Source: Bacilli bacterium
GTDB taxonomy: Bacteria > Bacillota_I > Bacilli_A > RFN20 > UBA1709
Reading direction: 5' to 3'
DNA length: 64,000 bases
Assembly: GCA_050949315.1 (NCBI GenBank)
Contig: JBMNFL010000001.1
Coordinates: 512,001-576,000, forward strand
Position numbers and translations under genes: made by a program. A model generated the notes under the pieces. That model was given only the letters and a program-made list of their open reading frames with translations, was not told where the DNA came from and did no database searches. Position 1 is the stretch's first letter; each line of letters begins with the position of its first letter. Below, piece by piece: positions 1 through 64,000 of the stretch.

Positions 1-23
1 ACTAACTGATTGATTGTTGGCAT
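1..23 (-). CDS. rpsL: 30S ribosomal protein S12, 5' end only (runs off window)
   Basis: Minus strand reads ATG CCA ACA ATC AAT CAG TTA GT = MPTINQLV, the canonical S12 N-terminus, preceded by an AAGGAGG Shine-Dalgarno. Confidence 0.9.
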
Positions 24-154
24 ATAGTTCCCTCCTTTCAAAGAATTTATTCACACAATACCAGGCGTTTTAAATCCTCTCTTTTTAAAGGTCTTCCCAA
101 TTGAAGACTTAAACGAATATATCTAAAACGGCCTTTTTTATGTACCGCAACGAT

Positions 155-183
155 ATTCTACTTAAGTAGAAATAACTTGTCAA
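155..183 (-). promoter_or_regulatory. sigma-A type promoter for rpsL operon
   Basis: TTGACA-17 nt-TAGAAT on minus strand. Confidence 0.8.
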
Positions 184-208
184 CCATTTTTTACTAAATA
201 ATAGGAAT

Positions 209-868
209 TTAAACTAACTCGTTTAATTTATAATCAAACAAAGAAAATTCCGCCTCATTATCTAAACTTTTTAAGCAGCAGGCCAGTTGATACTCTCTCT
301 GTAGAGTATATTCTTTAAAGATATAATTAGAGGTGTTTTCTTGATCAAAGACCTTAATAACCCGACCTTGAACATCAATTGAAAAACTATTCAAAGCCTT
401 CCTTAAACCTAAACCTAACAGCTTTAAATAACTCTCTTTTAAGGTCCAAAGACGATAAAACATCAGTTTAGGATTAGAACTTGTCTTTATAATTTCCTTT
501 TCCTTATCGGTAAAAAAGCGCTTAGCAAGACCTTCTCTTAAAGGAGCAATATATTCAATATCACAAGCGACTTCACTTAAAGAAATGACTAAAACAACCA
601 AATCCTTAGAATGGGAAATACCAATATGATATTGAGAATATTTTTTTAAATAAGGCTTACCACTATCTTGATAATCAATAGCAGGACTAGGATTGCGCAC
701 CCCTAAATCTCTAAGGGCTTTTAATAAGAGTAATCTTTCGGCTAAAAACACCCTCTTCTCTTTAAAACCTACACCCTTAAATTCTTGATTAATAACTAAA
801 GAAGCTTTTTTAAACAAAGCTTCATCTTTTAAGGGTCTAATATCTGTTAAATAAATTTTAACCGTCAC
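209..868 (-). CDS. Sfp-type 4'-phosphopantetheinyl transferase
   Basis: GKPY, ISHS, (A/G)CDIE and WTLKESYLK motifs. Confidence 0.9.
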   Translation of the reverse strand: MTVKIYLTDIRPLKDEALFKKASLVINQEFKGVGFKEKRVFLAERLLLLKALRDLGVRNPSPAIDYQDSGKPYLKKYSQYHIGISHSKDLVVLVISLSEVACDIEYIAPLREGLAKRFFTDKEKEIIKTSSNPKLMFYRLWTLKESYLKLLGLGLRKALNSFSIDVQGRVIKVFDQENTSNYIFKEYTLQREYQLACCLKSLDNEAEFSLFDYKLNELV

Positions 869-887
869 TTTTCTATCCTTTCATTTG

Positions 888-1355
888 CTATGTCGCATCC
901 TTAATATCCAAAAGCTTTAAACCTCGATAAGAGCAGTGGTATTTAAATACCTTCCCCTCTAAAATCCTATTGATAAACAAAGGAATATTCTTAGCTATCC
1001 CTTGATTATTAGGATTTAGAATCCATGAGGTTTTTTTCCAATCTAAAATCCCTTCACGATACTTAAGTGGGGTTTTTAAATACTCCTTACTAAAGCCATG
1101 ATAACAGGCAATTAAACCTCTGTCATTAGGATCATCTTCATTAGACCAACTAAAAGAACCACAAAAACTTAGAGTTTCAAGCTCTAAGCCTGTTTCTTCT
1201 TTGGTTTCTCTTAGCGCACAGTCTAAGGAAGATTCATTCTTTTTTACTTTGCCACCAAGACCATTCCAGCAACCAAACCAGGAACCCTTTTCACGATTGA
1301 TTAAAAGAAACTCGTCTTGATAACGAATAAAAACTAAGGTATGGGTATAGTTCAT
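888..1355 (-). CDS. Nudix hydrolase, MutT/8-oxo-dGTPase-like
   Basis: Nudix box GGKVKKNESSLDCALRETKEETGL; WNGLGG and REG motifs of the MutT-like group. Confidence 0.88.
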   Translation of the reverse strand: MNYTHTLVFIRYQDEFLLINREKGSWFGCWNGLGGKVKKNESSLDCALRETKEETGLELETLSFCGSFSWSNEDDPNDRGLIACYHGFSKEYLKTPLKYREGILDWKKTSWILNPNNQGIAKNIPLFINRILEGKVFKYHCSYRGLKLLDIKDAT

Positions 1356-1364
1356 AATAACGAT

Positions 1365-1394
1365 AAAGAAGGGAGGGGAGTTCCCCTCCCTATT
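1365..1394 (-). terminator. Rho-independent terminator of the ABC/nuclease operon
   Basis: AGGGAGGGG-AACT-CCCCTCCCT hairpin followed by TCTTT on minus strand. Confidence 0.8.
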
Positions 1395-1417
1395 AATACT
1401 TTATAAGGATTTAAAAA

Positions 1418-3925
1418 CTAACGTAATTCGACAGAGGCGATGTAGGCAGCAGCCTCTCCAGCCTTAATTGTTATTGTCCCAGCTTCGGTAGCCGTAACAT
1501 TGTAAATTAAGGTATAAGCATAAACTGTGTATTTTCCACTCTTTTGGCCAGTGTCAACACGATTAGCTTGGATAGTAGTGGCATCATCAACTGTTGTCAA
1601 AGTGGTTTCACCAAATTTAACAACTGGCTGCTTATCATTCGCTGCATAATCAAAGGTACTATATGTTGTTAAAACTACTTGTTCGGGTTTTTCATTTGCA
1701 ATAGTTATGGTACCTAACGCCTTCTTTAATTGAATATATTCTAAGGTTCCAAAGTTTTTAAATGTATAAGAAACATCTTTTGATAGGTTAACTTCGTGAC
1801 CGTAGATGCTATAATCAACCGCTTCTTTAGAATAGTCAGTGACACCAACAAATGAATTAGCAGTTAATTTTAGAAGCGCTACTTCAGTTTGAGCATACGC
1901 TGCACCTTTATCAACAACAGCCTGGATTTGTAAGGTAACACCAGATTTACTTAAACCACGAACATAGGCATAAACATCAACTTCGGTTGCTGTGCCTTTC
2001 TTGGGATCAAGATCGTTGGTTTTGATGGTGTCATTGTAGTAAAGGGTAGCAACCCGAGTAGAAGTTGCGTCATTAGCAGTGGCATAAAGATTAATATATT
2101 TATTCCCCTTACTATCTTCGGTCTCGACCAAATAACCAGTAGCCTTTACTAATTTACCAGTGTACTCAGTTATTTGAGTCGCTAAATCAGTTTCACAAGC
2201 AGTCTTGATGGTTCCAATATTGTCTTTATCAATGGTTTTTTGGACCTTGCCAGTATAATTATGGCCAGTTGAGACAACCTTAACTGCCGTTGTCTTAGAT
2301 TGTGGGAAGTCCTGGTGTTCCGCATACTTGGTGGTAACGATGACTTCATCACCTAAGTTAACTTTGAATTTCTCATAACTGAAGACGGCTCCAGTTCCAT
2401 CATCAATAACAAATGACCCAACTGCCGTGTCACTACCACCCGCTGCCACAACATAACCATGTAAATATTGGACATTCTTATCATCTTTATTGGTTAAGAA
2501 ATTGGCAACAGTTGTATAGGTCAAAGCTGTTTCAAGCGTGATGTCTTTGGTTTTTTGAGCTTCACCTAATTTACTTGTCGCTCTAATTACGATTTGATCG
2601 TAAGAAGAATCAACCTTGATTTTTAGTTTGCCATCAGCAATGGAAACAAGTGTCGCATCAGTAGGTTCAACTACTGCCCAAGTAATCTCTGGTGTATTAA
2701 AGACATCACCAGTTGTTGGGAGCGTGATTTCAACATCTTCTGTGTAGGCAGCGGCAAACTTACCGGCAACCTCACCTAAAGAACCCGCCACTTTGAAAGC
2801 ATCATCATTGGTAAAGCTTTTGACGATGGCTGGGAACTTGGTTGAGCCGTAAACTTGAATATTGTGGCTATAAACGGTGGCGATACCTTCAAGATCAAAG
2901 GCTTGTTGGCTTTCTACCAAAGCTAGGAAGTTAGCCTTAAACTCTTTTCTTTGAGCATCGCTTAGGAAGTAATAACTATCATAGATGTTATATTCTGTTG
3001 TTCCTTCCCCAACTTTGAAATAATAGTTAGAGCCATCAACTCTTGTTGCCTTACAGCCCTTAAGCTCAACATAATTATTTTGATATTCGGCTGTGAAGTT
3101 TTTAGCGCTAGTCCAAGTCGCCCAATCAGTAGAGCCATCTTTGACTTTTACTTCTTGAGTGTCGCCAGTATAAACGTGAACGGTGCAGTTTTTGCCGAAT
3201 TCTTGTTGGCCAGAATAATCACTGCGTTTACCAGTAACGACTACTACATCGCCAACTTTCGCTGTGTTTTTCGCAGGAAGATACGCGTAATAGCCATTAC
3301 CAGCAGCATCTTGGAAATAGAAACTACCTTTACTAGGACCACTTCCTAAGATATCTAACACCACACCTTTGATATTCATGGTGTTTGTCCCTGTTGCACC
3401 TTCCTCATCCCATTCTGCCCTAGTATTTAAGACAAATTTGGGAGTTCTGTAAGCGAAGAAGCCTTTATCGGCGCCGACAATATCAGCTAAGGTCATGCTT
3501 ACGCCTTCATAGGTAAAAGTTGGGGTGAGTTTAAAGGTTGTATCTTCAGTAACCTTTTCATCATAATAGCCAACGTAAATGGTATCGTAATCTGCATCCT
3601 CAGTTACGACATATTTAACTGCGTCTTGAGTCACACCACCTGTGATTTCTAAGTTCCAGGTTATCTGGACATCATGTCCATCATAATTGGTGTGCGTAAC
3701 GACATCGAATGAATCGGTTTTGTCTATAACATCATGTTGGTAATACATTGACCAAACATAGCTACCAGCACCAGAAACGATGTTTTGGTATTCCTGTGTT
3801 CTATCAACACTAGTAGTACTGTCAGGACTGCTAGAACTGCTACTTGTCTTACCGCAGCCAACCAGTGAACCAACCGCTAGTACTAAACCGAGTAGTAATG
3901 TGCCTAATTTAGTTACTTTTTTCAT
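1418..3925 (-). CDS. Large lipoprotein with repeated OB-fold-like (nucleic-acid-binding type) domains
   Basis: Lipobox LVGC plus Ser/Thr linker; repeats such as GVV...FYFQDAAGNGYYAY...KVGDVVVVTGKRSDYSG and GYVVA...FVIDDGTGAVFSY...NLGDEVIV resemble OB modules of extracellular nucleases. Confidence 0.75.
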   Translation of the reverse strand: MKKVTKLGTLLLGLVLAVGSLVGCGKTSSSSSSPDSTTSVDRTQEYQNIVSGAGSYVWSMYYQHDVIDKTDSFDVVTHTNYDGHDVQITWNLEITGGVTQDAVKYVVTEDADYDTIYVGYYDEKVTEDTTFKLTPTFTYEGVSMTLADIVGADKGFFAYRTPKFVLNTRAEWDEEGATGTNTMNIKGVVLDILGSGPSKGSFYFQDAAGNGYYAYLPAKNTAKVGDVVVVTGKRSDYSGQQEFGKNCTVHVYTGDTQEVKVKDGSTDWATWTSAKNFTAEYQNNYVELKGCKATRVDGSNYYFKVGEGTTEYNIYDSYYFLSDAQRKEFKANFLALVESQQAFDLEGIATVYSHNIQVYGSTKFPAIVKSFTNDDAFKVAGSLGEVAGKFAAAYTEDVEITLPTTGDVFNTPEITWAVVEPTDATLVSIADGKLKIKVDSSYDQIVIRATSKLGEAQKTKDITLETALTYTTVANFLTNKDDKNVQYLHGYVVAAGGSDTAVGSFVIDDGTGAVFSYEKFKVNLGDEVIVTTKYAEHQDFPQSKTTAVKVVSTGHNYTGKVQKTIDKDNIGTIKTACETDLATQITEYTGKLVKATGYLVETEDSKGNKYINLYATANDATSTRVATLYYNDTIKTNDLDPKKGTATEVDVYAYVRGLSKSGVTLQIQAVVDKGAAYAQTEVALLKLTANSFVGVTDYSKEAVDYSIYGHEVNLSKDVSYTFKNFGTLEYIQLKKALGTITIANEKPEQVVLTTYSTFDYAANDKQPVVKFGETTLTTVDDATTIQANRVDTGQKSGKYTVYAYTLIYNVTATEAGTITIKAGEAAAYIASVELR

Positions 3926-3954
3926 GTTTTAATTCCTTTCTTTAATTCTTTTAA

Positions 3955-5250
3955 TTAATTTTTAACAGTGATATCACTCCGCTTGTAAACGTGGACTTGA
4001 TAATCACCTTTATAATCGTCAACAGTTCCAATAACATCAATAATCTTATTCTCGTAAGCCTCGGCAGTCACAAGGGTTTTTCCATCCTCTTCATAGAGAA
4101 TTGAAGTACGAATTTTGATTTCATTTTCTTCACTATCTTCACAGGTAAAGGTCATGGCCCCAACTGAAGAAGTGCTAGGATCTGTTGTCGTATAAATACT
4201 TTTAACTGCTAAACCTTCAACTTTGACATAAGTGTCACTTATGCTTGCATCATTTGCTTTAAAATAGGGAACATCGATGAGCCAGGGCTCGACTTCGTTA
4301 TCTTCTGAAACCAAGCGCAAACATTTATCATGTTTAGGCGTCATGGCAAAATAAGTTAAACCCGAAGCCTGGTAGCCAAAATTTTCACTATAGGTAATGG
4401 TGGCTGCAAAGCTCAAACGATTACCAATGGCTAGTAAAAAATTACCTGAAAAGTTATAGCCACTATAGACTTGAATACCGTAGTATTTCTCATCTTCTAA
4501 GTCCCAGTCCACAACGGTATAGGTGTTTTCACCGCCGTTAAGAACGATGACACCTTCAAAACGAACATTGGTATCCACATATTCATCAATATGTGTTCTG
4601 ATTTGTTTTAAGGTCACTTCCCTATAATCGCCATAATCAAAGCCTGGATCTTTAACCTCGCCATAATAACGAAGTTTAAGACTAATCGCCTGATTGTGCG
4701 CCTGAGCGAAAATGTCAGCATATTTAGTTGAGGAATAATTTTTAGTCGCCGCATAACCTTCTTGAAGAAGTTCAAGATTTAGCAAGCGATAATCCGAACT
4801 GTCATCACTCTTATACCAAACCCAGAGTAAGATTCGTCTATCGGTAGTTGAATCGCGATTCCACTTATTATCATCAGATTCAATATAGATAGATTTGGCG
4901 TTTTCTAATTTAGATTTATTAAACAGGGCCGCCGCTTTACCCCAGGGTTGAATCGTTCCCGTAGACTCTGGTGTATCAATGGCTAGATAACGCGCCTTAA
5001 CCACTCCATCTTCATTAATATCTGCATGGAAGTGGGTCGTATCACCATCAATACAGGTCTTTAAAGTAACTTCTTTCTTCAAAGAACTGGTGTCATTGAG
5101 ATCGAGTTTCAATTGCCCAGCATAATCTACAGGATCAGCTAGACTTGACGTAGTTACTGGTGTTGTCGTTGAGGTAGAAGAAGAACTACCACAGCTCAAA
5201 AGAGTTGCAGCAAGTAAAATAATTAATAGATATTTTGCAAACTTCTTCAT
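3955..5250 (-). CDS. Thermonuclease (SNase-family) lipoprotein with C-terminal OB-like domains
   Basis: Lipobox LLSC; IDGDT, RYLAIDTPES and NLELLQEGYA SNase motifs. Confidence 0.9.
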   Translation of the reverse strand: MKKFAKYLLIILLAATLLSCGSSSSTSTTTPVTTSSLADPVDYAGQLKLDLNDTSSLKKEVTLKTCIDGDTTHFHADINEDGVVKARYLAIDTPESTGTIQPWGKAAALFNKSKLENAKSIYIESDDNKWNRDSTTDRRILLWVWYKSDDSSDYRLLNLELLQEGYAATKNYSSTKYADIFAQAHNQAISLKLRYYGEVKDPGFDYGDYREVTLKQIRTHIDEYVDTNVRFEGVIVLNGGENTYTVVDWDLEDEKYYGIQVYSGYNFSGNFLLAIGNRLSFAATITYSENFGYQASGLTYFAMTPKHDKCLRLVSEDNEVEPWLIDVPYFKANDASISDTYVKVEGLAVKSIYTTTDPSTSSVGAMTFTCEDSEENEIKIRTSILYEEDGKTLVTAEAYENKIIDVIGTVDDYKGDYQVHVYKRSDITVKN

Positions 5251-5262
5251 AAAAACACCTCT

Positions 5263-6630
5263 CTACCCGATAGCATAGTTACAGTTATCTACGGCATCTT
5301 TAAAGGCCTGATCTATTCCTTTTACGCCGCTGAGCACGGCTGCTAACATGGCCCCAACCTCATCACGCGCTACCGCTGAGCCGACAAAGGCTGGTGAAGA
5401 ATAATAATAACTTTCTTGGGCGATGCATTGCTTGGCTGAGAGCGCAGCAATGTTATCACTGCCATCAGCCCGATTTAAAAAGTCTTGATAAACTTCATTA
5501 GCGAAGACGGATTTGAGAACGGGAACATAGCCAGAGGTCATGGAAAACTCCGCCTGGAACTCTACACTGGTAAGTAAATACCTAGTGAAGAGCCAAGAAG
5601 CCAGAACTTCTTGAGGGTTCTTACTTTTTAAGATACAGACCGAAGGTCCTTGTGAGATGACCCGCTTGCGAGTAGCACTAACTTGCGGAATGGCGGTGAT
5701 GCCTGTTTCAAAAGGACGGACGCCATTGATCTTCTCAGGAACCTGATTGGTCGCGCCTGCTGAAGAGCCAATAGACATATAAGACTTAACTTCCCCTCTA
5801 GAGGTAAATAAACTAGAAGTATATTGGCCGTATAGCGATTTAGTGGTAACTAAACCAGCTTCATACCAGCCCTTAATTTTAGTTAAGAAATCACGATTCG
5901 CCTGATTATCAAAGAGAAAATAAGGCGCTTCATCACTGGTATAGGGTGAATCCAATTGTTCACACATGGTAATAAACCAGTTGGAATCGGAATCATAACC
6001 AAGAGGAATGGATTTAGGGTCAATTACCTTAATCGCTTGACAAACACTTTCCATCTCCTCCCAAGTAGTAGGGACATTGAGTTCGTGTTCCGTAAAGAAA
6101 GTCTTATTGTAATAAAGAACTTCAGTAGATTTAGAGAAGGGCAAACAGTACATCTTATCATCACCGAATTGTTTACCTTCATTGTAGTAAGCCTCAATAA
6201 AGTCCGCTTTTTGAGCGGCAGTTAGGCCTAGGCCATATTTAGTATCATCCATCAGCGTATCTAACTTAATAACCGATTTGGCTTTGTTATAAGTCGCGAC
6301 ATGATCGGGATAACAATAGACAAGGTTCGCCTGCTCGCCAATGGAGAGTTCGGTTTTGATTTGGTCACGCACATCATCATACCCGCCAATAGCCAAAGAA
6401 TTTATCGTAATGTTCGGATAAAGTTCTTCAAAGGCCTCAATGTAGACATTTAAAACATTTTGCAAAGGCTGTCCCATGGTATGGTAAAAACGTATGGTAA
6501 CTTTAGAGTTATCATAACCACCTTCCGGAATGACAAAATCCGGCAAGTTTTCGCTCTTCTTACAACCCGACAGGGTCGGAATGAGAAGAAGCACCATCAA
6601 CGAACAAATAAACCAACGTATTTTTTTCAT
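5263..6630 (-). CDS. ABC transporter substrate-binding lipoprotein (CUT1 / SBP family 1), copy 2
   Basis: Lipobox LSGC; PFSKSTEVLYYNK, PTTWEE and QGPS motifs; ABC operon context. Confidence 0.9.
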   Translation of the reverse strand: MKKIRWFICSLMVLLLIPTLSGCKKSENLPDFVIPEGGYDNSKVTIRFYHTMGQPLQNVLNVYIEAFEELYPNITINSLAIGGYDDVRDQIKTELSIGEQANLVYCYPDHVATYNKAKSVIKLDTLMDDTKYGLGLTAAQKADFIEAYYNEGKQFGDDKMYCLPFSKSTEVLYYNKTFFTEHELNVPTTWEEMESVCQAIKVIDPKSIPLGYDSDSNWFITMCEQLDSPYTSDEAPYFLFDNQANRDFLTKIKGWYEAGLVTTKSLYGQYTSSLFTSRGEVKSYMSIGSSAGATNQVPEKINGVRPFETGITAIPQVSATRKRVISQGPSVCILKSKNPQEVLASWLFTRYLLTSVEFQAEFSMTSGYVPVLKSVFANEVYQDFLNRADGSDNIAALSAKQCIAQESYYYSSPAFVGSAVARDEVGAMLAAVLSGVKGIDQAFKDAVDNCNYAIG

Positions 6631-6648
6631 TTTAATCTCTTTCTTAAT

Positions 6649-8133
6649 TTAGCCAGTAACCTGATATTCACATTCTGTAATAGCATCAGCAAAGACTGTG
6701 TCAATATTTTTCTTGTCACTGACGTCGGCTAACATAGCATCAATAATTCCACCAACTTGATCTCTAGCTTCACTGGAGCCGACAAAGGCTGGTGAAGTAA
6801 AGTAGTTGGCTGCTTGTTCCATACAAACATAGGCTGATAATGACGAAATGTTATCGCCACCATTACGGGCCGCTAATTTTTCCGCAAAAGTTTCATTTTG
6901 CTTAACTGATTTTAAAACAGGTACATAACCAGAAGCCAATGAGAATTCCGCTTGGAACTCAACACTGGTGGTTAAATATTTGAGGAATAACCAAGATGCC
7001 ATAACCTTTTGAGGATCACTATTCCTAAAGATACAGACCGAAGGTCCTTGTGAAATGACCCGTTTGTGTTCGGCATTAGCCTGAGGAATCTCAGCAATAC
7101 CAACATCAAAAGGATAATTGCCACCAACTTTATCTGGTCTTTGGTGAGTAGCACCTGCAGAAGAGCCAATGGACATATAAGATTTTTGCTTGCTAGGGTC
7201 GGTTTCCTTAAAGATTGATGAGGTGTAAGTACCTAAAAGCTTTTGAGTAGTTACATAACCTTTTTTAGACCAGTCTTTAAACTTGTTAACAAAAGCTTTA
7301 GCATCATCATTGTTAAATAAGAAATGATTACCCGTAGCTGAAGTGTAAGGAATTTCTAATTGCTCACACATCGTGATGAACCAGTTGGCTGATGAGTCAT
7401 AGCCAAGAGGAGTACTGTTGGGATCAATTTTCTTAATGGCCTCGCAGACATATTCCAATGAGGTCTTGTCATCATCACCCGTGCTAAACCAGTGATCAGG
7501 AACACTTAAATTGTTGGCCGTAAAGAAGGTCTTATTGTAGTAGAGAACTTCGGTAGATTTGGAGAATGGTAGGGTATACATTCTACCATCAGCAAATTGT
7601 TTACCTTCATTGTAATAAGCCTCAATGAAGTCACCTTTTTGGACTTGATTTAGACCAATAATGCCGTCTTTACCATCCGAAACTTGTGAATTAATCAAAT
7701 TGTCAAGGGAAATAACGGCTTTAGCTTTGTTATACAAGGCGACATGGTCGGGATAACAATAGGCTAAGTTTGGTTGATTGCCAATCGCAATCTCGGTCTT
7801 GATTTGATTTCTGACATCGTCATAACTACCAACAGAGGTGTACTCAACTGTGATGTTGGGATAGATCGCGTTGAATGATGTGATGTACTGATCAAGAACA
7901 GGTGTGAGATTGGTCGTACTCATCGTGTGGTAAAACTTAATCGTTACCGCACTACCGTCATAACCACCTTCTGGAACAACGAAAGCGGTCTGATCAACTT
8001 TCGGTGTAGTACCACCACCAGTGGTAGTGTCACTACTAGTTCCATTGCTTTGCCCATTGCCACAACCCACTAGCATCGCTAGAGAGAGTGCAAGAGCAAA
8101 GCCTAAGAGAATTTTCGACTTTGTTTTGTGCAT
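6649..8133 (-). CDS. ABC transporter substrate-binding lipoprotein, copy 1
   Basis: Lipobox LVGC; clear paralog of the downstream SBP (PEGGYD, YCYPDHVA, QGPSVCI shared). Confidence 0.9.
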   Translation of the reverse strand: MHKTKSKILLGFALALSLAMLVGCGNGQSNGTSSDTTTGGGTTPKVDQTAFVVPEGGYDGSAVTIKFYHTMSTTNLTPVLDQYITSFNAIYPNITVEYTSVGSYDDVRNQIKTEIAIGNQPNLAYCYPDHVALYNKAKAVISLDNLINSQVSDGKDGIIGLNQVQKGDFIEAYYNEGKQFADGRMYTLPFSKSTEVLYYNKTFFTANNLSVPDHWFSTGDDDKTSLEYVCEAIKKIDPNSTPLGYDSSANWFITMCEQLEIPYTSATGNHFLFNNDDAKAFVNKFKDWSKKGYVTTQKLLGTYTSSIFKETDPSKQKSYMSIGSSAGATHQRPDKVGGNYPFDVGIAEIPQANAEHKRVISQGPSVCIFRNSDPQKVMASWLFLKYLTTSVEFQAEFSLASGYVPVLKSVKQNETFAEKLAARNGGDNISSLSAYVCMEQAANYFTSPAFVGSSEARDQVGGIIDAMLADVSDKKNIDTVFADAITECEYQVTG

Positions 8134-8190
8134 AGTTTTTCAATCCTTTCTTTAATAATATCTATGAATAAGCTTTGCCAAGCTTTATTC

Positions 8191-9117
8191 CTATCCTTTA
8201 ATACCGGCGCGAGAAACGCCCTTCATAATGTACTTTCTACAGAAGATGAAGACGAGAAATAGTGGTAAAGAAACTAAGGCGACCGCTGCCATCTGAACAG
8301 GATAATCAATATCGCCAGTGGAAGCGGTAAAAGCGTTACGTAAACCGTTAGTTATCAAGCGGTGAGCCTCATCATTAGCAACTAAACGCGGCCAAATATA
8401 GGCGTTCCAAGCTCCCATCATTTTTAAAATCGTAATTGAAATTAACTGCGGCAAGGCTAAAGGAACCATGATCTTCAGCAAATACATAAAATCACTGGTG
8501 CCATCAACCTTAGCAGCTAGATATAACTCATTAGGTATTTGTTTAAAATTCTGCCTCAAAAGGTAAATATAGAAAACACTAACTAAGAAGGGGAAAATCA
8601 AGGCTGCAAAGGTGTTCATCCAACCAAGACTATTGACTGTCGCATAGTTAGTGATAGTAAATAACTCGCCAGGAATCATCATGGTAGCTAGTAGAATGGC
8701 GAAAAGAGCGTCTCTACCTTTAAATTCCAAACGCGCGAAAGCAAAGGCACTTAAAACTGTCACCACTAAAGAAAGCAAGGTAGAACAAACACCGACAAAC
8801 ATGGTGTTGAGGAAAAGTCTACCAAGTTTAGCGGTAGTAAAGGCCTTGGCATAGTTTTCAAAATGAACGACATGAGGCCAGAAAGTTGGCGTGGCCAAAC
8901 GATACTCTTCTAACGATTTCAAAGAGGAGTTAAGCATCCAATAAAAGGGGAAAAGAACGGCAATAGCAACCAAAATCAGAAAAGTATAGTTTAAAATAAG
9001 CGCCATTCTGCGTCCCGCTTTAGCTTTCTTTTTAATCTCCTTGATATCCATATCTTCTTGACTGATTATTTTCTTCTTCTCATTTTCGGAAGTTATAACA
9101 TTTTTTTCTTGTTCCAT
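8191..9117 (-). CDS. CUT1 ABC transporter permease (MalG/UgpE-like)
   Basis: Six TM segments; EAA-type loop IPNELYLAAKVDG. Confidence 0.92.
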   Translation of the reverse strand: MEQEKNVITSENEKKKIISQEDMDIKEIKKKAKAGRRMALILNYTFLILVAIAVLFPFYWMLNSSLKSLEEYRLATPTFWPHVVHFENYAKAFTTAKLGRLFLNTMFVGVCSTLLSLVVTVLSAFAFARLEFKGRDALFAILLATMMIPGELFTITNYATVNSLGWMNTFAALIFPFLVSVFYIYLLRQNFKQIPNELYLAAKVDGTSDFMYLLKIMVPLALPQLISITILKMMGAWNAYIWPRLVANDEAHRLITNGLRNAFTASTGDIDYPVQMAAVALVSLPLFLVFIFCRKYIMKGVSRAGIKG

Positions 9118-9128
9118 GCTTTCACCCC

Positions 9129-10058
9129 CTAATAATGAACTTTCTTCTTGCTAACATAAAGATTAATCATTGTTACGAAGAATATTAATACAAACAAGAT
9201 TAAAGCCGCGGCCGAAGCCCGACCGTAGTTAGAATCAGCTAGAGCATCATAAATAAAACCGACCATTGTATTTAATTTTTTTGTTTCACCAGCCGGCCCC
9301 ATTGTCTCGCCATAAATACCGATGATGCTTGAATATTCCTTAAAGCCCCCAATAAAACCAGTGATAACAACATAGGCAATCATGGGTGAAAGCAAGGGTA
9401 CGGTAATGCGTGAGAAAATTCTTTTCCTAGAAGCCCCATCAATTTTAGCGGCTTCATAGTACTGCTTATTAATCCCTTGTAAGCCACCTAACAAAATTAA
9501 AATCTTGAAAGGCAAGGCATTCCAAACGATATAAACTACTAAAACGGTCATATTAGCAGCGTAGCTGCTGCCGGCATTGATCCAGTTGATAGGTCCAATG
9601 CCAAAGACCCCTAAAATATTATTGATAATACCGGCTGTTACAATCGTGTCGACCGAACCAACGATATTAAACATCATGGCAAAGACCATACCAATAGCGA
9701 TGGAGTTTGTAACATAAGGTAAGAAATAAATAGTCTGTAACACTCTTCTTAAGGGCCCGATAGAATTTAAACAAACGGCAATTAACAAGGCCAAAAAGGA
9801 AGAAATAGGAACTGTTATTATACAAAGTAAGCAAGTATTCTTTAGACAAGAAAGAAACCTAGCATATTTTAAAACTTTAACGAAGTTACCAATTCCAAAA
9901 TTATAAGTTTCACCACCGACAACGCCTAAAGAATTGTAACCCTCTAAAAAGGCCATGCGCAAAGTGTTAACGATGGGCCAGAAGGTGAAGACTAATAAGA
10001 GAACTATCGCTGGGGCTAAATAAAGCCAGGCTTTCCATTGTTGACGATTATCAACCAT
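9129..10058 (-). CDS. CUT1 ABC transporter permease (MalF/UgpA-like)
   Basis: YEAAKIDGAS EAA motif; multiple TM segments. Confidence 0.92.
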   Translation of the reverse strand: MVDNRQQWKAWLYLAPAIVLLLVFTFWPIVNTLRMAFLEGYNSLGVVGGETYNFGIGNFVKVLKYARFLSCLKNTCLLCIITVPISSFLALLIAVCLNSIGPLRRVLQTIYFLPYVTNSIAIGMVFAMMFNIVGSVDTIVTAGIINNILGVFGIGPINWINAGSSYAANMTVLVVYIVWNALPFKILILLGGLQGINKQYYEAAKIDGASRKRIFSRITVPLLSPMIAYVVITGFIGGFKEYSSIIGIYGETMGPAGETKKLNTMVGFIYDALADSNYGRASAAALILFVLIFFVTMINLYVSKKKVHY

Positions 10059-10060
10059 AA

Positions 10061-11176
10061 TTATGACTCCCCTCGATTGGAGCTTAGACCTTTATCAGTA
10101 AAGTATATTCTCTCCTCTGTCTCTTTATTGAAGAGAAAAATCTTATTGGCCTTGATAGAAAATTTTACTGTCCCTTCATCCCTAATATCACCAAGAACCG
10201 TGGCATCAACAATGGAACGAATTGTCGTGTTTTCCGACTTTGGATGTTCACTGACAATGGTAGCATCTCTTCCCATAACCTCTAGATTGCGGATTTTACA
10301 GGTAAGTTCACCTTTAGGATTTATGATAAAACCTTCGGGGCGAATACCAATGTGGACCGCCTGATCAGGAAGATTAGCTTCCATAATCTTTTCTTCACCA
10401 ATATAAATGGCTTTGTTTTTAATATTCCCTTCAAAAACATTAATGGGTGGGGTTCCTAAAAACTTAGCAACAAAAAGGTTGATAGGATTGTCATAAACTT
10501 TCTGGGGTTCATCTATCTGCTGAACAAGCCCTTCTTTCATGACAATAATCATATCGGAAATACTCATGGCCTCTTCTTGGTCATGGGTAACAAAGATAGT
10601 GGTTATCCCTGTTTCTCTTTGAATTCTTTTAATCTCTTCACGAGTTTGCAGACGTAAACGAGCATCCAAGTTACTCAAAGGTTCATCTAACAAAAGAACA
10701 TTAGGCATTTTAACAAGGGCTCTAGCGATGGCCACCCTTTGTTGTTGACCGCCTGATAACTCACTGGGTTTGCGATCCAGTAAATCATCAATTTGCACCA
10801 GTTTGGCAACATCAACCGTCCTTTCAAACATCTTATCCTTATCCATCTTCTGATTCTGCAAAGGAAACATGATGTTTTGTTTGACCGTCATATGAGGATA
10901 AAGGGCATAATTTTGGAAAACTAGGCCTATCCCTCTTTTTTCTGGCGCTAAATCTGTGACATCATCATCACCAAAATAGATACGTCCAGCCGAAGGTTTT
11001 TGTAAACCGCTAATCATATAAAGTGTTGTTGACTTGCCACAGCCTGATGGACCTAAAAGACCGACGAGCTTCCCGTCGGGTATTTCAAAGTTGAAATTAT
11101 TAACTGCTATGACTGAGTCCCCATCTTTTTTTCGGCTTGGAAAAACCTTGGTTAAGTATTCTAATACTACTTTCAT
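10061..11176 (-). CDS. CUT1 ABC transporter ATP-binding protein (MalK/MsmX-like)
   Basis: [26 protein letters not shown] and LLLDEP motifs. Start placed at ATG 11176, 7 nt from AGGAGG. Confidence 0.95.
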   Translation of the reverse strand: MKVVLEYLTKVFPSRKKDGDSVIAVNNFNFEIPDGKLVGLLGPSGCGKSTTLYMISGLQKPSAGRIYFGDDDVTDLAPEKRGIGLVFQNYALYPHMTVKQNIMFPLQNQKMDKDKMFERTVDVAKLVQIDDLLDRKPSELSGGQQQRVAIARALVKMPNVLLLDEPLSNLDARLRLQTREEIKRIQRETGITTIFVTHDQEEAMSISDMIIVMKEGLVQQIDEPQKVYDNPINLFVAKFLGTPPINVFEGNIKNKAIYIGEEKIMEANLPDQAVHIGIRPEGFIINPKGELTCKIRNLEVMGRDATIVSEHPKSENTTIRSIVDATVLGDIRDEGTVKFSIKANKIFLFNKETEERIYFTDKGLSSNRGES

Positions 11177-11283
11177 CAACAAACCTCCTGAATAGAAATC
11201 TCGGGGAAGATGGGCGTTAGATTAAGCGCTTACAATATAAACCAGAAAGAGCCTAAATCAAACTACCTCTTCTTGCTCAAGCG

Positions 11284-11312
11284 ATTATATTTTACTATCT
11301 TTACGCAGTAAA
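11284..11312 (-). promoter_or_regulatory. Putative sigma-A promoter of the ABC/nuclease operon
   Basis: TTTACT-17 nt-TATAAT on minus strand. Confidence 0.6.
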
Positions 11313-11423
11313 AGAAACCCTCTTTTTTACCTTTATTTTTAATAAAGGCTAAAAACAGCTAAACTTATCTATACATTTTTTAATTGGGAAAAATATTTTT
11401 TTACACAAATTTTACCTTTTTTT

Positions 11424-12272
11424 TCAACTTTTTGAATCTTCAGCTAGCCTTTGCTCCAATTCTTCCTTGCTGTTAGCAAAAAATTGGCTATCGCTATCGA
11501 CTACTACGGTGCTGCCAACTATGTCGTGTAAGGCTTGACTATTCTTAGTAAAACCAACACATAGGCACTCAACAGTTGCTAAGACGGCGATAATGATTAC
11601 GCCAAGCAAACCGCCTCTAGGATTGATAAAAGCAAACACAATACAAAAAATAGGAATCATGGTTTCAATAGCAAAACGCCCTATCACCACCCGAGCAAAA
11701 AGCTGCCATGAGCGGATTTTAACTCGATCCGTACCTAAAAGCCCGATATGCATAATAAGTTTGCCTACCGTCTTACCCTTTTTCAGAATCAAAGGTACGG
11801 CAAACTCTAAAATTAATAAGCCAACTAAAGAACTCATCGATAACATAACAATCATCAGATTGTCACAGATACCACTATATTTAATAGCTTCGGCATCAGC
11901 ATAAAAATCTTGCCAAGAAAGATAACAAGCATCATTGCTTAAGGGTTTACCATTTTCATCATATTCAACAACACACGCGATATATTTATCTTCTTCGCCA
12001 CTCGCATCAGGATTCAGTGAATATATTCCATGCTCCAGATACTTTTCTTCAAGCCTGGCATAATTTCCATCATAATCGACAATCTTAGAAATAAGAGTAG
12101 CTAAACCCGTCGCTAAAACCACTAGTAAAATCATATCAATCAAAAAGGCGGCAAAACGTCTTAAGATGCTGGCTTTATTGATATCATAAACACTTGGTCT
12201 ATAGGTGCGATTCATCAAATCGCCACTTTTTTGATAACGTGAGCGAAAAAGACCTTCTTTACCTCTTGCCAT
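11424..12272 (-). CDS. RDD family membrane protein
   Basis: RRFAAFLID, GKTVGK and ALHDIVGSTVVV motifs. Start moved to ATG 12272, behind GGAAGGGAG. Confidence 0.85.
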   Translation of the reverse strand: MARGKEGLFRSRYQKSGDLMNRTYRPSVYDINKASILRRFAAFLIDMILLVVLATGLATLISKIVDYDGNYARLEEKYLEHGIYSLNPDASGEEDKYIACVVEYDENGKPLSNDACYLSWQDFYADAEAIKYSGICDNLMIVMLSMSSLVGLLILEFAVPLILKKGKTVGKLIMHIGLLGTDRVKIRSWQLFARVVIGRFAIETMIPIFCIVFAFINPRGGLLGVIIIAVLATVECLCVGFTKNSQALHDIVGSTVVVDSDSQFFANSKEELEQRLAEDSKS

Positions 12273-14010
12273 TAGAAACTCCCTTCCGCCCACAAATTCT
12301 AAAAAATTCTTTATTGGGACGATTTAAAACTAAATAGCCGCCTTCATTAATAACATTAACGCGGTTAAAAGTCCACTCTTCCCCATTTACTTTGGTAAAA
12401 GAGCCCCCGGCTTCTTGAACGATTAAAACCCCAGGAGCGATATCCCATTCCTTGGTATTATTCCCTGTTTTATAGTTTATATGACCCTTGCCCTCCGCAA
12501 TTAAACCAAATTTATAGGCACTACCATAAGCTTTTTCTTCTTTAATTAAACTAGCAAACTGCTTATAAAACTTATCGACTTCTCTACTACCATGGAAATG
12601 GCTCTTGGTCGCGATAAAGTCACTTGTGGCTTTACTGACCGCGATACGGCTGATTTTACCAGCTTCTTTTTTATAGGCTCCCGCCCCTTTCATCGCGTAG
12701 TAATAAACATCTTTCATCGGAACGGCTATGACACCAACCACAACCTCCTGCTTATGAACAAGGGCGATATTAATCGAAAATTCATCATCGTGAGCAATAA
12801 AATCTTTAGTACCATCAATTGGATCAATAATCCAGACATTTTCCTTATTTAAACGGCTTTTATCATCCGCACTTTCTTCACTTAAAAGACCATAATCTGG
12901 ATAAAACTTCTTTAGCTCTTCACTGATAAATTTATCAACCGCTTTATCAGCCTCAGTTACTGGTGATTCATCTTCTTTTAATTCAATTTGCAAGTTGCTT
13001 TTTAAGTAATAACTTTTAGCTATCTCACTCGCCTTACGAGCGATATCTAAGGCCACACTTACTTCTTTAGAGTAAGGCTTACTAGCAAAGGCCAGCTGTT
13101 CAAACTCCGCTAACATCACATCAACTTCATCCCAGTTTAATAAAGTGGCACCCGCCGCTTTTATGTGTCCACCGCCACCAAATTTATTACAAACAAGATT
13201 GACAGGAAGACCTTTAGAACGGGTTTCCGCCCTAATAGTCCCATTATCATTTTCTGTAAAATGACACCAAATATCGACACCCTTAATGTTAGCCATCGCA
13301 TTAACTGTCCCCGCCCCATGATCTTTTAAACCAAAAGATTCTGCTAACTCTGGACTGATTTTATTATAGGCTACACCATAGGGGCTCAAAGTGAAATTGT
13401 AGCGACAAAATCCATAATATTTCGCATGTCCTAAATCATCTTCATAAATTATTTGGTAAATCCTTGCAACCTCGGCACCTTTTTGTACTAGCCATTTCGC
13501 ACAGTCAAACAGGCGGGGGCTAAATGAATAAAGAAAACGATTGGCATCGGTTGTTAAACCTAAATAAAGGGCATTCGCCCCCATTATATTTATTTCCCAT
13601 TTGGCTTTAATTGCTAGGTAAGTTATCATCTCACAAACTGAAGAAGCTTTGCTATCCACCCACTCAACTTCCCCAAAATGTTCCATTAACTCATGATGAT
13701 CAATTTTCATTACTGCTTTAGCAGTTTTAAAACGCTGATCGTCAACTCGCGCTTGATCCGCGCAGTCTAACACAATGGCTAAAGAAGCCGCCACCGTCTC
13801 ATCGGAACAAGTATCAAGAGGTCCGGCAACCAAAACATAATCATCAACATCTTTACCTAGACAAAAAACCTTTTTATGAGGATAGTTACTTTTAATCAAT
13901 TCGCGCAATCCAACTTGTGAGCCATAGGCATCACCATCTGGACTTTCATGACGAAAAAGCGTGATAATATCGTGCTTTTCAATCTTTTCAATGATGGATT
14001 GTAAATTCAT
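12259..14010 (-). CDS. Fusion of DHH/DHHA1 oligoribonuclease-pAp phosphatase (NrnA-like) and CysQ-like 3'(2'),5'-bisphosphate nucleotidase
   Basis: N-half: HESPDGDAYGS, IDHH, GGGHIKAAG. C-half: SPVTEAD, LSEE, WIIDPIDGTKDF, EWDIAPG. Start at ATG 14010, behind GGGAGGG. Confidence 0.9.
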   Translation of the reverse strand: MNLQSIIEKIEKHDIITLFRHESPDGDAYGSQVGLRELIKSNYPHKKVFCLGKDVDDYVLVAGPLDTCSDETVAASLAIVLDCADQARVDDQRFKTAKAVMKIDHHELMEHFGEVEWVDSKASSVCEMITYLAIKAKWEINIMGANALYLGLTTDANRFLYSFSPRLFDCAKWLVQKGAEVARIYQIIYEDDLGHAKYYGFCRYNFTLSPYGVAYNKISPELAESFGLKDHGAGTVNAMANIKGVDIWCHFTENDNGTIRAETRSKGLPVNLVCNKFGGGGHIKAAGATLLNWDEVDVMLAEFEQLAFASKPYSKEVSVALDIARKASEIAKSYYLKSNLQIELKEDESPVTEADKAVDKFISEELKKFYPDYGLLSEESADDKSRLNKENVWIIDPIDGTKDFIAHDDEFSINIALVHKQEVVVGVIAVPMKDVYYYAMKGAGAYKKEAGKISRIAVSKATSDFIATKSHFHGSREVDKFYKQFASLIKEEKAYGSAYKFGLIAEGKGHINYKTGNNTKEWDIAPGVLIVQEAGGSFTKVNGEEWTFNRVNVINEGGYLVLNRPNKEFFRICGRKGVSNGKR

Positions 14011-14063
14011 TAAAATCCCTCCCATTGCTTTCTAATTATAACGATTATCCTTAACTTAAACAA

Positions 14064-14098
14064 CTAAAAAATCGTTGTGTCTCACCAGCACAACGATT
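14064..14098 (-). terminator. Terminator after tRNA-Lys
   Basis: AATCGTTGTG...CACAACGATT hairpin followed by T-run on minus strand. Confidence 0.75.
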
Positions 14099-14108
14099 CG
14101 TAACAATT

Positions 14109-14184
14109 TGGTGGACCCTTGGGGATTCGAACCCCAGACCCACTGATTAAGAGTCAGTTGCTCTGCCAACTGAGCTAAGGGTCC
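14109..14184 (-). tRNA. tRNA-Lys (anticodon CTT)
   Basis: GGACCCTTAGCTCAGTTGG...ACTGA-CT-CTT-AA-TCAGT...GGTTCGAATCC...GGGTCCACCA; 76 nt, CCA encoded; upstream TTGCAA-17-TATCAT promoter. Confidence 0.97.
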
Positions 14185-14235
14185 TTTTTGCACTACCAAA
14201 TGATAGAACAAAAGATGCTAGATTGCAAGATATTT

Positions 14236-15183
14236 CTAATAGTACTCCTCACCATCAATGATGGCTTCCGCCTCGGGTTTTTCAAACTCTTTTGGATCTT
14301 CATAGATAACTAAACGCTCTTCCTTTTTCTCATCAACTACAAAGGTACCAAAGAGCAAATCATGAATAGCCTTTTGTTTTTTGTTGATATATGTGATAAG
14401 TCCAGAAATCAAAATTCCTAGAGGCATGTAAACATCTGTTAAAATTAGAATCAAAAGTGAACTCACATATTCTATGGTCCAAAAACCAATTACGGTTCTA
14501 AAAAGATACATCATCGGTTTAATTGGTTTACCGAAATTATCAATAACTAGAATTCCCACTATTTTCTTACCAAGGGTGCGACCATTTTTGAAAAAGATGG
14601 TAGGAAGAATATAAATCAAGAAAAGGAAGATTACTGAATCAATCAGTTGGGTCAAAACTGAAAATCTTTTTCTAATTCGTTCAAAATCTTTATAGATATC
14701 ATCGTATTCTTTGGAGGCGTAGAGTTTGCCTTTCATCTCGTAACAAGGATCAACCTTCCAATTCCCCGCGTTCTCATTTAAAACGCCAGCAGCTCGATAC
14801 TGTTCATATGTTAAGGTATCACCTTTTTTATAATTCCCATAGGGTATTTCACAGATATAATAGTTATACGCTGGTTCGCACCAAACACCATTTTCATCAA
14901 CTAAATCTGTGCCATAAAGTTCGGGATGAGCTAAAACATAATCAACCAAGTCTCTTTCGTATTGAGTCTCAATCTGATCAATCTTGTAAATTTGTTTGTA
15001 AATATAAGGAGTTGTCACATAGTTATTAAAAACATAAATAAGGCCAGTAAAAAGAATAAAGTCAATCAAAAAGGCCACAATTCTTTTCCAGCGTTTGCAT
15101 AAAACATAACGGTCTTCAATTTCCGGCTCTTTGGGAACTTCTAATATTTCTTCTTGAACTAAGTCTTGCTCAATCTCGCTCAT
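14236..15183 (-). CDS. RDD family membrane protein with large extracytoplasmic loop
   Basis: WKRIVAFLID, GRTLGKK and AIHDLLFGTFVV motifs; own promoter TTGTCA-17-TATAAT (15213-15241). Confidence 0.85.
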   Translation of the reverse strand: MSEIEQDLVQEEILEVPKEPEIEDRYVLCKRWKRIVAFLIDFILFTGLIYVFNNYVTTPYIYKQIYKIDQIETQYERDLVDYVLAHPELYGTDLVDENGVWCEPAYNYYICEIPYGNYKKGDTLTYEQYRAAGVLNENAGNWKVDPCYEMKGKLYASKEYDDIYKDFERIRKRFSVLTQLIDSVIFLFLIYILPTIFFKNGRTLGKKIVGILVIDNFGKPIKPMMYLFRTVIGFWTIEYVSSLLILILTDVYMPLGILISGLITYINKKQKAIHDLLFGTFVVDEKKEERLVIYEDPKEFEKPEAEAIIDGEEYY

Positions 15184-15247
15184 TTTAATCTCCTATTCAA
15201 ATCAGCCCTTTAATTATAGACAAAAATTCTAAAGCTGACAATCTTTC

Positions 15248-15985
15248 CTAACGGCTCGTAAATTCTAGTTCTAGTAAAGTGCTAAGCTTACCATCAGCTT
15301 TAACCATGGCATAAACTTTATTATCTTTTATTTTAAGACCTAGGCTTACTTTTTCCACCTTGACAATCTCCTCAAAATAATCAACTTGCAGGCTTTTTAA
15401 CCTATGTTCTTTGATAAAGTTTATCCCTAAAGCATCATAAACCCAATTGATGTAAGTCACATTGTTAATGTGACCATTGTAATCATAATCACGATAACGC
15501 GGGATATAATCAACAAAGCTCATCCCCTGCTCTTCTTCTTTACTGAGTTTAGCTGGCATAGGCATAAAATCGGGAACATCTTTGGTATCAGGAAAGCCCA
15601 AACTATGACCATCAACAAAGGAGATCATCCGTTTTTTATAATCAAAAATAGACCAAACAATATTGATTCTTACATATTCCTGCCCATTTTTGTCTTCAAT
15701 AGTCGCATAACGCGGATAAAGAATTTTGTGAACTCTTCCTGGCCAAGTCTTAATAACAACCTCATCTTCATAGCTTGGCAGTTTAGTGATTTCCATTCGC
15801 ATTCTAGCAATTATCCAAGTTAAACCATGGGCTTTTAAATCTAAATTCCCCATTCCATAACTATCCATATGATAGCCCGCATGTTCCTGGGCCAAAAGAA
15901 GTGCGGCGACTGGGGTCATCTCTCCAGTAATATCCGTGTCTTGGAAAGTGACACGAGAACTAGCTTCATAAAGGTCTTTTGTCAT
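15248..15985 (-). CDS. Acyl-ACP thioesterase (double hot-dog, FatA/B-like)
   Basis: D-Y-N-G-H-I-N-N catalytic motif; TWIIAR and IKTWP motifs. Confidence 0.88.
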   Translation of the reverse strand: MTKDLYEASSRVTFQDTDITGEMTPVAALLLAQEHAGYHMDSYGMGNLDLKAHGLTWIIARMRMEITKLPSYEDEVVIKTWPGRVHKILYPRYATIEDKNGQEYVRINIVWSIFDYKKRMISFVDGHSLGFPDTKDVPDFMPMPAKLSKEEEQGMSFVDYIPRYRDYDYNGHINNVTYINWVYDALGINFIKEHRLKSLQVDYFEEIVKVEKVSLGLKIKDNKVYAMVKADGKLSTLLELEFTSR

Positions 15986-16000
15986 TTCTGCCTCCTAAAT

Positions 16001-18037
16001 TTATTTCAATAACAGATCATCAACAACAGCTTCTATATCTAAAGTTTGGCTGTCAATCTTTGTTACAGCCCTTCTTATTATATCGTAAAGGACCACCGTT
16101 CCCCAAGAATCAATTTTACAATACTGCCGCAAAGAAGCTAAAAGTTTATCATGCAAAGTTAAATCGCCATGGCGATGGACAAGCCTTAACAAGGTCTTAT
16201 AAACATCCAAGGCCTCTTCTCCATTTTGAATGAGTTCTTTTTTATAATCCAAAGTTTCGCTAAGGTCATAGTTTAAACTTTGATACCAATTTTTAATTTG
16301 TTGATCATTAATTAAGGTCGGCTGCGTGACCTTTAAAGAGGTAAAACCATGGAAGTCCTTATGGTACCATAAACCATAGGAAAAGAACTTATATAAATCG
16401 ACTACTCGTTCGCTAAAAGTATCTAAAAACTCGCTATATTCTGGATATTGAGCACTCATTTCTTTTAAGCGTGATTTCTCAAAAACCTCATTATAAACAA
16501 CTACTTGAAAACGCTTATCTTGCCACCTAATACCCGCTTCTTTTAATTGTTCTAATAGGCTTTTGATTAATGCTAAAGAAGGATTATTAAAACCATCTTT
16601 TTTGGGGTTTCCAATGAATTCATAATGGCTTATGCCTCCACCTATTCCCTTTTGAAAATCATGCTTAGCAAGTTCATAATTTTCTTGAACGATGTGCATG
16701 GAATATTGACAACAAATCTGCTGCCAAGGTTTCATATCACGTACTAAAGGAACGGGGTAACTAAAACTTTCAAAATCAAAAAAGATTAAAGGGAATTGTT
16801 GATAGTCTTGCTCCAACAAGCTTTTTAGGGCCTTTATTTCTAAATGGTGGTCTTTAGAGAATTCACCACGTGCATAATCTATTTGCAAGCGGGCGACACT
16901 TCTTTTGTAGGGGGTCTTTGCTTTAACTTTGGGGTATTTATCTTCCAAAAGACCAAATGGTATATCCTTGATCTTTTCAATACCCTCAACATCGATTAAT
17001 TGTTTTAACGAACCCCAATATCCACCAACTGCCCCGTTACAGGTAAGCAAGAAAACGTCTTCCTTGCCTAAAGAAGGAAAGCAAGCCTTAATCAAGGGAC
17101 ATAAACCCTTTCTACGGCAGCGATAAAGGCAGTGAGCCTGGGGAATATCGCTGCGTTTCATTAGAGATTGGAGATGATTAATATAAACTTCAACATCCTT
17201 ATTTTCCGCTGTTACATAAGAGACCTTATCGTAATAATCTTTTAAACTACAAGGACCCCCATCGACCATAATCGTATCAGTAATAGTAAAGAAGTTTTCT
17301 AAGTCGCTATCTTCTAAAGGATAGGCCTCTTCTTTAAGTTTAAAATCCTTGTTTAAATGCACAAAACCCAAAGATTTCAAAGGCAATTTGGCCCTTCGAT
17401 AAACGGCATATTGAAAGGCCAAGTCATAGAGATAATTTTGTCTTATAATTCTGTTTGTATCAGTAGTCATTACCCTGTTAGAACCCTTTACTTCATAGAG
17501 ATTGAAGCTTTCCTTATCCCGAACCAGCACGTCAAAACGGGCACGTAAACCCTCAATACTTATCTGCCCTTCAAAAATAACATCAACTGTTGGATCATTT
17601 AAATATTTTTGGGTGTTGGCCTCTATTTTAGCCTGATTTTCAAGTTCGGGACTATCTAAAGCGCCATCAAAGGTGTCCGCTCTTTTGGGATTTTTGGCCT
17701 TTAAGGCAAAATAACGTCTCGATAATTCTGAGACCTCTTGAAAATCCTCGTTTTCGGCAATAAACTGACCAACTATGTCATCAGTCAAACTTTCTTGATA
17801 GATTTTTAAAGCCTCTTTTAAAGCTTCAGGATATGTGCGAAAATAATCGAAGGGTAACAAGTTCTTCTCGCCTTCTTGTCCCCAATCATCATCCTGTGGC
17901 AAAAAATCTTCGACCTCACGTTTATTTTCAACCAAACTACGCCAAAAAGAAAGAAGGCGTTTTTCTTCTAATTGCAAATAAGCCAGGCGATCGCACTTAC
18001 GGTGTGCATAATCCTTTACAACTTCTTTTATCAGCAT
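16001..18037 (-). CDS. DUF2779-type protein: PD-(D/E)XK nuclease-like N-domain plus RNase H/exonuclease-like C-domain
   Basis: RFDVL...YEVKGS, YDLAFQ, Cys cluster CRRKGLCPLIKAC, FFDFES, VYNEVFE, YCKID. Start at ATG 18037, behind AGGAGG. Confidence 0.75.
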   Translation of the reverse strand: MLIKEVVKDYAHRKCDRLAYLQLEEKRLLSFWRSLVENKREVEDFLPQDDDWGQEGEKNLLPFDYFRTYPEALKEALKIYQESLTDDIVGQFIAENEDFQEVSELSRRYFALKAKNPKRADTFDGALDSPELENQAKIEANTQKYLNDPTVDVIFEGQISIEGLRARFDVLVRDKESFNLYEVKGSNRVMTTDTNRIIRQNYLYDLAFQYAVYRRAKLPLKSLGFVHLNKDFKLKEEAYPLEDSDLENFFTITDTIMVDGGPCSLKDYYDKVSYVTAENKDVEVYINHLQSLMKRSDIPQAHCLYRCRRKGLCPLIKACFPSLGKEDVFLLTCNGAVGGYWGSLKQLIDVEGIEKIKDIPFGLLEDKYPKVKAKTPYKRSVARLQIDYARGEFSKDHHLEIKALKSLLEQDYQQFPLIFFDFESFSYPVPLVRDMKPWQQICCQYSMHIVQENYELAKHDFQKGIGGGISHYEFIGNPKKDGFNNPSLALIKSLLEQLKEAGIRWQDKRFQVVVYNEVFEKSRLKEMSAQYPEYSEFLDTFSERVVDLYKFFSYGLWYHKDFHGFTSLKVTQPTLINDQQIKNWYQSLNYDLSETLDYKKELIQNGEEALDVYKTLLRLVHRHGDLTLHDKLLASLRQYCKIDSWGTVVLYDIIRRAVTKIDSQTLDIEAVVDDLLLK

Positions 18038-18079
18038 TAAAAGCCCTCCTCTTTTTACAAAAAAAGACCCCAAAGAGGT

Positions 18080-18553
18080 CTAAAATAATTTAATAATATA
18101 AGAAATAATCACAACTAAAACCAAAATCACAAAGGTAATAAATCCCATCATTTTGATGTTAAAGGTTCTTTTTCTTTTGACCATCTGTTTATCGTAATTT
18201 GACTCAAAAGGTAAACGTGCTAACTTAAAAACTCGCTCCAAAAGAAATACACACATTAAATCCTTGGCTGTTCTTTCTGAGTCATAGTTGTCCATGCCCT
18301 CTTCATCGCGGAACAAGCGTTGGATTTTTTTTATACTAATATAAACATAGTTTTCGCCTTCTTGAGTAAGCTGTACTCCATAACGGTAGATAGTGGTTTT
18401 CTCACGATCAGCGGCAACTTCTGCTTTTTTTACTTTGGCAAGACCAGGAACATATTTTTTACTATCGCCACCAAAAGTTATGGCCATTTCTGTGACTATT
18501 TGTTCAAAAAAAGATGGATATTTTTCTAATAAGTCTTCTCGCATAAACATCAA
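18080..18553 (-). CDS. Hypothetical protein with C-terminal membrane anchor
   Basis: 157-aa ORF with SD and a single C-terminal hydrophobic helix. Confidence 0.65.
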   Translation of the reverse strand: MMFMREDLLEKYPSFFEQIVTEMAITFGGDSKKYVPGLAKVKKAEVAADREKTTIYRYGVQLTQEGENYVYISIKKIQRLFRDEEGMDNYDSERTAKDLMCVFLLERVFKLARLPFESNYDKQMVKRKRTFNIKMMGFITFVILVLVVIISYIIKLF

Positions 18554-18651
18554 CTCCCGCCGCTAATTTTAACATATTTAAATAGCTAAAAAAAGTAAAT
18601 ACTTGTATTTTTAAAATCCAGTCGCTATAATGCAACTGATGAGGTGGTAAA

Positions 18652-18855
18652 ATGGCTAAAACCAACAAAAAGCCCAATATCGATCAAGACGATTCTAAAC
18701 AGCCTAGAAAAATGCGGCCTATAGACATAATACTTTTTGTCATTGTTGTCTTATTAGTTCTTTTATTCCTCTTTATGGATACCTTTGGTGAAAAAGAACC
18801 CAACGCATTTATCCCTTTTATTACCAACGGTTTTCGTGGATTACTTCTTGGCTAG
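18652..18855 (+). CDS. Small single-pass membrane protein
   Basis: Promoter TTGTAT-17-TATAAT (18603-18631), SD GAGGTGG, basic N-terminus then one TM helix. Confidence 0.7.
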   Translation: MAKTNKKPNIDQDDSKQPRKMRPIDIILFVIVVLLVLLFLFMDTFGEKEPNAFIPFITNGFRGLLLG

Positions 18856-19432
18856 CTAAACGAGGACGCCTCCCGCCTTCACTAGCAGGATAACCTACTG
18901 GTGTCACCCCAACAACTTCAACTCCCTGCGGAATAGCGAGGAGTTTTTTTAGTTCCTTGTCACGCCACATCGGCGTACCAAGCCAGCAAGTTCCTAAACC
19001 CTTTTCCGCACATAAAAGCATGAAAATAGTGATCGCGGCCGCCACCGATTGATCAGCCCAGAACAAACGATACTTGTCATACTCTTGCTCCATAGTTTTG
19101 TTGCGATTATCATTACGACAAAAAACGACAAAAGCCGGAACATTGGCCATACCCTTGTACATCTTAAGCATATTCTCTAAAACTTGACCATCATGGTGTT
19201 CAACACGGGCCTTAGACCAATATTCGTGGTGAGCACTGACTACTAAATCTGCGACTTCCTTACGTAATTTTTCATCACTCACCACAATAAAGTCCCAGGG
19301 CTGAGAATTACTACCACTTGGTGCCCTGAAGGCTAAATTAATCATTTCCTTCAATTCTTCTAGATCAATAGGATCCGCCTTATAACGGCGCACACTACAT
19401 CTTTTTAAAATCGCCTCTTTTAGTTCCATCAT
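18821..19432 (-). CDS. Nitroreductase family flavoprotein
   Basis: RCSVRRY, APSGSNSQPWDF and GLGTCW motifs. Confidence 0.92.
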   Translation of the reverse strand: MMELKEAILKRCSVRRYKADPIDLEELKEMINLAFRAPSGSNSQPWDFIVVSDEKLRKEVADLVVSAHHEYWSKARVEHHDGQVLENMLKMYKGMANVPAFVVFCRNDNRNKTMEQEYDKYRLFWADQSVAAAITIFMLLCAEKGLGTCWLGTPMWRDKELKKLLAIPQGVEVVGVTPVGYPASEGGRRPRLASQEVIHENRW

Positions 19433-20859
19433 TAGACCTCCTCACTAATAATTTCGACTGTATTTCTCGCCTCTTTACGATAAAAGAAGAGCGAGGGTAA
19501 ACTAGTAATCGCTAGTAAAATAAGGAAAACCCCAAAGGCCTTTAGACTCTCCGCACTACCATCAAAGATCAATTGATATAGGCCGCTACCACAAAGAGTA
19601 AAGAAGAGCGATCCTAGTATTGCTAAGGTGGGCAAAACATAACGTTTAAAGGGATTTAATTCCTTAAAATTACGCATAATATAAACATACATCGTGATAT
19701 AAATCGCATAGATGATAGCGCAAATAATCTCATCCATGCTGCCTAAATATTTAAATAAACCAAAGCCATTTAAGGTCGCATACCAAACAAGTAATAACAA
19801 ACACATCATAAAATAACCAAATAAAGAAGATAAAAATGAAGTTTGACACTTGGGATTTAACTTAGCAAATTGCTTAGGAGCAGGACCTAAGCCACGACAA
19901 GACATGGTATACATTCCGCGACAACAAGAAATGGCCACGCCATTAACCGTTCCTAAACACGAAACAATAATAAAAGCGATAAAGATCTTACTACCAAAGG
20001 AGCCCATAAACTTGGTAAAAGCCTCTAATGGTGCATTGGCACCTGCCATAATGGTGGCGCTGTTTCCAAGAAGAGCCGATAAGGATAAATAATAAAGCAA
20101 GTAGAAAATCAAAATGGCAATTGTCCCCCCAACCAAAGCCCGGGGTAGATTTTTCTTGGAGTCTTTTAGTTCGGCATTGATAGCTGTCGCACAAACCCAA
20201 CCTTCATAGGCGAAAGAGGTTTTCTTAACCGCCTCCCCAAACTGCAAGGGATAGGCTGAGCCATCCGCTCTTGTTCCTAATACTGTAAAAGCGTTAGTGA
20301 TGCCAACATCACTTTCTAGAATAAAAGAAGCTAAAAGCCCGATAAAGGCTATAACTAAAATAGGGACCAATTTAATAATGGTGGCCGAAACCTGAAAACG
20401 CGAAGAAAGCCGCGGAGCTAGATAATTTAAAATGGCAAAAAAAGTGATGAGAACAAAAGCAACAATCAAGTTTTGGTAGGAGGCTATACCATAATTTAAA
20501 CCAAGTAAAGAAAATAAATAAGACCCTGCTATCAAAGCGACAATAGAAGCAACAATGGGATAATAAAGTGTTGTCATCACCCAGGCCAAATGATAACCAA
20601 CCCTTTTATTAGAAACACTTTCTACATAATCAACGACACCATTAAATTTACTGACTTTGGTGGCAAAGATGGCAAAGCAAAAAGCTGAGACAATCATGAC
20701 TGCCCCACCGACAAACCAGGCCAGCAAAGAGAATTTCAAATCGCCACCGGCAGTTTCTAAGACGCCTCCTGCTTTGACAAAGACGCCAGAACCAACGACA
20801 ATACCGACAACCATTGCTATACCGGTCCAAAGACCATACTTCTTTTTCAGTTTTTCCAT
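19432..20859 (-). CDS. APC superfamily amino-acid permease
   Basis: GIVVGSGVF, FAYEGW and AELKDSKKNLPRA motifs; about 12 TM segments. Confidence 0.9.
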   Translation of the reverse strand: MEKLKKKYGLWTGIAMVVGIVVGSGVFVKAGGVLETAGGDLKFSLLAWFVGGAVMIVSAFCFAIFATKVSKFNGVVDYVESVSNKRVGYHLAWVMTTLYYPIVASIVALIAGSYLFSLLGLNYGIASYQNLIVAFVLITFFAILNYLAPRLSSRFQVSATIIKLVPILVIAFIGLLASFILESDVGITNAFTVLGTRADGSAYPLQFGEAVKKTSFAYEGWVCATAINAELKDSKKNLPRALVGGTIAILIFYLLYYLSLSALLGNSATIMAGANAPLEAFTKFMGSFGSKIFIAFIIVSCLGTVNGVAISCCRGMYTMSCRGLGPAPKQFAKLNPKCQTSFLSSLFGYFMMCLLLLVWYATLNGFGLFKYLGSMDEIICAIIYAIYITMYVYIMRNFKELNPFKRYVLPTLAILGSLFFTLCGSGLYQLIFDGSAESLKAFGVFLILLAITSLPSLFFYRKEARNTVEIISEEV

Positions 20860-20941
20860 TCCATAACCCCTATAAGAGAGATTTTACCCTATTTTTAATA
20901 TTTATTAAACCCCAACTTCTTGTATGTGTTAATTTTTATAA

Positions 20942-21835
20942 TCACTCAGCCAATATTTTCAAATACCAATCTAATCTTGCATTAACATAAGTTGCAAATA
21001 AAGTCTCCATCGCTGATAGATTTTGTTTACTCTGATATTCATCAAAGGCCTTGTAATAGGCTGTTCTATCCGTAAATTTAATGTCTATGGGCGGAAAACC
21101 TGCTTTCATTAATTCCAAATTTATCAACAATCTTCCGGTTCTTCCATTACCATCAATAAAGGGATGAATTCTTTCAAACTCAAGATGAAAACGGGCTAAT
21201 TTTGTTATGATATGCTCTTTACTTGCCAAAAAACTTTCTAATAACTGTTGCATTTTATTCTCTATCAAATAAGGCTGAGCGGGTTTATATTGGGCCCCAA
21301 AAATATAAACTGGAACTCGACGGTAAACACCACGATCCTCTTTTTTATCGGCAAGAACAAAATAATGAATTTGTTTAATAATGCTCTCACTCATTGAAAC
21401 ATTATCTTTCACAAGCGTAAGCACAAAATCAAAGGCCTCTTTGTGACCGACTGCCTCTAGATGATCTTTTAGAGGTTTACGAGCAATAGTCAATCCCTTT
21501 AAAACTAAATCAGTTTCCTTTAAAGTTAAAGTGTTACCTTCAATCGCATTTGAATTGTAGGTATACTCAATAATAAACTCTTCGCTTAACCTTTGCACTT
21601 CTCCTTCGGTTAATGGTCTCTTCTTATCAAGTTCGGCTTTTTTACGATCAATTTGTGATAAAAGACTTGCTTTTGACTTATAACGACCATCAGCGGGTTT
21701 TACGGCATCGCTAGGTATTTTCCAAGCTCGCCCTTCTTGATAGGCCCCTAAAATCTTGCCTTCAGAACAAAGGACTCTTATTCGTCTATCAGAAATCCTC
21801 CATTTTTCAGCAGCTTGTTTTACTGTCATAAACAT
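20942..21835 (-). CDS. Fic-domain protein with N-terminal excisionase/MerR-like HTH
   Basis: HPFIDGNGRTGR catalytic motif; SNAIEGN inhibitory motif; N-terminal TVKQAAEKW.IS.RRIR.LC..G.I.GA...W.IP HTH. Confidence 0.9.
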   Translation of the reverse strand: MFMTVKQAAEKWRISDRRIRVLCSEGKILGAYQEGRAWKIPSDAVKPADGRYKSKASLLSQIDRKKAELDKKRPLTEGEVQRLSEEFIIEYTYNSNAIEGNTLTLKETDLVLKGLTIARKPLKDHLEAVGHKEAFDFVLTLVKDNVSMSESIIKQIHYFVLADKKEDRGVYRRVPVYIFGAQYKPAQPYLIENKMQQLLESFLASKEHIITKLARFHLEFERIHPFIDGNGRTGRLLINLELMKAGFPPIDIKFTDRTAYYKAFDEYQSKQNLSAMETLFATYVNARLDWYLKILAE

Positions 21836-21860
21836 AACAAAGCCCTCCAATTTTTTATCT

Positions 21861-21928
21861 ATTATAACTATTTATCGGAATAATAGCAAGAGTATCGGAA
21901 TAATATTTTCGCATTTAGCGGAACAATG
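21861..21928 (-). promoter_or_regulatory. Fic promoter overlapped by direct repeats
   Basis: TTGCTA-17-TATAAT; TATCGGAATAATA at 21873-21885 and 21893-21905, degenerate copy at 21916-21928. Confidence 0.65.
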
Positions 21929-21952
21929 ATAACAAGATAGCTAATATCTAGA

Positions 21953-21982
21953 AAGAAAAGTCCGACATCGTTATCGGACTTA
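21953..21982 (-). terminator. Terminator of pst/pho operon
   Basis: AAGTCCGA...TCGGACTT hairpin followed by TTCTTT on minus strand. Confidence 0.75.
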
Positions 21983-22019
21983 GTATTTGAGATGTATAGA
22001 TTTAATATAATCTCAATAC

Positions 22020-23690
22020 CTATTTAGAGGTTTTAGTTTTGACAAAATCAATGGTAAATTCACTGCCCTCATTTATTTTAGATTTTACTGAAATATTAAA
22101 GTCATGTCTTTCACATATATGCTTAACAATAGCTAGTCCTAAGCCTGTTCCACCCAAGGCCTTGCTCTTGGCCTTATCAACCCGATAAAATCTTTCAAAG
22201 ATATGCTTTCTATCTTCTTCAGACATGCCTACCCCAGTATCTTTTATGACAAAGGAATTCTTTGTTAATTTGATATCTATTTGTCCATTCAACTTATTAT
22301 ATTTAATGGCATTATCAATTAGATTTCTAATAAGTTCATCGGCATATTTTTTATCAATATTTATATAATTATCTTCTAAATCTAAATTTACTTTAATGGT
22401 TTTTTCTTCAAGTTTGTTTTTATAAATTTCTAACAACTCTAACACTATTGATTTAATATTTAATAATTCAAAATTAACTGGTTCTTTATGTTCAATTTTT
22501 GATAGACTTAACATATCGATTACAATATCGTTCATCCTATTGGCTTCTTTAATACTCTTTTTAGAACACTCAATTATTTCCTCAGGCTCCTGAACAATGC
22601 CCTCAGTTATCATTTGCTGGTAACCAATAATACTAGTCAAGGGTGACTTTAACTCATGAGAGGCATTAGCAAAGAAGTCTTTTTTAGTTTGTTCTAACAT
22701 TATCTGTTCTGTTATATCATCGAAGATGATTATAACCCCATTCTTTAACCAAGTTTTATTGGTGAATTCAATGTTTACTAAATAGACTTGATCATTAATT
22801 TTAATCTGTATTTTATTATCTTCATTTTTACTTAAACAATCATCAATGACATTTTGTAACTTCTTATCTCTTATCGCATACAGATAGTTTTTATTTATCG
22901 TCCCTTTTTCGGTAAGTTTCATTATCCTGATGAAATCGTTATTAAATAGTTGAATTCTCTTATTACTATCAACAACTAATATCGGCTTATTAATCGTGTT
23001 GATAACATCTAAAAGTTTAGATTTCTCATTGGATATTTTCATAATTTTCTCATCTATATTGTCTTTTATAAGTTCAATAATCGCGGGTAGGGCATCAACA
23101 TCAACGCTACCTATCCCCGTTTCCCTATCGGCAATTTTCACTAGCTCGGTAAGTTTTTGATTGACGGGTATTAAATATTTTTTAGTCGTTAAGGAAATCA
23201 AATAAGTTGATAAGGCAACTAAAACCAGCAAGATAATAATACCCGCGGTAATATAGGTATCAATTAACTTATTAATTTCATTAGTAGGAAAGGAGATCCT
23301 AACATAATTGCCATCATCAAAAGCGGCTATATATAACATCTCGCGCTTTAAGCTACTAGAATACCTTATGCATATTTTACCTAAGTTTAAGATTTCTTCT
23401 CTAGTTAGATGTGATTCTTCAATATTGTCCAAAGATGAATCTAAGATTACTTTACCCTCAGTATCGATGATTGTTAAGCGAATATTTTCATCAACTGTTG
23501 TTATTCTTTCTAAGAGTTCTTCTTCATTAGAGCCATCATAAATTGAAGTCGCTAAATTTAAATAGTTCGTAGCTCGATAGTTCACATCATCACTATTTAA
23601 TTTATTTATAATAATGGCTGAAAGAATTAATAGTACACTCAAAGAGATGGAAACTATTAAGATGTTAATTAAAATTAATTTCTTTTTCAT
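22020..23690 (-). CDS. phoR: Phosphate regulon sensor histidine kinase
   Basis: ASHELKSPLT H-box, NAIKYN, DTGVG and GGTGLGLAIVKH; PAS-like region; pst operon context. Confidence 0.88.
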   Translation of the reverse strand: MKKKLILINILIVSISLSVLLILSAIIINKLNSDDVNYRATNYLNLATSIYDGSNEEELLERITTVDENIRLTIIDTEGKVILDSSLDNIEESHLTREEILNLGKICIRYSSSLKREMLYIAAFDDGNYVRISFPTNEINKLIDTYITAGIIILLVLVALSTYLISLTTKKYLIPVNQKLTELVKIADRETGIGSVDVDALPAIIELIKDNIDEKIMKISNEKSKLLDVINTINKPILVVDSNKRIQLFNNDFIRIMKLTEKGTINKNYLYAIRDKKLQNVIDDCLSKNEDNKIQIKINDQVYLVNIEFTNKTWLKNGVIIIFDDITEQIMLEQTKKDFFANASHELKSPLTSIIGYQQMITEGIVQEPEEIIECSKKSIKEANRMNDIVIDMLSLSKIEHKEPVNFELLNIKSIVLELLEIYKNKLEEKTIKVNLDLEDNYINIDKKYADELIRNLIDNAIKYNKLNGQIDIKLTKNSFVIKDTGVGMSEEDRKHIFERFYRVDKAKSKALGGTGLGLAIVKHICERHDFNISVKSKINEGSEFTIDFVKTKTSK

Positions 23691-24355
23691 TTCTGTATTT
23701 TATATCCTAGTCCGTAGACGGTTTTAATCATTTTGTGCTTGTCACCAAATTTACTTCTTATTGACTTGATATGCATATCAAGGGTGCGGCTTTCAACTAT
23801 TTGATCACTTTCCCAAATAGTTTGGAATAATTCTTCACGCGTCGCCACATCCCCATCTTTTTCCAAAAGCAAGGTCAAGATATCAAACTCTTTATTGGTC
23901 AATTCTACATCTTTGTTATCAACTAGACAGGTTCTAGAATTAACATCAAGGATAACCCCATTGACATCAAAGACTTTTTTCCTTTTAAAGCGCCTAGTTT
24001 TAGCCGCCACTCTACTCATCAATTCTAATAGATCAAAGGGCTTTTCAATATAGTCATCCGCCCCCAAATCAAAACCATCCACTTTATCCATAATCATATG
24101 ATTGGCGGAGATGATGATAATCTCAATATCATCATTAGAACTATCACTTCTTATTTTTTTAAGAATCTCTTGACCACTCATATCTGGTAACATCATATCT
24201 AATAAAATAATATGGGGTTTTTCCTCGTTAAAGGCTTTAAAAAAAGTTCGGGCATTATAATAGGTTTTAACAACATATCCCTGTTTTGATAAGGTTTTGT
24301 TAATAATTAACGCAATATCTTTATCATCTTCAATAGAATATATTAAAAAATCCAT
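23687..24355 (-). CDS. phoP: OmpR-family response regulator of the Pho regulon
   Basis: Receiver domain (IEDD, LLDMMLP, KPF) plus winged-helix domain; lies between phoU and phoR. Confidence 0.82.
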   Translation of the reverse strand: MDFLIYSIEDDKDIALIINKTLSKQGYVVKTYYNARTFFKAFNEEKPHIILLDMMLPDMSGQEILKKIRSDSSNDDIEIIIISANHMIMDKVDGFDLGADDYIEKPFDLLELMSRVAAKTRRFKRKKVFDVNGVILDVNSRTCLVDNKDVELTNKEFDILTLLLEKDGDVATREELFQTIWESDQIVESRTLDMHIKSIRSKFGDKHKMIKTVYGLGYKIQK

Positions 24356-24366
24356 ATTAACCCTCC

Positions 24367-24996
24367 TTAAAAGATTTTTTTGTCTTTATGGTAGCCCTTA
24401 ACAATATATATCACCCACTCCGCGATATTGACAGAATGATCGGCTATTCTCTCCAAATATTTTACCACTAATGTGTTATAAATGGCAAAAGAAATATCTT
24501 TCTCTTCTAAATTGATATACTCGTTGATTATCTTATCATATTCACTATCAACATAGTCATCTCTATTTATGACTTCTTGAGCAAGCACAAGATCCTTGTT
24601 GATATAGGCCCTTACGACATCCTCAAACATTTTTAAGACATAAACCGATAATTGATCAAGACTATGGATGGGTTTATCCGTATTCTTGGCTTTTAAGGCC
24701 AAAGAATGAATATCCTCGGCATGATCAGCGATTCTTTCAATATCCGCTATTAATTTTAAAACACCGGTGACTTCTTTTAAATCTCTGGCATAAGGTCTTT
24801 CTTTTAGTAAAATATGCAGGCAAAGGCTTTCAATTGCCCTTTCATATTGATCGACTAAATCATCATTGATATTTACCTCTTCAGCCTCAATTTTGCCAAA
24901 GTAAAAATCTATAGCCGCTTTTATGTTTTCTATAGTCGTATCGCACATCGTAAACAACATCTGATTTAGTTGTTCTAACAATCTCTGTAATTTCAT
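24367..24996 (-). CDS. phoU: Phosphate signalling protein PhoU
   Basis: Two ERIADH motifs, DDxVD repeats. Confidence 0.93.
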   Translation of the reverse strand: MKLQRLLEQLNQMLFTMCDTTIENIKAAIDFYFGKIEAEEVNINDDLVDQYERAIESLCLHILLKERPYARDLKEVTGVLKLIADIERIADHAEDIHSLALKAKNTDKPIHSLDQLSVYVLKMFEDVVRAYINKDLVLAQEVINRDDYVDSEYDKIINEYINLEEKDISFAIYNTLVVKYLERIADHSVNIAEWVIYIVKGYHKDKKIF

Positions 24997-25008
24997 ATAA
25001 TTACTCTC

Positions 25009-25782
25009 CTATCCAAATCTACCGGTAATATAATCTTCGGTCTTTTCATTCTGTGGGTTAGCAAACAATTCACTAGTTTCTCCCATTTCTATTACCTCTC
25101 CTAGCAGGAAGAAGGCGGTATAATCGGAGATTCTTGCGGCTTGCTGCATGTTATGGGTAACGATAATTATCGTATAGTCTTGTTTTAATTCATCAATAAG
25201 CTCTTCAATTTTAGAAGTGGCGATGGGATCAAGCGCACTAGTTGGCTCATCCATCAGGATAACTTCCGGTTGGATGGCAATGGCTCTAGCAATACACAGC
25301 CTTTGTTGCTGACCACCTGATAAACCTAAGGCATTGTCCTTTAATCTATCCTTAACCTCATCATATAGGGAGGCTTTCTTAAGGGAAGTGGTAACAATTT
25401 CTTTTAAAGTGGCCTTATCCTTTATCCCATTACATCTTGGTCCATAAGCGACATTATCAAAAATTGACATAGGGAAGGGATTAGGACTTTGAAACACCAT
25501 GCCTACCTTGGTCCTTAACTCTACTGGATTCATCTCATTGATGTTGATATTTTTATAGAAGATATCGCCATCAATACGACAATTATCATACAGGTCATTC
25601 ATCCTATTTAAACATCTTAGCAGTGTTGATTTACCACAACCTGATGGTCCAATAAAAGCCGTAACCCTACTGTGTTTTATTTCCATATTTATATCTTTTA
25701 ATACATGATTGTCACCATAATGTAAATTTAGGTTCTTAATGATGAAATCATATTCTTGATTGTTTTCCATTTTAGCCTCCAT
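25009..25782 (-). CDS. pstB: Phosphate ABC transporter ATPase
   Basis: [22 protein letters not shown] and [10 protein letters not shown] motifs. Confidence 0.97.
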
Positions 25783-27004
25783 TATTTTTCAATTGTCGCT
25801 TACTTATTAATTTTACAGACGTTGACATAACAAAAACCACTATTAATATTATAATCGAAATCGCCGCCGCTTGTCCAAAATTAGGACTCTCACCACTGGT
25901 TATATTCCAGATATGCAAAGATAGCGAGGTCGATTGACCAAATAAGCTTACCTCATCACTGATATTTGAACCCATAACAAAAAGTAAGGCGGCGGATTCA
26001 CCGATGATCCTACCAATCGATAATAAGGTGGCTTGTAAGATGCCTGGGAAAGCATTAGGTAGTATCACCTTAAATACTGTTTGGGTTTTAGAAGCTCCTA
26101 GTGACAAAGAGGCCATTTGATAGGACAGTGGTATAACAAGGAGGGATTCCGCTGTTGTCTTAGTTATAACTGGCAATAAGACAATGGACATCGTTAAGGC
26201 CCCAGCAAGAATAGTATAGCCACTAGAAGCTCCTAGCTTAGTAACAAAAGGAATAAAGATTATGGCGCCGACAAAGCCAAAGATAATGGATGGTACACCT
26301 GATGTCATATCAATCATGCTGACAATAGCCCTTTTAAATTTACTTTCTTTGGCATACAAGACAATGTATATGGCCGCTCCTATTCCAATGGGTAGAGCGA
26401 TTATCAAGGTGGTAATTATCAGAATAATAGTGGTAAGAAGCGAACCTCTTATCCCCCCGCCTTGGCTTTCAATTTGCAAGGAATCAATTTTTGTAAGGCG
26501 ATCTAAAGCCTCTATGTAATCTTCTAAATCATCACCATTTGAGGCCATAACAAAGACCCCAAATTCATCTTCACCCATCATTAAATTCAAACTGCTGCCA
26601 ACTTCAATATCTACAACACTATCTTTTAAGTCCGTATTATCGATACAGATTGAATTTTTAAAAGGTGAGTTTTCGTCAAGATATTCTATAACGATGATTC
26701 TTTCCCCTGAATTGTCTTTGCCATCTTCAATAGCAACACCGAAATTAGAGGAAAAATACTCATATTTATCATCGGGATTTTCAAATTTTCTATCACTTTC
26801 AATTCGCACGGTAGTTAACTCTATCTTATAGTCGGATACCAACATCTTAAACGATAAGTTTGGTAAACCGCCAATAAAAATAAAGGCCAAAATCGCCGCT
26901 AAAACAAGCACGCCAAAAAAGGCGGAAATATAAGTCAATACATTTCTGATTCTGTCTACTAATTTTCTTTTTTTCAAGAATTTCTCTCTATCTACATTCA
27001 TCAT
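25772..27004 (-). CDS. pstA: Phosphate ABC transporter permease PstA with large extracytoplasmic insert
   Basis: GVPSIIFG and [10 protein letters not shown] motifs; about 130-aa hydrophilic insert after TM1. Confidence 0.9.
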
Positions 27005-27906
27005 TTTGTTTCTAACTTTCTTTTAATTGCATTTAAAGTAACACTAGTTAATAAAATTATAAACATTAAGACGACTCCAACACTAAATCTAATATCATAA
27101 TCAAGACCTGAGGATTCATGTAGACCTAACATCATCGTCGATGTTAAAGTTCTTGTTATATCAAACAGGTTTAAATTTGGTCCAGTAATAGCATTGCCAC
27201 AGACCATTGATACGGCAGTGGCTTCACCCAAGGCGCGACCAACCCCGAGTATTATAGCGGCAAAGATACCGGATTTCGCCCCATTTATGACGATCTTAAA
27301 ATCGGTCTGAGCCTTAGTGGCTCCTAAAGCTAGCGAAGCATGTATTTGATCTTGCCTAACCGCTTCCATAGAGGTAATTGAGATCATCGTAATTGTCGGT
27401 ATCATCATAATAATTAAAACTATCACGGTTGATAGACCCGAGGTCCCACCAGCCGTTTGAATATTAAATAAATTACCAATATTTTTTACTACAAAATTTA
27501 TAACCGCCATACCAAACAAACCATATATGATAGAGGGGATTGAGGCTAGTAACTCAATGACACTTTTTATGGAAGCACTCAACCTTTTAGGGGCAATCCT
27601 TACGATAAACAAGGCCGTTAAGATAGAAATGGGCGAAGATACTAAGGTAGCTATTAAAGTTAAATAAAGGGTATTAATCAGCATCCCTAATATCCCATAA
27701 TTCCCCGCGGTCCAAGTAAAGCCGGTTATAAACTTCAAAAGGGAAGCGTTCCCGCTTCCCTGATAATCATTGATAAACGGACTAATTCCTTTTATAAAGA
27801 TAAACAAAACAATTATTACTATCGCTGAGGCTGCAACAAGCCCAATTACCATGAATATAAATTGTACTACTTTGTCTATCTTTAATTTTAATTCGGTTTT
27901 TTTCAA
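27001..27906 (-). CDS. pstC: Phosphate ABC transporter permease PstC
   Basis: ELLASIPSIIYG and GRALGEATAV motifs. Confidence 0.93.
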   Translation of the reverse strand: MKKTELKLKIDKVVQFIFMVIGLVAASAIVIIVLFIFIKGISPFINDYQGSGNASLLKFITGFTWTAGNYGILGMLINTLYLTLIATLVSSPISILTALFIVRIAPKRLSASIKSVIELLASIPSIIYGLFGMAVINFVVKNIGNLFNIQTAGGTSGLSTVIVLIIMMIPTITMISITSMEAVRQDQIHASLALGATKAQTDFKIVINGAKSGIFAAIILGVGRALGEATAVSMVCGNAITGPNLNLFDITRTLTSTMMLGLHESSGLDYDIRFSVGVVLMFIILLTSVTLNAIKRKLETK

Positions 27907-27920
27907 TTGCTGTAGGCCAA

Positions 27921-27941
27921 AAAATAGGCTTGGGCCTATTT
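27921..27941 (-). terminator. pstS-pstC intergenic stem-loop (attenuator/mRNA stabiliser)
   Basis: AAATAGGC-N4-GCCTATTT hairpin directly after the pstS stop. Confidence 0.6.
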
Positions 27942-28908
27942 ATTTGACATCACTCCATTTAATATTTTCTGTTGAATAAACTGTTTTCGCATTTGCCTTA
28001 GTGATTCCTTTAATCGGGTTAGCTTTGTTAACAATAATGGCAATACCATCAATACAAATGGTGCCATAGGTGTTTTTAGCAGCAGGTTCTTCTCCAGGAC
28101 TTGCTTCTGTACCTAACTTGATGTCTCTAGATAAGAAGCCAATATGTAATTTGTTTTGAGAATCCTTTTCTGAGCCTTGCGTTCTCTTATAAGCATCACC
28201 AGAACCGGTATGGTTATGGTTAGCAGTAAAGCTTGAACAAACATTGGCAAAGGCCTCGGTTAATTTAGTTGCAATACCTTGAACTGATGTTGATCCACCT
28301 AAGAAAATAGTGGTCTTAGTTGTATTCTGGCAAGCAGCTTTGACATCAGCATTATCGGCTTCCTCAACAATGACACTCCATTTTTTAGCAGCATCAAGTT
28401 TTTCGCTAGAAACAATGCCATCCTTAGATTTGACAATTGCTAAACCTTCCTTAGAATTCATGTACAATAAGAAGCCTTTAACCAAAACTTTTTCAGTATC
28501 ACTCATATCATCATCGGCTCTACGGATGTAGTTAAAGTTTCTCGTTAGTTTATAATCTCCACTTAAAACATTTGCTTCTGTTGGTTTAACGCCATCAAAC
28601 TCTAAAGCCTTTACTTTAGTAGTTACGGAGGCTAACGATACGTAACCAATACCATATTCATCGCCTGCAATACTTTCTAACATTGCTCCATTGGAAGCTA
28701 CAATAACCGCACCGGGGATTTTTGTGTTATCTTTTTGGGCTTCTTTATAACCAATTTTTTCAAAGAACCCCTCTCTTGTACCTGATGTGGTGTCACGACT
28801 ATACTTTTTCACGGCAGAATCCTTTTTGAAACCGCCACAGGCTGTTAGTGTAAATACTAATGCAAATACTGTAGTAATAGCCATCATTAATTTAGAACGT
28901 TTTTTCAT
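27940..28908 (-). CDS. pstS: Phosphate-binding lipoprotein (lobe order permuted)
   Basis: Lipobox LTAC; SRDTTSGTR, IGYVS, GGSTSV, TGSG and DGIAIIVN motifs. Confidence 0.88.
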   Translation of the reverse strand: MKKRSKLMMAITTVFALVFTLTACGGFKKDSAVKKYSRDTTSGTREGFFEKIGYKEAQKDNTKIPGAVIVASNGAMLESIAGDEYGIGYVSLASVTTKVKALEFDGVKPTEANVLSGDYKLTRNFNYIRRADDDMSDTEKVLVKGFLLYMNSKEGLAIVKSKDGIVSSEKLDAAKKWSVIVEEADNADVKAACQNTTKTTIFLGGSTSVQGIATKLTEAFANVCSSFTANHNHTGSGDAYKRTQGSEKDSQNKLHIGFLSRDIKLGTEASPGEEPAAKNTYGTICIDGIAIIVNKANPIKGITKANAKTVYSTENIKWSDVK

Positions 28909-28944
28909 GTTATATCTCTTTCCTTTCCTTTCTTAGACACCCAC

Positions 28945-29009
28945 ATTATATATTCATTGTAAATTTTAAAAAATCATATCAAAGTAAAGAATTGTAAAGA
29001 GGTTGTAAA
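28945..29009 (-). promoter_or_regulatory. pstS promoter with Pho-box-like direct repeats
   Basis: -10 TATAAT at 28945-28950; minus-strand TTTACA/TTTACT hexamers at 28958, 28983, 28993 and 29004 (10-11 bp period), matching the Bacillus PhoP TT(A/T/C)ACA repeat. Confidence 0.7.
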
Positions 29010-29091
29010 GGAAAAGCCTGATACTTTGTATCAGACCTGCTTTTTCTAAATATTAGGACTCTCTTTACTATAAATAAAATGATTTTATTTA

Positions 29092-29838
29092 CTATTCATC
29101 CACTACAACTGTTCTTTTCTCATCTATCTTTTTAATGAGTTTTAGAAAGAAATATCCAATAATTAAAAAGAATGTTAAACCAATAATATAAACAAGAGCC
29201 GATAAATATGGATTAGGAATGACAATGCGAGTGTAAATATTATGTCTCCCATTAAATGCTAGCCCGAAAAATGATGTGCCAAATATGATGTTAAGCGCCA
29301 TCATAACCGCAACTGTCACATATATAATCATTGAAGCTTTAACACAGTTCCTTACCGTTAATTCTATTTTTTTAGTCAGTAATAAATAAATACTTAACAA
29401 CACCATCGTAAAATGATTAATCCAATTAAATGAATAAAGTAAATAGTAACGTGAAAATGGTTCAATTAAATAAATAATAGATTCCATAATTCCGGCAACT
29501 ATCATTCCAAAGGAAAGCATAGACATTAATAAATAAAAGTGCTTTTTAATAATTTTTGGCAAGAAAAGTACAATAAAGACCATAAAAAACATAAAAGAGC
29601 TGATATTTGCCGTAGGAAGTGCATATTTAAAATGCCGCCAAATAGGATTATCAGGTTTATGTTTTATATCTATGTCATAAGCTTCTATCGAAAGCACTAT
29701 TTGAAGTATAAATATTAATAATGTCAAAAAAACGGTGGTACTCTTATATGGTAATTTATCTTTAAACCTAAAGATTATGTACCCACCTACTAGAAGATAT
29801 AATAAGGCTGCAATTAAATTAAATGTTCCCCAAATCAT
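29092..29838 (-). CDS. 7-TM membrane protein, paralog 5 of tandem array (distantly YwaF/TMEM164-like)
   Basis: Shares LPTANIS, WxxHxTM and LNIIFGTSFFGLAFNG with four neighbours. Confidence 0.8.
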   Translation of the reverse strand: MIWGTFNLIAALLYLLVGGYIIFRFKDKLPYKSTTVFLTLLIFILQIVLSIEAYDIDIKHKPDNPIWRHFKYALPTANISSFMFFMVFIVLFLPKIIKKHFYLLMSMLSFGMIVAGIMESIIYLIEPFSRYYLLYSFNWINHFTMVLLSIYLLLTKKIELTVRNCVKASMIIYVTVAVMMALNIIFGTSFFGLAFNGRHNIYTRIVIPNPYLSALVYIIGLTFFLIIGYFFLKLIKKIDEKRTVVVDE

Positions 29839-29899
29839 TTATTATTCCTCTCTGTTATATTTGATTATACAATAACTTTCCTTGTTTTTATAACCTTTT

Positions 29900-30646
29900 T
29901 CATGTTGTTTGCTCTTCATCAACCACAACTGCTCTTTTCTCATCTATTCTTTTAATGAGTTTTAAAAAGAAATATCCAGTGACCAAAAAGAACGTTAAAC
30001 CGATAATATAAACAAAAGCTGATAAATAGGGATCAGTAATAAAAATTTGATTGTAAAAATTATGCTCCCCGTTAAAGGCTAGCCCGAAAAATGCTGTGCC
30101 AAATATTATGTTAAGCACTATCATAATTGCAACTATCGCATATATAATTATTGAGGCTTTAAGACAGTTCCTTACCGTTAATTCTATTCTTTTAGTTAGC
30201 AATAGATAAATACCAAATAATGCCATTGTAAGATGAGTAACCCATTCAATTAAAATAAATTGATGATAGTAGTTAAAAAACGCCCACCTAACAGGGCTGC
30301 CAATTCCGGCTACTATCATTGCAAAAGAAAGCAAGGCCATCAATAAATAAAAGTGTTTTTGAATGGTTTTTGGTAAGAACAACACAACAAAGACCATAGA
30401 AAACATAAATGGGCTGATATTTGCCGTAGGAAGCACAGCCATTAAATTCTCCCAAGTGGGATCAATACAGCTTATATCCATGCTATAAGTTCTTATTAAA
30501 GTCGCTACTTGAGGTATAAATATTAATAATGTCATGAGAATAGTGGTAACCTTATATGGTAATTTATCTTTAAACCTAAAAATTATATACCCACCTGCTA
30601 GAAGATATAATATAGCCGCAACTAAATTCAATATTTTCCAAAACAT
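29900..30646 (-). CDS. 7-TM membrane protein, paralog 4
   Basis: Same conserved blocks; SD GGAGG. Confidence 0.8.
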   Translation of the reverse strand: MFWKILNLVAAILYLLAGGYIIFRFKDKLPYKVTTILMTLLIFIPQVATLIRTYSMDISCIDPTWENLMAVLPTANISPFMFSMVFVVLFLPKTIQKHFYLLMALLSFAMIVAGIGSPVRWAFFNYYHQFILIEWVTHLTMALFGIYLLLTKRIELTVRNCLKASIIIYAIVAIMIVLNIIFGTAFFGLAFNGEHNFYNQIFITDPYLSAFVYIIGLTFFLVTGYFFLKLIKRIDEKRAVVVDEEQTT

Positions 30647-31580
30647 TTATTACCCTCCGTTTTTTAAGTCTTTTTCATGTTGTTTGCTTTTCATCCATCA
30701 CAACTGTTCTTTTCTCATCTATTCTTTTAATAAATTTTAAAAACCAATAACCAATAATTAAAAAGCATGTTAAACCGATAACATAAACAAGAGCCGATAA
30801 ATAGGGATTAGAAATGACAATTAGAGTGTAAATATTATGTTTTCCATTAAAGGCTAGCCCGAAAAATGCTGTGCCAAGTATAATATTAAGGATCATCATA
30901 ATTGCAACTGTCACATATATAATCATTGAAGCTTTAACACAGTTCTTTACTGTTACTTCTATTTTTTTAGTCAACAACAAATAAATGCCAAAAAATGCCA
31001 TTGTAAGATGGGTAATCCACTCAATTGAAATAAATGAATAGTAGTAATGGTAAAAAAACGCATAATAAACAGGGCTTCCGATTCCGGCAACTACCATTAC
31101 AAAGGAAAACAAGGCCATTAATAAATAAAAGTGTTTTTGAATAATTTTTGGTAAGAACAACACAACAAACACCATAAAAAACATAAATGGGCTAATATTC
31201 GCGGTAGGAAGCGTGTATTTAAAATGCCAACCGGTAACACCATCATAATTGCAATAATAATTTATCAATGAAAATACATAAGGTATAAATATTAATAATG
31301 TCATGAGAATAGTGGTAACCTTATATGGTAATTTATCTTTAAACCTAAAAATTATATACCCACCTGCTAGAAGATATAATATAGCCGCAACTAAATTCAA
31401 TATTTTCCAAAGCATTTACTACCCTCCGTTTTTTAAGCCTTTTTCATGTTGTTTGCTCTTCATCCACTACAACTGTTCTTTTCTCATCTATTCTTTTAAT
31501 AAATTTTAAAAACCAATAACCAATAATTAAAAAGCAGGTTAAACCGATAACATAAACAAGAGCCGATAAATAGGGATTAG
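30512..31580. repeat. Near-identical 300-bp direct repeat (30512-30811 vs 31281-31580) spanning paralog junctions
   Basis: Manual alignment at offset 769 bp shows about 7 mismatches; the first ~130 bp are identical. Confidence 0.85.
30675..31415 (-). CDS. 7-TM membrane protein, paralog 3
   Basis: Same conserved blocks; SD GGAGG. Confidence 0.8.
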   Translation of the reverse strand: MLWKILNLVAAILYLLAGGYIIFRFKDKLPYKVTTILMTLLIFIPYVFSLINYYCNYDGVTGWHFKYTLPTANISPFMFFMVFVVLFLPKIIQKHFYLLMALFSFVMVVAGIGSPVYYAFFYHYYYSFISIEWITHLTMAFFGIYLLLTKKIEVTVKNCVKASMIIYVTVAIMMILNIILGTAFFGLAFNGKHNIYTLIVISNPYLSALVYVIGLTCFLIIGYWFLKFIKRIDEKRTVVMDEKQTT

Positions 31581-32187
31581 GAATGATAATATGTCGATAA
31601 ATATGATGCTCCCCATTAAAGGCTAGCCCGAAAAATGATGTACCAAATATAATATTAAGGATCATCATAATTGCAACTGTCGCATATATAATCATTGAAG
31701 CTTTAATACAGTTTCTTACCGTTAATTCTATTCTTTTAGTTAGCAATAGATAAATGCCAAAAAACGCCATTGTAAAATGATTAATCCAATTAATTGAACA
31801 AAATAAATAATAATAATTTGGTTTAGATGAATAAATAATACATTCTATAATTCCGGCAACTATCATTCCAAAGGAAAGCATAGACATTAATAAATAAAAA
31901 TGCTTTTTGATGGCTTTGGGCAAGAAGAGGACAATAAAGACCATTATAAACATAAATGGACTGATATTTGCCGTAGGAAGCATGTTCTTTAAATTCCACC
32001 AAATAGGAGCACTTTCTTTTCTATCAATGTTATAAACTTCTATTAAGACCACTATTTGAAGTATGAATATTAGTAATGTAAAAAAAATGGTGGTAATCTT
32101 ATATGGTAGTTTATCTTTAAACTTAAAGATTATATACCCACCTATTAAAAGATATAATAAGGCTGCAACTACGTTCAAGATATTCAA
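31444..32187 (-). CDS. 7-TM membrane protein, paralog 2 (homologous start codon is ACG)
   Basis: Intact frame; the position aligned to the ATG of its siblings (32191-32193) reads ACG; the next possible start is TTG at 32187. Confidence 0.7.
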   Translation of the reverse strand: MNILNVVAALLYLLIGGYIIFKFKDKLPYKITTIFFTLLIFILQIVVLIEVYNIDRKESAPIWWNLKNMLPTANISPFMFIMVFIVLFLPKAIKKHFYLLMSMLSFGMIVAGIIECIIYSSKPNYYYLFCSINWINHFTMAFFGIYLLLTKRIELTVRNCIKASMIIYATVAIMMILNIIFGTSFFGLAFNGEHHIYRHIIIPNPYLSALVYVIGLTCFLIIGYWFLKFIKRIDEKRTVVVDEEQTT

Positions 32188-32254
32188 ACTCGTTTATTGT
32201 TCCTCCCTGTTATATTTGATTATACAATAAATATCCTTGTTTTTATAACCTTTT

Positions 32255-32983
32255 TCATGTTGTCTGCTCTTCATCAACCACAACTGCTCTTTTCTCATCT
32301 ATCTTTTTAATAAACTTTAAAAAGAAATATCCAGTGACCAAAAAGAATGTTACACCAGTAATATAAACAAGAGCCGATAAATATGGGTTAGGAATGATAA
32401 TATGTCGATAAATATGATGCTCCCCATTAAATGCCAGCCCGAAAAATGATGTGCCAAATATTATGTTAAGTACTATCATAATTGCAACTATCATATATAT
32501 AATCATTAAGGCTTTAAGACAATTCTTTACCGTTATCTCTATTCTTTTAGTCAGCAAAAGATAAATGCCAAAAAAGGCCATTGTAAAATGGGTAATCCAC
32601 TCAATTGAAAAAAACGGATAATAACGGTCAAAAAACATATACCAAATAGGGCTTCCGATTCCGGCAACTATCATTGTAAAGGAAAGCATCGTCATTAATA
32701 AATAAAAGTGTTTTTTGATGATTTTTGGTAAGAACAACACAACAAACACCATTGTAAACATAAGTGAACTAATATTTGAAGTAGGAAGCACATTATTAAA
32801 ATTCCACCAAGAATCTTTACGATAAAAATTTATTAAGGAAAATACATAGGGTACAAATATTAAAAACGTTAACACAACTGTGATAATTTTATACGGCAAT
32901 CTATCTTTAAACTTAAAGATTATGTACCCTCCTACAAGAAGATATAATATGGCCGCGATTAAATTCAATACTTCCCTAATCAT
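32255..32983 (-). CDS. 7-TM membrane protein, paralog 1 (promoter-proximal)
   Basis: Same conserved blocks; first gene of the array. Confidence 0.8.
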   Translation of the reverse strand: MIREVLNLIAAILYLLVGGYIIFKFKDRLPYKIITVVLTFLIFVPYVFSLINFYRKDSWWNFNNVLPTSNISSLMFTMVFVVLFLPKIIKKHFYLLMTMLSFTMIVAGIGSPIWYMFFDRYYPFFSIEWITHFTMAFFGIYLLLTKRIEITVKNCLKALMIIYMIVAIMIVLNIIFGTSFFGLAFNGEHHIYRHIIIPNPYLSALVYITGVTFFLVTGYFFLKFIKKIDEKRAVVVDEEQTT

Positions 32984-33166
32984 TTATTGTTCCTCTTTAC
33001 GACACATTCCTATGCCACCCATACCCTTTGTTTTTATTACTTTTATAAATGCTTCTTTTCTTGTTTTCATCAATATACTATTATTATACCTGTTTTAGTA
33101 GATTATAAAACCAAAAAGACTAAAGTTTGCCGATTTTTTCTTCTGTTCTAAAGTATCTTTCATGAT

Positions 33167-33218
33167 AAAAACTCCCTTTTCATTGTACCAACTTTGGTCC
33201 AAATTAAGGGAGCATTTT
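33167..33218 (-). terminator. Terminator after tRNA-His
   Basis: CTCCCTT...AAGGGAG outer stem with inner TTGGACCAA/TTGGTACAA pairing, then TTTT. Confidence 0.65.
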
Positions 33219-33227
33219 CAAAAAAGA

Positions 33228-33304
33228 TGGGGCGGAAAATGGGAATTGAACCCACGAATGCCTGATCCACAGTCAGGTGCGTTAACCTCTTCGCCACTTC
33301 CGCC
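33228..33304 (-). tRNA. tRNA-His (anticodon GTG)
   Basis: G-1 plus GCGGAAG acceptor, CCTGA-CT-GTG-GA-TCAGG anticodon arm, GGTTCAATTCC T-arm, C73 and CCA. Confidence 0.97.
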
Positions 33305-33378
33305 ATGTCATAAGGGCCCTATTATTTTAGCGTTTTACTTAATAAAAGTAAAGTATCTTGAATAAATAAACTGCTTTT

Positions 33379-34542
33379 TTAACTATAACGACTCTCAATT
33401 TTAATTTTAGGGAAATAACGCGGATCTAATTCTTTTAAACGCTTAGTAACCTCTTCTCTTAAGGCCTCTATTTTCTCTTCACTAAAACCATAGGGAACTA
33501 CTAAATCAAACAGAAGATTAATTTGTTTATTACCATCAATGAAGCGAAAATCATGAATATCAAAGACGGGATTGATTTTTTTAACTACTGCTAAAACTTC
33601 CTCTTTTCTTTGTAAGACTATAGGACTGGTTGATATGGGATCTAAATGAATGGTAAGTTCAACCTTGTAACGCTCATAAGCCTCATTTTCTAAAGCATCA
33701 ATCACCTCATGGATAGCCACAAGATTAACCGTTTCCTTAACCTCCGCATGAATAGAGGCAAAATAACAACCGGGCCCATAGTTATGGACTATTAAATCAT
33801 GAGCGTCAATGATCCCCTCGCCACTTTTTACCAGCTTAGTAATATTGTTGCTCAACTCTGCACTAGGTGGGGTTCCAAGTAAAGTCACAATCGCTTCTTT
33901 GGCCACCTTATAGCCACTATAAGCCACCACTAAAGCCACTACTAAACCGGCAATTCCATCTACAGGGAAAGTGGTGTGTGGAGCGATTATCATACAAACG
34001 ATAATAGCAAAAGTAATAAGAATATCGTTAAAGCTATCAATTGCTGCCGCTCTTAAAACCGAAGAATTAATCTTGCGGGCATAGTAGCGATTATAAAGAA
34101 ACATCCAAAGTTTTAATAAAATATAGAAACCTAAAACTAAATATAAAATAAAGCCAGTAGCTATAGGCACAGGATTAATAATCTTAGCGATGGCTTCGCG
34201 TAAAAGTTCAACCGCCATAAAAATAATTAAAAAGCCGACAACAAGACTAGCTACATATTCAAAACGACCATGACCAAAGGGGTGTTCACGATCAGCCCGC
34301 TTATTTGAGATTTTAGCCGAGAAAACAGAAACACTGGAATTAATGACATCGCCAAGGTTATTAAAGGCATCAGAAACAATCGCAATACTAGAAAAGACTA
34401 GACCGATGATAAGTTTAGCTACAAAGGAAAATAAATTGCCTAAAATACCAACAATCCCACAAAGTGCTGTGTATTTTCCCCGCACTTTATTGTCGGTGAT
34501 ATTTTCATAATCCTTAATAAAAATTCTGACTAAAAAAAACAT
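33379..34542 (-). CDS. Cation diffusion facilitator (CDF) metal efflux transporter
   Basis: SDAFNNLGD, DREHPFGHGRFEY and HDLIVHNYGPG; duplicated C-terminal domain (IHDFR). Confidence 0.92.
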   Translation of the reverse strand: MFFLVRIFIKDYENITDNKVRGKYTALCGIVGILGNLFSFVAKLIIGLVFSSIAIVSDAFNNLGDVINSSVSVFSAKISNKRADREHPFGHGRFEYVASLVVGFLIIFMAVELLREAIAKIINPVPIATGFILYLVLGFYILLKLWMFLYNRYYARKINSSVLRAAAIDSFNDILITFAIIVCMIIAPHTTFPVDGIAGLVVALVVAYSGYKVAKEAIVTLLGTPPSAELSNNITKLVKSGEGIIDAHDLIVHNYGPGCYFASIHAEVKETVNLVAIHEVIDALENEAYERYKVELTIHLDPISTSPIVLQRKEEVLAVVKKINPVFDIHDFRFIDGNKQINLLFDLVVPYGFSEEKIEALREEVTKRLKELDPRYFPKIKIESRYS

Positions 34543-34581
34543 TTTTCATTGTCCTTTCTATAGATTTTTCCGATACTTTTT

Positions 34582-35436
34582 CTAATTAATAAAAATTAAG
34601 GCATAGCCGAGAATTAAAGCCGTTAGAGTCAAAACCCCAATAATAAGAGGAAAGTTTTTCACGGCTTTTCTATCCTTTAGTAAATAAGCCATTCCTAGGC
34701 CTGCATTAACCGTTAAACCCGCAACTAAGGCACTAAAGGGCATGCCGCCAACTAAATAAAATTCCGTTAAGATGACACTGGAAGCACAGTTAGGAATAAA
34801 GCCAACGATGATTGAAAACAAGGGTGTCAGATACTTGTTTGTCTCTAAAAAGTTCAGAATGCTATCCTCGCCAATATAGTAGATAATCAAAGCAAAGCCG
34901 ATATTGATAAGCAAAACATAGATGAAAATTTTTAAGGAATGAACCAAAGGATGGATTAAATGACTGTGAAGAGGATTTTCTTTGTCACCAATGCGATGTC
35001 CACAACAACCAATATGAACCTCACTTTCACTAACTTCGGGATTAGTTAGAGTCTCTTTATTTCGAAAATAAATAAGGTCAACAACCACACCTACTAAAAA
35101 GCCGGCTACAAACTTAATCCCCAGTAGTATAAAACCATAATACCACTTTGGACTGGAAAGTAAAATAGGCAAGGCCTCATCAGAACAGGCAATAAACACA
35201 GCAATAAGCGTTCCTACACTAATCGCCTTTTTAATATACAAATCGCTAGCTACAACAGAAATCCCGCATTGAGGGACAATTCCTGCCAAAGCCCCCATTA
35301 AAGGACCAACTTTTTTTGATTTCTTGAGATATTGGACTAAAGCATTTTCAATGAAGGATAAAAGGATAAACATTACAAAGGCTAAAGCTAAAACCTTTAA
35401 ACTATCCATCAAAGCCTCTAATAAGGCATCTATCAC
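34582..35436 (-). CDS. Putative manganese/heavy-metal transporter (DUF2899/ArsP_2-like)
   Basis: PQCG, ACSDEA and PNCAS motifs; His/Cys-rich loop HIGCCGH. Confidence 0.75.
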   Translation of the reverse strand: MIDALLEALMDSLKVLALAFVMFILLSFIENALVQYLKKSKKVGPLMGALAGIVPQCGISVVASDLYIKKAISVGTLIAVFIACSDEALPILLSSPKWYYGFILLGIKFVAGFLVGVVVDLIYFRNKETLTNPEVSESEVHIGCCGHRIGDKENPLHSHLIHPLVHSLKIFIYVLLINIGFALIIYYIGEDSILNFLETNKYLTPLFSIIVGFIPNCASSVILTEFYLVGGMPFSALVAGLTVNAGLGMAYLLKDRKAVKNFPLIIGVLTLTALILGYALIFIN

Positions 35437-35488
35437 TATTGATCATCCCTTTCATGCTTTCATATTTTATACTTTTTTATAAGAAAAA

Positions 35489-35516
35489 TAAAGACATCCG
35501 CTTGGGAATGTCTTTA
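35489..35516 (-). terminator. Terminator of feo operon
   Basis: AAAGACAT...ATGTCTTT hairpin. Confidence 0.65.
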
Positions 35517-35522
35517 ATAATT

Positions 35523-35678
35523 TTATCTATAACATGACTCTCTTTTATCCTTGTTACAACTTTGAGCATAAGGACAGAAGCGACAAGGATTCTTTCGATT
35601 CTTAAACAAGGCAAAAAAGACGATTAAGCCCACCACAACAATGACGGCTATTAGGATAATAATATCTAAGGCACTCAT
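35523..35678 (-). CDS. FeoB-associated Cys-rich small membrane protein (51 aa, not in ORF track)
   Basis: MSALDIIILIAVIVVVGLIVFFALFKNRKNPCRFCPYAQSCNKDKRESCYR; ATG directly follows the feoB TAA; SD GGAGG lies in the feoB end. Confidence 0.85.
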   Translation of the reverse strand: MSALDIIILIAVIVVVGLIVFFALFKNRKNPCRFCPYAQSCNKDKRESCYR

Positions 35679-37664
35679 TTAAAAGCCTCCTGTTAGTAAA
35701 CTACCAACTAAGAAAACTAAGATGGCTAAAACCCAAGCGATACCCGTTTGGAAAAAGGCCGCTTTTAACATGGCTTTGGTCCCACCTAATTCTCTTTTCA
35801 TGGCACCGAGGGCACCAAAACAAGGAGCGGAGAAAAGATTAAAGACCATAAAGGCGTAGGCACTAACAGAGTTAAAGTAACCAAAGGCTCCACCTTCGGC
35901 CAAAATTAAATGCCCCTCAGTTACATCTTCGCTTAAACCGGCAATAATCGCCATAGAAGAAACCACCTGTTCTTTAGCAACTAGCCCCTGCACCGCTGAG
36001 ACAGTAGCTTCCCAAGACCAGTGTCCGATCATAGGATAAAAGAGCCAAGCTAAGGCATTACCAATACTGGCCAAAATTGAATCAGCCACTTCCACCCCAT
36101 ACTCAAACTTCCAGTTAAAGGATAGTAAGACCCAAATAACAATGGAACAAAGTAAGATGATGGTTCCAGCTCTTTTAATAAAGGCTAAGGTTTTTTCAGA
36201 AACATCACGGAATAAATATTTAAAGTTTGGTAATTTATATTCTGGTAATTCACTGATATAAGAAGAGTTTTCACCCTTAAAGACAAACTTTCTTAAAAGG
36301 TAAGCTAGAAGGATAATAACGATAACAGCAAAGAAGTATAGAGAAGCACTGACAATGCCCGAATTAGGACCAAAGAAGTGACCTGCAAAAAGGGCAATAA
36401 TCGGTAACTTCGCACTACAGGGAATAAAAGGCGTTAAAATAACTGTCATCTTCTTTTCTTCAGCATTCTCAATAGCCCTAGCCGCCATAACACCAGGCAC
36501 CGAACAACCAGTTCCGACGATAAAGGGAATCAAAGCTTTACCACTTAGACCAATTTTTCTAAACAGACGATCTAAGAAGAAAGTGATTCTTGACATATAG
36601 CCTGTTGTTTCTAGCAAACAAATACAAAGGAAGAGAATAATTAACTGAGGGACGAAGCTTAATATCGCCCCCACACCGGCAATGACACCATCAACAACAA
36701 GACTTATCGACCACTCTGAAGCTCCACCATTTTCTAAAGCCCCAGAAACCCACTCGCTAAGACCCTCCATTAATTCTTCAATCCAGCCAACCGTCGCACT
36801 GCCCACTACTCCCACTGAAAGGAAGTAAATGAGGAACATAATAGCCGCAAAAATAGGCAAGGCGGCAAACTTATTTAAGAAAACCTTATCTAAGCGATCG
36901 GTTATCGTTACTTTACGTGGCCCAAAAGTGCAAACTTTTTTCCTTAATTCAGTAATAAAATCATAACGTTGATTAGCAATGATCTCTTCAGTATCAAGAC
37001 CATATTTTTCTTCTATTTCTTTGATTAATTGCTGATCTAAATCTGTCGCGCTTTTTTGATATCTAGGATCGCGTTCTAACAATTTAACAGCCACAAAACG
37101 CTGGTGACTACCCTCTAATTCAGCTTCAATCTTCTTAATACTTTTTTCAATATCCGTCGCATATATTGGTAGATGAACATTATCTAAAACCTGATTTTCA
37201 TTAATAATCTTAATTAATTTATCAATACCTGTTCCCTTAAGGGCGGAAACTTCCACTACCGTTGTATGCAAGGCTTCTTCTAAAGCTTTACTATCAATTT
37301 TAATGCCTTTTTTATCTAATAAATCCGACATATTAAGCGCGATGATAACTTTACAGTCAAGTTCTAATAACTGCGTTGTCAGATATAAACTTCTTTCAAG
37401 TGAAGTCGCATCAATAATATTAATAATGATATCTGGTTTTTCCTCTACCGCATATTGACGAGAAACTTCTTCTTCAGGACTATAAGGACTCAAAGAATAA
37501 ATACCCGGCAAGTCGATTAGGGTATGTTTACTTCCCTTAATGCGTCCTTCTTTGCGTTCAATAGTAACACCTGGCCAGTTGCCAACCTTTTGGTGGGCGC
37601 CTGTTAAAGCATTGAATAAAGAAGTCTTCCCACTATTCTGATTTCCTACTAAGGCGATTCTCAT
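35679..37664 (-). CDS. feoB: Ferrous iron transporter B
   Basis: GNQNSGKT, GNWPGVT, DLPGIYSL, NMSD G-domain; PFIPCSAKLP gate motifs. Confidence 0.96.
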   Translation of the reverse strand: MRIALVGNQNSGKTSLFNALTGAHQKVGNWPGVTIERKEGRIKGSKHTLIDLPGIYSLSPYSPEEEVSRQYAVEEKPDIIINIIDATSLERSLYLTTQLLELDCKVIIALNMSDLLDKKGIKIDSKALEEALHTTVVEVSALKGTGIDKLIKIINENQVLDNVHLPIYATDIEKSIKKIEAELEGSHQRFVAVKLLERDPRYQKSATDLDQQLIKEIEEKYGLDTEEIIANQRYDFITELRKKVCTFGPRKVTITDRLDKVFLNKFAALPIFAAIMFLIYFLSVGVVGSATVGWIEELMEGLSEWVSGALENGGASEWSISLVVDGVIAGVGAILSFVPQLIILFLCICLLETTGYMSRITFFLDRLFRKIGLSGKALIPFIVGTGCSVPGVMAARAIENAEEKKMTVILTPFIPCSAKLPIIALFAGHFFGPNSGIVSASLYFFAVIVIILLAYLLRKFVFKGENSSYISELPEYKLPNFKYLFRDVSEKTLAFIKRAGTIILLCSIVIWVLLSFNWKFEYGVEVADSILASIGNALAWLFYPMIGHWSWEATVSAVQGLVAKEQVVSSMAIIAGLSEDVTEGHLILAEGGAFGYFNSVSAYAFMVFNLFSAPCFGALGAMKRELGGTKAMLKAAFFQTGIAWVLAILVFLVGSLLTGGF

Positions 37665-37942
37665 TACTCAATCACCTCGATATCAATGGTTTCCATATCC
37701 TTTTTACGGATACAGAGTTCATAACCCCTTAATTCGATATCAATCGGATCACCCAAAGGGGCGATTTTTTTGATTTTAATCTCTACCCCACTAGTAATGC
37801 CCATATCAAAAAGGCGCCGGCGTACGGCCGCACTATCATTATGTAAACCAAGAACTTTAGCTACTTGTCCTTTTTGCAAGTCAATTAAATGCCCCCGCTC
37901 TCCTTTTCTTAGTCTTCTTCTTTGTCTTCTTCTTTCGCGCAT
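37664..37942 (-). CDS. feoA: Ferrous iron transport protein A
   Basis: RRLFDMGIT and APLGDPI.I.LRGYEL motifs. Confidence 0.93.
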   Translation of the reverse strand: MRERRRQRRRLRKGERGHLIDLQKGQVAKVLGLHNDSAAVRRRLFDMGITSGVEIKIKKIAPLGDPIDIELRGYELCIRKKDMETIDIEVIE

Positions 37943-37971
37943 ATAATCACCTCAATTAATATTTAAATAAC

Positions 37972-38024
37972 AGTTAGTCATGACTAACTAATGGTTATTA
38001 TAATACTTATTGTCTAACTGTCAA
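37972..38024 (-). promoter_or_regulatory. feoAB promoter and palindromic metal-repressor operator (DtxR/MntR-like)
   Basis: Perfect 18-bp palindrome AGTTAGTCA-TGACTAACT (37972-37989) just downstream of TTGACA-16-TATAAT. Confidence 0.75.
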
Positions 38025-38053
38025 GCGATTTAATAATTTTTCAATCTTTATAT

Positions 38054-39070
38054 CTAACGACTTTTATTAAACTTCTTTAAGGCCTCTTCAACCGCGACCG
38101 CAATTTCAACTGTCGCCCCAACCATGGGATTATTGCCCATGCCAATAAAACCCATCATTTCCACATGGGCCGGAACTGAAGAAGAGCCGGCAAATTGGGC
38201 ATCACTATGCATCCGCCCCATCGTATCGGTTAAACCGTAGGAAGCCGGTCCTGCCGCCATGTTATCAGGATGCAGTGTTCTACCGGTCCCCCCACCTGAG
38301 GCCACCGAAAAATACTTTTTCCCCGCCTCTAAGCGCTCTTTTTTATAAGTCCCCGCTACAGGATGTTGGAAGCGGGAGGGATTAGTTGAATTGCCGGTAA
38401 TTGAGACATCAACATTTTCCTGCCACATAACAGCAACACCCTCGCGCACATCATCCACCCCATAACAACGAACCTTGCTTCTTGGTCCTTTTGAATAGGG
38501 TTTCTCGCTGACAACTGTTAATTTTCCACTGCGGTAATCAAAACTGGTCTCCACATGAGTAAAACCATTGAGACGCGAAATAATAAGGGCGGCATCCTTG
38601 CCTAAACCATTTAAAATAACCCGCAAAGCTTTCTTACGAACCTTATTGGCAGAATTAGCAATACCTATTGCCCCTTCAGCGGCCGCAAAGGATTCATGAC
38701 CAGCTAAGAAAGCAAAACATTCAGTTTCTTCTGAAAGTAGCATACTGGCAAGATTACCGTGCCCTAAACCTACCTTGCGCTCAGCGGCAACACTGCCTTC
38801 TATGCAAAAACTCTGTAAAGCTTCACCAATTATCTTAGCCACCTCACTAGCTTTCTTCTTTTCCTGTTTTAAAGCCATGGCCGCTCCTAAAGTATAGGCC
38901 CAGGCAGCATCATCAAAACTGATGGGTTGCACTTCTTTAACAATCTTTAAAGGATCAAAGCCATAATCTAAACAGAGCTGATGAGCCGCTTTTAAATCTT
39001 TTAAACCATGCCGTTTAAGGAGTTCACTAATCTTATCGATTCTTTGATCATATTTTTCAAATAAAGCCAT
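38054..39070 (-). CDS. GGGtGRT protein
   Basis: Signature SGGGTGRTLHPDNM; start placed at MALFEKY (ATG 39070, SD AGGAG). Confidence 0.9.
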   Translation of the reverse strand: MALFEKYDQRIDKISELLKRHGLKDLKAAHQLCLDYGFDPLKIVKEVQPISFDDAAWAYTLGAAMALKQEKKKASEVAKIIGEALQSFCIEGSVAAERKVGLGHGNLASMLLSEETECFAFLAGHESFAAAEGAIGIANSANKVRKKALRVILNGLGKDAALIISRLNGFTHVETSFDYRSGKLTVVSEKPYSKGPRSKVRCYGVDDVREGVAVMWQENVDVSITGNSTNPSRFQHPVAGTYKKERLEAGKKYFSVASGGGTGRTLHPDNMAAGPASYGLTDTMGRMHSDAQFAGSSSVPAHVEMMGFIGMGNNPMVGATVEIAVAVEEALKKFNKSR

Positions 39071-39080
39071 AATTTCACTC

Positions 39081-39773
39081 CTATTCTTTTCTAGGGTCAA
39101 TGATTTTGCTAGCTTCATCAAAACGCCCATATTTACCACTGGCTTGTTTGAGAGCCTCATCGCCTGATAGACCCGCTTTTAAACTTTCCATAAGCTTTCC
39201 TAAATTAACATATTTATAACCAATAATCTCATCATTTTCATCTAAACCTAATTCGGTGATATAACCTTCCGAGAGTTCTAAATAACGCGGTCCTTTAAGC
39301 TTGCTACCATAACAAGTTCCTATTTGGCTACGTTTATTTTTTCCTAAATCCTCTAAAGCGGCGCCAACGGCTAGCCCACCTTCAGAAAAGGCCGTTTGGC
39401 TGCGACCATAGGCAATTTGAAGGAATAATTCACGCATCGCAACATTAATCGCATCACAGACCAAATCGGTATTTAAGGCCTCTAAGATGGTTTTCCCAAT
39501 CAAAATCTCACTGGCCATCGCGGCTGAATGGGTCATACCAGAACAACCAAGGGTTTCAATCAAGGCTTCCTCAATAATACCATTCTTGATATTTAATGTT
39601 AGCTTACAAGCACCCTGTTGAGGCGCACACCAGCCAACTCCGTGAGTTAAACCCGAGATGTCTTTGATTTCCTTAACCTTATCCCAGCGCCCTTCTTGGG
39701 GAATGGGGGCTGAACCATGTTTAGCCGCACAAGCAACACAGCCCATCTTTTTTATTTCTGTTGTATAACGCAT
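39081..39773 (-). CDS. NifU/IscU-like protein, partner of GGGtGRT
   Basis: GWCAPQQGACKL, GCSGMTHSAAM and LVCDAIN conserved Cys motifs. Confidence 0.8.
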   Translation of the reverse strand: MRYTTEIKKMGCVACAAKHGSAPIPQEGRWDKVKEIKDISGLTHGVGWCAPQQGACKLTLNIKNGIIEEALIETLGCSGMTHSAAMASEILIGKTILEALNTDLVCDAINVAMRELFLQIAYGRSQTAFSEGGLAVGAALEDLGKNKRSQIGTCYGSKLKGPRYLELSEGYITELGLDENDEIIGYKYVNLGKLMESLKAGLSGDEALKQASGKYGRFDEASKIIDPRKE

Positions 39774-39823
39774 AAAATAATCCTCCCTCTACTTTTTAAT
39801 CATAAACTGCCCTTATTATTAAG

Positions 39824-40930
39824 TCAAAGCCTTTGGCTTACTTGTCTTGCCAAAAGTTTTAAACTCTCTTCACTTAATAAATCACAAATCTCTTGATAAG
39901 TGTTTATTTCGTGCTTTTCTAAAACCTGAGCGATAGTTTTAAAAAGTCTATCGTAGCCTTCATCTCCATAAAATTCAGAATTAAAACCTGCTAAACTATC
40001 CTCAATAACAATAAGCGTGGCCCTTCTTAAAAGTGTTAGAATTGACCTTTCAATCCAATAATAGTATTTAGTTTTTTCCCGCTCATACTTTTTGAGTTTT
40101 AAATAATAAGCGAGCCCATCATTGGCATTGTGCCAGAGATCAAAAAAGACACAGTCATAATCTAAGTCTTGCTTAAGGAAAGCGAAAGCATCGGCTTGAA
40201 CCACTTTGATTTTCTCGGCTTTAGCAAACAAGGGTAGAATTCTATTCTTAAACAAACGAATTACTTCCGCCTCTTTCTCAACGATTGTAACTACACTTAC
40301 CTCTTCTTTTAAAGAAGCCATATAGGCAAAATAACCAAGGCCAAGACCAAAGCAAAGAACCTTACCCTTCATTTCCCTTAAAGGTTCTTCCATGGTCTCT
40401 ATCTCATTAGGGGTGATACTCATCCATTCCGCCCCATTTTCGTAGACTTCTAAGTACTTAAAGGCTTGCTTGAAAAAACCTAAACGCGGGATTTCTAAAA
40501 AACCTAGCTCATCTTTAATAATCAAATCATTATAGACAAAGCCCTCAAAGGCCTGATAATAACTATATTTAAAATGCCACTTGTCACCTTTAATTTCGGA
40601 AATTTTAATATTTACATAATAGGGATTTTCCTCGTATTTTTTGGTATCCAAAAGAAAAAGCCCTTCTTTAAAATAAGTAGGACTAATCTCTAATGTTAAG
40701 GCTTTCTTTCCAATCTTTTCTAAATAAGGAAGAAATAACTGTAGGAGTGCTTCTTTTTCACTCAACCCTGTAATTTCAACTAAACGCTTAAAAGCTTGGG
40801 CTTTAATAAACTTGCTATCATATTGCAAAAAATGCGCAATTAATTCATTAAGGTCGAGATTAAGATCTTTAGTTTCTAATAATTTCGTGAATTCCTTTTG
40901 TTCTTCTTTAGATAGATTGATTTTCATCAT
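39824..40930 (-). CDS. Class I SAM-dependent methyltransferase-like protein (spermidine-synthase-like fold)
   Basis: VLCFGLGLGY motif I, IVEK, ADAF, FFDLW. Confidence 0.7.
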   Translation of the reverse strand: MMKINLSKEEQKEFTKLLETKDLNLDLNELIAHFLQYDSKFIKAQAFKRLVEITGLSEKEALLQLFLPYLEKIGKKALTLEISPTYFKEGLFLLDTKKYEENPYYVNIKISEIKGDKWHFKYSYYQAFEGFVYNDLIIKDELGFLEIPRLGFFKQAFKYLEVYENGAEWMSITPNEIETMEEPLREMKGKVLCFGLGLGYFAYMASLKEEVSVVTIVEKEAEVIRLFKNRILPLFAKAEKIKVVQADAFAFLKQDLDYDCVFFDLWHNANDGLAYYLKLKKYEREKTKYYYWIERSILTLLRRATLIVIEDSLAGFNSEFYGDEGYDRLFKTIAQVLEKHEINTYQEICDLLSEESLKLLARQVSQRL

Positions 40931-40945
40931 TAAGTACCAAAAAAC

Positions 40946-41254
40946 TTATCTACTTACACCTACCGTCTTATCAACAGGCAAGGTAAAAACAATACCCTGA
41001 GCGTCGGTATTCGTTCCAATTTTGTCGTAAAGGCTAAGGAGAATCTCATCAACTAGTTCTGTTGGCACCAAAATTAAAACCATTTCCTTTTCTGGTTGAA
41101 TGGTAATATTAAAAATTTGTTCGGCTTCTTTAGCGGCAGTTCCGCGCGCTTTAATTACCGTTCCTCCTTTGGCACCATGTCTTTTAGCTTCTTCCATGGC
41201 CTCATCAACATAACCCTCATTGATAATACAGATAATTGCCTCAAATTCATTCAT
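40946..41254 (-). CDS. P-II family signal transduction protein
   Basis: GAKGGTVIKARGT, PEKE and GIVFTLPV motifs. Confidence 0.88.
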   Translation of the reverse strand: MNEFEAIICIINEGYVDEAMEEAKRHGAKGGTVIKARGTAAKEAEQIFNITIQPEKEMVLILVPTELVDEILLSLYDKIGTNTDAQGIVFTLPVDKTVGVSR

Positions 41255-41268
41255 GTTTTCACTCTCCC

Positions 41269-41652
41269 TTAATTTTGATTACTTAAAAATTGGTAAACGG
41301 CGACGCCAAGCAAACTATTTAACGCTATTGTAAAAGCAAGGCCTTTGCCATTTCTTGCCTTAGCAAATTTACTAGCAAACATATCTAAAACTTCTTCCTC
41401 TTTCTCACTGCGGATAGTCGCAAGAATAACCGCCTTGTGTTTGTCTTCTAAGCCAAGCATAGCTAAAGTTTTAGAATCCGCTGTTCCTTCACCTTTTAAA
41501 AATAGTTGCATGGTGACCTCTGATTCTTCTAAGGCCTCACTAAAAACTTCTAAACGTGGCCGTTCAACAACGGCTACTAAAAGTTTAAGCGCCTTAACAC
41601 CGGAAACATTACTTTTCTTGTTTTTCTTTTCGTCACTCTTCATCTGTTTCAC
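41269..41652 (-). CDS. P-II-like protein
   Basis: GEGTA, LGL and GKGLAFTI motifs; adjacent to P-II and DUF1538. Confidence 0.75.
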   Translation of the reverse strand: MKQMKSDEKKNKKSNVSGVKALKLLVAVVERPRLEVFSEALEESEVTMQLFLKGEGTADSKTLAMLGLEDKHKAVILATIRSEKEEEVLDMFASKFAKARNGKGLAFTIALNSLLGVAVYQFLSNQN

Positions 41653-41655
41653 CTA

Positions 41656-43215
41656 CTACCTAAATTTAATAATCTGTTTATCATCCGCACTCAAAACACG
41701 TCTCAAAGATAAACGCTCCCGCACCTTAGTGGCCATAACCGAACGGAACCCTAGTAACTGAATGGTAATTGGTGGGGTCATGGCTACCATGGCCACAATC
41801 CCAAAAGCATCGCTCATTACCTTGGCTTCACCTTGTAAAACCACACAAGCTCCAATAGCGAGCGGTAAAATAAAACACACCGACAACGGCCCTGAAGCAA
41901 CCGCCCCCGAGTCAAAAGCAATGGAAGTGTAAATAGGTGGCACAAAGAAGGATAAAGCTAAAGCTAGAATATAGCCAGGAATGATGTAATAGAGGATGGA
42001 AAAATCAAAAGCAATTCGTAGCATGGAAAGACCTACTGATAGACCAATACCAATACTTAAACCCATCATCATTTCTAATTTCGATATCCGACCATTGGTA
42101 ATTTCTTCTACCTGTTGGTTTAAAACATGCACAGCCGGCTCAGCTAAAACCACCGCAAAGCCGATGATAAAACCGCAGATAATTAAGAAGGCTGAACCCT
42201 GATTTGCTAAGTCCATTCCCAGTTTATTACCTATCGGCAAGTAGCCAACATTAATTGCCGTTAAGAACAAGACTAAACCAATAAATGTATAGACAATTCC
42301 GATAATAATTCGAATTATTTTATCTTTCGCAATCTTTAAAAAAGCAAAATTAATAATAAAGAAACAGGTGGCGATTAAAACTAAAGCTAGTAAAGACTCT
42401 TTAGCGGTTCGCCATAAGTTTTCAAGAAGATTTTGCCCCCAATTGCTGGCAATAGAATAATCCGCTAATTCATAGGGAATGGGATCTTTAATAAAAGCCC
42501 CGATTAAAAGTACAATTAAAACTGGACCAACTAAACTGAAGGCGATTAAACCGAAGCTGTTTTCTTCGGCATTTCTTCCGCCTATAGTCATAGAAACACC
42601 TACACCTAAAGCCATGACAAAAGGCACCGTAATCAGTCCTGTTGTTACCCCACCTGAATCAAAAGATAAGGGTAAAAAGGAAGCATCACCATTAACTAAA
42701 ACTAGGGCGACAAAGGCAAACATCATTAGATAAAAGAAAGTTATAATCATGGAAAAGGGCCGTTTAAAAACCATTTTAAAAAGACCGACAACAAGAAATA
42801 ATCCTAGTCCAACCCCAATCATTATAACTAAAAAAGTCTTATCAATGACCGCGCGGACTAATTCGGCCAAAACGGCTGTGTCAGGCTCGGCTATAGTGAT
42901 AAAAACACCAAACAGGAAAAAGACGGCGACTAAAAGTCCGATATTTTTCCTTTTTATTAAACCGCTACCGATGCTTCTTCCCATCGGTATCATAGCTAAA
43001 TCTGAACCCAAATTAAAAAGGGCGATGCCTAAAATTAAAAGCAGGGTTGTTACAATAAAAACCAGAAGTTCGTTAGGGGTTAAATTGACAAAGGGGGTGA
43101 AATAAAGTATTAAAACAATAATAGCCACCGGTAAAACCGAGATTAATGCTTCTCTAATTTTTAACCACAACCGTTTTAACATCGCTGAAACCTCGCCTTT
43201 CTTATTTCTTTTCAA
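41656..43215 (-). CDS. DUF1538 family membrane protein (two fused repeats)
   Basis: Two copies of the AEP ... FDSGGVTTG / FDSGAVASGP module. Confidence 0.85.
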   Translation of the reverse strand: MKRNKKGEVSAMLKRLWLKIREALISVLPVAIIVLILYFTPFVNLTPNELLVFIVTTLLLILGIALFNLGSDLAMIPMGRSIGSGLIKRKNIGLLVAVFFLFGVFITIAEPDTAVLAELVRAVIDKTFLVIMIGVGLGLFLVVGLFKMVFKRPFSMIITFFYLMMFAFVALVLVNGDASFLPLSFDSGGVTTGLITVPFVMALGVGVSMTIGGRNAEENSFGLIAFSLVGPVLIVLLIGAFIKDPIPYELADYSIASNWGQNLLENLWRTAKESLLALVLIATCFFIINFAFLKIAKDKIIRIIIGIVYTFIGLVLFLTAINVGYLPIGNKLGMDLANQGSAFLIICGFIIGFAVVLAEPAVHVLNQQVEEITNGRISKLEMMMGLSIGIGLSVGLSMLRIAFDFSILYYIIPGYILALALSFFVPPIYTSIAFDSGAVASGPLSVCFILPLAIGACVVLQGEAKVMSDAFGIVAMVAMTPPITIQLLGFRSVMATKVRERLSLRRVLSADDKQIIKFR

Positions 43216-43253
43216 TTATAACAAATAATAGAAGAAAAGAAAGATACAAAAAG

Positions 43254-43278
43254 AAAAACTCCGGTTTGCACCGGAGTA
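43254..43278 (-). terminator. hsp20 terminator
   Basis: ACTCCGG-N6-CCGGAGT hairpin with T-run on minus strand. Confidence 0.7.
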
Positions 43279-43296
43279 TGAAAGAAGCCTTTTAAA

Positions 43297-43716
43297 TTAT
43301 TTAATTTCGATAAATTGTTTGTCTGACTTAGTTTCAACCACTTTCTTAATTTCTAAATTCAGAACACCATTTTCAAGCTTCGCACTGATATCTTTATCCT
43401 TCACAGCATCACCGACATAGAAACTTCTGGAGGCTGAACCATAATGTCTCTCACGTCTTAAGTAGCTGCTCTTCTCGTCTTGCTCCTCATGCTGATACTC
43501 AGCCTTAATGTTTAGGTAGCCATCTTCAAGGGAGATTTTGATGTCCTCTTTCTTAACAGCTGGTAATTCAACACTCAAGAGATAACTTGTCTCGTTTTCC
43601 TGGATATCAGTTTTCATAAGTTGTTTGCCCGTATTGAGTTCTCCACCAAAAAAGTCATCTAAAAATGGGGTGATAAACCCAAATGGACCACGACGTCTTG
43701 ATAATTCATATTTCAT
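43297..43716 (-). CDS. Small heat-shock protein Hsp20
   Basis: MKTDI.E, ELP.VKKEDI, RRERHYG and AKLENGVL alpha-crystallin motifs. Confidence 0.95.
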   Translation of the reverse strand: MKYELSRRRGPFGFITPFLDDFFGGELNTGKQLMKTDIQENETSYLLSVELPAVKKEDIKISLEDGYLNIKAEYQHEEQDEKSSYLRRERHYGSASRSFYVGDAVKDKDISAKLENGVLNLEIKKVVETKSDKQFIEIK

Positions 43717-43732
43717 AGTATCTTCCTCCTTC

Positions 43733-43759
43733 TTGGCACTCTTAATGCCTGAGTGCTAA
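43733..43759. promoter_or_regulatory. CIRCE element 1 (HrcA operator)
   Basis: TTGGCACTC-N9-GAGTGCTAA. Confidence 0.92.
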
Positions 43760-43778
43760 GTCTATTATAACACATGTT

Positions 43779-43805
43779 TTAGCACTGTCAAGGGTAAAGT
43801 GCTAA
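43779..43805. promoter_or_regulatory. CIRCE element 2 overlapping the -35 box of the hsp20 promoter
   Basis: TTAGCACTG-N9-AAGTGCTAA; contains minus-strand TTGACA; extended -10 TGtTATAAT at 43764-43772. Confidence 0.88.
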
Positions 43806-43842
43806 TTTTTAAAAGTTTTTTCTAGAATAGTTCATCAAAACA

Positions 43843-43870
43843 AAAAAAGGGTGGAAATTCCACCCCTTTT
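43843..43870. terminator. Bidirectional-type terminator
   Basis: AAAAAAAGGGTGGAA-A-TTCCACCCTTTTT. Confidence 0.8.
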
Positions 43871-43888
43871 ATTTGCCTTTATCTTGGT

Positions 43889-44452
43889 TTAGCCAGTTTT
43901 AGAATCGCTAACAAAAGTAACTGTTGTTTTGGTTTCGACTTTTAAAGCACCCTTGATAGTTAAGCCAACTCTACTGATATCAAAGGAAATATCTACACTT
44001 TGCTCGCTCTTGACAAGATAGCCTTGAGCATCAATTTGCATATTGACTTTAACACTGCCACTAACCTTATCGTCTTTACCTAAATGAATGGTGGTGTAAT
44101 TTTTTTCCATCCATTCTTTAACTGTACCCTTGTAAGAAATATTCATTGAGGTTCCACTAACCTTATATTCGTACAGTTCACCTAAAAGCGCAATTTCTGC
44201 AGGTGAAAATGGTAATGTTGTGGACGTATGTGTGTCTTCGGTTTTACCAACTTCAAAAAAGGGTGCAAAAACACCTTCAGCTTTACTAACATTGGTAACC
44301 ACTTTGGTTGAGATTCTCTTCGGTGTTGTTTCTGTCCAGTTTTCCTCAGAGAAAGTTTGGGCTTCCGCACAGGTTACTGTTTTACCACACGAAGTTAAAC
44401 CGATAGTAAAAAGCAAGGCAGCGACCACTAAAATTCTTCTAAATTTCTTCAT
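43889..44452 (-). CDS. Hypothetical lipoprotein (beta-rich)
   Basis: Lipobox LTSC; own promoter TTCACA-17-TATGAT. Confidence 0.75.
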   Translation of the reverse strand: MKKFRRILVVAALLFTIGLTSCGKTVTCAEAQTFSEENWTETTPKRISTKVVTNVSKAEGVFAPFFEVGKTEDTHTSTTLPFSPAEIALLGELYEYKVSGTSMNISYKGTVKEWMEKNYTTIHLGKDDKVSGSVKVNMQIDAQGYLVKSEQSVDISFDISRVGLTIKGALKVETKTTVTFVSDSKTG

Positions 44453-44537
44453 AATGTCTTTTTATAATCCTCCTTGTGTCTACTATCATAGCACTTTTAA
44501 AAAGGCTTGTGAACACTTTGAGAACAAAAAAACGACT

Positions 44538-45437
44538 TTATGGAGCCTTCTTGGAATGGGGGTGTGCTTTACGAAAACCTGTCTGTAAAGTTTGACTAGA
44601 AATATGCGTATAAACCTGTGTTGCCTCAATACTTTCGTGACCAAGAAGCTCTTGAATGCTCCGTAAATCAGCCCCGCCTTCTAATAGATGCGTAGCAAAA
44701 GAATGACGAATTAAATGCGGATAAATTCTTTTAGGTGGCTTCATTTGTTGTCCCATCTTTTCTAAGATAAGTTCAACACCCCTAGAAGTTAATTTGTTGC
44801 CCAATTTGTTGAGCAAAAGATAAGGGCAATCTATCTCTTTAACCAGTAAAGGTCGACCATTGAGGAGATAATTTCTTAAAACTGAGCAAGCTAGATCATA
44901 AATTAAAACTATTCGTTCTTTATTGCCCTTACCGATAACCCGCAATTCTTTGTTTTCTAAATCTAAATCGCTAAGTTTGAGATTGATTAATTCACTGACG
45001 CGTAAACCCCCTGCATAAAGTAAGTGTATTAAGGCCAAATTACGCAGATTTAACTCTTCTTTTTCACTTAATTTAACCTTTAATAGTTCCTCTATTTCCT
45101 TAAATGAAAGAAATTCGGGTAGACGATGAGTTATGCGCGGACTCTCAAAATAACTAAAAGGATTGGTCGTTAGATATTTGTTCTTATTTAAAAATTTAAA
45201 ATAGGTTCGTAGACTAGATATCTTTCTTGCTATCGAGCGCTGAGAATTATTCTTTCTTAAAAGTGAAGAAGAATAAAGGCGCAGATCTTTGTGATCCAAA
45301 TCCTGTATTGTTAGGGACTCTTGTTGAAGAAAAAGGGCAAACTCTTTAATATCGCGCTTGTAAGCTTGAATAGTTAAGGGTGATAAAGACCGTTCATAAA
45401 TTAAATAATCAAAGAATTCCTGATAAGCAATCAACAT
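44538..45437 (-). CDS. xerC: Tyrosine recombinase XerC/CodV
   Basis: GLRVSE, GKGNKER, HLIRHSFATH, LGH and TQVYTH; topA-trmFO-xerC synteny. Confidence 0.9.
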   Translation of the reverse strand: MLIAYQEFFDYLIYERSLSPLTIQAYKRDIKEFALFLQQESLTIQDLDHKDLRLYSSSLLRKNNSQRSIARKISSLRTYFKFLNKNKYLTTNPFSYFESPRITHRLPEFLSFKEIEELLKVKLSEKEELNLRNLALIHLLYAGGLRVSELINLKLSDLDLENKELRVIGKGNKERIVLIYDLACSVLRNYLLNGRPLLVKEIDCPYLLLNKLGNKLTSRGVELILEKMGQQMKPPKRIYPHLIRHSFATHLLEGGADLRSIQELLGHESIEATQVYTHISSQTLQTGFRKAHPHSKKAP

Positions 45438-46719
45438 ACTTATCCCTCCATTCTCTAAGTTTAGCTAGCGATAATTCGGCTATCGCCATTTTATCCTTTA
45501 AAGGGCTATTTAAAACCCCATAATTAGCGTTCATCGGCTGAAAATTATCGGGATTAGCCTTCACAACATAATCTACTAAAGAGCCAATCACCGTTTCTTT
45601 TGGAAGAGCGACCATTTCTAAACCCTGAAGCTGACGCCAGGCGTTAATGGCGGCAAACAAACCGGAACAAGCCGATTCAATATAGCCCTCTACTCCAATT
45701 ATTTGCCCAGCAAAGAAAACTCTTGGATCTTGACGCCACGTTAATTTGTTAGTTAAAAGTAAAGGTGAATTGATAAAAGTGTTACGATGCATAACTCCAA
45801 AACGGACAAAGGAGGCCTTTTCTAAACCAGGGATTAAACGGAAAATTCGCTCCTGCTCAGGAAAAGTTAAATTGGTTTGGAAACCAACCATGTTATAAAC
45901 CTCTGCCAAACTATCATCTTGTCTTAGTTGCACTACCGCATAAGGAAGGGGAGCATTTTCTCTTTCTAAACCCACGGGTCTCATAGGGCCAAAAGTTAAA
46001 GTTTGCGCTCCGCGTCTAGCTATAACTTCAATCGGTAAACAACCTTCAAAATATTTTTCCTTTTCAAAGTGCCTTAACTTTACGCGTTCTCCCCTAACTA
46101 GTTCTTGATAAAATTTAATAAACTCTTCTTTGGTCATGGGACAATTAATGTAGTCATCCCCCATTCCCTTATCATAACGAGACTTATAATAACACTTATT
46201 AAAGTCTAAACTACTCTTTAAAACCATAGGGGCGGCTGCATCATAAAAATATAATTGTTCAACGCCTAGTAAGCGGCGAAGTTCACGGCTAAATTTAGCC
46301 GAAGTTAAAGGCCCTGTTGCTACAATTACCAAACCATCCTTGGGAAGTGAAGTGATTTCTTCATGATGAACGGTAACATTTGGTAAAGCACGAATTGTTT
46401 TATCAATGTAGTCAGCAAATTTTTCACGATCAACAGCTAGCGCTTGTCCAGCTGGCACTTGAAATAATTTAGCTGCCTTCATAACTAGACTATCAAGTAT
46501 CTGCATTTCTTCTTTTAGTAAGCCTGTTGCTGTATCTAACTCAAAAGATTTCAATGAGTTAGAGCAGACTAGTTCCGCAAATTTACCTGTGTGATGAGCA
46601 GGGGCTTTCTTGCTTGGACGCATCTCATAAAGATCAACTTGACAATTATGTGTTGCCAAAAAATAAGCAGCTTCGCTACCCGCCAATCCCGCACCAATAA
46701 CTGTTACTTTCCCTAGCAT
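45409..46719 (-). CDS. trmFO: Folate/FAD-dependent tRNA m5U54 methyltransferase
   Basis: GAGLAGSEAA, ELVCSNS and GVMHRNTF motifs. Confidence 0.96.
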   Translation of the reverse strand: MLGKVTVIGAGLAGSEAAYFLATHNCQVDLYEMRPSKKAPAHHTGKFAELVCSNSLKSFELDTATGLLKEEMQILDSLVMKAAKLFQVPAGQALAVDREKFADYIDKTIRALPNVTVHHEEITSLPKDGLVIVATGPLTSAKFSRELRRLLGVEQLYFYDAAAPMVLKSSLDFNKCYYKSRYDKGMGDDYINCPMTKEEFIKFYQELVRGERVKLRHFEKEKYFEGCLPIEVIARRGAQTLTFGPMRPVGLERENAPLPYAVVQLRQDDSLAEVYNMVGFQTNLTFPEQERIFRLIPGLEKASFVRFGVMHRNTFINSPLLLTNKLTWRQDPRVFFAGQIIGVEGYIESACSGLFAAINAWRQLQGLEMVALPKETVIGSLVDYVVKANPDNFQPMNANYGVLNSPLKDKMAIAELSLAKLREWRDKYVDCLSGIL

Positions 46720-46865
46720 CCGTCACGCTCCTTACTAATATTTTAATATAAAAGCACAAATATTGGTAGTATTATTTTGAAATTATGCGAAGTTTATTGA
46801 TTTTGAGACACTTTTTAAAAATCTACCTAATTAACTTAAACTTTTTAAATTAAAAGACAGCATTT

Positions 46866-48848
46866 TTAAGCTGCTGTCTTCTTTCTACTCTTTCTAAAAT
46901 ACTTTCTCTTTTTAAAAGGCTCCATATAATCACAATCGGGAAAGCGACTGCAACCAAGGAAAGAACCATACTTACCTTGACGTGTGATGAGATGGCCTTG
47001 ACCACATTTGGGACAAACCTTGGCGTTTTTAGGAATAACAACTTCCTTAGGTTTAATATAGTTGCAGCTAGGAAAGTCGCTACAGCCGATAAAGGAACCA
47101 AACTTACCATTGCGGTAGACAAGGGCTTTACCACACTTAGGACAAACCTCATCCTTTACTTCAATCGTCTTTTGAGTCGGCATATGCTCTAAGGCGTTTT
47201 TCAATTCTTCAACAAAATTATCATTGAATTCTTTTAAGACCTCTAATTTATCGACTTCTTTGGTCTCGATTTTATCTAAATACTTTTCCATCTTGGCGGT
47301 ATATTCAACATTTATAGTTCTTTTAATATACTCCCGTAATTTTTCATCAACTAACTCACCCTGTGGCAAAGGATAAATTAAACCTTTTTCAACTTGAATA
47401 TAATGTTCACGTAACTTTTCGATGGTAACAGCATAAGTACTAGGCCGACCAATACCCGTTTCTTCCATCTTTTTAACAAGTTGCCCTTCAGAATAACGGG
47501 CTGGAGGCTTAGTGCTAACATCTTCTATAAGATAATCTTTAACTTTAACACTGTCGCCAATTTGATAATCTAAAGCCTGATATCCTTCCTTCTTACTTGT
47601 TGATAGCCAGGAGTCAAGAACACTGTGTCCTGGGAAGATAACTTCATTACTACTCGCTTCTGCTTCATAAGACTGGGCCTCGAAAAAACTCTTATGAACG
47701 ATAAGTTTTTTGGCCGTCATAATCGAGGCCAAAGCCCGAACATAAATAAGTTTATATATTTTATATTGGCTGAGATTCAAATATTCCCTAACATCATCGG
47801 GCTTAATGTTGATATCAATCGGTCTTATCGCTTCATGGGCTCCTTGCACTAGAGCCGTTTCTTTTTGAACATAGGCCTTACCAACATATTCAGGACCAAA
47901 ATTATCGTTGATGAATTGCTTAGCCTGATTAATAAAAATCGGACTTAACTGGATGGAATCGGTACGATGATAGGTAATTAAACCCGTCGTTTTCTTACCA
48001 ATATTTACACTTTCAAAAAGCGTTTGGGCCAGTTTCATAGTTCTATTAGCCGAGAAACCAAAATAATTTGAAGCTTCTCTTAAAAGATTAGAGGTTGTTA
48101 GGGGAAATCTTGGCTTAACACTAGTTTCCTCCTGCGTTAAATCTTTAACAACTAAAACATTACCGAGTTCTGCAATAACTTTTTCGGCTTCGGCCTGGCT
48201 CTTGATTTTTAGTTCTTTACCTTGATATTTAGTAATGGTAGCCTTTAAGTTTTTTGTTAGTTTTGCTTGAACTTTATAGGCTTCTTCTGGCTCAAAAGCG
48301 GCGATTTCTTTTTCACGGTCGACAATTAAGCGTAAAGTTGCCGACTGCACCCTTCCCGCGGATTCTTGTCCTAATTTGTTCTGCACTAAATAAGAAAGAC
48401 GAAAACCAATGATGCGATCCATAATCCGTCTAACTTCTTGGGAATCAACAGTATCCATATTGATAGGACGCGGATTAGCTAGTCCTTTTTCAATACCGTA
48501 TTTGGTAATTTCATTAAAGACTAATCTTTTGCAGTCCTTCTCTTTAAGATTTAATATCTCATAAAGATGCCAAGCGATGGCTTCTCCTTCACGATCAGGG
48601 TCGGTGGCTAAATAGACTTCATCCGCCTTATCAACCATATTTTGTAAACGTTTAATAATCCATTCTTTTTTAGGCAAAATCTCATAAGTCGGTTTGAAAT
48701 CATTCTCAATATCAACCCCAAGATTATACTTGCCGGTGGTGGAAAGGTCGCGAACATGCCCAAAAGAAGCAGCGACTTGATAGTCCTTGCCCAAATACTT
48801 GGCAATCGCCTTGGTCTTATTTGGTGATTCAACAATTACTAATTTCAT
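46866..48848 (-). CDS. topA: DNA topoisomerase I
   Basis: IVESPNK, ATDPDREGE, SAGRVQ, ITYHRTDS; two C-terminal Zn ribbons. Confidence 0.97.
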   Translation of the reverse strand: MKLVIVESPNKTKAIAKYLGKDYQVAASFGHVRDLSTTGKYNLGVDIENDFKPTYEILPKKEWIIKRLQNMVDKADEVYLATDPDREGEAIAWHLYEILNLKEKDCKRLVFNEITKYGIEKGLANPRPINMDTVDSQEVRRIMDRIIGFRLSYLVQNKLGQESAGRVQSATLRLIVDREKEIAAFEPEEAYKVQAKLTKNLKATITKYQGKELKIKSQAEAEKVIAELGNVLVVKDLTQEETSVKPRFPLTTSNLLREASNYFGFSANRTMKLAQTLFESVNIGKKTTGLITYHRTDSIQLSPIFINQAKQFINDNFGPEYVGKAYVQKETALVQGAHEAIRPIDINIKPDDVREYLNLSQYKIYKLIYVRALASIMTAKKLIVHKSFFEAQSYEAEASSNEVIFPGHSVLDSWLSTSKKEGYQALDYQIGDSVKVKDYLIEDVSTKPPARYSEGQLVKKMEETGIGRPSTYAVTIEKLREHYIQVEKGLIYPLPQGELVDEKLREYIKRTINVEYTAKMEKYLDKIETKEVDKLEVLKEFNDNFVEELKNALEHMPTQKTIEVKDEVCPKCGKALVYRNGKFGSFIGCSDFPSCNYIKPKEVVIPKNAKVCPKCGQGHLITRQGKYGSFLGCSRFPDCDYMEPFKKRKYFRKSRKKTAA

Positions 48849-48952
48849 AAACTACCCCTCCTCCGTATCTAACATTATCAAGCCAATTTTAAAAATGTCA
48901 AACGATTTTGACCGCCCTTTTTTGTATGTTATAGATAACATAAATTTTTTAT

Positions 48953-49711
48953 TTAAATGCTTAATTCAATGTCTTTCGCTTCTTCAACTAAATAAGCACA
49001 ATCTCTAATTAATTTATTACAAACACTCTTTTCATCAGCCCTTGCTGGAACACAGTAAACATCTTTCCCCTGTTCTAAGGCATGGCGGACGGTAATAAGA
49101 GTGCCACTGCGATAATACGCTTCAGTAACCAAAACGGCTTGACCAAGACCGGCTACTAAACGATTGCGAAAATGAAAACTAAGAGGTTCAGCTGGTACCC
49201 CATCAGGGTATTCACTTAGAATTAGACCCTTTTCAGCAATTTCTTGATATAACTCTCTGTTACTAAAAGGATATTTAATATCAAGTCCATTAGCGACGAC
49301 CGCAATGGTCTTGCCGCTGTTAGCTAGTGCTGTGCGATGAGCGACACCATCTACCCCACAAGCCAAGCCACTAATAATAGTAAAGCCTTCACTAACTAAA
49401 TCCCTAACTAAAGAGGCCGTCATCTGCTGACCATAAGAACTCATTTTGCGCGTCCCAACTACTGTCAAGCGCTTCTCTTCTTTTAACAAAGATAGATCCC
49501 CTTCATAAAAAAGAAGATAAGGTGGGCGCTCCACTTGCTTTAAACAGTCTGGATAGTCCGCATCTAGCAAAGTCAAATAAGGCCGCTTGTTAATTCTTTT
49601 AAATTCTTCTAATTTTACTTCATCAATTCTTTCTTTGTTTTTAATGCTCTGGTAAATCTTGTTCCAATCGCCATGATGCAACATGACGAAATAAAACACG
49701 ATATCTCGCAT
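48953..49711 (-). CDS. dprA: DNA-processing protein DprA
   Basis: VVGTRK, SGLACGVD, SEYP and RNRLVAGL motifs. Confidence 0.95.
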   Translation of the reverse strand: MRDIVFYFVMLHHGDWNKIYQSIKNKERIDEVKLEEFKRINKRPYLTLLDADYPDCLKQVERPPYLLFYEGDLSLLKEEKRLTVVGTRKMSSYGQQMTASLVRDLVSEGFTIISGLACGVDGVAHRTALANSGKTIAVVANGLDIKYPFSNRELYQEIAEKGLILSEYPDGVPAEPLSFHFRNRLVAGLGQAVLVTEAYYRSGTLITVRHALEQGKDVYCVPARADEKSVCNKLIRDCAYLVEEAKDIELSI

Positions 49712-49773
49712 TTTCGATATCCCTCCTTTACAAATTTAATTGTAAACCAAAAAGAACCTTTTGTCCTTTCTTT

Positions 49774-50400
49774 TTAAATATTTAACTTCATTTGTTTACT
49801 GAGCAAAGTCTTAATAGGCTCAAAGCTACGGCGATGCAAGGGACAAATCCCATGCTCTTCTATGGCCAAAAGATGTTTTTTAGTCCCATAACCCATATTG
49901 TTTTTAAAATCATATTCAGGGTACTGTTTATCATACTCTAACATTAATTGATCACGGGTCACTTTAGCTAAGATAGAAGCCGCCGCCACCGTTTGTGACA
50001 AACCATCGCCATTAACCAAGGCTTGAACTGGAAAGGCTAGACCAGTAAGTGGCATCGCATCAGTTAAAGCCGCATCAATTCGGTGATTGATCTTTTCAAA
50101 GCAGCGCAACATTCCCTGACGTGAAGCTTCATAAATATTGTATTTATCAATTTCTTCTAAACTGAGAATTTGAATGGAATAAGCTAGAGCCTCTTTTTTT
50201 ATCACTTCGAAGAGCTCTTCACGCTTCTTGGCACTCAACTTCTTAGAATCATCAATTTCCGGATTTAAATAATCATTAGGAAAAATAACGGCCGCGACCA
50301 CAAGGGGACCTGCGATAGGGCCTCTTCCCGCTTCATCGCTACCAGCAATAAACTCATAACCCTGTTTATTCAGTTCTTGCTCATAGTCCCTATTAGCCAT
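49774..50400 (-). CDS. rnhB: Ribonuclease HII
   Basis: DEAGRGP, DSKKL, AAASILAKV and HRRSF motifs. Confidence 0.96.
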   Translation of the reverse strand: MANRDYEQELNKQGYEFIAGSDEAGRGPIAGPLVVAAVIFPNDYLNPEIDDSKKLSAKKREELFEVIKKEALAYSIQILSLEEIDKYNIYEASRQGMLRCFEKINHRIDAALTDAMPLTGLAFPVQALVNGDGLSQTVAAASILAKVTRDQLMLEYDKQYPEYDFKNNMGYGTKKHLLAIEEHGICPLHRRSFEPIKTLLSKQMKLNI

Positions 50401-51274
50401 TCAAATCACTAACTCTTTCCAAACTAAAGCGCCCAAGCTTACCATCGGCAAATTCTTTTAAAAGGGTATTTAAAGCGCGCTCGGTATCTAAAGCACTGCC
50501 TTCTTTCAAAAAGGAACGCGACTTAGCAATGGCCTCAAGAATAGTAAAACTTCCTTTTTCATTTGTTAAATCTTCATCAAGCTTGTAAGCCTCTTTTAAA
50601 CTTCCTGGATAATCTTTGATTAATTTTTCAATTAACTTTTGACCCAAAAAATCTTTAGGTAAGACAGTATCTTTAATCGTCCCAATCAAGGCGAGATTAA
50701 GAGCCGCTCTTTTATCTTCTAAATTCGGCCATAAAACCCCTGGCGTATCTAGCAAAACAAAATCTTGATCCACCTTGACAAATTGTTGATTGCGCGTTAC
50801 CCCTGGGCGATTTTCTACATTAGCCGCCTTCCTGCCGGCTAATTTATTAATCAAACTTGATTTCCCTACATTGGGTATGCCAACAATTAAGGCTCTAATT
50901 GGTCTTTCTCTTAAGCCCTTGACCTTTTCTTTTAGGAATTTTTCTTTTAAAAGCTGCTGGCAATTTTGCTTTAAAGCCTTACTATCAAAACTTTTTAAAT
51001 TAAAAAACATAACTGCTTTACCCTGTAAGCGATAATATTCAAGCCACTCTTCACTAAGCCTAGCATCGGCAAGATCGGTTTTTGTTAAGATAATTAAATG
51101 GGGCTTTTTTCCAATTAGGGCTTGAACCTTGGGATTATGAGAAGAAAAAGGAGCTCGAGCATCCAATAACTCAATAACAACATCAACAGCCTTCAGTTGC
51201 TCTTTAATCTTGCGCAAGGCCTTGGCCATATGCCCAGGGAACCAGTTGATATTGGTTTTATTATTCAATTGCAT
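50393..51274 (-). CDS. rbgA: Ribosome biogenesis GTPase RbgA/YlqF
   Basis: WFPGHM, DARAP, GIPNVGKSS and DTPG motifs. Confidence 0.96.
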   Translation of the reverse strand: MQLNNKTNINWFPGHMAKALRKIKEQLKAVDVVIELLDARAPFSSHNPKVQALIGKKPHLIILTKTDLADARLSEEWLEYYRLQGKAVMFFNLKSFDSKALKQNCQQLLKEKFLKEKVKGLRERPIRALIVGIPNVGKSSLINKLAGRKAANVENRPGVTRNQQFVKVDQDFVLLDTPGVLWPNLEDKRAALNLALIGTIKDTVLPKDFLGQKLIEKLIKDYPGSLKEAYKLDEDLTNEKGSFTILEAIAKSRSFLKEGSALDTERALNTLLKEFADGKLGRFSLERVSDLNG

Positions 51275-52232
51275 CACCTCTTTTTAGAAAGTTCATTATT
51301 AAATCTACTAATATATTTTTTTCATTAGGATTAGATTTCGCTGTTAAAAGAGTAATTGCAACAAGCGTATTATTATCAATAACTTCCTTACCTTTATAAT
51401 ATAAAATATTGTAAAACTCTAAAAAGTAAATAAATAATGTGGCGGCTATTCTTTTATTTCCGTCAATAAACACGTGATTTTTTATGATTAAATATAAAAA
51501 GTTGGCAGCTTTTTCTTCAATTGTTTTATATACATCTTCACCATCAAATGTCTGATATATATTCCCAATTATTGCTTCAAGTCCTCTATCTCTTTCAAGA
51601 GCAAAAATATTAGAATTATTATTAAATTTTAATTTATTTATAATTTTTATACATTCATCATATGTTATTCTTTTATCGTCAGATAAACCTCTAGGTTTAA
51701 TTATTTTTTTATGATCATAATCATCTAATAAATCAAATGCTTCTTTATAATTATTAATAACTCTGATAATATCTTTCGCTTCATCGCCTGTTAAATTAGC
51801 ATCAATTCTTCCTGCTATGTCTATTAATTGAACTTTCTTTTCTAAATATTCTAATCTGTTTTGATCAGCGGCATAACCTTTTAATAAATATTCCTTTAGT
51901 ACTTTATTAGCCCATTGTCTAAAAATTATTCCATTTTTAGATTTAACTCTGTAACCAACACTTATTATCATATCTAAATTATAATAATCTATCATTTTAG
52001 TTTGACTTTTTCCTTTGATAGCACCATGAATAGTGGTGCTCGCAAATTTTGCGACTACCACTTTTTCGTCTAATTCTTCTTTTAAAGCATTATTAATATG
52101 TTTTCTTATTGTTTTATAATCTCTATTAAATAATTCTGCTATTTGCTCTGAATTTAACCAAACTGTATCGTCTTTTACATTGACTTCTAATTTAACTTTT
52201 TGATTTTCAAAAATTACTAATTCATTTTTCAT
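51261..52232 (-). CDS. RhuM-like DNA-binding domain fused to Doc/Fic domain
   Basis: TVWL...IAELF and YNLDMIISVGYRVKS (RhuM); HVFIDGNKR (Doc-type Fic); visibly more AT-rich than flanks. Confidence 0.88.
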   Translation of the reverse strand: MKNELVIFENQKVKLEVNVKDDTVWLNSEQIAELFNRDYKTIRKHINNALKEELDEKVVVAKFASTTIHGAIKGKSQTKMIDYYNLDMIISVGYRVKSKNGIIFRQWANKVLKEYLLKGYAADQNRLEYLEKKVQLIDIAGRIDANLTGDEAKDIIRVINNYKEAFDLLDDYDHKKIIKPRGLSDDKRITYDECIKIINKLKFNNNSNIFALERDRGLEAIIGNIYQTFDGEDVYKTIEEKAANFLYLIIKNHVFIDGNKRIAATLFIYFLEFYNILYYKGKEVIDNNTLVAITLLTAKSNPNEKNILVDLIMNFLKRGDAIE

Positions 52233-52396
52233 AACATTTCCTCCTTTCTATATATTATTGCCTTTTAATTATAAATTATCTATAATTTCTAATTTTTCCT
52301 TTTAAATTGGCCAGAAATTCCTGATGGTTATTTTTGCATTTAACCAATTATCATTTTTATTATCTTATATAGACATCTTGTATGTTATTCTGTATG

Positions 52397-52795
52397 TTAT
52401 AAACAATTATTATGTAAACTCTTCTTATAATTCCAAAGACCTAAACTGCCCTTTATTTTAATTCTATCTTTATAGATTAAGGGGTTTTCTAATTTCCAAG
52501 CGTATTGGCCAACATGATCATTTTTATAAATATCTTCTTTTGCTTTTCTTAAAGCCCTATCCATCTGCTCATCTACTAATATGCAGTCGGTAAGCTTTAC
52601 TTCCCCAATAATCTCGCCATGGCCATAATCTAAATTATAGTTTTTAAAGCGTTCTAACTCCCACTTCTCAACATGCTTCCCCGCATGAATCAATAATCTA
52701 CCTCGGTAACTAGTTTTCCAAGATCTAAATTCATATTCTTTTAAGCCTTTGATGATCAAACTCGCCCAAGGCTCTTTTATTGTCAACACTTTCAT
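52397..52795 (-). CDS. ASCH domain protein
   Basis: LTIKEPWASLI..G.K.YEFRSW.T.YRG.LLIHA and YAW...KGSLGLW motifs. Confidence 0.9.
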   Translation of the reverse strand: MKVLTIKEPWASLIIKGLKEYEFRSWKTSYRGRLLIHAGKHVEKWELERFKNYNLDYGHGEIIGEVKLTDCILVDEQMDRALRKAKEDIYKNDHVGQYAWKLENPLIYKDRIKIKGSLGLWNYKKSLHNNCL

Positions 52796-52803
52796 AAAGT
52801 GTC

Positions 52804-53256
52804 TTAGGTTGACTTTCTTAAATTTTCAAGGAAAGCGACAAATTCTTCTTGATCCTTTTCATTAGGGCGTCCTTTTCCCGTGCCACCAAAAAGTTTAAGC
52901 GGTCCAAAAGTATCAAAACCCTTGCAGAAATAAATCCCCTTAACGGTTAAGCCTTTCGCCAAAAGCTTTTTCTGCTGTCTTAATCCATACATTTTAAAAT
53001 TAAAGCCCGCGGTGTAAACCAAGAAAACTTTAGATAATTCTTCGATATGTTCATCGACAAATTTGTTCAGACTCTGATGAAATTGGGCCGCATAAATTCC
53101 CGAAGCTAGCCCCACCAAATCATACTGAGAAAAATCAACTCCTTGACAATCATCCGCCCGATAAAAATCACAGTCTTTGGCAGCTCTAATCAACTTCTCC
53201 GTATTGCCGTGATGTACGGACATATAAACTATGGCTATTTTCATTGCTCTCACCAT
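52804..53256 (-). CDS. Flavodoxin-like protein
   Basis: YMSVHHGNT FMN-binding loop; SGIY; FCKGFDTFGP...GRP. Confidence 0.85.
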   Translation of the reverse strand: MVRAMKIAIVYMSVHHGNTEKLIRAAKDCDFYRADDCQGVDFSQYDLVGLASGIYAAQFHQSLNKFVDEHIEELSKVFLVYTAGFNFKMYGLRQQKKLLAKGLTVKGIYFCKGFDTFGPLKLFGGTGKGRPNEKDQEEFVAFLENLRKST

Positions 53257-53810
53257 CCAATAAATTTAGGCCAATACCAATTTTTAACGCCATCTTTTTC
53301 TTGACCATAGATAATGATACCCTTACTGATAATACTGCTTTCTTTTATGGGACCAAAATCCCGCGAATCAATTGAAACATCGCGATTATCACCCAAAACA
53401 AAATATTCATCTTCACCTAAGGTAACTCCTGTTAAACTACAAAAATCACAAAATTCAAAGGTCTTGGACCTATTCTCGGCATCAATAAAATCTTCAGCTA
53501 CATACTCCCCATTAATATAAAGCCCCTTGTCATGATAGGCCACATTTTCATTAGGTAAGCCAACAATTCTTTTAACTAAAACCTTATCACTATTTACTTT
53601 ATGAAAAGCAACAACATTGAAACGTTTAAGGCCTCCTATTTTTAATTTGCCAGTTAAGCCATATTCGCCATCTTGTAAGGTGGGCTCCATAGAAATACCG
53701 CTGACAATGATGCTTTCTAGGGTTAATGGCCGCACAACAAAAAAGGCCAACGAAAGCGCAATGACAACAATCAAGATGATATTTACTAATCTTCTCCGTT
53801 CTTTTCTCAT
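53250..53810 (-). CDS. lepB: Signal peptidase I
   Basis: GISMEPTL, VKRIVGLP and GDNRDVSIDSR motifs. Confidence 0.95.
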   Translation of the reverse strand: MRKERRRLVNIILIVVIALSLAFFVVRPLTLESIIVSGISMEPTLQDGEYGLTGKLKIGGLKRFNVVAFHKVNSDKVLVKRIVGLPNENVAYHDKGLYINGEYVAEDFIDAENRSKTFEFCDFCSLTGVTLGEDEYFVLGDNRDVSIDSRDFGPIKESSIISKGIIIYGQEKDGVKNWYWPKFIGW

Positions 53811-53857
53811 AAGTTACCTCGCTAGATATTATAACACTTTCTAAAAAGTGAATAAAC

Positions 53858-53884
53858 AAAAAAGGCTACTCTGATAGCCCTTTT
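53858..53884 (-). terminator. rplS terminator
   Basis: GGCTA-N6-TAGCC stem flanked by A/T runs. Confidence 0.7.
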
Positions 53885-53885
53885 G

Positions 53886-54239
53886 TCACTTTTGAACTTT
53901 GTCTTTAATTCGCGTAGCCTTACCTGTTCTTTTACGCAGGTAATATAATTTTGCTCTTCTAACGGCCCCAACCCGTACAACTTCAATTTTCGCAATTAAG
54001 GGCGAATGAAGCGGGAAGGTTCTTTCAACCCCAATTTGGGAAGAGAGCTTACGCACGGTAAACGATTCGGAAATCCCCGCACCCCTACGAGCGATAACGG
54101 CGCCTTGGAAGATTTGAATCCGCTCTTTATTACCTTCAACGATTCTTACGTGAACTTTCACGGTATCACCCGCTTTAAATTCGGGGATATTGGTCTTAAG
54201 TTGGTCTTCAGTAACCTTCTTAACTAATTCCATGTTCAT
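53886..54239 (-). CDS. rplS: 50S ribosomal protein L19
   Basis: [22 protein letters not shown] and [10 protein letters not shown] motifs. Confidence 0.98.
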
Positions 54240-54261
54240 GTAATCACACTCCTTTAAATTT

Positions 54262-54299
54262 CAGATGTTCATAGGTCGTGACTCCTAGCGGAGCATCCT
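54262..54299 (-). ncRNA. L19 ribosomal protein leader
   Basis: GATGCTCCGCTAGG...CCTATGAACATC hairpin upstream of rplS, matching the Firmicutes L19 leader pattern; promoter TTGAAC-17-TAAAAT at 54319-54347. Confidence 0.8.
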
Positions 54300-54357
54300 A
54301 GCGTTATGCGCAAGATGTATTTTAACAAATAGCCGTTTATAGTTCAAGATTTTTTTA

Positions 54358-55131
54358 TTAATCTAAGAACTTTTTACCCTTTTCTAAGGCTTCAAGATAC
54401 CAAGCGGGTTCTTCTTCGCCCTTTTCAATTTCTTTTAATAAGGAAAGTTCAAGCTTGCTATATTTGCGACCCACTAGTAGATCAGGTCTTTTTTTCATCG
54501 TCTCTTTTAACTGTTCCTTAAGGCGCCATTTTTTGATGGCCTCATGATTGCCACAAAGAAGAATTGGGGGAACCTCAGCCCCTTCATAGACCCTAGGGAA
54601 AGTATATTGAGGATATTCTAAAAGACCATTATCAAAAGATTCGATATCTAAAGAATCTTCAGAAATCGCTCCATCAAGTAAACGAATCACCGCATCCGCT
54701 AATACCATGGCCGGCAGTTCGCCACCCGTTAATATGTAATCTCCTAAGGAAATTTCTAAATTCACTTGTTTTAAAACCCGCTCATCAATGCCTTCATAAT
54801 GACCACAGAGCAAAATCAAATGTTTTTCCTTACTCAATTCTTTAGCCATTTTCTGATTAAATACTTGGCCTTTAGGTGAAAGATAAATCACCTTGGATTC
54901 TTCTTTTCTTACCGTCTTTAAACAATCAAGTATCGGTTGACACTTCATAACTAAACCCGCGCCACCGCCTAAAGGATAATCATCAACTCGATAATTCTTA
55001 TCCAAGGTAAAGTCGCGAATATTGCTTACCCTTAGGGAAACGACTTTTTTACTAACTGCTCTTTTAATAATGGAGGTTTCAAAAAAGGGTTTAAAAAGCT
55101 CGGGAAATAAGGTTAAAAAGTCTATTCTCAT
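54358..55131 (-). CDS. trmD: tRNA (guanine-N1)-methyltransferase
   Basis: TLFPE, CGHYEGIDER, GDYILTGGE and LLEYPQYT motifs. Confidence 0.97.
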   Translation of the reverse strand: MRIDFLTLFPELFKPFFETSIIKRAVSKKVVSLRVSNIRDFTLDKNYRVDDYPLGGGAGLVMKCQPILDCLKTVRKEESKVIYLSPKGQVFNQKMAKELSKEKHLILLCGHYEGIDERVLKQVNLEISLGDYILTGGELPAMVLADAVIRLLDGAISEDSLDIESFDNGLLEYPQYTFPRVYEGAEVPPILLCGNHEAIKKWRLKEQLKETMKKRPDLLVGRKYSKLELSLLKEIEKGEEEPAWYLEALEKGKKFLD

Positions 55132-55637
55132 AACAAACCCTCTATTCTTTTAATAATGATTCTTTTCTGCTCGATATCAACCTTAACTAAATAACTCGCA
55201 ACAAAGGGAATCAAATATTGTTTTTCTGAACCTTGGACGCGTAAAATTGCTTGGGCGCCATAGTTTTCTACGGCTAAAACCAAACCGATTTTCTCACCAT
55301 CTTCAAAACTGACTTCACAATTAATTAACTCATAATAATAGTAATGGTCACCATCTAGTTTTGGTAAGGCTTCAGTTGGGAATTGTACCAAGAAATCCTT
55401 GTATTTTTTGGCTGTCTCAACATCTTGTATTTCTAAAACCTGTAGATAGATAAAGTCTCCACTGACTGTATATTTACTGACCGTGAAACTCTCACGAAGA
55501 TCAAGCTCTTCGTTATAAAAATAAATTTTACTACCTTTTTGATAACGCTCACTAACAAAGTCGCTAAAAGATAAAAGTTTAAGTTCACCTTTAAGCCCAC
55601 GCGTGTTGATAATCTTACCCAAATTGATATATTCCAT
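55128..55637 (-). CDS. rimM: Ribosome maturation factor RimM
   Basis: GKIINTRGLKGE, YYYELINC and LIPFV motifs; synteny. Confidence 0.94.
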   Translation of the reverse strand: MEYINLGKIINTRGLKGELKLLSFSDFVSERYQKGSKIYFYNEELDLRESFTVSKYTVSGDFIYLQVLEIQDVETAKKYKDFLVQFPTEALPKLDGDHYYYYELINCEVSFEDGEKIGLVLAVENYGAQAILRVQGSEKQYLIPFVASYLVKVDIEQKRIIIKRIEGLL

Positions 55638-55684
55638 TTAGATCCCTCAGTTTTATTTTACAAAAAAAGGTGACAACTTGCCAC

Positions 55685-55951
55685 CTATTCAGTTTCTTTC
55701 TCTTCATAAGATTCGAATTTAAGGTAAATTCGCTTATCGTTTAACTTACCTGCAACATTAACCACTTCGCGAATAGATGTGGCTACCCCACCCCCACGGC
55801 CAATTAAACGTGCTGTATCATTCGCTTCCGCTACCACCAAAATTTGAATATGCCCCTTGCCCTTTTCACTTGGGATTTCCCGAATAAGCAGAGCTTCAGG
55901 TTTCGCAACTAAAGGTTCAACTATATCACGGACTAATTTAACGTAATCCAT
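55685..55951 (-). CDS. khpA: KH-domain RNA-binding protein
   Basis: RLIGRGG KH loop; located between rpsP and rimM. Confidence 0.88.
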   Translation of the reverse strand: MDYVKLVRDIVEPLVAKPEALLIREIPSEKGKGHIQILVVAEANDTARLIGRGGGVATSIREVVNVAGKLNDKRIYLKFESYEEKETE

Positions 55952-55953
55952 GA

Positions 55954-56235
55954 TTAAACCTCTTCTTTTTCTTCGCGAATTTCCTTGTAAAGGCCTTGCT
56001 TCTTAAAGATATTCTTAACGGTATCGGTGGGTTGAGCTCCTACTTTGAGCCATTTTTTAGCGGCTTCATGATCAAGTCTAACTAAGGCTGGAGTGTTAGC
56101 TTCTTGAACAGGTTGATAAATTCCAATCTCTTGAATAAAGCGTCCATCTCTTGGCGAACGCGAATCCGCAACGACAATGCGATAGCTGGCATGCTTGTGG
56201 CGTCCAATTCTCTTTAATCTGATTTTAACTGCCAT
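55954..56235 (-). CDS. rpsP: 30S ribosomal protein S16
   Basis: [11 protein letters not shown] and [17 protein letters not shown]; start at ATG 56235 behind AAGGAG; promoter TTGACA-17-TAGACT. Confidence 0.98.
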
Positions 56236-56310
56236 AATCTTTTCTCCTTTTAATAACAGACATAGTCTAACAAACAAAAAGTTAGATGTCAACTATTTTT
56301 ACTTGACACC

Positions 56311-57630
56311 CTAACGGCGGAAGCGACCGCCAAACATCGAAGACATCTGTTTCATTTGAACTTTGGTGTTTTCATATTGTCTTAACACATTATTGACATC
56401 AACAACCTGCAGGCCACAGCCCTTAGCAATCCTTACTTTACGGCTAGCCTTTAAAATATCTGGGTTTCTTCTTTCCTGAACGGTCATTGACTGGATAACG
56501 ACCCGAGTTTTCTTTAAACGCGCTTCGGCTTTCTCCGAATCACTTTCGGAGATTTTAGGCATCCCAGGTATGAGTTTTGCTAAAACACCAAGGGGTCCCA
56601 TCTTTCTAGTTGATTCAATCTGCATCAACATGTCTTCTAAATCAAACTTGCCCGAAAGCATGCGATGCATGAGTTTAGTCGCTTGTTTTTCATCAATAGC
56701 CTCCTGGGCCTTCTCAACCAGTTCCACGACATCACCCATACCCAGAATACGCGAGGCCATCCGCTCGGGATTAAAGGCTTTAATATCTCTAATCTTTTCG
56801 CCAACACCAATATATTTGATACGAATCCCCGCGATAGAGGAAATCGATAAGGCCGCGCCACCTCTGGCATCACTATCAAGTTTGGTCATCAAAGCCCCAG
56901 TTAGACCTAATTCATCATTAAAAGTTCTGGCGACATTAACCGCATCTTGACCGCTAAGAGCATCAACGATGATAAGAATCTCAAAAGGATTAAGGGCCTT
57001 TTTAAGATCTTTTAATTCCTGCATTAAAACTTCATCGATAGCCAAACGACCTGCCGTATCAATTAAAACACAGTCATAGTGATTATATTTAGCATATTCA
57101 ACCGCATCTTTAGCAATTTTAACGACATCTTGTGTTGAACGATCTTGATAAACAAAAACATTGATTTGTTTTCCTAGTTGAACTAGTTGATCAATAGCCG
57201 CGGGCCGATAGACGTCACAGGCTACCATCATTGGATTACGACCTTCTTTAGCCTTCAAAGCATTGGCAAGTTTAGCCGCCATAGTGGTCTTACCACCACC
57301 CTGTAAGCCCACCAGCATTATAACTGTCGGTCCTTGCTTAGCAAAGTTTAATTTGCTCTCTTCGCCACCTAGTAAATCTCTAATTTCATCGTTGACAATC
57401 TTGACTACCATTTGACCAGGATTGATTTTACCAATCACTTCCCGACCAATCATCTTTTCTTTAACTTGACTTAAGAAATTTTTAACTACCTCATTATTAA
57501 CGTCAGCATCAATTAAAGCGATGCGAATTTCTTTTAGCATCTCTTCCATGTTGCTTTCACTTAAACGGGCTTGACCTCTTAGTCTTTTAACAATCTTTTG
57601 GAGCCGTTCACTCAGCATCTCAAAAGCCAT
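56311..57630 (-). CDS. ffh: Signal recognition particle protein
   Basis: GLQGGGKTT, DTAGR, TKLD and Met-rich M domain. Confidence 0.97.
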   Translation of the reverse strand: MAFEMLSERLQKIVKRLRGQARLSESNMEEMLKEIRIALIDADVNNEVVKNFLSQVKEKMIGREVIGKINPGQMVVKIVNDEIRDLLGGEESKLNFAKQGPTVIMLVGLQGGGKTTMAAKLANALKAKEGRNPMMVACDVYRPAAIDQLVQLGKQINVFVYQDRSTQDVVKIAKDAVEYAKYNHYDCVLIDTAGRLAIDEVLMQELKDLKKALNPFEILIIVDALSGQDAVNVARTFNDELGLTGALMTKLDSDARGGAALSISSIAGIRIKYIGVGEKIRDIKAFNPERMASRILGMGDVVELVEKAQEAIDEKQATKLMHRMLSGKFDLEDMLMQIESTRKMGPLGVLAKLIPGMPKISESDSEKAEARLKKTRVVIQSMTVQERRNPDILKASRKVRIAKGCGLQVVDVNNVLRQYENTKVQMKQMSSMFGGRFRR

Positions 57631-57632
57631 AT

Positions 57633-57947
57633 CTATCTCTCCTCTTCTAGCAAGTTTATAATTTCTTCCTTAAGCTTCTCGCTTAAGTCAGCTTTATCTA
57701 ATAATTTATTAAGTTTTTCCTTCTTTTCTAATAACTGCAATTTACTCTCATAAAACTCTAACTTATTTACCACTCTTTTTAGTAAAGAAAAAACCGCAGC
57801 CCGGGAAATCTTAAGATTTTCAGCAATCTCGGCTAAGGAGAGATTATCCTGATAATAATCTTCAATAATCCCCTGCTGATGCTTGGTTAGTAAAACACCA
57901 TATAAATCATATAAGCAATTGATACGTTCTGTTTCTCTAATATCCAT
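57633..57947 (-). CDS. ylxM: SRP-associated DNA-binding protein YlxM
   Basis: LYDLYG.LLT, YY.DNLSL.EIAE...ISR motifs; directly upstream of ffh. Confidence 0.92.
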   Translation of the reverse strand: MDIRETERINCLYDLYGVLLTKHQQGIIEDYYQDNLSLAEIAENLKISRAAVFSLLKRVVNKLEFYESKLQLLEKKEKLNKLLDKADLSEKLKEEIINLLEEER

Positions 57948-57955
57948 ATTAACCT

Positions 57956-58216
57956 CTAAAAAAGTAAGTTGACTAAGAAGAAAACGACGAAGAAAATGGC
58001 CACCATCTTATGAAAATAAGGGTCTTTCACCGCTGTCTTCCTAAAAGGTGCGGGATAATTTAAGAAGGCAAAAAAGACGGCCATCACAAAGGCGATGACA
58101 AGAATAGCAAAAATCCCCGATACCCCTAACAAAGCCAAAACATAAGCTAGAACATATTGCAAAACCATTATGATTAACAGGGTCACAAGAAAGCGGACCA
58201 AATTTACTCTCATCAT
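57956..58216 (-). CDS. Small hypothetical membrane protein (3 TM)
   Basis: Hydrophobic 86-aa ORF tightly packed between ftsY and ylxM. Confidence 0.7.
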   Translation of the reverse strand: MMRVNLVRFLVTLLIIMVLQYVLAYVLALLGVSGIFAILVIAFVMAVFFAFLNYPAPFRKTAVKDPYFHKMVAIFFVVFFLVNLLF

Positions 58217-58218
58217 AC

Positions 58219-59196
58219 TTACTCCTTTTCTACCCCAACTAAAGCATTGAGGTATTGCAACAAATCAAATTCTTCTAAATCATCTAATTTTTCACCTAAG
58301 CCGATATAACGAACCGGAATCCCCAGTTGATCGCGAATGGCTAGAATAATGCCACCCTTACTTGTCCCATCCATCTTCGTTAGAATAATACCGGTAATTC
58401 CTGTGGTCTCGGCAAAGGCTTTGGCTTGATAAACACCATTCTGACCAGTGGTCGCATCAATAACTAAAAAGATTTCCTGTGGTCCTTTGGGAACCACTTT
58501 TTTAATAACTCTAATCATTTTAGCAGCTTCATTCATAAGATTGGTCTTAGTCTGTAAACGACCGGCGGTATCACAGATAACCACATCATAGCCTTCTTCT
58601 ACCGCCTTTTTAACCCCATCATAAATAACCGATGATGGATCAGCATTAACTTCACCACTATGCAGCTTAACACCTACTCGAGAAGCCCAAACTGCCAATT
58701 GCTCAACCGCTCCCGCCCTAAAGGTGTCGCCAGCAACCCATAAAATCTTATGGCCTTCTTTTTGAAGTTTATAACTCAGTTTAGCGATACTAGTAGTCTT
58801 GCCAGAGCCATTGACCCCCATCATGACAATAACAGTTGGTCCTTGTTCGGCAAAATTAATTTTGGTTTCTAAATCTAAATCCCGAGAATAAGCGATAAAC
58901 ATCTTATCCACCAGAATCTCCATAATCAAACTAGGATCATTAATCTTTCTTAACCGTGCTTCACTTTTGACTTCTTCGACAATTTCTAAAGCTAAACTAG
59001 CCCCAACATCAGCCTTAATCAAAAGTTCTTCTAAAGATTCAAAATACTCCTCATCAACCTTTCGATAACGCGAAAGAAGGGCGTTTATACGTCCTTTAAA
59101 GGTGTTCCTTGATTTATCAAGAGCCTGAACATATTTTTCATTCTGTTCAACTTTAGTACCTAATAATTTTTCTTTAATTTTAGAAAATATACCCAT
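58219..59196 (-). CDS. ftsY: SRP receptor FtsY
   Basis: GVNGSGKTT, DTFRAGA, DTAGRLQ and TKMDGTSKGG motifs. Confidence 0.97.
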   Translation of the reverse strand: MGIFSKIKEKLLGTKVEQNEKYVQALDKSRNTFKGRINALLSRYRKVDEEYFESLEELLIKADVGASLALEIVEEVKSEARLRKINDPSLIMEILVDKMFIAYSRDLDLETKINFAEQGPTVIVMMGVNGSGKTTSIAKLSYKLQKEGHKILWVAGDTFRAGAVEQLAVWASRVGVKLHSGEVNADPSSVIYDGVKKAVEEGYDVVICDTAGRLQTKTNLMNEAAKMIRVIKKVVPKGPQEIFLVIDATTGQNGVYQAKAFAETTGITGIILTKMDGTSKGGIILAIRDQLGIPVRYIGLGEKLDDLEEFDLLQYLNALVGVEKE

Positions 59197-59204
59197 AGCA
59201 ACAC

Positions 59205-59903
59205 CTAATCCTTAGCCATCTTGCTTAGGGCATCTTTAGCCGCCGCTTGTTCAGCGGTTTTCTTACTTAAGCCATGGCCATGTCCTAAAACCACATCATC
59301 TAATAAAACCTCAACATCAAATTCCGGCTGATTTGATGGGCCGGTTGTTGACACTGTCCGATAAGTGATACTCCGTTTCTTATCCGCCTGCACCAATTCT
59401 TGAAGTTTAGTTTTCGGATCTTTTAAATCCAAAAAGTTTTCCATACCTTCTTCATTGATAAAATCGGAAAAAAGATGTAGAAGAATCTCCTCTGTTTTAT
59501 CTAAACCTAAATCAAGATAACAAGCCGCCATCAAAGCCTCAAAAACATCCGAGAGTAAAGAAGCGCGTTTATGTCCTTGATTTTTAGCCTCTCCTTGACC
59601 TAAGCGAATATAACTACCTAGATTTATCTCTTTAGCAATACTTGCTAGCGTTTCCATTCTCACTAAATTCGCCCTTAAAGGAGAAAGGTCTCCTTCGTTC
59701 ATTGCTGGATATTTAAAGTAAATATAACGAGTGATAATCAACTGAATAACAGCATCACCCATAAATTCTAGACGCTGATAATTCTCAACATGCCTACGCG
59801 CCTCATTGACATAGGAAGGATGCGTTAAAGCTTGGCTGTATAAGCGGGTATTTTTAGTTTGAACACCTAATTTAGCCAATAATTCTTTTAAGGGTCTAGC
59901 CAT
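59205..59903 (-). CDS. rnc: Ribonuclease III
   Basis: ALTHPS, NYQRLEFMGDAV, DVFEA; C-terminal dsRBD. Confidence 0.97.
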   Translation of the reverse strand: MARPLKELLAKLGVQTKNTRLYSQALTHPSYVNEARRHVENYQRLEFMGDAVIQLIITRYIYFKYPAMNEGDLSPLRANLVRMETLASIAKEINLGSYIRLGQGEAKNQGHKRASLLSDVFEALMAACYLDLGLDKTEEILLHLFSDFINEEGMENFLDLKDPKTKLQELVQADKKRSITYRTVSTTGPSNQPEFDVEVLLDDVVLGHGHGLSKKTAEQAAAKDALSKMAKD

Positions 59904-60873
59904 TCTTCATCGCCTCCCCTATCTGTTCAACCACTTGTCCTTTAATAAGTTCATAAGTTAAGCGTATAGCATGGTAAAAAGTAAGCGCATCACTATTACC
60001 ATGAGCTTTTACGGCTACGCCGTTAACACCGACTAAAAGGCCACCACCATATTGTTTATAATCTAACTTTTCAGCAAAACCCGCTAAGGCCGAACGCGTA
60101 AGTAAATAACCCATCTTCGTCTTTTTGCTCTTCATAAAAGCCTCTTTAAGCAATCTTTTAACTAAGGAAAGAGAACCTTCTAAAGTTTTTAATAAAATAT
60201 TGCCGGCATAGCCATCACAAACTATAACATCGGCCTTTCCACTTAAAACATCGCGGGCCTCTAAATTGCCACAGAAATTGAGTTTCTCTTCTTTCTTTAG
60301 GATTTGATAAGCCTCTTTTCCTACAGGTGAGCCCTTATTTTCTTCGCTACCATTGGATAAAAGATAGACCTTTGGATTTGGACGTTGCCATATTTTTTCA
60401 GCAAAAACATTGCCCATCTTGGCAAATTGGACTAAATGTTCAGGTGTGTTTTCATTATTTGCCCCTAAATCTAAAACTACGACACCCTTACCATCCTCAG
60501 TAGGAAAAGGCGACATATAAGCCCCGCGAACAATCCCAGGTATCATTTTTAATTTTATTGTCGCCCCAGTTAAAAAAGCCGCCGTGCTGCCAGCCGTACA
60601 AATACCAGCACAAGTTTTATTAACTACTAAATCTAATGCTTTTAACATTGAACTTTCTTTTCGTCTTAATACTTCTAAAGCGCCATCTTCCATTCCCATT
60701 ACATCTTTGGCATCAATGATGGTTGCGACACTGGAAATTTCTTCTAGTTCACTGGCCTTACCGACCACATACAATTCAACATCTTTGTAAGTTGCTTGGA
60801 ATTTTTTCACTGCCTCAACTACCATCGCGCTACCGGCATCACTGCCCATAGCATCAATTGCTATCTTGATCAT
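59896..60873 (-). CDS. plsX: Phosphate acyltransferase PlsX
   Basis: IAIDAMGSD, LDLGAN, DGYAGN and KAHGNS motifs. Confidence 0.96.
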   Translation of the reverse strand: MIKIAIDAMGSDAGSAMVVEAVKKFQATYKDVELYVVGKASELEEISSVATIIDAKDVMGMEDGALEVLRRKESSMLKALDLVVNKTCAGICTAGSTAAFLTGATIKLKMIPGIVRGAYMSPFPTEDGKGVVVLDLGANNENTPEHLVQFAKMGNVFAEKIWQRPNPKVYLLSNGSEENKGSPVGKEAYQILKKEEKLNFCGNLEARDVLSGKADVIVCDGYAGNILLKTLEGSLSLVKRLLKEAFMKSKKTKMGYLLTRSALAGFAEKLDYKQYGGGLLVGVNGVAVKAHGNSDALTFYHAIRLTYELIKGQVVEQIGEAMKNG

Positions 60874-60909
60874 TTATATCCCCCCTTATCATTCTAAACT
60901 TAACATAAA

Positions 60910-62901
60910 TCAAAGCTTTTTACTACTACAATAAGCAATGATTTGCTTATTTTCTGGTAAACTTGCCTCCTTGAGAATTAATTTCGCATCATCACGAGCG
61001 ATTTCTAAAATCCTTAAATCTTCATGGATATCAGCTAAAACTAGATCAGGAATCCCGCTCTGTCTAGTTCCAACCACATCTCCCGGTCCTCGGTTGGCTA
61101 AATCAAAACGAGCGATTTCAAAACCATCGTCGTGATCAACTAAATAATTTAAACGCTTAAGCGCTTGTTCATCTGCACTGCTGCAAAGCAAATAACAACT
61201 GGCCTTTTGGCCAGCTCGGCCTATCCTTCCACGCAATTGGTGTAAGGCGGCTAGCCCAAAACTTTGAGCATCATAAATTATCATCATTGAAGCCTCTTTA
61301 ACATCAATCCCCACTTCAATCACCGTGGTTGCTACTAAAACACCCAGCTCGCCTCTTTGAAAGGCCAGCATTGTCTTTTCTTTTTCACTATCCCCCATCT
61401 TGCCATGAACAAGACCGAGTCTGACACGATCCTTAAAATATTTAGTAAGGCCCTCATAAACATCATTGACATTCCGACGACTGCTATCTTCATCTTCAAT
61501 CAATGGGCAGACGATAAAGACGCGTTCATTTCTACTAACCCTTTCTTCAATCTCCCCTAGTAGAGTTTTAATGGAGTTACCTTTTAAAACCTTAGTTACT
61601 ACGTCCCGCTTCCGATTAGGAAAAGAATGCAGCGTTGAAATATCCATATCTCCATACAAGGTGATAGCTAGACTTCTAGGAATAGGGGTGGCCGACATCA
61701 TTAGTAGTTCAACATCTTGACCTTTATCTTTTAAAAGTTGTCTTTGCTTAACTCCAAAGCGATGTTGCTCATCAATGACCGCAAGACCTAGTTTTTGATA
61801 ACTGACTCCTTCTTGAATTAAGGCGTGAGTTCCTACCACAATATCAATCTCACCACTGCTGATTTTGGCTAAAACCTCTCTTTTTTCCTTGGCCGTAAGC
61901 GAAGCCACAAGCAGGGCAATGCTTATAGGATAATCCTTTAAAAACTCACTTAAAAACTTGTAATGTTGACGGGCTAAAATATCCGTTGGAGCCATTAAAA
62001 CACCTTGATAGCCTGCGCTATAATTAGCTACTAGGCCTAGGCTTGCTACTAGTGTTTTTCCTGAGCCAACATCTCCTTGTAACATACGATACATAAGCCC
62101 GGGTTTTTCTAAGTCTGTAACAATCTCTTCAAGGGCGAATTTCTGATCATCTGTTAAGATAAAGCCACTACCATCAATCACCCGAGAAACAAGCTTATTA
62201 TCCACCGACTTTGAAGAAGAAAAAGTACCGGCTTTTTGGGATGATTTTAGTATTTGCAATTTTAGAGAATACACCAGTAGTTCTTCGTATTTTAAATACC
62301 TTAAAGCCTGCTTTAAACTCTCTTCATCATTAGAAAAATGAATGTCATTATAGGCCTTCAAACGAGAACCTAAACGATACTTTTCTTTGAACTTAGAAGG
62401 GATAATTTCTTCTAGTTTTCCCTCTTTAAGAAGTGCTTGAAAACAGAGGTTTAATAGCAACTGAAATTCATAATTTGTAATGCCTTCTGGCAAGCGATAA
62501 ATGGCTTTGATTTTAAGCTTATCTAAGTCTTTAGTTTGTAATTCTATTAGGTTTATTTCCTTACGATAATGGTTGTATTTACCAACCACTAAAACCTCGT
62601 CCCCATACTTAATTGTCTTTTCTAAATAATCGCGATTAAAACAAATGATATCATATTCATTCTCATCATAAATAAGAGTGAATTTAAATAGACTTTTATT
62701 ACGCCCAAAACGCACAACTCTTTCTTTGCGCTTAACTTCTCCTTTGATGACCACCTTTAAATCATGTTGTTCTTTTCCTAGTGGTGTTAGATTATAACGA
62801 TTGTAAGTACGCGGAAAATAGGAAACAACATCAAAGGGATTTTCAAGTTCTAATTCTTTTAAATAAGCCTGTCGCTTAGGCGTTAACTTAAAGGGAAACA
62901 T
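60910..62901 (-). CDS. recG: ATP-dependent DNA helicase RecG
   Basis: QGDVGSGKT, DEQHRFG, SATPIPR and LHQLRGRIGR motifs. Confidence 0.97.
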   Translation of the reverse strand: MFPFKLTPKRQAYLKELELENPFDVVSYFPRTYNRYNLTPLGKEQHDLKVVIKGEVKRKERVVRFGRNKSLFKFTLIYDENEYDIICFNRDYLEKTIKYGDEVLVVGKYNHYRKEINLIELQTKDLDKLKIKAIYRLPEGITNYEFQLLLNLCFQALLKEGKLEEIIPSKFKEKYRLGSRLKAYNDIHFSNDEESLKQALRYLKYEELLVYSLKLQILKSSQKAGTFSSSKSVDNKLVSRVIDGSGFILTDDQKFALEEIVTDLEKPGLMYRMLQGDVGSGKTLVASLGLVANYSAGYQGVLMAPTDILARQHYKFLSEFLKDYPISIALLVASLTAKEKREVLAKISSGEIDIVVGTHALIQEGVSYQKLGLAVIDEQHRFGVKQRQLLKDKGQDVELLMMSATPIPRSLAITLYGDMDISTLHSFPNRKRDVVTKVLKGNSIKTLLGEIEERVSRNERVFIVCPLIEDEDSSRRNVNDVYEGLTKYFKDRVRLGLVHGKMGDSEKEKTMLAFQRGELGVLVATTVIEVGIDVKEASMMIIYDAQSFGLAALHQLRGRIGRAGQKASCYLLCSSADEQALKRLNYLVDHDDGFEIARFDLANRGPGDVVGTRQSGIPDLVLADIHEDLRILEIARDDAKLILKEASLPENKQIIAYCSSKKL

Positions 62902-62913
62902 ACTCTCTCCTTA

Positions 62914-62939
62914 ACAAAAAAGGGCGCTGGCCCTTTCTT
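62914..62939 (-). terminator. Terminator after fakA
   Basis: AAAGGGC-N4-GCCCTTT hairpin followed by T-run on minus strand. Confidence 0.65.
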
Positions 62940-64000
62940 TTATTCAACACCGACAAAGTAGGCATAAACAGGTTGACCACCATTATGTATTTCGACCTCA
63001 ATGGAGTATTTTTCATTAATAAAACTAGCAACCGCTTTCGCCTCTTCTTCACTGACACCCTCACCATAAATCAAGGTGACAATTGAAGAATCTTCATCTA
63101 TCATCTTTTTTAATAGTTCTTTAACACTGGTATTCTTGTTCTTATTGCAGTTGACAATATGACCTTCATAAATACCCATAAACTCATCTTTTTTAATATT
63201 GACCCCATCAATCCTAGTATCCTTGATGGAGAAAGTCACTTGACCACTCTTAATGGTGGTTATAGCTTCGCGCATCGCTTCTTCGTTCGCACTAAAATCC
63301 ACTTCAGGATTAAACACCATACAGGCAATAATACCCTGAGTTATGGTTTTAGAAGGAATAACGCGGCATTCACAGTCTTCCGCTAGATCCCGTGCTTGCT
63401 CAACGGCCATAATAACGTTTTTATTATTGGGCAAGAGGAAAACACGTTTGGCATGAACTTTTTTGATAGCCTCAACAAAATCCTCCGTTGAAGGGTTCAT
63501 GGTTTGACCACCACTAACAATATAATTTACATGTAAATTTTTAAACAAGGCCTTTAGTCCCTCGCCAACGGCGGTGGCAATAATGGCGTATTCCGCCCAT
63601 TCCTTATTTTCTTCGGGCTCTTTGACAACCTCTTCAACCTTAACGCCTTCTCTGATGTTTTCAACCCTAATTAGAGTGAATTCACCATAAGTTTGGGCTA
63701 AGTTTAAAGTGACTCCTGGTTTTTTAGCATTGACATGAACTTCTAGTTCATCATCCTTTTGATTAATATTCAAAGCTTCCCCAATACCTTCTAAGACCTT
63801 ACGGAAACGCAAAGGATCGAATTTTTTCTTCCCAGGATCAAGTTTTAAAGTAAAATCAATACTATAGAAATACTCGGCTGTACTGGTGGGTATTTCTTTA
63901 GCAACGCTTATTTCCTCGGCCGTATGGGCAATGGTAACTTGTTTTCTTTCAATAAGTTCTCCCTTAAGCCCTGCTAACATACCTTCAATAATTCTAACTA
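62940..64000 (-). CDS. fakA: DAK2-domain fatty acid kinase subunit A (YloV-like), 5'-truncated by window
   Basis: GGQTMNPSTED, LPNNKN and GGQPVY..GVE motifs; upstream of recG-plsX. Confidence 0.9.
   Translation of the reverse strand, partial: VRIIEGMLAGLKGELIERKQVTIAHTAEEISVAKEIPTSTAEYFYSIDFTLKLDPGKKKFDPLRFRKVLEGIGEALNINQKDDELEVHVNAKKPGVTLNLAQTYGEFTLIRVENIREGVKVEEVVKEPEENKEWAEYAIIATAVGEGLKALFKNLHVNYIVSGGQTMNPSTEDFVEAIKKVHAKRVFLLPNNKNVIMAVEQARDLAEDCECRVIPSKTITQGIIACMVFNPEVDFSANEEAMREAITTIKSGQVTFSIKDTRIDGVNIKKDEFMGIYEGHIVNCNKNKNTSVKELLKKMIDEDSSIVTLIYGEGVSEEEAKAVASFINEKYSIEVEIHNGGQPVYAYFVGVE

Follow-up and report, generated by a model that had tools for sequence, protein, structure and literature searches.

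The array occupies positions 29092 to 32983 on the minus strand of the window, the 64,000-nucleotide stretch of DNA that was analysed. It belongs to the single-contig genome (1,011,443 bp, 92.85% complete) of a small-genome bacterium of anaerobic digesters. Five co-oriented open reading frames encode proteins of 242–248 residues, which are 69–76% identical to one another and 69–73% identical to copy 1; mean column identity in the alignment of the five copies is 80%. A preliminary description of this DNA had reported five tandem genes of about 245 residues, and these were found exactly at its limits, together with every motif and all five post-TM2 loop sequences that it quoted. A search of the whole contig revealed no further copies outside the array.

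Copy 1 (32255..32983, 242 residues), delimited by its reading frame and the alignment, is a seven-transmembrane TMEM164/YwaF-like protein with the shortest post-TM2 loop. Copy 2 (31444..32187, 247 residues) begins with TTG, two codons downstream of an ACG that is in register with the ATG of the other copies; a public gene caller predicts only 202 residues for it (P0004). Copy 3 (30675..31415, 246 residues), which served for structure modeling, carries the candidate nucleophile Ser75 and His136. The first 40 codons of copy 4 (29900..30646, 248 residues) share 99–100% DNA identity with copy 3, and copy 5 (29092..29838, 248 residues, TAG stop) displays the longest variable loops. All five lie on the minus strand, separated by spacers of 28–67 nt and each preceded by a ribosome-binding site of its own.

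Between tRNA-His and copy 1, a non-coding region (32984..33227, minus strand) contains promoter-like hexamers at 33109-33080 and an AAGAGGA ribosome-binding site; such hexamers are not enriched (26 found versus a mean of 29.2 in shuffled sequences). The single terminator-like hairpin with a T-run (29014..29038, minus strand) follows copy 5 and likely marks the end of the five-gene unit, and the five genes are probably co-transcribed. Short contigs from one RNA library match parts of copies 1–4 and suggest transcription, although DNA carry-over may account for them. Despite the low GC content of the array (0.294 versus 0.368 for the window), its GC3 of 0.26–0.31 overlaps that of its neighbours (0.28–0.35), and a foreign origin is unsupported.

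The five proteins belong to the ATGY superfamily (AIG1/TMEM164/GPC1/YwaF/YpjA), within whose TMEM164/YwaF arm they represent a rare and divergent branch, in agreement with the fold that had been guessed from the motifs. All five copies match PF14808 over their full length at sub-threshold scores of 15.7–23.6 bits (gathering cut-off 25; copy 1, E 0.0014, 18.6 bits), and only copy 2 matches TIGR02206 (12.2 bits, cut-off 75), whereas the genome holds two further genes that exceed the PF14808 cut-off, with 87.6 and 45.1 bits. Of 51 full-length family members, 27 reach PF14808 at E≤0.01, the best of them at 2.2e-10. When the family alignment was compared by hhalign with 13 canonical PF14808 proteins of relatives, a probability of 97.5% was obtained (E 7.4e-12, 168 columns).

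An AF2 model of copy 3 (pLDDT 89.8, pTM 0.88) was compared with 48,161 chains using VIA-align. The top match is the cryo-EM structure of TMEM164 (9lw1_A) with a Z-score of 11.0, followed by the next chain at 6.2; 187 residues superimpose with an r.m.s.d. of 4.2 Å. This similarity was detected only by the exhaustive VIA-align comparison: Foldseek gave no match in the PDB at E≤0.001, and the family profile gave none among PDB sequences at E≤10. In the ESM Atlas, PF14808 is found in 27 of the 30 nearest clusters, with TM-scores of 0.78–0.86. The branch comprises 143 cluster representatives among 1.84 billion, and PHROGs yielded only matches at E≥0.039, to families of unknown function.

Lysine and arginine residues (counted with 4-residue flanks) number 13–14 in the inner loops and 1–7 in the outer loops of all five copies. 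Because of this distribution, an N-out/C-in topology is predicted with the variable loops outside, as had been proposed. Divergence, indels included, clusters in the outer loops that follow TM2 and TM4. Identity in 9-column windows falls to 0.12–0.26 at columns 56–70 (after TM2) and to 0.22–0.39 at columns 121–135 (after TM4), and stays mostly at 0.7–0.93 outside these two loops. The post-TM2 loop corresponds to 29620..29688 in copy 5, with equivalents at 30434-30496, 31212-31265, 31981-32043, and 32789-32833; the post-TM4 loop corresponds to 29425..29487 in copy 5, with equivalents at 30245-30301, 31020-31079, 31789-31848, and 32600-32656 (all minus strand). A third variable loop had been suggested after TM6, but this segment, which adjoins the strongly conserved FFGLAFNG hairpin, is only mildly variable (identity 0.60–0.62, pN/pS 0.38). 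Within the two variable loops, length and charge change while a Trp and the aromatic-rich character are kept.

Both loops directly precede helices that carry candidate catalytic residues, the post-TM2 loop the helix of Ser75 and the post-TM4 loop the helix of His136. In the ATGY fold, a six-TM core with one extra helix in this branch, the invariant His belongs to core TM4 and the nucleophile (Cys, Ser or Thr) to the start of core TM2. His136 occurs in every one of the five copies and in 85 of the 88 family sequences, aligned with a His that all 13 canonical members share. Ser75 (83/88), Asn73 (84/88), and Asn177 (88/88) are likewise conserved. Ser75 shares the column of the canonical Cys in the hhalign alignment, where confidence is low at this point, and hmmalign puts it there for 62 of 88 sequences. 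In the reverse alignment, 7 of the 13 canonical rows have their Cys at column 74 and 4 at column 75. Ser75 is the most likely occupant of the catalytic Cys position, give or take one residue of register. This agrees with the reported absence of the canonical LPLHLC Cys. The pairing of a conserved Thr with a conserved His fared differently: the His stands, while the Thr of the LPT motif (Thr71), invariant in the five copies, is found in only 41 of 88 family sequences and is elsewhere replaced by Val, Leu, Ile or Phe.

The canonical PF14808 Cys aligns with Cys123 of 9LW1, and the catalytic centre of TMEM164 is given as Glu106, Cys123, Tyr177, and His181 (PMC12830759). Judged by residue numbering, these four residues lie at the ends of helices flanking the equivalent loops. 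Sequence position and the TMEM164 residue numbers thus suggest that the variable loops lie close to Ser75 and His136, and the predicted topology would place this dyad near the outer leaflet. A membrane protein of another kind, such as a transporter, scaffold or sensor, could in principle have kept the ATGY fold and lost acyl-transfer chemistry together with the Cys, a reading to which the register uncertainty of Ser75 also lends itself. We consider it improbable, since Ser75, Asn73, His136, and Asn177 are kept in 83–88 of 88 sequences at the expected pocket positions. Moreover, Ser nucleophiles are reported in the superfamily: in YwaF and YpjA proteins, the residue that accompanies the invariant His is described as varying between Ser, Thr, and Cys (Reed et al., bioRxiv 10.1101/2022.07.06.498872).

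Comparison with known relatives places the array closest to bacterial YwaF/TMEM164-related proteins (PF14808, TIGR02206), with which it shares the 7-TM fold, the topology, the conserved Asn of TM6, an LP-containing segment leading into the nucleophile helix, and an invariant His on the next-but-one helix. Their genes are likewise multi-copy and sometimes tandem in related genomes. In contrast to the invariant Cys of canonical members (LPLHLC), the array proteins have Ser75 (LPTANIS); moreover, all five copies fall below both curated cut-offs, their branch is rare, and the array is unique among the loci. In structure, the copy 3 model most closely resembles human TMEM164 (9LW1), which transacylates phospholipids independently of CoA. 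In that enzyme His181 corresponds to His136 and Cys123, by transitive alignment, to the nucleophile position, whereas overall identity is only 10% and Ser replaces Cys. The metal ligands of TMEM164 are Glu106 and His124.

A functional precedent for an outward-facing site in a Gram-positive membrane is the Bacillus lipoprotein N-acetyltransferase LhaT (YpjA, DUF1405), described as a bimolecular ATGY acyl transferase that uses a lipid-linked donor at the extracellular face (PMC12345273). LhaT belongs to a different branch, however, the array protein reaching a TM-score of only 0.42/0.54 to a DUF1405 cluster of the Atlas, and LhaT has six transmembrane helices and no array. The Thr/His FAHFA hydrolases AIG1 and ADTRP belong to the same superfamily and follow the same nucleophile/His logic (Reed et al.), but Thr71 is present in less than half of the array family and PF04750 is not among the listed sequence matches. 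In the literature found, no substrate has been assigned to bacterial YwaF-type proteins, though these are widespread, and a function has been demonstrated among prokaryotic ATGY members only for the YpjA branch (LhaT).

In the phylogeny, the five copies group together as a single clade (100/99 support), with single-copy genes as its neighbours. Each of 69 homologous loci (37 genome loci and that of G009, and 31 metagenome loci) harbors a single copy, and an array of five genes that diverge mainly in their loops occurs in none of them. The tandem expansion to five copies is specific to this lineage. In 38 homologous loci, gene order showed no synteny with the window, no neighbour family is common to more than 4 of these 38, and a search of metagenome contigs for related loci with the five-copy alignment yielded no relative.

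Among the five copies, pS is roughly uniform across segments (0.27–0.47; about 0.35 in the core), whereas pN/pS is 0.22–0.31 in the core and 1.06–1.12 in the loops, significantly above 1 in none of 10 pairs. Purifying selection thus acts on the core, and only the two outer loops diverge in a near-neutral manner. These values do not demonstrate positive selection on the loops, since relaxed constraint alone would yield them, and the term "hypervariable" used in the preliminary description was an overstatement. Exchange between copies is ongoing (PHI test, 0 of 2000 permutations): a tract at 31250..31549 (minus strand), spanning the copy 2 C-terminus, the spacer and the copy 3 N-terminus, is 93% identical to 30481-30780 (minus strand), which spans the copy 3 C-terminus, the spacer and the copy 4 N-terminus. 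The loops escape this homogenisation, whereas TM1 and the C-tail, free among orthologues, stay alike among the paralogs.

Loop values near neutrality and clear recombination between copies are also what a redundant amplification for dosage would produce, in which five copies do the same job, the least-constrained loops drift neutrally, and the rest is held uniform by gene conversion and purifying selection. Canonical PF14808 genes are duplicated in tandem in the relatives G018, G024, G025, and G029. Yet the loops are not the freest segments of the family. Among 79 distant members, identity is 0.19 in TM1, 0.05 in the C-tail, 0.23 in loop 2, and 0.19 in loop 4, as opposed to 0.72, 0.85, 0.32, and 0.37 among the five paralogs, and the two identity profiles correlate poorly (Spearman rho 0.19). 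Judged from these alignments, the loop-focused divergence of the array is more than the family's general pattern. Distant members constrain the loops at least as much as TM1 or the C-tail, and the more distant ones retain a recognisable motif in part of loop 2, so that the loss of loop constraint is specific to the clade of the array. Drift is further at odds with the conserved Trp and aromatic-rich composition of loops that change in length and charge, and with the persistence of five intact copies with a constrained core in a 1-Mb genome. On balance, redundant amplification for dosage appears somewhat unlikely.

In Staphylococcus aureus, tsaI arrays consist of tandem polytopic membrane immunity paralogs that recombine. 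By analogy, the preliminary description had favoured a diversifying surface repertoire, providing either immunity to polymorphic membrane toxins or bacteriocins or phage-receptor variation. The array shares tandem polytopic paralogs, outward variable loops and recombination among copies with such a system, but differs from tsaI (DUF443) in lacking homology to DUF443, adjacent toxin or secretion genes, and any strain-to-strain allele variation seen. No copy matched DUF443 (PF04276) or another immunity family at E≤1; a genome-wide PF04276 search was likewise silent, as were control genomes, and is uninformative. The ten neighbouring genes encode transport, phosphate-regulation, Fic, and GGGtGRT proteins, including PstS, a CDF transporter, ArsP_2, FeoB, PhoU, and a two-component system, with no toxin-like gene among them. 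Neither a recombinase nor a T7SS marker was found nearby, the genome gave no WXG100 match, and PADLOC reported 0 defence matches. Within the array there are no inverted repeats, and its repeat tracts are limited to 7–8-nt homopolymers and low-scoring short tandem repeats, with no shufflon- or slippage-type switch seen.

Allele variation across samples points the same way. In three DNA runs from other studies, 20 of 21, 8 of 10, and 13 of 13 contigs are at least 99% identical to the array, and 9 of the 10 variable loops show zero differences in contigs of at least one of the three studies. The allele diversity expected of a repertoire was not seen, and as far as the contigs show, the alleles of the array appear fixed. 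Each contig covers part of the array and none the whole, and those of X15 have loose ends, so that the comparison bears on alleles rather than on copy number. It covered runs X14–X17 and not X18–X20, where word shares were small, and stretches lacking contig cover in X14–X17 (including copy 5 in the RNA run) were excluded from the conclusions. Possible recombinants are indicated by clustered differences at paralog junctions in X15 and X14, and by one X16 contig that joins 32720 to 31144; the latter joint shares 32 nt on both sides, however, and could just as well be a chimera of k-mer assembly. Together with the conserved residues of catalytic type, the absence of a conserved neighbour and the single-copy state of all other loci, these findings make a surface repertoire for immunity or phage reception very improbable, and this tempting interpretation was removed as unsupported.

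The divergence of the loops looks more like a tuning to different substrates. Of the three functions offered in the preliminary description, intramembrane hydrolases with varied substrates fit best, and we give about an even chance to the reading that the five proteins are lipid acyl-transfer enzymes of the Ser/His type that face outward and have diverged in their substrate-entry loops. At the outer face, a lipid donor would acylate the Ser of each protein, and the resulting intermediate would hand its acyl group on, either to an acceptor, as in a transacylase, or to water, as in a hydrolase, with no need for CoA or ATP. The five loop variants would shape the pocket entrance differently, giving each copy different donors or acceptors. 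More speculatively, such enzymes could help a 1-Mb bacterium exploit or modify a variety of exogenous lipids, or of lipid-anchored molecules at the surface. Its type II fatty-acid synthase is apparently incomplete: FabA/FabZ gave no match in the genome and the sole KAS match is partial (26.6 bits), while PlsY and Lgt are present. One FabH-type C-terminal domain was also matched, so that this hint at auxotrophy is itself incomplete.

In its fullest form, the proposal is that the array represents a natural specificity panel: five outward-facing lipid transacylases or hydrolases, CoA-independent and of the Ser/His type, would have substrate-entry loops that selection maintains as distinct in the face of ongoing gene conversion. 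With them, a fatty-acid-auxotrophic, 1-Mb digester host would harvest, remodel or decorate different exogenous lipids or lipid-anchored surface molecules; this we regard as possible and put forward tentatively. About 0.4% of the DNA of a reduced genome is devoted to this one enzyme family. A constant catalytic core flanked by two differing loops constitutes a ready-made comparison set for substrates and specificity determinants and, if the specificity panel holds true, would provide a first handle on substrate choice in bacterial YwaF-type enzymes.

The array comprises five head-to-tail open reading frames (ORFs) of 242–248 aa on the minus strand (29092–32983), with copies 1 to 5 located at 32983–32255, 32187–31444, 31415–30675, 30646–29900 and 29838–29092, respectively. 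Successive copies are separated by spacers of 67, 28, 28 and 61 nt, and each ORF is preceded by a Shine-Dalgarno-like site. Upstream, the five-gene unit is bounded by tRNA-His (33228–33303), followed by a non-coding stretch of 244 nt before the array, while a hairpin with a T-run (29038–29014) forms the downstream boundary, beyond which pstS-pstC-pstA-pstB-phoU and a two-component system are located. No further copies are present in the genome (a single contig of 1,011,443 bp, marker completeness 92.85%), and the five proteins share 69–76% identity. Copy 2 (32185–32193) carries ACG at the position where the other four copies start with ATG. A usable start codon first appears two codons further on, as a TTG located 12 nt after a GGGAGGA site, and the public gene call of this copy (P0004, 202 aa) begins at an internal Met. 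Copy 2 may be poorly translated or use an unusual start.

Windowed identity between the copies, which is mostly 0.7–0.93 outside the loops, falls to 0.12–0.26 in the loop following TM2 and to 0.22–0.39 in the loop following TM4, both of which also carry indels. For the loop following TM6, which the preliminary description had counted as a third divergent loop, the minimum is only about 0.6. Its account of five tandem genes with variable outward loops is thus accurate with the exception of the loop number, which is two instead of three. In every copy, 13–14 Lys and Arg residues lie on the proposed inner side versus 1–7 on the outer side. Combined with the helices of the AF2 model of copy 3, these counts indicate a seven-TM topology with the N-terminus outside and the C-terminus inside, which places the variable loops outside, as originally proposed.

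Curated libraries yielded only sub-threshold matches for the five copies. All five match PF14808 (TMEM164) over their full length with 15.7–23.6 bits versus a cut-off of 25, and TIGR02206 is matched with 12.2 bits versus a cut-off of 75. Despite these scores, homology to the TMEM164/YwaF family is solid. Profile-profile comparison of the array family with 13 canonical PF14808 proteins of related genomes gave a probability of 97.5% (E 7.4e-12), and 27 of 51 full-length family members match PF14808 at E≤0.01. An exhaustive structural search with the AF2 model (pLDDT 89.8) returned the TMEM164 cryo-EM structure 9LW1 as top match (Z 11.0 over 187 residues; next chain Z 6.2), a match which Foldseek alone missed. 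Moreover, PF14808 clusters are the neighbours retrieved from the ESM Atlas by language model and by structure, so that the YwaF/TMEM164-type fold suggested from motifs is borne out. The family is rare, with 19 matches in 5.8 billion clustered proteins and 143 representatives at E≤0.001 in 1.84 billion. Among 185,579 species, each represented by one genome, 37 loci were found, mostly in metagenome-assembled genomes of uncultured Clostridia and Bacilli, and 1 of 40 related genomes carries a family match.

According to Reed et al. (bioRxiv 10.1101/2022.07.06.498872), two features define the AIG1/TMEM164/GPC1/YwaF/YpjA (ATGY) superfamily: an invariant His on core TM4 and, on core TM2, a nucleophile that varies and may be Ser, Thr or Cys in YwaF and YpjA proteins. 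In the 13 canonical members both the Cys (LPLHLC-type) and the His are invariant, and the Cys column aligns with C123 of 9LW1. H136 (copy 3 numbering) aligns with the canonical His and is kept in 85 of 88 family sequences. Ser75, kept in 83 of 88, occupies the Cys column in hhalign and in 62 of 88 hmmalign rows, its register being uncertain by one residue. Further conserved positions are N177 (88/88), N73 (84/88) and an acidic residue at 132 (77/88). The Thr of the LPT motif, which had been put forward as a catalytic residue, is kept in 41 of 88 sequences only and is therefore not catalytic at the family level. Judged from these alignments, the array proteins form a branch of the YwaF/TMEM164 family that scores below threshold and is of the Ser type, with the predicted Ser placed to within one residue. 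In the AF2 model, Ser75 lies within the first helical turn after variable loop 2 and H136 nine residues into the helix after variable loop 4; on the outer membrane side, each variable loop therefore runs straight into one of the two predicted catalytic helices. The catalytic centre of TMEM164 is given as E106, C123, H124, Y177 and H181 in PMC12830759. From residue numbering we infer, as a spatial argument, that these residues would sit at the corresponding helix ends. The proteins are proposed to act on lipid substrates from the outer face, by Ser/His acyl transfer or hydrolysis, and the five copies would differ from each other at the entrance of the pocket.

Phylogenetically, the array copies group in a single clade (support 100/99), which splits into the subclades {2,5} and {1,3,4}; single-copy genes are the nearest outgroups. 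One copy was found at each of the 37 genome loci, in the related genome G009 and at 31 metagenome loci, a count which rests on at most 6 kb of DNA on each side of the locus, many contigs being shorter. Two of these single-copy genes are split into two ORFs. Since the other loci found carry single copies, the array represents a lineage-specific expansion, which could look younger than its age through concerted evolution. The array copies have a mosaic structure. DNA identity is 99–100% between copies 3 and 4 over codons 1–40 and 99% between copies 2 and 3 over codons 211–240; the closest pair is 2 and 5 over codons 91–140 and 1 and 2 over codons 181–220. In the PHI test, none of 2000 permutations was as low as the observed value. 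Positions 31250–31549 and 30481–30780 match at 93% across gene end, spacer and the start of the next gene, a trace left by unequal crossing-over or gene conversion.

Apart from these tracts, synonymous divergence is fairly uniform (mean pS 0.27–0.47 per segment). A contrast between loops and core is visible in pN/pS, which is 0.22–0.31 in the core and 1.06 and 1.12 in the two loops, but the loop ratio significantly exceeds 1 in none of the copy pairs. Variation among the paralogs follows family-wide constraint only loosely (rho 0.19) and is not a simple copy of the general pattern: TM1 and the C-terminal tail, free to vary among distant members, stay similar among the paralogs, which the loops do not. 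The main rival to the acyl-transfer reading, in which redundant copies drift neutrally, we regard as rather doubtful. In our reading, selection acts on all five genes, which are functional; exchange has homogenised their ends, and the two loops flanking the predicted active site either lost constraint or were driven apart. Positive selection on the loops is possible.

Between 0.58 and 0.91 of the sampled 31-mers of the array were present in 16 DNA runs labelled as anaerobic digester, bioreactor or metagenome, and the 20 entries with at least part of the array belong to 15 studies. Contigs were compared for the three lowest-sharing DNA runs, from three studies. At least 99% identity to the array was found for 20 of 21, 8 of 10 and 13 of 13 pieces, without indels. 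In the 31 pieces listed (of 56), full coverage without difference by at least one DNA run is seen for nine of the ten variable loops; loop 4 of copy 3 is covered only partially, by the RNA run. This metatranscriptome contains short identical contigs on parts of copies 1–4, a weak hint of their transcription. None of the contigs in the compared runs spans the whole 3.9-kb array. In run X15, 54% of the matched contigs continue into unlike sequence, with five loose ends. Runs X15 and X14 each show one cluster of single-base differences (6 at 30643–30699 and 5 at 32303–32315, respectively), which fall on paralog junctions at gene ends and spacers, the rest of the array being identical; the clusters may stem from short-range gene conversion among the paralogs of other populations. 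One contig of run X16 (record 21), covering 31144–31310 and 32402–32720, joins copy 1 to copy 3, from 32720 back to 31144 ('goes back 1577'), with 32 nt shared at the joint. It is either a recombinant or duplicated form of the array or a chimera of k-mer assembly. Taken together, the irregularities may come from recombination, a related strain or artefacts of k-mer assembly, and along with the missing spanning contig they argue against a simple verdict of a fixed array.

A tsaI-like immunity or receptor repertoire, as envisaged in the preliminary description, is unlikely, and markedly so. No copy matches DUF443 or another immunity family, PADLOC returned no match for any copy, and a WXG100 gene was not found in the genome. 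The ten neighbours encode PstS, a CDF exporter, ArsP_2, FeoB, GGGtGRT, PstB, PhoU, a response regulator, a histidine kinase and Fic-HTH. Homologues elsewhere lack a conserved neighbour, any one neighbour family being common to at most 4 of 38 loci; families reaching up to this number are an ABC-transporter ATPase fusion and housekeeping genes. Inverted repeats, a recombinase or slippage tracts, which could act as a switch, were not found either.

All ORFs of at least 150 aa in the window lie on the minus strand. Just downstream of the array, the PstS-like protein (27940–28908) carries a lipoprotein-type signal (LTAC), and its Pfam PBP_like_2 match spans residues 194–320 only, not the N-terminal half. 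The Fic/DOC protein with an HTH_17 domain (20942–21850) and the GGGtGRT-family protein (38054–39160; E 2.5e-183) belong to one minus-strand gene run.

Besides the array, its genome (G000) contains two canonical PF14808 genes, of which one is an ABC ATPase fusion. This ORF of 843 aa, outside the window (G000:C1:357135–359666; L007:124–2655, minus strand), combines a canonical TMEM164/YwaF domain (211–385, LPLHLC-type Cys) with an ABC-transporter ATPase domain (514–656). PF14808-matching ORFs of about 726–789 aa recur in many related genomes, which suggests a conserved, predicted acyltransferase-ABC fusion. At loci L037 and L055 a canonical Cys-type YwaF gene adjoins the Ser-type gene, and at L056 it lies about 5 kb off (3 of 37 genome loci; 38 scanned with G009). 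This hints that both types may work together, or that one arose from the other by duplication.

No match to FabA/FabZ was found in G000, the sole KAS match is partial (26.6 bits), and one FabH-type C-terminal domain is present, as are PlsY and Lgt. Type II fatty-acid synthesis thus looks incomplete, and the organism may need an external supply of fatty acids, which the gene content fits without proving it. A precedent for outer-face acyl transfer by an ATGY enzyme is LhaT (YpjA), which, according to PMC12345273, transfers acyl groups from a lipid-linked donor at the outer face of a Gram-positive membrane. For the array, we consider outward-facing Ser/His acyl transfer or hydrolysis of lipids, by copies that would differ at the entrance of the predicted pocket, the most likely mechanism, with confidence that is about evenly balanced.
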